A stretch of DNA of 64,000 nt from Macrostomum lignano (Eukaryota): contig NIVC01000854.1 in assembly GCA_002269645.1 (NCBI GenBank), positions 186,001 through 250,000 on the forward strand, written 5' to 3'. Shown here one piece after another: positions 1 to 64,000 of this stretch. A program made the translations under genes and the position numbers. The notes beneath the pieces were generated by a model, which did no database searches, was not told the DNA's origin, and saw only the letters and a list, made by a program, of their open reading frames with translations. Position 1 is the stretch's first letter. Each line of letters starts with the position of its first letter.

Positions 1-29719: not shown

Positions 29720-30500
29720 ATAATAGCTTAAGCTCCCTTGAACTTGCCGCTCATCGCAATGACGCCATCAAATCCCAATCCAACCAGCCGCTCGCAAACT
29801 GGGACAGAATGTTCTTCGCATGTTCCACTCCAGTCATGTCCTCTGCATGCAATGGCAAATCCCAGAAAGTCTTCACAAATTGCTCCATCAAACACATGTA
29901 GCGAATACATACTGACATGAAAATGCTCCTTTGGGGCCTGATCTTGTTTTATTAACCAGGATGGACGGAAACTGAATGCACTAATAGTTCGATCAGCAGC
30001 TCATTTTGAATCGTCTTGCTAGTATACTTAGCGATGCTCCTCTAGCCGATCTTGTTTCCTGTGTGCACCGTCGCACGCAGGATCTCTCGAAAGAGACCAT
30101 CATTCCGGCCAGGTCGGTCGGCAGTCTCTAGCACAGTATGACCATCTCGGTGTGTCTTGAGAGCAGAGCCACTCCTTCCACAAACTACTGTAGGATGGTA
30201 CGCACAATATGGCGCAGAGGATGTCAGTTCTTTGCAATCTGCTCCTGTCTCAGTAGCCACTCAACTGTCAATGTGTTGCTCTGGCACCATTAGCTCGAAC
30301 TCCGGTGCTCTCAGTACAGTCTGTGGTAGCTCGTAGTTTGTCATGAGCACAGAGAGATAGCCATTGGTTCCCAAGAGTTTTGCGTACTTTTGCAATGGCT
30401 CATATGCACTATCGTAGTCTTCCCAAGTTGGTGACCTTGCTGTTTTTGCCGAGTACCAAATAGCACGCAAGCTTTGCAGAACAAGCCACTTCTCACATGC
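29720..30500 (-). mobile_element. hAT transposase relic (DUF4371/ZMYM1-like type), copy 1
   Basis: Broken frames give GRNDGLFREILR, AKYTSKTIQNELLIE, EDFLGF and GFDGVIAMSGKFKG. Confidence 0.75.
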
Positions 30501-32059
30501 AGATGACTGTCTTAGGAATATTTTCCATTTGCCCTTTTTTTTCTCTCTCACACGTAAAATGTCAATTGGGTAGGAACTGGGAGGCTACCACGTTCGCATC
30601 AAGAATCGGCTTCGCTGGTAAATCCATTGAAATCAGCATCGCATTCAGAGATTGCCTGCTTCAGCTTGGTCTGAATTGCAACTTTCATGCAATTGGTGTC
30701 CCAGCAGTGGCAGAAGGAGGAATAGCAGGTGGCGTAGCAAAAATATGCGTTTGCAATTTGTCTCTGCGTCATGCTGCAGGGGAGAAGATGTTCGATTCAT
30801 TCTTAGTGATTTTGCATTTATCCTTCAATCTGTGTATCGATTTTTTATCACGACCTTGTGCAGTTACACTTCTATTTATCCTAGTTTTTTATTTATGCAC
30901 AATTAACTGCTTTTAGGCTTGTCAGTGCCCAGAAGAGTCCCACTCCCCTCATTAAGCCTCGTCTGTCTCGTTTTGCTATCTTGCTATCAAGGCCGGGCTT
31001 TCCTAGAGGTGCCTGCCCTGATAACATGCTGCTTGTGATTTGCTGTTCCGGCAAGAAAAGCATTTAATGTTTGATAAGATGCTACCGCATTCCAAGAAAT
31101 TAAAAGCAGAGACGCTGCAGACAGACCATATAGAAGCAACTTTTGCAATGCTACTAGGTACGCTTATGCGCCAAAGATCGACCCAATAGCCTCAATTCCA
31201 ATTTCACAATAAAGTAGCCGAGCAAGAATCTGCAATACTTCCGTAATGATTCAATATCTGCATGTTATCTGCAGTTGCCTGGAATGTAGCACTTTTATGC
31301 GGCTCTCTTGACTAAGCTCAATTATAAACATGTTTACGTGAACCTGAGACCGAAAATTGATAGCTATTTTTAGCATTCAGTAGCCACAAGAAGTTGAAAT
31401 GAAAAAAACAACTCACGATGGCCGTGTGTGGACAAAGCATTCTCCGCCGCTGTGTTTGTAACAATGTAGTGCAAATGTGAAATAAATAGCAATGATAAAT
31501 GACAGTATTCATAGGTAATGCCTCTCGCCGGTTGTGTGCCAATGTCGCTTAAAGTGCGCTAGGGTGCACACAACCCCCTTGCCTCTAAAAAAAAAACACA
31601 GTCAGTTCCTACTGATACAGTTTCCACAAGCGCTATTATTACCGGCTATTCTCGATTCTGCTATTTCTGGCAATGATCGACATGTTTTGGTACCTACTAT
31701 ATCAACACACGTACAAAAGACACGTTAGGATGCGGAGGGACCACAGACCAATAAGTATAACTTATTGTTATACATATAACAATATATCATACATAAGTAG
31801 AAAAAACAAAACTAAGCTCTTGGGTGTGTCCCTGACTCCCCACGCATTTCTGAATCCAGAAATAATAATAGCAATAATCAATTGAACCTGTCCCAAATGG
31901 CCAGATGTGCAACCGACAACTCAGCCGCAGCTATTGCGCGGCATTATCTGAAGGCTGGGTACGGCTGTTCAGTCCAAGGACTAGGAGGGATCGGGAATCC
32001 AGCCTCCGACCTTTCGTTCGTGAGTCCGACGCTCTAACCACTAGGCTACAAACCCCTAC

Positions 32060-32700
32060 AAGCTCTTTTGAACTTGGACAGAATTTTCCTCTCACTTCCC
32101 ACTCCAGTCATGTGCTCTGCTGCAATGGCGAATTCCAGAAAGTGCTTCATCAAACACAGCAAACACATACTGTACTGCCAACCTGCTTCTTTGTGGCCTC
32201 ATCTGTTGTTTCAGCAGCCAGGAAACACAAACTGCGCATTGTTTATCCACTCCTTCAAGGCGGTCCAGAATCACTCTCTTCTCCAGTGCACTGGATCAGT
32301 TCATTCGGAATCGTCTTGCTAGTGTACTTGGCGATGATCCTCTAGTCTCTTGTCCTCCTGTGTCAACCATCGCTCGCAGGATCTTTGGAAAGAGACCATC
32401 ATTTTGACAGTTAATCGGTCGGCGTCTCTAGCACACTGTGATAATCTCGGTGTCCCCTGAGAGCAGAGCCACTCATTACACAAACGATAGGATGGCTTGA
32501 ATGCTTTGCAATTTGCTTGTCTCTGTGCAGCCAATCGATTGTCGTTGTGTTGTTCTGGCACCATGTGCTTGAACTCCTGTGCTCTCGCAGTACATTCATT
32601 GTCTTTGTGATAGTTTGTACGAGCGTGTGCTAATGATCGAGCACAGACAGCCATGGACTCCCAAGAGTCTTGCTTCGCAGAACAAGCCACTTCTCACATG
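32060..32700 (-). mobile_element. hAT transposase relic, copy 2
   Basis: Colinear with 29720-30500 (for example CCACTCCAGTCATGT, GAATCGTCTTGCTAGT, GAACAAGCCACTTCTCACATGCAGATGACTGT), with indels. Confidence 0.72.
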
Positions 32701-33681
32701 CAGATGACTGTGCCTGACGAATCTCTTTTAAATGTTCCCTTTGTTTTTCACTCTTAAAAATGGCAATTGGGTATAGGAAGGAACTGGGGGCTCCCAAGTT
32801 CGCGTCAAGAATTGGCTTCGCTGGTAAATCCTGGTTGAAATCAGCATCGCATTCAGAGAACGTGTCTTAGCAGTGGTAGAAGTAGCCAAGTGGCGTAGCA
32901 AAATATGTTTACAATTTGTCCCTGTGTCATGCTGTAGTGGAGAAGAGACCCACTCCCCTCCCTAAACCTCTGTCTCATTTTGCTATCTCAAGGCCGGTCT
33001 TTCCTATAATAGGTGCCTGCATCGAATGTACACCTGGACTACACTAGCTGCACTGATAACATGCCGCTCGTGCTTTGCTGTTCCGGTAGGATGCTACCAC
33101 ATTCCAAGAAATGCAGAAATTCAAAGCAGAGACGCTGCAGACATCATATATAAAGAAGCAACTTATTTAAAGAAGACCGAGTGGCCCCGAATGAAAACAC
33201 TTTCGCAATGCCTCCGCAATGCTTCAATATCTGCATGCTATTATCAGTTGCCTGAATGTAGCACTCTTTTGCATGTTTTTGACAAATTTCAGATAAATAT
33301 GTTTACGCTAACTTAATTTCGAAAATTAAGGCTCTTACGAGTACTTCGCTATTTTTAGCATTTATAACAAAGTCTAAATTCTGTTTCAGTTTCAACAGTC
33401 TAAACGATAGCTTTGTGTGAATAACAATAAATTGCAATAGATAGTAATGACTACTCGCAATGACAGAAAATGTACTACCTTGTAATTATTTTGATGCAGG
33501 GAATGAGCTTCCATGCGAGTTGCACATGTAGCAACATAAACTGACTGATTATAGCAATGATCTACATTGGTGCCTACTATATCAACACAGGCGGTTGAGT
33601 ACAAAAGACACGTGAGGATGCAGAGGAGGGGGGTTTCCAGGGCAAATCCGCGGCAAGGAGTCCCAGTTCCAGTGTCACAGC

Positions 33682-36519
33682 ATGACACAAACTGAAGCGG
33701 TGCTGGAAATCACACAACTGTTAGCGCTTGCGCTGGCAGTTGTCGCTCTGGCGACAGTTCTCATCGGGCTGGCGGTGCACCGCCGGTCCCAGCGGCCCCG
33801 TTTCCGGCGAGTCAGCAGCGACAGAAGACTCGTACGCGACACCTGGCAACGGAACGCGCCCTTAGTTGCTGATTTGATTCAGGCAAGAAACTATGCCGAG
33901 CTCGAAGCCATGGTCAAGGCCGGGCAGGCCGACCCCAACCAGAGGCGGGACGAACCCGGCGGGATGAGCAGCCCGATGCTGGTTGACGCGGTCGGCAATG
34001 GCGAGGTCAAGCTCGCCCAGGCGCTCATCGACCACCCCAGCATCGACTGCAACCTCAGCAGGGAGGACGGCACAACCCCCCTGATAATGGCCGCTAGCAG
34101 GGGACACGAGACACTGGTGGACTCGCTACTGAAGTTGCCTTCGCTTGACCTCAACGCCAGGAACAGCAACCAGTCCACGGCGCTGATCGTGTCGGCCAGA
34201 CCCGGGCACGCCACCATTGTGCGGATGCTGCTGGGTGCGGGCGTGGACAGGACCTGCGCGCAGTACAGGGGCCTCACCGCATTGCACTTTGCCTGTCGCG
34301 ATGGTCACCTGGAGATTGCGCAGTATTTGCTGTCAAACTGCGACAAGGAAACGATCAGACAGATGCTAGAGGCGCGGGACGAGAACGGGTTCACTCCTCT
34401 GATGTACAGTTGCCAGCGAGATCATCACACGGTCGCGCAGCTACTCCTGAACAACATGGACGGTGTGATTAGCAGCAGCAGTGATCATGGAACAGCTCTG
34501 CACGTAGCCGCCACGCATGACAGCAGCAAAACGATGAGGCTGCTGGTCGAGTCCGGAAAGCTGGACCCGAAAGCTACTGATTCAAGGGGTCGCACAGCTC
34601 TCGATGTCGCAGAGGTTCACGGAAGTCACAGCTGCGCACAGATTCTCAGCGCTAATTTGAACGGCACTCCGAGCTGCGACTCCAGCAAGATTTGCAAACT
34701 CTACCAGTTCGAATTGTTGGTGAACGAACAGGCAGTTCAACTGTCCTCTGAAGAGTTCTCGTTGAAGCTCCATCGCGCTATGCTCGACTCCGGCTACAGC
34801 AGCCACCGCGCAGTCTTCCAGGCTGGGGCGGCGGACCTCCTGGCCGAGCTGGGCAACATCTCAGAGCTGCGCGACCGATTCGACAAGCGCAAAGCGTCAG
34901 GAAGTTTCGCCGATGGCTGGGGCAGCAGCCTGCAGCGCCTGAACGGAAGCGTGGCCAGCAGTTCTGATGTTGACATGAGCGTGCAGCAGAAGAATCAAGT
35001 GCACGTTGAGGGCTCCTGCAAGTGTCTGGGTGCGCCAACCTACAGGCTGGAGGAGGGCTTCCTCAGACTGCCGGACGTGTGCGGGGACAAGCCCAGCAGG
35101 ACGGATATAGGCGTGGGAGTGCGGCCATCGATGGACTTCTGCTCGTTCCGGCCGAGCTGCTGCATCCCGATTGAGCTGCGCACAAGTCTGTCAAAGCTGC
35201 CAAAGCGATTTGAATTTCCGGCTAATCCGGAAGTGGAATTCGTCCGGTCTGTGCGACCGGAATGCACCGACGTGATGGAAATGCGCATCAGTTGCACTTC
35301 GTTGGAGAAGGCGATTCTTCGACAGCTGAGCACCTGCCAGGGCCAGGTATTCGTGCTTGTTAAGTACATATTCAAGCAAGTATTGGCTGCCAAAGGGCTG
35401 AAGTCCTACCACTCAAAGACGCTCATGTTCTATCTGGTGTGCGAGATTCCGGAGGAGCAATGGACGGCAGACAGGCTGGAGTGGCTGGTCGTTGCCGCTC
35501 TGCACCGTTTCGAGCAGTTCGTCATCGAGAGCGAAGAGTACGGAGCCTCAAACTGCATGCCGCACTTCTTCATCCGGGATGCCTGGGTGTACTTCAAGAC
35601 TGGCTCGGCCACTGACAGGCGAGCCCTCATTCGTTGCATGCAGGCGGCGCAGCGCGACGTGCGCTCGATTCTGGCGAGCTACATGAGCGAGCAGCTGCGG
35701 CCGCTGCGGCTCGGCTCGGAGTCGCCGTTCGTGTTCCAGCCGTTCAGCCTCATCGAACTCGTCACGCCGTTCAAGCGGCCGAAAAAACTCGAGTCGGGTC
35801 AGCTGGCCCGGTATCAGGATATTTATCCCATGCTGTTTAAAATCCTCGCCGACATTGGCAACCCGAGATGCACAGGTGAGCGCTGCGAAGATCTTAGTCG
35901 CGACATCGACTCTCTGCCGGAGAGAGCAGCCGCTACTGTTAGAGCGGTGCTAAGAGTGCTGCTACACCTGAAGCTTGGCAGTTTATCATCCGCCAGGCAG
36001 GTGCTAAAAGATTCCGAAGGCATTCAAGCGAAGAGAAGCATCGACTTCCAGCATCCCCAGTCTGTGGACGATGCCAAAAGAATTGTTCTCCATCAGCTGG
36101 AGACCAGCAACTGCGCTTGGAAGTTCTGCTTCTACTTTAATGAGAAGCTGGACTTCCGGTTCCTGTCCGATCACGTGACCAGCAAACTCGACGACTCGGC
36201 TTTCGGCTTCTACCAGCTGCCGGGCCACCTGCTGCTCGACTTCGCCTACTTTGTCAATTTCGATGCGGCGCTCAAAGTTCTCAGCATGTGTCTCATCCCG
36301 GAACGGTCCGCCGAGCTCGTGTCGCAGTGGTACTCGGAGCTGTGCTCTGAAGAGGACTCCGAGGACATCTACGAGTTGTACCTGTTCGCCAAGTTCTCGC
36401 GCGATGCTGAGCAGCTCAAGCACTGCCTGCTCAGAATGCGATCGTTGAGTATCAAAATGGACAAAGAGTTGGACATGATTGAGGAAGTTGAAAAGAGGCT
36501 GAAGTTGAAGAGAGGCTGA
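33682..36519 (+). CDS. Membrane-anchored ankyrin-repeat / cGAS-like (Mab-21 family) nucleotidyltransferase, 945 aa, single exon
   Basis: TM at about aa 11-31; about 7 ANK repeats (GTTPLIMAASRGH, GLTALHFACRDGH, GFTPLMYSC, GTALHVAA and others). NTase motifs: SGSFADGW...SDVDM, downstream MDF, MRISCTSLEKAIL, LVKYIFK, LKSYHSKTLMF, CMPHFFIRD. Confidence 0.9.
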   Translation: MTQTEAVLEITQLLALALAVVALATVLIGLAVHRRSQRPRFRRVSSDRRLVRDTWQRNAPLVADLIQARNYAELEAMVKAGQADPNQRRDEPGGMSSPMLVDAVGNGEVKLAQALIDHPSIDCNLSREDGTTPLIMAASRGHETLVDSLLKLPSLDLNARNSNQSTALIVSARPGHATIVRMLLGAGVDRTCAQYRGLTALHFACRDGHLEIAQYLLSNCDKETIRQMLEARDENGFTPLMYSCQRDHHTVAQLLLNNMDGVISSSSDHGTALHVAATHDSSKTMRLLVESGKLDPKATDSRGRTALDVAEVHGSHSCAQILSANLNGTPSCDSSKICKLYQFELLVNEQAVQLSSEEFSLKLHRAMLDSGYSSHRAVFQAGAADLLAELGNISELRDRFDKRKASGSFADGWGSSLQRLNGSVASSSDVDMSVQQKNQVHVEGSCKCLGAPTYRLEEGFLRLPDVCGDKPSRTDIGVGVRPSMDFCSFRPSCCIPIELRTSLSKLPKRFEFPANPEVEFVRSVRPECTDVMEMRISCTSLEKAILRQLSTCQGQVFVLVKYIFKQVLAAKGLKSYHSKTLMFYLVCEIPEEQWTADRLEWLVVAALHRFEQFVIESEEYGASNCMPHFFIRDAWVYFKTGSATDRRALIRCMQAAQRDVRSILASYMSEQLRPLRLGSESPFVFQPFSLIELVTPFKRPKKLESGQLARYQDIYPMLFKILADIGNPRCTGERCEDLSRDIDSLPERAAATVRAVLRVLLHLKLGSLSSARQVLKDSEGIQAKRSIDFQHPQSVDDAKRIVLHQLETSNCAWKFCFYFNEKLDFRFLSDHVTSKLDDSAFGFYQLPGHLLLDFAYFVNFDAALKVLSMCLIPERSAELVSQWYSELCSEEDSEDIYELYLFAKFSRDAEQLKHCLLRMRSLSIKMDKELDMIEEVEKRLKLKRG

Positions 36520-37559
36520 ACTTCAGGCTGAAGAGATTCTGAGCTCTCTAGGTAACGCTTCAGTGTACGAACTGCGTGCAAGGGTGACATGACAATCGGA
36601 CGCAAGCAGACAGCTGTTTTTTGAGTTTACCTTTTTCCTAGGACCTCCACGTCATCAAGGACCAGAATCTGTGTTTTAAGTCATACTTACTCACATGTTT
36701 GAAGATCCATCACTGTACACACGCCCATAGTAACAGAACATGCTTGTATATAAATGTACATTATTCATTACAAAAAGTTACGAGGGTTGTACAAAAAGCT
36801 GTGGAAATTAATAAACTAAGATCTGGTGGTATTTATTTCAAAACCATGTTTCCATTCATTATCTTAAATCTATGCCAATCCACCCAGCACACCAGTGCCC
36901 ACTGGCAATATTTTTCTGAAGCAAAAAATAAGAAGTGTAAAACAGGCAATTTGGTGACGAACATGACAGATACTAGCAGTGTGGAATCCAGCAAAATTAG
37001 TAGCAAGAAGACAGCAGAGGTGTACCAGTTAGATTAGAATCCACTCAGTGCTGTCAATGTGCATGTATTTCTTCTATACGAATTTCTATTATATTTATAA
37101 CTACAATGTGCTTAATATACTGCTTTACGTTCCAGTAATTTAGTAGCAAAGAAAGAAAAGTTGAAAAAACAGACGAACAACAAAAATTTGATTGCTGCGG
37201 ATTAAAACAAAACAAAATTATAATATAGTCGCTTTCGGCCGAATGCCGACGCTACTACTCACGAGCAACTATAAGTAGTATCTAGAGAAAGAATTAGAAA
37301 ATTACTATCCGCGGCAAATTAAAATTAGCGAAGAAATCTATTAATTTTCAAGTGTTCAACGCGCACTTCAAAAGCAACATTGGCGGTCGATATAATTTTC
37401 ATATTAAGGAGTCTGGGAGCAACATCAAGCCACTGCAATTCCTGCATTACGAAGTAGTAGACTGCTGTCTTATTAGTTAGACCCCATCGACATTGTTGCA
37501 AGGGACATCTTGACTAATTTAAAAGCTTAACAGACGCATTTATATGAAATTACAACGCA

Positions 37560-37985
37560 AGGGTCAACCTGTCCTGACGCTTAAATACAGGGGTCACCTG
37601 ACCTCCTAACTCAAATAAAAGGGGTCATACGACCCACCCATTCAAAAAAAGGGTCATATGACCCACCCATTCAAAAAGGGTCCCTTGACCTTCCCATTGC
37701 GATACAGGGGTCATCTGACCTCTCTAATACGATACAGGGGTTATCTGACCTCCCTATTACGATTCAGTGGTCATCTGACTCCCTATTGCGATACAGGGGT
37801 CATCTGACCTCCCTATTGCGATATAGGGGTCATCTGACCTCCCTATTGCGATATAGGGGTCATCTGACCTCCCTATTGCGATATAGGGGTCATCTGACCT
37901 CCCTATTGCGATAGAGGGGTCATCTGACCTCCCTATTGCGATAGAGGGGTCATCTGACCTCCCTATTGCGGGGTCATCTGACCTC
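37560..37985. repeat. 30-bp minisatellite (GGGGTCATCTGACCTCCCTATTGCGATATA)
   Basis: Degenerate at the left, homogeneous at the right. Confidence 0.9.
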
Positions 37986-38301
37986 TAATTTTTAAGACGC
38001 CCTTGGCAACAAAAGTGAGTACATATAGACAAAATAGCAAGAAAAATTAAAATTACATAACAATTCTATTTCATATCTATTCGAAAACAACTACTAATAT
38101 CTATAATATATTGTTATAATTCGCTCATCTGAGAGTGAAAGATGAGAGACAAAACACAAAAAGGCTGAGCCAGACCGCACCAAGGCCCAGTCCAGTCGCT
38201 GGTTGCTATAGCTAATTAATTAGAAATTCTTGTAGCTAATCTATGCATCGAACTAATTAGGTAATCCAGTACAATACCTAGGATGAGCTGTTTTTCACTA
38301 T

Positions 38302-41071
38302 TTACTTGGCCGCCCGATTCAACGTGCGACGAACCACTCGGACAATGTCGGCCACCTGAGGCAGGGCCGCCGCCTCCAGGGCCTGGGCGTAGGGCATCGG
38401 TACATCCGCCCCGGTCATTCTGGTCAGCGGAGCGTCCAGATAGTCGAATGCCTGCGACTCCATGATTCTGGCCGCGATCTCCGCCCCCATGCCGCACTGG
38501 GGCCAGCAGCTCTCCACCGTGACTACGTGGTGAGTCTTCATCACCGACTTCACGATGGACTCCTCGTCCAGTGGCCGGAGGGTGCGCAGGTTCAGCACCT
38601 CGCACTGGATGCCCTCTTTGGCCAGCTCGGCGGCGGCTTCGACACAGAGGCCGACAAATTTGCCGTAGGAGATGAGGCTGATGTGGTTGCCGGGAATTTC
38701 TATCTTGGCCTGCGGTTGGGGGATTTGGGATTCAGATTGATTTGGGATGGATTTGGCAGCGAAGATCACTGAACTATGAGCTATGATGAGCTTAGAATAT
38801 GAAGCACAATGAGTCTGGAATATGACTCACAATGAAGCTGGAATATGAGACACAATGAAGCTGGAATATGAGACACAATGAAGCTGGAATATGAGACACA
38901 ATGAAACTGGGATTTGAGACACAATGAGACTGGAATATGAGACACAATGAAGCTGGAATATGAGGCACAATGAGACTGGAATATGACTCACAATGAAGCT
39001 GGAATATGAGACACAATGAGGCTGGAATATGACTCACAATGAAGCTGGAATATGAGACACAATGAGACTGGAATATGACTCACAATGAAGCTGGAATATG
39101 AGACACAATGAGGCTGGAATATGACTCACAATGAAGCTGGAATATGAGACACAATGAGGCTGGAATATGGCTCACAATGACGCTGGAATATGGGACGCAA
39201 TGAGGCTGAAATATGACTCACAATGCCAGGGATAAGTAAAACAGAGAAATTCTAAAATAAAAAAGCTCGTCACCTTTCCAATGGGAATGAGAAAATCCTT
39301 AGACTCGCACTCGGGCGATACTTCAAAGCTGACGCCGTACATCATTTCGTTTTCAAGGCAAACAACAGGATCGTTGTCGCGGATGGCGGCCTTCAATAGG
39401 CCGCGGGCGTCCTCGCTGTTCCACGGTGACACGACCTGCGCAAGAGTGCAAATTATGAGGTTTGTCGATCAATTTCTAAATAATAATAATAAAACACAAC
39501 AAAATGGTTGCAAGATGTGCCAAACTTTTAATGTTGGACAAATATAGTTGCTAGGGGCGCTAAATCTGATTGCCGATGATGCTAAATATAGTTGCTAGGA
39601 ATGCCAAATATGGTTGCTAGGGTGCTAAATTTGAGGCTAGAGATTCTAAACCTGGTTGCTAGGGATGCTAAATATAAGGCTAGAGATTCAAAATCTGGTT
39701 GCTAGGGATGTGAAATATGGATTGCTAAGGACGCTCAAATCTAATTTCTAGGACTGCCAAATCTGGTTGCTAGGAAATCCAAATTTGGTTGCTAGGGGTG
39801 CCAAATCGGGTTGCTAGAGATGATAAATCTGGTTGCTAGGGCTGTCAAATCTAGTTGCTAGGGCTGCCATATCTGGTTGCTAGGGATACTAAATATGGGT
39901 TGCCAAGGACGCTTAGATTTGGTTGCTAGGGATGTAATGTCTAATAATGTCTAATTCGGTTGCTATAGGCAATGGAAAAAAGTTGCCACGACGCCAAATC
40001 AGACTCAGGGCGGCTATTGAGACTCACTTTCAATCCGGGGCAGTGCGAGTACCATGAGGCGAAGTCCTGCGAATGCTGGGCCCCCACACCGGCAGCGGCT
40101 CCGTTGGGCCCGCGAAATACGATTGGCACCTTGACATCGCCGGCGCTCATGTAGTAGGTTTTAGCCGCGCTATTGATCACGTGATCTATGGCCTGCATCG
40201 AGAAGTTGAAGGTCATGAACTCGCAGATCGGGCGGAGACCGGCCATGGCTGCCCCCACGGCCAGACCTGGGGTGGCGATAGCGAAAAGTATTTCACTTTT
40301 AATTAGTGATGTCGAGTGGCTTAAAGGGGGTTCGGGGTACTGAGTGGTTGCTAAAGCATTTATTAGGGGTTGAATTACTTCTAGGGGGAGTATTTCTCAA
40401 GTTTCTAAATGATTGCTATGGGAGGATTTACCAGGTACCGAATAGTTGCTAGGGGAAGATTCCTCAGGTTGCTAGGCAGGGATTCTTCAGGTTGCTAGGG
40501 AAGGATTTCTTATGTTGCTAGGGAAGGATTTCTTATGTTGCTAGGGAAGGATTTCTTATGTTGCTAGGGAAGGATTTCTTAGGTTGCTAGGGAAGTATTT
40601 TTCAGGTTACTAGAGAAAGATTGCTCAGGCTGCTAGGGAAGGATTTCTCAGGTCGCTGAATGGTTGCTAGGGGAAGATTTCTCAGGTTACTAGGGTATGA
40701 TTTCTCAGGTTACTGACTGGTTGCTACGTGACTTCTAAAGGGATTAGTCAGGTGATGAAAGACATAGACATACTCGCAGTTTGCCACTCACCGGTAAAGC
40801 CCATCTCAGTGATGGGAGTGTCAATCACGCGTTTATCTCCCATCAATTTCCACAGACCCTTGGACACTTTATAAGCACCATCGTACTGAGCGACCTCTTC
40901 GCCCATTAGGAAGACATTCGGGTCGCGTTCGATCTCCTCTTTCATGGCGGAGTTCAAGGCATCGCGCACATTCATTGATGAAGCGAACCGGCGGCTGGCA
41001 ACAATGTTGCCGCCGCTGCGGCCGAATGAGCGAAGAATGAGCTGGCAAGCTGACAGGCTGGGCCGGTGCAT
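38302..41071 (-). CDS. PDHB: Pyruvate dehydrogenase E1 beta subunit, mitochondrial, 362 aa
   Basis: complement(join(38302..38709,39274..39435,40028..40266,40792..41071)); GT-AG with matching phases. Motifs [64 protein letters not shown]; Arg/Ser-rich presequence. Confidence 0.97.
38790..39225. repeat. 23-bp minisatellite (GAGACACAATGAAGCTGGAATAT) in PDHB intron 3
   Basis: Direct reading. Confidence 0.92.
39545..40730. repeat. Degenerate GTTGCTAGGG-core repeats in PDHB introns 2 (39545-39945) and 1 (40420-40730)
   Basis: Recurring GTTGCTAGG about every 20 nt in both introns; span includes exon 2. Confidence 0.75.
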
Positions 41072-43070
41072 TGTTGTTTGATTGACAGGATACTGACTGT
41101 TGCTAAGCGGGATTAAATAACATGCATTTAAGCCTGAGTTTAATAATTTCTGTTTTTTTACTATGGAAATTTATTTATCAAATAAAATTAAGTAACACTA
41201 TATTGTTGATGCTTGAAGTCTTAACATTAAAGTTCTGCTACTGCAGACATGGCACATAACAATAACCTTGCCTATGACTATGGTAGAACATGAATACAAT
41301 ATATGATTTAGAGTCTAAACTGTGATACGAGGGTCGCCCCAGAAGTGCTCTGTATTGCATTTTTAAGCCTGATCATAAAATTTCAGATAACAAAACCCAT
41401 CGCCTTGAGCACAATTGCATAATTTGGGAGGCACTTATGTATCAACTGGCTGTGCAGCTAAGTCAAGTACCTACACATCATCTTCTATGCAAGTTTCAGT
41501 CACCGTTCATAATTTTCATATAGACTCAGAAAGGATAGATGCAGTGCAGCTTAGTCAATTCTTGCTTCACACAACCCTAATTTTAAAGAGGACCAATATG
41601 CTAATGTTTTATAGCTAGGTAAAGAGCTATCAGGCAAATTAAATTGGCTAAGATGAAGGCCAAAGCATCTATGGCCTATAAAATATACAGCTCAGCTAAA
41701 AATAAGTTCACACTCCAAACTTTGCTAACCAACAAAAATACCAACATATCTATCTTATCCCTTTACATTGTTGAGTCTAGCATGAGTATGGTTAATTATG
41801 GAATATGGAGAAAAATATTGTTTGGTGAAGTATGAAAATTTATTTTTATATGTTTTTATTGTTCAATATTTGTTAATTTATTTGCAGAATAAAAATCATC
41901 TAATTTTTTTCTAACTTTATAATTTTTGGCCTATGCTATTAGAATTTTTATTAGAGTTCCAGAAACATCTTGAGTAGTCTTGAATAGTGCCCAAATACAG
42001 TGCGCTGCAGATGTTTTTTTATAGAATTTTGTAGCTCCAAGAAAGCTTAAGGCTTTTTATTTTCAGGTTAAACAATAGTTTTGCTTCCACTGCCACTGAG
42101 TGCTAAGTCCCATTTTTTACATTGTTTTGCCTGCTCACTGCCTCTTGTATCTTCAAACTTTAAGAAAATTTTTGCAACAGGTGAGTGCATAAAGTGGCTT
42201 TGGAATTCTGAGGCCATTCTTCTCTGCTGGCCTTAGCAACATTCTTAGTGAGTGATAAGCTGCCTGTTGGGTGTTGAGAGTGATTGAGTGAACAGATATC
42301 AATACTAGTTACACATAGCTTTTGCTTAGCAGAATTTGTGGGTTGTTTAAAGTGGGCTTTGTGTTGCATGACTGCAAGCTGCTTGAAGTAGCTTCTCTAC
42401 TAACTCTTTCCTAGCTTTTTTGTGCAATGGGAAGCTTTGCCCCACGTTGCATATTTCATGTGAAACAATTTTCTTTAAAAATATCATCTGAAGGTTGCCA
42501 GCTACATTGCTACAAGTGTGTTAGCTATAGAAGGGGTGCTAGCTATAGCTGCAGCTGTAGCTAACTAGTTACATCTCATCATAGAATGAGTGCAATCCAT
42601 TTTGGTTTTAATAAAACTGATGAAAATAGTGAACTTGTTAAATTAAAGAAATCAAAGATGAAAAACTTGCAATGCAATTTAAGAAAAGGCTTTTGATGTC
42701 CACTAAGTCCAATTGTACCCCCATATATTGAGACATGCAAGTGGTTATTATTGATTGCCTTGGTATAATAGAAGATATGCCTACAGAAGCTAAAGTGCTA
42801 TCTAAAGTTATGAAGCCTACTACATCTATTGGTCTTTTGCCTTTAATTCAAACACCTTATGAGTGAGTAATCAAAATATAGACTTTTTGATTTTACTTTA
42901 GCAAATTGCATTCGTGGTAAATACTTATATTAATGCTACTAACAATAGTTAATGTCATTCAATGTTTTGCATTTAGCGAAGCCCACATTCTAAGCATTTC
43001 AGGTATCAGAACTCTTTGTCATGCTGTAAAGAATTGAGATAAACCAATCACAAATGATTGGTATATTGCA

Positions 43071-43366
43071 CATACATGCGCAACAGTCGGCCGAGTCGGC
43101 CGATCCGGCCGACTGATTTGGCAGCCAACCAAGGAAGTCGCAAAAATGCCCACCCAAAAAATACCCACGCAGTAGTACTAAGTAGCTGACGAGGCATTTT
43201 TGCCTGATAAGACAGTCATAGTTACTCCCGCCGTTTACCCAAAGTTGCGTTAATTTGCTTTAGGGTTTTTTTACATGTAAGTCGCATTTTTGGCCAAAAA
43301 CTACGTCGCATTTTTGTTAAAACTAAGTCGCACGGCCGACCGAATTTTGGACGTTGCGCATGTATG
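43071..43366. mobile_element. hAT-type MITE, copy 1
   Basis: Perfect 14-bp TIR CATACATGCGCAAC / GTTGCGCATGTATG; 8-bp TSD ATATTGCA. Confidence 0.92.
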
Positions 43367-43523
43367 ATATTGCAGAAACTAATTTCAAGTTAGTTTTACC
43401 AATGTTGATCTGCAAGTGCTAGCTGATGATATGAGCCAGACTGCCTCTAGTAAGTGATAAAGTCAAAGAACAAAGTTTTTAGTCATCTTTAGTAATAGCA
43501 CATATAGGTTGCCAACTTCCTAT

Positions 43524-44530
43524 TTTTTTATTAGAGACAGGGGGTTGTGTGCACCCTGGCACACTTTAAGCAACAAAGGCACACAACCGGCGAGAGGCAT
43601 TACTGCCCATTCCACTGACTCCCCTAAGTAGGCATACAAGCACGCGGATACGTAGCACGCGAAGGCATATTCAGCATGCCAGTGAAGTATGAGACAGACT
43701 AGGCCTACGAGCTAAGGTCTGCGATGCTTCACGCCTGCCCCTATCTTTAGCAGGTCAAGGCTAGTGGGAGGTCTGCACCCTCTATTTGCCTCTGGCAGCC
43801 GCAGACTCTCCCACGCTGTCTCGCAAGTTGACCCAGGGGTACTCGTCCCCGCGTGTGTTCAAGGCAGACCCTAGGGCTACTGGACAGATTGGGCTCCGGC
43901 GCTGGCAACCCTATCCAGTGGCTTTGGCCAAATTTGGGTATGCGGGTCTGGCTTGCCAGCTTGCAGGCCATGGTACTGCTTAATGTACCCTCTAATGCCT
44001 AAGGTATTTGACCGTGCCGATGGGCTGGAAGGCCGGGGAGTAGTCTGGTTGCTAGCAGTCCTTTTTCAAACCGGCTGGCTTGAGGTGTTGGCCAGTCGGG
44101 TACTCAACTCGCATAACGAGTAGCCCTCCCCCCGCGTTTTAGCTATGGCCACTAGATAGGACCGGCAGACCTCTCTGACCAGCCCCGCGCCCTAGCCTAT
44201 GCGGGTCTTTCAGGGATTAGCGGAATGGGCAACGCTCGCCTCCCCGCTGCATCTTTGGACCACCCTGCAGCTAAGTCAAGTAAGTCAAAACGCGGATACA
44301 TACACAGGCACACACTCACATAGGAGTGTACAGTGGCCCTAACTTTATTTATCATTAGGCATGTACACTTCACTGCGCCTTGGGGGGTTGGCTCTCAAGG
44401 CTGCTAATTGCACGAGCAGAGCAAAGCCAAGATTCTAATTTAGTCCCAAATTAATGTGACTGCACTTGGAATTGAGCGTGGGTCGCTGGCACACTAGAGC
44501 TTGCGCTAGACTGCTGGGCTATGGCCCCCC
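43524..44530 (-). mobile_element. tRNA-derived SINE (family 2) interrupted by a 638-bp insertion
   Basis: 14-bp TSD TGCCAACTTCCTAT (43510-43523 and 44531-44544); homologous to 48611-48971; poly-T at the left end. Confidence 0.85.
43652..44289 (+). mobile_element. Probable 5'-truncated LINE fragment inserted in the SINE
   Basis: Flanked by a 10-bp duplication ACGCGGATAC; ends in (TAAGTCAA)x2; LACQLAGHG resembles the post-RT Q.LTGHG motif of some LINE clades. Confidence 0.5.
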
Positions 44531-47500
44531 TGCCAACTTCCTATGCTAAGTTTATTTTATGCAATAAAGATACTAAAGAATCTTAATTTCAAAATTTTAT
44601 TTTTAAATTAGACTTTGAATACAATTTTTTTTAATGCGAATAAAAATTAGCTATTTATAATATTAGAGATGCTATATATAAGCTAATAGGCTAATTTTGA
44701 TTCGCTAAATTGCATCCTAAAATTAGACCTTGTTTTTAGCTTTAGATAACATTTTATATCTTAGAACTATGACAAAACCCAGTTTTTATACTAATCCAAT
44801 TCCAATCTGCCTTTATATGACTCAATTTCAATGAACTGAGCAATGGGTATAATATAAACCAGTATTAGGCCTACAATATATGGATTTTAAAAGATTTCAA
44901 CATCATTAATTTATTTCTTTACTTATAAAAGTTCATTGGGAGAGAGGTGAGTATCTAACCTAACCATTTCCAAGCTACTTGCTATAGTTTCTAGTTTATT
45001 TTTTGCTAAATTAGCATTTTGCCTATTTCCCTAATAGGGGTCTCATGAGTCATCTAGTTCCTTGGGGCAACAAGATAAGCCACTTTCTTCCCCATGGAAG
45101 ATCACACTGCAGGACAGACTAGTAAACCATCTTGATTGGCCCCATACCTCTACTTGTCTATGGGCCTTTAATAACAATTCATATATTATATATATGTATA
45201 GATAATGGTAGATTAAATAAAAATAAAGTAAGGGGGAGTACATTAACATGCAAAATGCAAACAAGTGTAGTCTGCAATTACAAAAAACAATGAATGTATA
45301 GGCCCTAATAATGTGACACCCGAATAATAGGGCCTAGACTAAGTTCTTGAGGATCTTGTTCGGGAACAGTAACTAGTAATCATGTACCAGTATAGCCTAT
45401 GCCAAAACAAAATAGCGATTGTATGCCCAAAATATGCCAAATGGAACACATTTGTTTCCCGATTTGATTCAGATTGATATTCGAAAATTAACAAAATCTC
45501 TGCTGCAAAAATGTAAAATTGTTGCAAAATCAAAAACACAAAAAATGAAAAGTTGTTAGAAAAAATAAGAGAAAGAAAGAAAAGGAAAAGAAAGGAGAAA
45601 AAAGAAAGGGGAAAGAGGAAAGAAACAGAAAAAAGAAAAAAGGCAAGAAAAGTCAAAGTGAAAATTAAGTTGGAATCAGGGGAACTAAGGGCCTTTTCAT
45701 ATTGCTTGTTCTGGTTCCAGAACCAGAAACAATTTGTGAAGTATAACTTTTTGTCTCCATAACTAGAGGGAGATACGTGCTATAAAGTTTTTATTATTGA
45801 ATGAAGAAAGTGAAAGAGAAGAAAGTGAAAAATCGTGCAAAGTGAGGCTGTTAAGGCAGTCAAATATTAACAGAGTTTAATAGTTATACTGCTGTTTTTC
45901 TTGGAATTCCGAACCGATTCTGGTTCTGGAATTGGTAATATTGTGGTAGGCCGGTCTACCACTGGGGCTCCTGCAACGGTTGGCGACGCACGAAGCGCCT
46001 CCCCCGGTGGGATATTCTTGACGTCACTCCTGCTCCCCCGGTTGAACTGTGCGCTTTCCTTTCGTTGCCCCTACCAGTGGTCCAATAGTTGCCCCTACCC
46101 TTGGTCCCGCTTTGTTTTGCTGTATTCCTTCCGGGTTTGCCTTTTTTTTCGCCAGTGTTCCCCCCGGTGTTCCACCCAGTGTTCCCTTCGGTGTTCCCCC
46201 TATTGGATCTGTGTAATTTTTATGTATAAAACCGTTGCGTTTTACTTCTTTATCTATTATTCCTTCCCTCCTTCCCCTTCTGCTACTACTGCGATTGCTT
46301 TTGTTTATTATTTTTGCTCGCTCGCCCGCTCTCTCTCTCTGTTGGTTGTTGGTCAATTATCTCGCGTAGTAATAACAATAAGTAACGATAACAATAATAA
46401 CGAAGTCATAATTAATAAGCTCGCCAATTTTAATATTATCCATACAGTTGTTCCGAATCGAAGCCTTTAGTTTTCTATTGAGTCATTTGCCCGCGGGGCG
46501 TAAAATAACCAGTCAGTCTCAACTCAAAGGAAGCTCTGAGACCCTCAACGTTCCGTAAAACGACATTTACGGTGGTGGCAGCGCTACTTTACTACTGAGA
46601 GTAACACAACTAGCAATCTCGACGAATTACGAGTTTACGGTGTCTGAGGACCCATTCTGAACGACTCGGGCCGCTACTAGACCGCTCGACTGCGATTGCG
46701 ACTACCCTCCCCCCCGGAATTGAGGACCCGGCAGACGGAGTAACCTAGGAGAAGAATCAGAGCAGCAATTTTGTGCGATTTTCCGGCTTTACGTGCCGAC
46801 GACAAACCGAAATTTTATTTTTCCCAATTTCAAAACCCGCCCCCATTTTTATTTTCTTCTTCACCCCCACCTCAATATGAAAAGGCCCTAAGATGCATTC
46901 GGGGAGAACTTAAGTTGCAAATCTAGACACAACTAAGTTGAATCAGATGGGTGAAATTTTGAGGTTGGCCTGGTTGGGCATGTATATTCTTCAAATAAAG
47001 ATGCTAGGCCTATATAAAATTTTTTATTACTATCACGTCTAAAATTTGATTGAATAAATAACTTACTTTTTATAAAACAAGGATTAGTAGCATATCATGA
47101 TGCTATACTTGTATTGTTGTATTTTGCAAAAATGGAAGGCCAATTTTCAATTTTGATTCTGATTTTTCTAATTTAGTCTAAAGAATAAGCCTGTGTATAG
47201 AAATAATTTTTGTCTAATAGATGTGTTACAATGAGTAGAATACTTCAGGCAACTTTTAATTTGTGTGGGTCATTTTCATCATCCTATTAGGCCCCTAGTG
47301 TATTGTGCTATAGTTTTATTGTAGCTATACTTTTATAGAATTGTGAGTATATTTATTTAATGGCTAAAATTTGATAGATCTAGACCAATGGGTAATGCAT
47401 AAGACTTAATAACTTGGTTAGTACCTTTGGCTTTTCGCTGAAATTGCCAATTAGAAAATTATAATTAGCCTATAGCCTCAAAAGAGTTAAAAGTTGAAAC

Positions 47501-47959
47501 ACTTTTTGTCTTATAATTTATCACTTGTGCTATCTTGCACAAACATCAAAATGAAGAAATTAGCCTTCAATTTTTTCCCACAAATCATAAGTGTCATGTC
47601 CTAATGTACTAATAATATTAGTGATCCTTGTTAGAAAACTTGCTATTAATTGCTTAGAATGTGTCTTGCTTCAGCATTAATAGTTATCAATAATTATTTT
47701 ATTGTATGATTCTATGATGCTAAAAATGTAGCCTACTTTAACCTAAAATTAAATGTAAAAACCATATAATCTAATATTATCTCTTTTGTACCTTTGTATA
47801 ATTGTACTCATGCAAGTAATTTTGTTAAAAGTTTTGAATTTTTTTGGAAATATTTAATGTGGTATTACTATACATTGTGGAAGTCAAAAAATCACAAAGA
47901 TGCTTTACCAGGTCCTCCTTATCCTTGAAGCTGTTATTAGCCATAGACTAGCTAAGACA

Positions 47960-49060
47960 AGTGCAGCAAAAAATTAATATTCAATAGGTGCAATATCTTA
48001 GGCTATATGGTAAAGAAGAACCTCCCAACCCAGTGCCAGCTACAGCAGGTTCTCCCAGGTTAACCAAGCCTTGTAGGCCAGTGCTTTGTCATGCAGCAAG
48101 ATGACTTTGTGACATTCTGAGTGCTTCTTGGTCAAAGCCTGATGTAGACAGTCTAGTTGCTGCTGATAATAGTTGGTAATGATGATCTGGTTCTTAGGTA
48201 GCACTTCCCATATCACAATTTCTTTGGCATCCCAGAAGACAGACAGACAGCATGAGCCTCTTAGGATAAAGCCCACCCTTTGCCTTGCACTCTAGCTTCT
48301 CACTAAGGCTATACCACTGCTGCCTATAACAGACATTGAGATAAAAGTACCACTTATTGTCCCCAGTGATTATATTGTCTAGCTAGTCAGTTTGACACAA
48401 TTGACTGAGAAGAGAATGGGCAACTTCCATGTAGCTATCTAGGTCATAGACTACTAGCTTGTGTAGTATATAGCACTCAAGTTTAGCTTTCTTTTCTATC
48501 CAATGGAGTTGATCAGTGATGGTTGTCCAGTGAATGTTTAGTTGATCAGCTAACTCGCGTGTTGTCTGCCAACAGTGCCAATTCTCCATGAGGAGCACTT
48601 CTTGGACATTTTTTTATTAGAGGCAAGGGGTTGTGTGCACCCTGGCGCACTTTAGGCGACATAGACACACAACCGGCGAGAGGCATTACTGCCCATTCTG
48701 CCAACTCCCCTGAGCAGGCATACAAGCGTGCGGATATGTTACGCAGACACACACTCACACAGGAGTGTACAGCAGCCCTAACTTTATCAATTGTTAGGCA
48801 TGTACACTTCACTGTGCCTTGGGGGGGGGTTGGCTCTCAAGGCCATTAATTGCACAGGCAAGCCAAGCCGAAATTCCAACTCAGCCCCAAATTAATGTGG
48901 CTGCACTTGGAATTGAGCCTGGGTCGCGGCACACCAGAGCAGCTGCGCTACCGCTGGGCTACGCCCTCCCCCACTTCTAGGACATTGTCATTAAGTTCAG
49001 GTAGACACCCACTATGAGGTCTGTCCTCAAGGCCTAGTTTTCTATTCTAAAGTACAATTG
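47960..49060 (-). mobile_element. Mariner transposase relic, split by a SINE
   Basis: LEDRPHSGCLPELNDNVL / EN...QTTRELADQLNIHWTTI / LSVFWDAKEIVIWEVLPKNQII..YYQQQLDCL / VILLHDKA / LGWEVL / PYS..DIAP, colinear with mariner transposases. Confidence 0.85.
48611..48971 (-). mobile_element. tRNA-derived SINE (family 2), uninterrupted copy
   Basis: Head GGGGAGGGCGTAGCCCAGCGGTAGCGC...GGCTCAATTCC; A-rich tail; 15-bp TSD CACTTCT(T/A)GGACATT. Confidence 0.85.
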
Positions 49061-50887
49061 TTTACCCTATTTATTCCCATAAAAAAGTTCTAGAACATTC
49101 TAGAAAAAATTTATATTCAAATGCTAAAAAAAATTCCAAAAACTTTCTCTACAATCAGATATTTATACATGTCTTTCTTTGAAAATTTACTTGGCCTTTT
49201 GGCTTTTAACTGTTTTGACCATTTTGTGTCTTACCCATAAAAGAAACCCTAAAACAAAATTAAGTCCTATTTGACCTATTGTTCAATTACAGAACTGAGA
49301 AAGAATTAGGTAGCAAAATATAGCATAGCCAACTTACACATATAGCTGACTTTAGGTCAAAGGGCAAGGCAACCTATATGTAAAGGAAGAAGGTAGTATT
49401 GAAAGCATAATTTATGCTATAACTTAGCAAATGTCTATTTCCAAAGTAGCAAATATATATCCATGACCAAAATGCAGCAAAAACTAGTTTGCCTAGTGAA
49501 TAAAAACATATTATGGCTTTCCATTTTGTTTATCTTGTATATCATTGATGGCCAGATTGATAAAATGGCTAGCATCTTAATTAATTGGAATTTTGCCCTA
49601 TATTCTAGCAGTATCTAGCTTCTTGTGCACTATATCCTTGAATAGAGCCTGTCTAGTGCTGCCTATTGGCAATGATGCCAACTAGCTATCTAAGTGAAAG
49701 GTCAAACCTAGCAATTCTAGCAAACAAATGACTGGTCAAAGAGGAACCATAGAGTAGTGTTAAAAGTAGTGTCTATATAGACAGACCAAACACTCTGAAG
49801 CTCAATAGCATATAGAAAAAAATTACTTTATTTTACTAGATTCAACAAAATTGTTGTCAGTTTCTACTATATATTGAATGTGTAATTTTTGAAAGCCTCA
49901 GTATACTAATGCTTCAGTTCAGTTTCTTCTTAAGCACCAGTAAGATTTTATAATGAGTAGAAATAGGCAATCCTTGATCTAATAAAAAACTAAAAAACTC
50001 TAATACCTTATGCATCTATGTTATCCTTGTAAACATTAGAGCTCTTCTAGGAATAGTGACAATAGTCTCATATCAGGCCAATAGTAGAATATCTAGCCTG
50101 TAAATAGAATACACATTGTTAAAAAAAGAATATAAATCCAAAAACATATAGAGGTTCAGATACATACTTGATGCGCTTTTATTGCATATGATGCTAAGGC
50201 AAGGTGGTCAACCAGTTGATAGTAGTAGATAGCGCAGAGTTTACAATGCATTTATCTAGGCAAGCCTTAAAATGCTAGAGCTCTTGCCCAAAGTTGATAG
50301 TGTGAAATGGGAGCTAAAGAAGTGTCTATATATAAAAAGCATCTTTCAAAAAACATTGCATATTAGGACTTAAAGGAGTCAGAAGAAGTTATTAAAGAAA
50401 AACAACAATATTGGTTTATATATTTTACCACTATACAGATATAGAAACTTAGCCATGTTTTATTAGCAGTTCTATTAGATAGACATTTTTATAATAACCT
50501 TTCATGGAACTAAACCACTTGTATTCCATTACAAATATTGCCAATATCTGCTCTACTGGAGGCCAGTAGTCAGATGAACATCTTGAAGTAACAGCTAGCA
50601 GTTCTGATGTCAACCATTGCGCAATGTATTATGTTATGCATAACATCCAACAATTGTAGCTGCTGCTCCTTTTCAGACAAAAATGTAAATGTTTGACCAT
50701 GTCAAAGTAGATGTGGCAAAATTGAATTTTACTGCTTAGTAGCAATGCCATTCTTTCCTTGTTGGCTAAGAAGCCATAGCCAATGTTCTCACCAAGTTAA
50801 GATTATTGGTAAGAAGAAAACATATGAATATGAATATACATATCAAGAAACTCAAACAATTATCAAAAAGTATTATACAAGTCTTCA

Positions 50888-51185
50888 CATACATGCGCAA
50901 CAGTCGGCCGAGTCGGCCGATCCGGCCGACCGATTTGGCGGCCAATCAAGGAAGTCGCAAAAATGCCCACCCAAAAAATAACCTGAAGAGTAGTACTAAG
51001 TAGCTGACGAGGCATTTTAGCTTAATAAAACAGTTATAGTTACTCCTGCCGTTTACCCAAAGTTGCGTTAATTTTGCTTTCGGGTTTTTTTAAATGTAAG
51101 TCGCATTTTTGGCCAAAAACTACGTCGCATTTTTGTTAAAACTAAGTCGCATGGCTGACCGAATTTTGGAGGTTGCACATGTATG
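50888..51185. mobile_element. hAT-type MITE, copy 2
   Basis: Colinear with copy 1; 8-bp TSD AGTCTTCA; right TIR has a CG-to-CA change. Confidence 0.92.
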
Positions 51186-52420
51186 AGTCTTCAGAAGACT
51201 AAGGATGTATAAAATAATCTTCAGCAAGTCTGGGATGCCTCTATTTGCTTGGACTGAACTGGTGATTGTAGTGCCTTTCTCAAGGAGAAAACTGGCAAGT
51301 CTGATTGATATGAAGAAACTATCACTGAATACTTGGTAGCCTAAGCTGAAAAGATCTTGCATGAGCTCAATAACAATTCTTTCATCAGTTATGCTAAGTT
51401 CAGTGCAGTGCAGGCCCTCTCCAACCCATTGGATTTTGATGTTTTAAAGTAGGCATAAAAGGTGAAGAGTTTTGCACCTTCTGTCTCACTTTTGCCTCTA
51501 TTATGCCTATTTTGTTCCACTTGTGCATTGTGTGTTCACATGAGTGCCTCTGCAGGGTCAAAAAGTGAATTTAAGGCACAAAATAGGCAGTAGGGGCATA
51601 GGTGTCATAGGGGAATTAGGTGCATTAAAGGTGCAAAGTGTGCATTGGAGGCACAAAAGCTGAACAAAGTAGGAATTGGGTATTGGAGTGAAAGGTGAAC
51701 AAAAGTGCGCTACAGTGGAGGTGCATAAAAAGGTGTACAGTGTGCATTGGAGGTACAAAAAGTGAACAAAAGGTGCATAGTGGGCACTTTAGGTGTAGAA
51801 GCAAGGGGCATTCCAACTTGCAAAAGTTCTTTGCTACTTTTCCTCACTATTCTTTGGAAAGATTCAAAACTTTTCCTCACTAATGCAAAACTTTTTACCA
51901 TTTTTTGGACCTTTTCCTCAGTATTTGAAAGTCATTGGAACATATCAGTATAGGGAATGTTTACTTTCATGGTTTGCCAGAATCAGAAAGCTGATAGCAG
52001 CAATTAATATAGGCATAAATAAAGCTTTTTCTATAACTCAATCTGTGCCTGCAAATGTAACTCTCAGTTAATTTTTATTACTAATTCCCATTGGAAAAAT
52101 TATGCAACTTACGCAAAAGTTATGCCTACACAGGTGCATAACTTTTCCAATGGGCAAAGCAAGAATTTTTATCCAGTGTTGAATGAACTAATATGTTCCA
52201 AAGATAGCCTATTTTGGTGTGCATAAAGCAATAGGTTTTTATGGTGGTGCTTTGTGGCAGTCTTGTATAAATTGAATACGCTGATCCATTTTCTCCAGCA
52301 TTCTGACTTGGCCTCATTGAATACCATGGGCTCTGGACGTTGCAGTCCAGCTGCGTCAGACATGCCACTGTAGTTGCCACCAAAAACGACGCACAAAGCA
52401 ATTATCTAACTGTAGTCTTT
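51186..52420 (-). mobile_element. piggyBac transposase relic
   Basis: GYQVFSDSFFISIRLASFLLEKGTTITSSVQANRGIP resembles GY.LY.DNFYTS..L...L...G....GT.R.NR.G.P, and IKTYCFMHTKIGYLWN resembles IK.Y.LC.S.TGY.WN. Interrupted by a degenerate repeat at about 51480-51900; extent uncertain. Confidence 0.6.
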
Positions 52421-53290
52421 TTCCTTTGACACCATGTTGTGTGTTTGCATGTATTAGGAGTATTTGTGCTTGGCGAGACTGGGTGCAGCCATACCCCTTT
52501 ACAAGTATATTTGAGTTTGTCCATAAACAATAATGTATACATGAATAAAAAACTAAAGTGGCTGGCTGCCTCATGATTCATGACAAAGAAAAACAGGTAT
52601 AGAAATAAATCATAATTAATTCATTAATTGGATGTTTAAAAGCAACTTTTTAATTGCATAAGACAAACTATAATTTTGTTATGTCAATCTTGAAAAAATG
52701 ACATATACACAATATATTTGGCTAAGTATAAGTCTAAATATATCTAAAAATTTTCTAAGAAAAATCTAAGTACTTCTTAACTATCTACTGGTAGTATTCT
52801 TATTCTGTACTGGATGGTCTATTACTGGCCTAGAATTTCTTATATGTGCTTTTTAGAATAACTATTCTTATAAATATGCCTTAGTAGTTATCTAGGTATT
52901 CAACCATTCAGACTTCAGTCCTTAATATTAAGATTTGAGGGTGATAGCTGTCTTAATGCTGTAATATATATATATATATATATCTGAGTTATACTTTGTT
53001 TCACTTTGGTTTCTTTTTCAATATTCTACTTATCAGTAGTATATATAGTATGTTTTTCTTCCACTCTGCTCTTCCAAAAAATGAACTGACTTGAACATAG
53101 TTCTCAATAGTAGAAGTAGGCCTTTAATTATCAAGTTGGTCACTCACTAAGTTGCTTTGATCTTGGCGAAATTCACATCTCGCTGATGTGACAGTTTCTA
53201 GTTTTTTTAAGAATAAGATTAAGCTAAAAAATGAATGAGCTAGCAATATGATAATATAATATATAATTTTGCTACTTACTTGATTACTTG

Positions 53291-56020
53291 ATGTACTATC
53301 ACGCATCCCAAGCCCCCGAGCAGGGCGGCTCTGAACAGCAGCTGCCTCCAGGTTGGGAGCGGCGCGTTGACCCGTCAACAAGGTGTCCGTATTTTGTTGA
53401 TCACAATACCTGTACAACAACCTGGCGAGATCCGCGTCTTGGACCGCCGCCTCCGCAGCAGCCGCAGCCTCAACCAGCGTTTAGTCGCGGGGGTCCCACC
53501 AGGGAGATCCCAATCCAGATTGAGCAGGCGCCGGGACAACCCCCAGCGCAACAAGCTGCTCAGGTAAGCATTAACATTTCTAATATAATTAGTGATTGTT
53601 GAACTTTTGATATTGTTGCTAACCCAATTGTCTACCACATTGCCCTAAGAAACCGCTCCTAATCTACCACAAGAATCCGCCCCTAACCTAAGAATCCGCC
53701 CCTATCCTACCACAAGAATCCGCCCCTAACCTACCACAAGAATCCGCTCCTAATCTACCACAAGAATCCGCCCCTAACCTACCACAAGAATCCGCTCCTA
53801 ATCTACCACAAGAATCCGCTCCTAATCTACCACAAGAATCCGCCCCTAGCCTACCACAAGAATCCGCCCCTAACCTACCACAAGAATCCGCCCCTAACCT
53901 ACCACAAGAATACGCCCCTAACCTACCACAAGAATCCGCCCCTAACCTACCACAAGAATCCGCCCCTAACCTACCACAAGAATCCGCTCCTAATCTACCA
54001 CAAGAATCCGCCCCTAATCTACCACAAGAATCCGCCCCTAACCTAAGAATCCGCCCCTAACCTAAGAATCCGCCCCTATCCTACCACAAGAATCCGCTCC
54101 TAATCTACCACAAGAATCCGCCCCTAACCTAAGAATCCGCCCCTAACCTAAGAATCCGCCCCTAACCTAAGAATCCGCGCCTAACCTAAGAATCCGCGCC
54201 TAACCTAAGAATCCGCCCCTTGCCTACCACTAAAATCCGCCCCTAACCTACCACAAAAATCCGCCCCTTGCCTACCACAAGAACGGAATACAAATTTGTT
54301 TTCAACATTTCCAATTTCAGCCCAGCCGACCAGCTGTTGTGGTTGCCGCTCCGCCGCAGATGTACAGCAGCGTAGATGGCGGCGGCGGCAGCAGCGCTGG
54401 AGGAGACGGTGGTCAAGGAGGCCCTGGTGCTGGCCGGGAGTCGCGAAGTACAGGATTAAAGGTTCGTCTTGACATTCTATGCAATTTATGATGGCTGGTG
54501 GAATGTGGATCTCACAGCGATCACAGCCAACAGTGCTCAGTTAGCGACCCTTCCTACCAAGCATATTTATAGTTGTGTCAAAACGCACTAAAAACACTCG
54601 GCAGGTGGACGGCCCTCACGCAGCCGCTCGCAGCCGCTCGCCCTCTCCGATAGTGCAGAGCGCGCTCGAACGAATCCAAGCTGTTGAAGCGGAGAGCCGC
54701 CGACTTGAGGCGGACATCAAGGCCTACGCTGGCGGGCCCGATGAGAAACAGTACCGACTGTTGGAGGAGACTCTAACCAGGTGAAGCAGTGAAATTAGTC
54801 TAATATATACTGACTTAGTTACCTAGCAGCTGGGGCGCCGCAAGCAGGCACTCATTTTGGCGCCGCAGGCACTCATTTTGGCACCGGAGGCACTCATTTT
54901 AGCGCCGCAGGCACTCATTTTAGCGTCACAGGCACTCATTTTAGCGTCACAGGCACTCATTTTGGCGTCACAGGCACTCATTTTAGCGTCACAGGCACTC
55001 ATTTTAGCGTCACAGGCACTCATTTTAGCGTCACAGGCACTCATTTTAGCGCCACAGGCACTCATTTTAGCGCCACAGGCACTCATTTTAGCGCCGCAGG
55101 CACTCATTTTAGCGCTGCAGGCACTCATTTTAGCGCTGCAGGCACTCATTTTAGCGTCACAGGCACTCATTCTAGCGTCACAGGCACTCATTTTAGCGCT
55201 GCAGGCACTCATTTTAGCGCCACAGGCACTCATTTTAGCGTCACAGGCACTCATTTTAGCGCCGCAGGCACTCATTTTAGCGCTGCAGGCACTCATTTTA
55301 GCGCCACAGGCACTCATTTTAGCGCTGCAGTCACTCATTTTAGCGCTGCAGGCACTCATTTTAGCGCCTCAGGCACTCATTTTAGCGCCTCAGGCACTCA
55401 TTTTAGCGTCACAGGCACTCATTTTAGCGCCGCAGGCACTCATTTTAGCGCCTCAGGCACTCATTTTAGCGCCTCAGGCACTCATTTTAGCGTCACAGGC
55501 ACTCATTTTAGCGCCGCAGGCACTCATTTTAGCGCCTCAGGCACTCATTTTAGCGCTGCAGGCACTAATTTAAGCGCCGCAGGCACTCATTTAAGCGCCG
55601 CAGGCACTCATTTTAGCGCCGCAGGCACTCATTTAAGCGCCGCAGGCACTCATTTTGGCGTCGCAGGCACTCATCGAATTCCTTAGAAATGATCTGAAGG
55701 CAGATAAGGAAGGTATACTTGTATCAACAGTGCATTTAGTATGCTCTCGAGAAATTGGATTTTTTATCAACCGAAAACCCATTCAGCACGATGCGTTCTC
55801 CGGAGCACCCATAATACTTAATATTGCGCAAATATTTCGCAGACTCATGATGAAGCTTGACGCTATCGAATCCGCCGGCGAGTCGGACGTGCGCGATGCC
55901 AGGAAAGCCTGCGTTCAGTACATCCAGTCTCTGCTAGACTATCTGGAGATGAAAGCGGCCGCCAATGCAGCTGGTTCTTCCGATTCTGCTTCTGCTGAGC
56001 AGCAACAGCAGGCTAACTGA
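53291..56020 (+). CDS. BAG3: WW- and BAG-domain Hsp70 co-chaperone (BAG3/starvin-like)
   Basis: Exons about 53291-53563, 54321-54461, 54605-54780, 55843-56020. WW: [35 protein letters not shown]-like IPIQI. BAG: [47 protein letters not shown]. True 5' end uncertain. Confidence 0.85.
53640..54285. repeat. 24-bp minisatellite (CTACCACAAGAATCCGCCCCTAAC)
   Basis: In BAG intron 1. Confidence 0.93.
54835..55675. repeat. 21-bp minisatellite (GCAGGCACTCATTTTAGCGCC)
   Basis: In BAG intron 3; explains ORFs 54823-55573. Confidence 0.95.
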
Positions 56021-56154
56021 TTTTCTATTACCTTTATTAACCTTTGATACAGATTATTCCTACCTAAGAATTAGCGTATTTTGTTCCTTAGCCGTGCTAA
56101 TTAAAGGAAGGCAAAAAATGTTTTTTTAAAGGAAGGCATCCATTTAAAGACGTG

Positions 56155-56925
56155 GAGTTTTGGCGCCAAATGTTTAGAAATCGTGTTTTGGCGCCATGAA
56201 TATCGTAGACATGGGGTTTTGGTGCCATGAATATCGTAGACATGGGGTTTTGGCGCCATGAATATCGTAGACATGGGGTTTTGGTGCCATGAATATCGTA
56301 GACATGGGGTTTTGGTGCCATGAATATCGTAGACATGGGGTTTTGGCGCCATGAATATTGTAGACATGGGGTTTTGGCGCCATGAATATTGTAGACATGG
56401 GGTTTTGGTGCCATGAATATTGTAGACATGGGGTTTTGGCGCCATGAATATTTTAGACATGGGGTTTTGGCGCCATGAATATTGTAGACATGGGGTTTTG
56501 GCGCCATGAATATTGTAGACATGGGGTTTTGGCGCCATGAATATTGTAGACATGGGGTTTTGGCGCCATGAATATCGTAGACATGGGGTTTTGGCGCCAT
56601 GAATATCGTAGACATGGGGTTTTGGCGCCATGAATATCGTAGACATGGGGTTTTGGCGCCATGAATATTGTAGACATGGGGTTTTGGCGCCATGAATATT
56701 GTAGACATGGGGTTTTGGCGCCATGAATATTGTAGACATGGGGTTTTTGCGCCATGAATATTGTAGACATGGGGTTTTGGCGCCATGAATATCGTAGACA
56801 TGGGGTTTTGGCGCCATGAATATCGTAGACATGGGGTTTTGGTGCCATGAATATTGTAGACATGGGGTTTTGGCGCCATGAATATTGTAGACATGGGGTT
56901 TTGGCGCCATGAATATCGTAGACAT
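56155..56925. repeat. 31-bp minisatellite (GTTTTGGCGCCATGAATATTGTAGACATGGG)
   Basis: Direct reading. Confidence 0.95.
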
Positions 56926-57434
56926 GTCCGCACTTTTATCTATGCAGGAATAAATCAGAATTATAATAGTTAATTACATGCAAAGCTCCTTGTGTGTTAT
57001 TTCAACATGTCCTATTTGAATATTGAAACACTGCTTTTACACAGGTTAATAGCAAAACAAAAATGCTTTTAGCTGATCAACTAAAAAACAAATCTGCTTT
57101 ACGAATAGTTATTTAATACTAATTTTTAGCTTAATAGAATGCATGCGCTGTCATTTCTCTTTTGCAGTGTCTGTCGGTTTGCACTTACATATCTGGCTAC
57201 TCAGTTAATAAATCTAATGTGCTACTGTCAGTAGTACTCGTAGTTTTAGCGATCTAACTATCATTTCAGTTTTATTCATACCTTAACTGTCAATCATCTT
57301 CGCCTTGCCTGCTCCACCAACTAAATACTGTTTTAAATCTGGTTCCGTTGAAATATAAAATATAAATGAACGATTTTTAACATTCTGAGTGAGTGCATGT
57401 GCTCAAGTCTGGCGTCTCGTTTGAACTTCTGATC

Positions 57435-58685
57435 GCCCCTCAGCCATCTCTAAAGAATCGCTCCTCAGCCATCTCTAAAGAATCGCTCCTCAGCCATCTC
57501 TAAAGAATCGCCTCTCAGCCATCTCTAAAGAATCGCCTCTCAGCCATCTCTAAAGAATCGCCTCTCAGCCATCTCTAAAGAATCGCCCCTCAGCCATCTC
57601 TAAAGAATCGCCCCTCAGCTAACTCTAAAGAATCGCCTCTCAGCCATCTCTAAAGAATCGCTCCTCAGCCATCTCTAAAGAATCGCCCCTCAGCCATCTC
57701 TAAAGAATCGCCCCTCAGCCAACTCTAAAGAATCGCCCCTCAGCCATCTCTAAAGAATCGCCCCTCAGCCAACTCTAAAGAATCGCCCCTCAGCCATCTC
57801 TAAAGAATCGCCTCTCAGCCATCTCTAAAGAATCGCCTCTCAGCCATCTCTAAAGAATCGCCTCTCAGCCATCTCTAAAGAATCGCCTCTCAGCCATCTC
57901 TAAAGAATCGCCCCTCAGCCATCTCTAAAGAATCGCCTCTCAGCCATCTCTAAAGAATCGCTCCTCAGCCATCTCTAAAGAATCGCCCCTCAGCCATCTC
58001 TAAAGAATCGCCCCTCAGCCAACTCTAAAGAATCGCCCCTCAGCCATCTCTAAAGAATCGCCTCTCAGCCATCTCTAAAGAATCGCCCCTCAGCCATCTC
58101 TAAAGAATCGCCCCTCAGCCATCTCTAAAGAATCGCCCCTCAGCCAACTCTAAAGAATCGCCTCTCAGCCATCTCTAAAGAATCGCCCCTCAGCCATCTC
58201 TAAAGAATCGCCCCTTAGCCAACTCTAAAGAATCGCCCCTCAGCCATCTCTAAAGAATCGCCCCTCAGCCAACTTTAAAGAATCGCCCTCAGCCAACTCT
58301 AAAGAATCGCCCCTCAGCCATCTCTAAAGAATCGCCCCTCAGCCATCTCTAAAGAATCGCCCCTCAGCCATCTCTAAAGAATCGCCCCTCAGCCAACTCT
58401 AAAGAATCGCCCCTCAGCCATCTCTAAAGAATCGCCCCTCAGCCATCTCTAAAGAATCGCCCCTCAGCCAACTCTAAAGAATCGCCTCTCAGCCATCTCT
58501 AAAGAATCGCCCCTCAGCCAACTCTAAAGAATCGCCTCTCAGCCATCTCTAAAGAATCGCCCCTCAGCTAACTCTAAAGAATCGCCTCTCAGCCATCTCT
58601 AAAGAATCGCCCCTCAGCCATCTCTAAAGAATCGCCCCGTAGTAAAATCTAAAAAATTGCCCCTCAGCCAACTCAAAAGAATCGC
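57435..58685. repeat. 25-bp minisatellite (CAGCCATCTCTAAAGAATCGCCCCT)
   Basis: About 50 units ending about 65 nt before the RPS11 ATG. Confidence 0.96.
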
Positions 58686-58751
58686 AATTAAACAGCGTCA
58701 ATCTGCACTCATTTATGCGCCCCTAGCAACTAAGAAAATCCCTAGTCAGCC

Positions 58752-59198
58752 ATGGCCGAACTGAACGAGCGAGCCTTCCAGAAGCAGGAGGTGCGCGGCA
58801 AGAAGGGCCGCCGCAATCACTACGTGAAGAATGTCGGCCTCGGCTTCAAGACGCCGCGCGAAGCTATCGAAGGCAGCTACGTAGACAAGAAGTGCCCATT
58901 CACTGGCAACGTGCACATCCGCGGCCGCATCTTCACGGGCGTGGTTACTAAGATGAAGATGCAGCGCACCATCGTAATCCGCAGGGACTATCTGCACTTT
59001 GTGCAAAAGTACCAGCGCTACGAGAAGCGGCACAAGAACATGTCCGTGCACCTGTCGCCCTGCTTTCGCGACGTTGAGCTCGGCGACATTGTGACGGTTG
59101 GAGAGTGCCGGCCGCTGAGCAAGACCGTCTCATTCAATGTGATCAAAGTCAGCAAAGCTCGCGGCGGTAGTAAGAAGACTTCGTTTCAAAAGTTTTGA
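58752..59198 (+). CDS. RPS11: 40S ribosomal protein S11 (uS17), intronless CDS, 148 aa
   Basis: [50 protein letters not shown]; AATAAA at 59279. Confidence 0.97.
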
Positions 59199-59384
59199 AA
59201 TCACTTTTGACTGATTTAGTGTGTGGCAAATGGAATTTGTTTGCAGAGTTGGAGCAGATTGTGTTGCCATGGCAACTAAATAAATGAGCGATAAAATATG
59301 CGATGTCAGTTTGGGCTCAACTAACTGGCTTGTATTGAGGCTTGGACAAATTGATTGTTTCTGTTTTGAATTGCTTTTAGTGTT

Positions 59385-60290
59385 AGGTACAGTGTCAGAC
59401 ATAGTGTCATATAGTGTTAGGTTGAGTGTCAGATTGTGTTAGATACAGTGTCAGACATAGTGTTATATAGTGTCAGATAGTGTCAGGTACAGTGTCAGGC
59501 ATAGTGTCAGGTACAGTGTCAGGCATAGTGTCAGATAGTGTCAGATAGTGTCAGGTACAGTGTCAGGCATAGTGTCAGGTACAGTGTCAGGCATAGTGTC
59601 AGATAGTGTCAGGTACAGTGTCAGGCATAGTATCAGATACTGTCAGGTACAGTGTCAGGCATAGTGTCAGATAGTGTCAGGTACAGTGTCAGGCATAGTG
59701 TCAGATAGTGTCAGGTACAGTGTCAGGCATAGTGTCAGATAGTGTCCGATAGTGTCAGGTACAGTGTCAGGCATAGTGTCAGGTACAGTGTCAGGCATAG
59801 TGTCAGATAGTGTCAGGCATAGTGTCAGGTACAGTGTCAGGCATAGTATCAGATACTGTCATGTACAGTGTCAGGCATAGTGTCAGATACTGTCAGGTAC
59901 AGTGTCAGGCATAGTGTCAGATAGTGTCAGGTACAGTGTCAGGCATAGTATCAGATACTGTCAGGTACAGTGTCAGGCATAGTGTCAGATAGTGTCAGGT
60001 ACAGTGTCAGGCATAGTGTCAGATAGTGTCAGGTACAGTGTCAGGCATAGTGTCAGATAGTGTCAGGTACAGTGTCAGGCATAGTGTGAGGTACAGTGTC
60101 AGGCATAGTGTCAGGTACAGTGTCAGGCATAGTGTCAGGTACAGTGTCAGGCATAGTGTCAGATACTGTCAGGTACAGTGTCAGGCATAGTGTCAGGTAC
60201 AGTGTCAGGCATAGTGTCAGATAGTGTTAGGCAGTGTCAGACAGTGTCAGGTAGTGTCAGATAGAGGCACTGTCAGTATCAGATAGAGGC
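59385..60290. repeat. 10-12-bp compound repeat (TAGTGTCAGG / TACAGTGTCAGGCA)
   Basis: Fills the RPS11-RNF41 spacer. Confidence 0.93.
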
Positions 60291-60402
60291 ACGGCAGACC
60301 AATGCAGGAAGCCTAAATGCTCGCACATCCAATCTTGCCAGCAAGTTAAAAAAAACATCCCATCTGATGATTGCAGACCTCAGCTCATCAAATCTCCCAG
60401 CC

Positions 60403-62090
60403 ATGGGATTCGAGCTGGCGAGATTCGAAGGCGAAGTGGACGAAGAGCTGATCTGCCCGATCTGCGGCGGGGTGCTGGACGTCCCGGTGCAGGCGCCGGA
60501 CTGCGAGCACACCTTCTGCAGCGGCTGCATCGACCAGTGGCTGCGGCTGAACCCCACCTGCCCCATTGACCGGCAGCCGTTGCTGTCGCTGCATTTGAAA
60601 CCGGCGCCAAGAATTCTGCGCAACCTGCTCAGCCGGCTTGACGTGGCCTGCGATTTCCAGCAGCTGGGCTGCGGCGCCCGGGTCAAGCTGGCCTCAGCTG
60701 CTCAACACGCAGCCCAGTGCGAGTACAATCCCAGCAGGCCCGTGCCCTGCGGCAGCGGCTGCGGCCTCATGGTACCCAGGGACCAGCTGGCTGAGCACTG
60801 CTGCGTGCGGGCACTGCGGCTCCTTGTTGACGACATTCAGGCGGTGAGCCTCCCAGATCCTCAGTTACTCGGCCAGCCTCCCAGATCCTGAGTTGCTGAG
60901 CCAGCCTCCCAGATCCTCAGTTGCTCGGCCAGCCTCCCAGATCCTGAGTTGCTGGGCCAGCCTCCCAGATCCTCAGTTGCTGGGCCAGCCTCCCAGATCC
61001 TCAGTTGCTTGGCCAGCCTCCCAGATCCTGAGTTGCTGGGCCAGCCTCCCAGATCCTCAGTTGCTGGGCCAGCCTCCCAGATCCTCAGTTGCTGAGCCAG
61101 CCTCCCAGATCCTCAGTTGCTCGGCCAGCCTCCCAGATCCTGAGTTGCTGGGCCAGCCTCCCAGATCCTCAGTTGCTGGGCCAGCCTCCCAGATCCTCAG
61201 TTGCTGAGCCAACCTCCCAGATCCTCAGTTTCTGGGCCAGCTACTCAGATGCCCAGGCCTTCCCGGCATTGCAGAAAAACAGCAAAATCGTCTCCCAGCT
61301 GCGCTGCGAGCAGGCGGAGCTCCGTCAAGCTGTGCACGACCTTCGCAGGCAGCTGCTGTCTGCCGGCATCTCCCCGCCGGCCCCGCTGCCCTCTCGCTCC
61401 GCCCTGCCATCAGCGGCCGGGGACGACTCAATGGCTGGCGATGAGAGCCTTCAGTTGGCCTGGGCGCGTAGCCTTCGGCTGGCTCGTGTAGCCCGCTGGG
61501 GTGGCGTCATCTCCACACCAGACCTGGTGCTGCAGGCCGTAGTGCGCCGGTCGCTGGCCGAGACTGGCTGTCCGAGCAGGTTAGGCCATAGACTGCTCTG
61601 CTGTGACTGGGGAGGCCATAGACTGTGCTCTGTTGTGACTGGGGAGGCCATAGACTGTGCTCTGTTGTGACTGGGGAGGCCATAGACTGTGTGTTCTGCT
61701 GTGTGACTGGGGAGGCCATAGACTGTGTGCTCTGCTCTGTGACTGGGGAAGCCATAGACTGTGCTCTGCTGTGTGACTGGACAAGCGCGCGAACACATAC
61801 TACTGTTACTCCTGACACCAATAATATAAGAACTATTACGGAAATCGCCCACAACCCGCCGCAGGCTACTAACCGAGCTAATGGACCGAGCGCACGAGCG
61901 CGGCTGGCCAGACGGCGTTGCCTCCCTGGAGCAGCGGCAGACCAACCGGCGCCAATACGACAGCTACGTGATTCGCCGGGTGCCCGGCAAGCAGGCGGTG
62001 CTGCTGTTGGCCTGCGAGAATCGCCACATGCCACCGGGCCTGATGCTGGAGCCTGGCATTGTGATGATATTCGCGCACGGAGTCGAATGA
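60403..62090 (+). CDS. RNF41: E3 ubiquitin ligase NRDP1/RNF41
   Basis: Exons 60403-60843, about 61257 or 61275 to 61579, and 61865-62090. MGFELARFEGEVDEELICPICGGVL (RING); ARVARWGGVISTPD; AHERGWPDG...VPGKQAVLLLACEN...EPGIVMIFAHGVE. Confidence 0.95.
60848..61245. repeat. 28-bp minisatellite (CCAGCCTCCCAGATCCTCAGTTGCTGGG) filling RNF41 intron 1
   Basis: Runs from the donor to near the acceptor. Confidence 0.93.
61583..61782. repeat. About 32-bp minisatellite (GGGGAGGCCATAGACTGTGCTCTGTTGTGACT) in RNF41 intron 2
   Basis: Starts at the donor. Confidence 0.9.
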
Positions 62091-63074
62091 CTCATTTTAG
62101 ATATTTAAACTACTGATAGTAGCTAGCGAGCATTTTTGCCGCTAATAAATGGGGAATTTCTGAACCGACTCAAGCATTCGTCTATTTTAGTGGCTATGGC
62201 TACAGACTTGAACGCTAAAAGTTAAGCAGGATTGGTCAGGGTTAGTACACGCAGCCTTTATTTGCTTTTAGCCTCAAATCTTCTTGAAGCTTCTTAATTA
62301 GTTAGGAATATTGTTGTGTTGCATTTGTTGCTCTCTCCAGTAAATATCATTCTCATTTTTCATCAGTTCCTGTCTAAGAGATGCGCTTTGCTCAGTTTAA
62401 TGATCCAGTTCGCGATGCGAATATACTAATAATAATTAATTTACCTAATTATGTAATCGCAGATTTTGTGTGATATTAAGTATACCGGATTACAGTTCGC
62501 ATTGAAGAGTTTTCTTACTGAGGCGTGACGTAAATGCAAGCTGAATTGAAATATTGCATTATAAAAATTATATTGTTCTTGCTGGTCATGGCTGGGGCGA
62601 AGTCAGCATGGTTTCTATACGAAAAAAGACATCCATTGTATGAACAAAGCTCAAGGATATTAGCTTTCAAGAGAACATTTGATCTGAAAAAGTTTTCAAG
62701 AGTCTGATATATTAACAAATTTTAATACAGAAAACAAACACAACAGATACTACTCGTAAATTCCTAGACAGTAGAAGAGTAGGATAACAAGAAATGTGCA
62801 TTAGATAGGGACGGACAGAATCACACTATTATTCGTAATTTTCAGCAAAAGAAAAAACATTTTTACGACTTGTAGAGGTCGCAACACTACAAGCGTATAG
62901 TGGCAAAAGCAAGCACCGACAAAATTCAATATTGTGGCACGGAGTGCATAAATTATTAATAAAACTGCGACACTGGAATGTTACCTAGCAAATTATCAAC
63001 AGTCTAAAAAGAGACTTACAGTAAAACATGGACGAAAACAAATCTAGGTAAAATTTAGAGAAACTTTAACTATT

Positions 63075-63378
63075 CGCTGATTGGTCAGCAGGGAGAATCC
63101 AGCTAGTCGCTGATTGGTCAGCAGGGAGAATCCAGCTAGTTGCTGATTGGTCAGCAGGGAGAATCCAGCTATTCGCTGATTGGTTAGCAGGGGAGAATCC
63201 AGCTAGTCGCTGATTGGTCAGCAGGGAGAATCCAGCTAGTCGCTGATTGGTCAGCAGGGAGAATCCAGCTAGTCGCTGATTGGTCAGCAGGGAGAATCCA
63301 GCTAGTCGCTGATTGGTCAGCAGGGAGAATCCAGCTAGTCGCTAATTAGTCAGCTGGGAGAATCCAGCTAGTCGCTGA
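63075..63378. repeat. 33-bp minisatellite (CGCTGATTGGTCAGCAGGGAGAATCCAGCTAGT)
   Basis: About 9 units, nearly all carrying an inverted CCAAT (ATTGG). Confidence 0.92.
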
Positions 63379-63446
63379 GTGATCTCGACAAGAAAAATGT
63401 TAATAAAGCCAACTAAAAGCAGCAATCAATGGTAACAAAAAGAAAA

Positions 63447-63881
63447 CTATTGCACAGAACAGCCCGTGTTAGAATTGGCCCCAGACCCTCCGCGCCGTTC
63501 AGCCCGCGCCACCAGAAAGGCGCTCATCCACATGTCTAAATCTTCGTCGGATTCGGCGCTAAGCGCCACAGTCTGTCGGCCATCACCGGTAAGAATTTCG
63601 AAGGCGCGCTCTCGGCCAGCCAGCGGCCGGATGGTGCAGGCGCTAAGCTGCAGGCATTTGGCCCGCTTCACTGCCCAGTCGGAGGCTGTTGACTCGCCGT
63701 TTGGCGGCTCGGAGGCGTAGGCCAAGCGGCCGCCATCAAGCAGACGGCAGTAGACTCGCTCCCAGCGATGAAGGATTCTGGATCGCTTCTGCAGGTAGCC
63801 TTCGGCTGCTGCCGCTGCTGCTGGCGGGGCGGCCGGGGCTTCCGAAGCGTTGCCGCCGCCTGCAGGTACTTCTTCCGACAT
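63447..63881 (-). CDS. PH-domain protein (144-aa ORF, possibly the first exon of a longer gene)
   Basis: EGYLQKRSRILHRWERVYCRL...RAFEIL...LSAESDEDLDMWMSAF is a canonical PH fold pattern; TTCCAG acceptor 6 nt before the ATG. Confidence 0.8.
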   Translation of the reverse strand: MSEEVPAGGGNASEAPAAPPAAAAAAEGYLQKRSRILHRWERVYCRLLDGGRLAYASEPPNGESTASDWAVKRAKCLQLSACTIRPLAGRERAFEILTGDGRQTVALSAESDEDLDMWMSAFLVARAERRGGSGANSNTGCSVQ

Positions 63882-64000
63882 TTGCCGCTGGAAGTAGTAT
63901 GGCTTGATTCAATTTGGCAGCTTTTGAGTTTGAGATGATCTCAGGAATGCGATGATCATGTTTTGAGCTGAGTTTGAGATGATCTCAGGAATGCGATAAT

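What the first reader, a model, noticed from the sequence alone, without database searches (positions are those of the whole stretch)
33682..36519. Membrane-tethered ankyrin-repeat cGAS-like receptor (TM-ANK-cGLR) with intact catalytic motifs
Seen: an N-terminal hydrophobic helix followed by a basic stop-transfer (HRRSQRPRFRR), about 7 ankyrin repeats, then an NTase core with GS (34900-34905), DVD (34966-34974), a third Asp (about 35134), the RIS..S.EK helix, SYHSKT and CMPHFF Mab-21 C-lobe motifs, and a helical tail. Established: Mab-21/cGLR enzymes with this acidic triad can make cyclic dinucleotide immune signals, and ankyrin repeats are protein-binding modules. Inference: a membrane-anchored sensor whose ANK array gates nucleotide second-messenger synthesis, possibly by recognising proteins rather than nucleic acid. 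Flatworms have often been described as lacking cGAS-STING, so the product and its receptor may be new.
Basis: partly seen in the sequence, partly recalled or inferred. Interest (0 to 1): 0.8.

Follow-up and report, generated by a model that had tools for sequence, protein, structure and literature searches.

The report
Membrane-anchored ankyrin cGAS-like enzyme, flatworm
This is an intact, intronless gene for a cGAS-like immune-type signalling enzyme fused to ankyrin repeats and a membrane anchor; it belongs to a large gene family of the flatworm Macrostomum that was already catalogued in 2023 but whose trigger, product and receptor are still unknown.

Summary
Window 33682-36519 (+) is one 945-codon ORF. 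It encodes an N-terminal TM helix with a basic stop-transfer, about 7 ankyrin repeats, a cGAS/Mab-21-fold nucleotidyltransferase and a conserved ~300-aa helical C-terminal domain. An alignment-based AlphaFold model (pLDDT 85) matches human and mouse cGAS and invertebrate cGLRs at Foldseek probability 1.00. Profile-profile alignment puts G407-S408, D429/D431 and D485 on cGAS G212-S213, E225/D227 and D319. The nucleotide-contact motifs (RxS..EK, K, SYHxK) are also kept.

The novelty claim is overstated. The protein belongs to a greatly expanded Macrostomum lignano family (76 representatives below 1e-10). Li et al. 2023 already listed that family among ANK-fused cGLRs. They also cloned five members, without ANK, for their 140-protein screen, and none is marked as one of the 15 active enzymes.

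What is different here is the predicted TM anchor, which the nearest paralog lacks, and the intronless gene. The core is mildly acidic (pI 6.1) and lacks the cGAS zinc thumb.

The best reading is a membrane-tethered, cytosol-facing cGLR that a non-nucleic-acid cue switches on to make a nucleotide second messenger. Activity, ligand, product and receptor are all untested.

The parts
33682..36519 (+). Complete single-exon CDS, 945 aa plus stop: TM-ANK-cGLR protein
   Evidence: ORF list. In-frame stop 23 codons upstream; GC3 0.74. tblastn finds no second copy in the window.
33718..33777 (+). Predicted transmembrane signal-anchor helix (aa ~13-32, LLALALAVVALATVLIGLAV)
   Evidence: Kyte-Doolittle 19-residue mean peaks at 2.83 at aa 14-32. 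The N-flank has net charge -2.
33778..33810 (+). Basic stop-transfer / positive-inside cluster HRRSQRPRFRR (aa 33-43), opening a basic linker (aa 33-95, pI 11.5)
   Evidence: aa 33-60 hold 10 K+R against 2 D+E. By the positive-inside rule the C-terminal bulk is cytosolic (inference).
33967..34671 (+). Ankyrin-repeat array, about 7 repeats (aa ~96-330)
   Evidence: Pfam Ank_2 1.6e-36, Ank_5, Ank_4, Ank, Ank_3. PDB ankyrin-1/2 E=7e-67. Repeat registers listed.
34735..35616 (+). cGAS/Mab-21-fold nucleotidyltransferase catalytic domain (aa ~352-645: spine helices, N-lobe, C-lobe)
   Evidence: AF2 model pLDDT 85, pTM 0.87. Foldseek top hits are cGAS, Cv-cGLR1, Sp-cGLR1, MB21D2 and MiD51, prob 1.00, 340-420 aligned columns. 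hhalign 98.4-98.6% against a cGAS/cGLR profile. hmmsearch against PDB cGAS E=4.6e-7.
34900..34905 (+). G407-S408, NTase 'GS' motif
   Evidence: Aligns to human cGAS G212-S213. G in 83/85 and S in 83/85 family domains.
34966..34974 (+). D429-V-D431, first two catalytic acidic residues
   Evidence: Aligns to cGAS E225-F-D227. D in 80/84 and 79/86 family domains. Lies on a predicted beta-strand directly after the GS helix.
35134..35136 (+). D485, third catalytic Asp (RPSMD)
   Evidence: Falls in the same hhalign column as human cGAS D319 (ISVDITLAL), in the confident part of the alignment. D in 74/81 family domains.
35284..35310 (+). R535-I-S537-C-T-S-L-E542-K: equivalent of cGAS WRLSFSHIEK (nucleotide-contact strand/helix)
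   Evidence: hhalign. R in 97/102, S in 94/99 and E in 95/98 family domains.
35335..35580 (+). Mab-21_C (HhH/H2TH-like) C-lobe, including K561, K565, S575-Y-H-S-K579 and C625-MPHFF
   Evidence: Pfam PF20266, 26.2 bits against a cutoff of 24.1. phmmer to Sp-cGLR1 8gjy E=1.9e-4. K561 in 101/102 and K579 in 100/102 family domains.
35617..36516 (+). Family-specific C-terminal helical domain (aa 646-945; conserved FHPF, YHxIYD, DSAWKFCF and FYxNFxALL blocks)
   Evidence: Conserved over its whole length in M. lignano relatives. Modelled at pLDDT ~85-95 as helices plus a small sheet. No Pfam, PDB-sequence or BFVD match.
36810..36815 (+). AATAAA, candidate polyadenylation signal 291 nt after the stop
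   Evidence: Pattern scan. Consensus match only.

Best explanation
The ORF encodes a membrane-tethered, cytosol-facing member of the Macrostomum ANK-cGLR family of cGAS-like receptors.

Topology: an N-terminal signal-anchor helix (N-terminus out, C-terminus in) holds the protein on an endomembrane or the plasma membrane. The ankyrin array, the NTase and the family-specific C-terminal domain face the cytosol.

Mechanism, by analogy with cGAS and the cGLRs: the enzyme rests inactive. Binding of a ligand to the ANK array, the C-terminal domain or the core surface reorders the GS/activation loop. The ligand is probably a protein or another non-nucleic-acid cue. The D429/D431/D485 metal site then condenses NTPs into a cyclic di- or oligonucleotide second messenger, which a downstream receptor reads as an immune or stress signal.

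Shown here: the fold, the domain order, the conservation and placement of catalytic residues, family membership and the family expansion.

Inferred: membrane insertion and topology, catalytic activity, ligand class, product, receptor and an immune role.
For: Fold: the AF2 model built with a family alignment has pLDDT 85 and pTM 0.87. All of the top ~50 Foldseek PDB hits are cGAS, cGLR, MB21D2 or MiD51 at prob 1.00, for example Cv-cGLR1 8gjw with E=6e-7 and TMt 0.57.

Active site: hhalign gives 98.4-98.6% probability. G407S408, D429/D431 and D485 map to cGAS G212S213, E225/D227 and D319. RISxxxEK, K561 and SYHSK map to WRLSFSHIEK, K414 and SYHVK.

Selection on catalysis: family paralogs are only about 31% identical to each other, yet 56 of 66 domains that cover all the catalytic columns keep the full G[SG] + three-acidic signature. 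The nucleotide-contact residues are 92-99% conserved, apart from K565 and H577 (~85%).

Lineage-specific expansion: 76 representatives at 50% clustering score below 1e-10, and all 17 family representatives (E up to 4.4e-4) that I looked up are from M. lignano. This is the pattern of innate-immune receptor families.

Topology: the TM segment scores KD 2.83, with flank charges of -2 (N side) against +10/-2 (C side).

Non-nucleic-acid ligand: the core pI is 6.14, whereas Li et al. report pI above 8.5 for dsDNA- and dsRNA-sensing cGLRs. There is no Zn-thumb insert. Five ANK-less relatives are not among the enzymes that were active with poly I:C + ISD45.

Gene integrity: uninterrupted 945 codons, GC3 0.74, AATAAA downstream.
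Against: - No biochemical activity is known for any member. The five M. lignano relatives screened by Li et al. carry no 'active' note. That could equally mean the family is not a cyclase, or that those proteins misfolded.
- Pfam's Mab-21 N-lobe model PF03281 does not recognise the sequence. The GS-to-DxD spacing is 20 residues, against 11 in cGAS, because of the family-specific insert EGWGxSL..DG. The hhalign confidence for the GS/DxD part is low.
- I could not inspect model coordinates, so the active-site geometry was not measured.
- The query has lost two residues that are otherwise conserved in the family: H460 is F and H519 is E.
- No transcript evidence is available.
- No STING or other receptor could be searched for in this genome.
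- The TM helix was predicted from hydropathy alone, and the nearest paralog lacks one.
Confidence: 0.55

Rival explanations
1. Nucleotide-binding pseudo-enzyme or scaffold. A membrane-anchored Mab-21-fold adaptor, like MiD49/MiD51 on the mitochondrial outer membrane, uses the ANK array to recruit partners, binds a nucleotide as a cofactor and makes no messenger.
For: MiD51 (4nxu) is among the structural hits and, from my own knowledge, shares the layout of an N-terminal TM anchor plus a Mab-21 fold. Five relatives showed no noted activity in the Li et al. screen. About 15% of family domains (10/66) have lost catalytic residues, including the caspase-fused P0067, so non-catalytic roles do exist in the family.
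Against: The window protein keeps every catalytic and nucleotide-contact residue. These are the most conserved positions in a family that has otherwise diverged to about 30% identity. That is hard to explain without selection on catalysis. MiD49/51 lack the catalytic acidic triad (my own knowledge, not tested here). cGAS and cGLR rank above MiD51 in Foldseek.
Confidence: 0.17
2. Active nucleotidyltransferase with a different chemistry. It makes OAS-like linear 2'-5' oligonucleotides, or nucleotidylates another acceptor, rather than making a STING-type cyclic dinucleotide.
For: The Pol-beta NTase triad and the GS motif are shared by OAS, cGAS and CD-NTases, so sequence alone does not fix the product. 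The longer GS-to-DxD insert and the extra 300-aa C-terminal domain are not cGAS-like. Other flatworms lack STING, so a STING-independent output is plausible.
Against: The closest sequence and structure relatives are cGAS and cGLRs, not OAS. The cGAS-type acceptor/donor contact motifs WRLSFS..EK and SYHxK are conserved.
Confidence: 0.18
3. The N-terminal hydrophobic segment is not a stable membrane anchor. It could be a cleaved signal peptide or an annotation artefact of the start codon, leaving the mature protein soluble like its paralogs.
For: The nearest paralog locus (P0077/P0002) starts MTEPRRSDC... with no TM. Only one other family representative (P0013) has a TM-like segment upstream of ANK. 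An AG dinucleotide sits 1 nt before the ATG, so an upstream or trans-spliced exon cannot be excluded.
Against: The hydrophobic stretch is about 20-23 residues long with KD 2.83, longer and more hydrophobic than a typical signal-peptide h-region. It is followed at once by 6 Arg in 11 residues, with no small-residue cleavage motif. ANK repeats and cGLR domains are cytosolic modules. An in-frame stop lies 23 codons upstream with no alternative ATG.
Confidence: 0.1

Closest known systems
Macrostomum lignano ANK-cGLR family (e.g. PAA75531.1 = P0002, PAA65033.1, PAA66982.1, PAA45980.1), catalogued in Li et al. [quoted passage not shown]
   Same: The same ~570-aa module (NTase core, Mab-21_C, conserved C-terminal helical domain) preceded by ankyrin repeats. 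The same GSxxEGWGxSL...SDxD, RPxxD, RxSxxxEK, KxxxK, SYHxK and MPHFF motifs. The query nests inside the family tree as sister to P0002. Dispersed repeats shared at 89-95% nt identity indicate the same or a sibling species.
   Different: Only 27-32% identical to any member over the shared module alignment, or 32-36% over locally matched stretches for the best hits, and not on record as an annotated protein. It has an N-terminal TM anchor that the nearest paralog lacks. It is intronless, whereas the P0002 locus has at least 4 exons. Two family-conserved His are replaced: H460 by F and H519 by E.
cGAS and animal cGLRs with solved structures (human/mouse cGAS; Cv-cGLR1 8gjw; Sp-cGLR1 8gjy; human MB21D2 7lt1)
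   Same: Bilobed Mab-21/cGAS NTase fold, the GS + E/D-x-D + D catalytic signature and the nucleotide-contact motifs.
   Different: Only 12-15% identity. No Zn-thumb insert. A 20-residue GS-to-DxD spacing. A mildly acidic core (pI 6.1). Extra TM, ANK and 300-aa C-terminal domains. The product and ligand are unknown.
ANK-fused cGLRs of corals (Stylophora pistillata) noted in Li et al. 2023, Fig. 1C/4C
   Same: Ankyrin repeats fused to a cGLR core, proposed there as protein- or ligand-interaction modules.
   Different: No evidence of common origin of the fusion. The flatworm family has its own C-terminal domain, and this member has a TM anchor. Neither group has been characterised functionally.
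MiD49/MiD51 (mitochondrial dynamics proteins; MiD51 structure 4nxu)
   Same: An N-terminal TM anchor followed by a cytosolic Mab-21-fold domain. MiD51 is a Foldseek hit (rank 50, TMt 0.54).
   Different: From my own knowledge, MiD proteins lack the catalytic triad and act as Drp1 adaptors. Here the triad is intact and an ANK array is inserted between the anchor and the core.

Membership tests
cGAS-like receptors (cGLR; Mab-21/cGAS NTase superfamily) | Bilobed cGAS/Mab-21 nucleotidyltransferase fold | tested here: met
   AF2 model pLDDT 85. Foldseek prob 1.00 to cGAS, Cv-cGLR1 and Sp-cGLR1 over 340-420 columns. hhalign 98.6%. Pfam Mab-21_C above its cutoff. Caveat: Pfam PF03281 (N-lobe) is not detected.
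cGAS-like receptors (cGLR; Mab-21/cGAS NTase superfamily) | Catalytic signature h[G][S]...[E/D]h[E/D]...[D] in the N-lobe | tested here: met
   G407S408, D429, D431 and D485 align to cGAS G212S213, E225, D227 and D319. The signature is kept in 56/66 family domains. The 3-D geometry was not measured because no coordinates were available.
cGAS-like receptors (cGLR; Mab-21/cGAS NTase superfamily) | Synthesis of a cyclic (oligo)nucleotide second messenger | not testable with these tools
   Needs biochemistry. The only related data: five M. lignano relatives in the Li et al. screen are not flagged as active.
cGAS-like receptors (cGLR; Mab-21/cGAS NTase superfamily) | Ligand-dependent activation (pattern recognition) | not testable with these tools
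   Only indirect evidence: pI 6.1 and no Zn thumb argue against a nucleic-acid ligand.
cGAS-like receptors (cGLR; Mab-21/cGAS NTase superfamily) | A cognate downstream receptor (STING or other) in the same genome | not tested
   Only 64 kb of the genome is available. No STING-like ORF was seen in the window, which is mostly tandem repeats. I found no literature on STING in Macrostomum. Planarians lack it.
Macrostomum ANK-cGLR family | Full ~570-aa module including the family-specific C-terminal helical domain, preceded by ANK repeats | tested here: met
   End-to-end phmmer alignments to M. lignano proteins, E down to 1e-103. Conserved blocks through aa 925. Placed inside the family tree.
Ankyrin-repeat proteins | Tandem 33-residue ANK repeats | tested here: met
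   Five Pfam ANK models, E from 1e-19 to 1e-36. PDB ankyrins and DARPins.
Single-pass signal-anchored membrane proteins | One hydrophobic helix of about 20 residues with asymmetric flanking charge | tested here: inconclusive
   The hydropathy and charge criteria are met. No dedicated TM or signal-peptide predictor and no experiment were available.
MiD49/MiD51-type Mab-21 adaptors | Mab-21 fold with a degenerate (non-catalytic) active site | tested here: not met
   All three acidic residues and GS are present and conserved.

The most novel reading that the evidence does not exclude
This is a membrane-resident cGLR that senses a protein or membrane-associated cue through its ANK array or C-terminal domain, and that signals with a nucleotide messenger to a non-STING receptor, in a phylum otherwise thought to have lost cGAS-STING. 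The roughly 70-cluster Macrostomum expansion would then be a diversified protein-sensing cGLR repertoire, analogous to NLR expansions.
Probability: 0.15. Interest if true: 0.8.

Novelty: new variant of a known kind. Interest (0 to 1): 0.42.

Why it matters
Animal cGLRs are a recently recognised family of pattern-recognition receptors. Most of them are orphans: they were inactive with dsDNA or dsRNA, and their ligands are unknown (Li et al. 2023, Limitations section).

The Macrostomum ANK-cGLR radiation is one of the largest such orphan groups, and it sits in a phylum whose model species lack cGAS and STING altogether. Macrostomum lignano is, from my own knowledge, a genetically tractable flatworm.

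A member with an intact active site, a protein-binding array and a membrane anchor is a concrete handle on three open questions:
- What do non-nucleic-acid cGLRs sense?
- Where in the cell do they sense it?
- What reads the signal when STING may be absent?

The value lies in making an open question testable rather than in discovering a new kind of protein. The family and the ANK fusion were already in the literature.

Tried and rejected
1. The search for homologous proteins timed out twice. It then returned no scoring hits with a single sequence or with the family alignment, although family members are in NCBI nr. The word index does not reach this family. The exhaustive representative search and the cluster look-ups replaced it.

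2. Single-sequence AlphaFold gave pLDDT 34 and was discarded.

3. Pfam on the N-lobe alone and on the C-terminal 279 aa alone gave no N-lobe model (only a sub-threshold Mab-21_C hit) and nothing at all, respectively.

4. The exact protein is not on record in the assembly index, so no transcript or ortholog context was obtained.

5. Foldseek against viral structures (BFVD) gave nothing below E=0.06. A viral origin or viral mimic is rejected.

6. I looked for other family copies or a gene cluster in the window and found none.

7. Other long ORFs in the window, including a 'WIF' Pfam hit at 6210-7925 and 'YmaF' at 22575-23597, lie inside tandem-repeat arrays and are artefacts.

8. Retrogene idea: the gene is intronless whereas its nearest paralog has introns. 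However, I saw no poly(A) tract after the AATAAA in the sequence read. This is left open and not adopted.

9. Mitochondrial outer-membrane targeting like MiD51 was considered. The TM is very hydrophobic (KD 2.83), which, from my own knowledge, favours ER/SRP targeting. This could not be decided.

10. Literature searches for characterised ANK-fused or TM-anchored cGLRs and for STING in Macrostomum found nothing relevant.
Full report
**1. What is there**

Window 33682-36519 (+) is a single uninterrupted ORF of 945 codons, by far the longest in the 64-kb window.

- An in-frame TGA lies 23 codons upstream with no intervening ATG.
- GC3 is 0.74, while the flanks are about 44-47% GC.
- AATAAA lies 291 nt after the stop.

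**2. Domains**

(a) N-terminal anchor. Residues 14-32 have a Kyte-Doolittle 19-residue mean of 2.83, and nothing else in the protein exceeds 1.6. The 12 residues before the helix carry a net charge of -2. The 28 residues after it hold 10 K+R against 2 D+E. By the positive-inside rule this is an N-out/C-in signal anchor, so everything downstream is cytosolic. This is an inference, because no dedicated predictor or experiment was available.

(b) Ankyrin repeats. Seven repeats span aa ~96-330 (Pfam Ank_2 E=1.6e-36; PDB ankyrin E=7e-67).

(c) NTase. Pfam sees only the Mab-21 C-lobe (PF20266, 26.2 bits against a cutoff of 24.1, aa 552-633) and not the N-lobe model PF03281. phmmer of the non-ANK part hits only Sp-cGLR1 (8gjy) in the PDB. 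The NTase call therefore needed more sensitive methods, described in sections 3 and 4.

(d) C-terminal region. A further ~300 residues (aa 646-945) have no match in Pfam, PDB sequences or BFVD.

**3. Family**

An exhaustive phmmer search of 1.84 billion representatives with aa 331-945 found 112 hits. Of these, 76 are below 1e-10 and the best is 1.3e-103. Many align end to end over about 570 residues, including the C-terminal region.

Twenty representatives were looked up. All 17 that belong to the family are Macrostomum lignano proteins, annotated only as hypothetical, 'ANK_REP_REGION' or 'Mab-21-like HhH/H2TH-like domain-containing'. The three weakest, which match mainly the C-lobe region, come from Lingula, from Lamellibrachia and from an unnamed ENA contig.

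The window protein is only 27-32% identical to any of them over the module alignment (32-36% over locally matched stretches for the best hits). M. lignano subfamilies are just as far from each other, with a median of 31%. In a neighbour-joining tree the query nests inside the radiation as sister to P0002 (PAA75531.1).

The window shares a dispersed repeat with the M. lignano contig that carries P0002, at 89-95% nucleotide identity in four copies. The window is therefore from M. lignano or a very close relative, although this protein is not on record as an annotated product.

**4. Is it a cGAS-like enzyme?**

With a 16-sequence family alignment (A1), AlphaFold gave a confident single-body model with pLDDT 85 and pTM 0.87. 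The single-sequence attempt had failed at pLDDT 34.

Foldseek against the PDB returned only cGAS-superfamily structures in the top 50. These were human, mouse and porcine cGAS, Cv-cGLR1 8gjw (E=6e-7, TMt 0.57), Sp-cGLR1 8gjy, MB21D2 7lt1 and MiD51 4nxu, each at probability 1.00 over about 300-420 aligned columns. The family HMM hits cGAS sequences at E=4.6e-7.

Profile-profile alignment to a small cGAS/cGLR alignment (A2) gives 98.6% probability. It places D485 (RPSMD) in the column of human cGAS D319, RISCTSLEK on WRLSFSHIEK, VKYIFK on LMKYLLEQLK, SYHSK on SYHVK and MPHFF on ENYFI.

With a relaxed threshold the alignment covers the whole cGAS catalytic domain. It puts G407-S408 on G212-S213 and D429/D431 on E225/D227. 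That N-lobe stretch has low per-column confidence, but the motif register is exact, and the model shows the expected strand, GS-helix, strand arrangement. The same alignment shows that the cGAS Zn-thumb insert is absent.

Across the family, 56 of 66 domains that cover the catalytic columns keep G[SG] plus all three acidic residues. R535, S537, E542, K561, Y576 and K579 are 92-99% conserved. In a family that has drifted to about 30% identity, this is the signature of selection on catalysis. I could not access the model coordinates, so the active-site geometry itself was not measured.

**5. What is already known**

Li et al. 2023 (PMC9980059) identified more than 3,000 animal cGLRs. [quoted passage not shown]

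- Their Table S2 lists M. lignano PAA proteins with Ank_2 domains among the cGLRs.
- Their Table S3 shows that five M. lignano members (nos. 89-93) were cloned for the 140-protein screen: PAA86972.1, PAA45980.1, PAA57558.1, PAA93208.1 and PAA68676.1.
- The constructs start at the spine helix, so they lack the ANK repeats.
- The 'Note' column that marks the named active enzymes is empty for all five.
- PAA45980.1 belongs to the cluster of my hit P0027.
- The screen supplied only poly I:C and a 45-bp dsDNA as ligands. The authors themselves say that many cGLRs appear inactive, probably for want of the right ligand.

I found no later paper that characterises ANK-fused or membrane-anchored cGLRs, and nothing on STING in Macrostomum. 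A 2026 planarian study reports no cGAS or STING homologs in Schmidtea.

**6. What is different about this member**

(i) TM anchor. The real N-terminus of the nearest paralog locus is MTEPRRSDC... and runs straight into ANK repeats with no hydrophobic segment. Only one other representative (P0013) has a TM-like segment upstream of its ANK repeats.

(ii) Gene structure. The gene is intronless, whereas the P0002 locus has at least four exons and a 3.7-kb intron that carries a repeat.

(iii) Lost histidines. Two His residues conserved in about 24/28 family members are both replaced: H460 by F and H519 by E.

(iv) Charge. The catalytic core is mildly acidic (pI 6.14; family median 7.4, range 5.3-9.7). 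This is well below the pI above 8.5 that Li et al. associate with nucleic-acid sensing.

**7. Most likely mechanism**

The best reading is a membrane-tethered, cytosol-facing cGLR that rests inactive. A non-nucleic-acid cue, bound by the ANK array, the C-terminal domain or the core, switches it on to synthesise a nucleotide second messenger. The large lineage-specific expansion, with a conserved active site and divergent remainder, fits an innate-immune sensor repertoire. I give this about 0.55.

Rivals:
- A MiD51-like non-catalytic scaffold (0.17). The conserved triad argues against it.
- An active NTase with OAS-like or other chemistry (0.18).
- The hydrophobic N-terminus is not a stable anchor (0.10).

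One annotated M. lignano member (P0067, PAA93319.1) carries a C-terminal caspase domain (E=2.8e-27), which hints at a link to cell-death signalling. That gene model may be a fusion, and its NTase site is degenerate (D431 to N, D485 to T).

**8. Verdict**

The protein is a genuine, intact cGAS-like receptor with ANK repeats and a probable membrane anchor. It is a divergent new member of a Macrostomum family that is already catalogued but functionally orphan, with the TM anchor as the new twist. It is not a first cGLR in flatworms.

Interest is moderate. It offers a good experimental handle on an open question: what non-nucleic-acid cGLRs sense, and what receives their signal in a lineage where STING may be missing.

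Noticed in passing
window 1-64000 (e.g. 2341-3915 (ATCA)n; 10073-11164 and 18574-19058 (CAGA)n; 6181-7482 30-bp unit; 57432-58685 25-bp unit): The window is saturated with micro- and minisatellites: 44 TRF rows with score of at least 300. They create long ORFs in several frames and spurious Pfam hits, such as 'WIF' at 6210-7925 and 'YmaF' at 22575-23597. They also explain the extreme GC/AT skews at 2-4 kb and 10-12 kb.
   Followed up: partly
window 26719-26932 (-): A short stretch with stop codons in its surroundings is 61-73% identical in protein to aa 293-361 of M. lignano P0074. The motif (..QLAGHIIHAESY..LLLTLQAPYRQGQPRTRRFVD..) looks like the C-terminal tail of a non-LTR retrotransposon reverse transcriptase. 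It is probably a decayed TE copy, and P0074 is probably a TE-contaminated gene model.
   Followed up: partly
window 48609-48978, 44291-44529, 43523-43654, 31515-31596; L001 12442-12812: Four copies of a dispersed repeat in the window match, at 89-95% nucleotide identity, an element inside the large intron of the M. lignano P0002 gene. This is the best clue to the source organism: M. lignano or a sibling species.
   Followed up: partly
L001 (M. lignano NIVC01000876.1) ~9000-16149: The annotated gene for P0002 (PAA75531.1) appears N-terminally truncated. ANK-encoding sequence and an ORF starting MTEPRRSDCAICMAED... lie just upstream. That ORF is identical to the start of P0077, which itself extends into the start of the module. 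The two models are probably one ANK-cGLR gene.
   Followed up: partly
P0067 (PAA93319.1, M. lignano), aa 1896-2107: A family member is annotated as ANK - cGLR module - ANK - caspase (Peptidase_C14, E=2.8e-27), and its NTase catalytic residues are degenerate. Either this is a sensor-effector fusion or adjacent genes were merged. P0057 (Delta/EGF) and P0022 (WSC, RING) look like merged gene models.
   Followed up: no
window 35059-35061 (F460) and 35236-35238 (E519): Two His residues conserved in about 24 of 28 family members (the 'GH' and 'CHLV' motifs) are both replaced in the window protein. The neighbouring conserved H441, C448 and C493 are kept. The family may have a Cys/His metal or structural site in the N-lobe that is remodelled here.
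   Followed up: no
window 33668-33684: A pyrimidine-containing stretch ending in AG (..tcacag|c ATG) sits 1 nt before the start codon. This could be a (trans-)splice acceptor, as is common in Macrostomum (my own knowledge). It was not tested.
   Followed up: no
tool behaviour: The word-indexed protein search returned no scoring hits for this family, with a single sequence or with a 16-sequence alignment, although its M. lignano members are in NCBI nr and UniRef. A negative result from that tool should not be read as absence for divergent eukaryotic families.
   Followed up: yes
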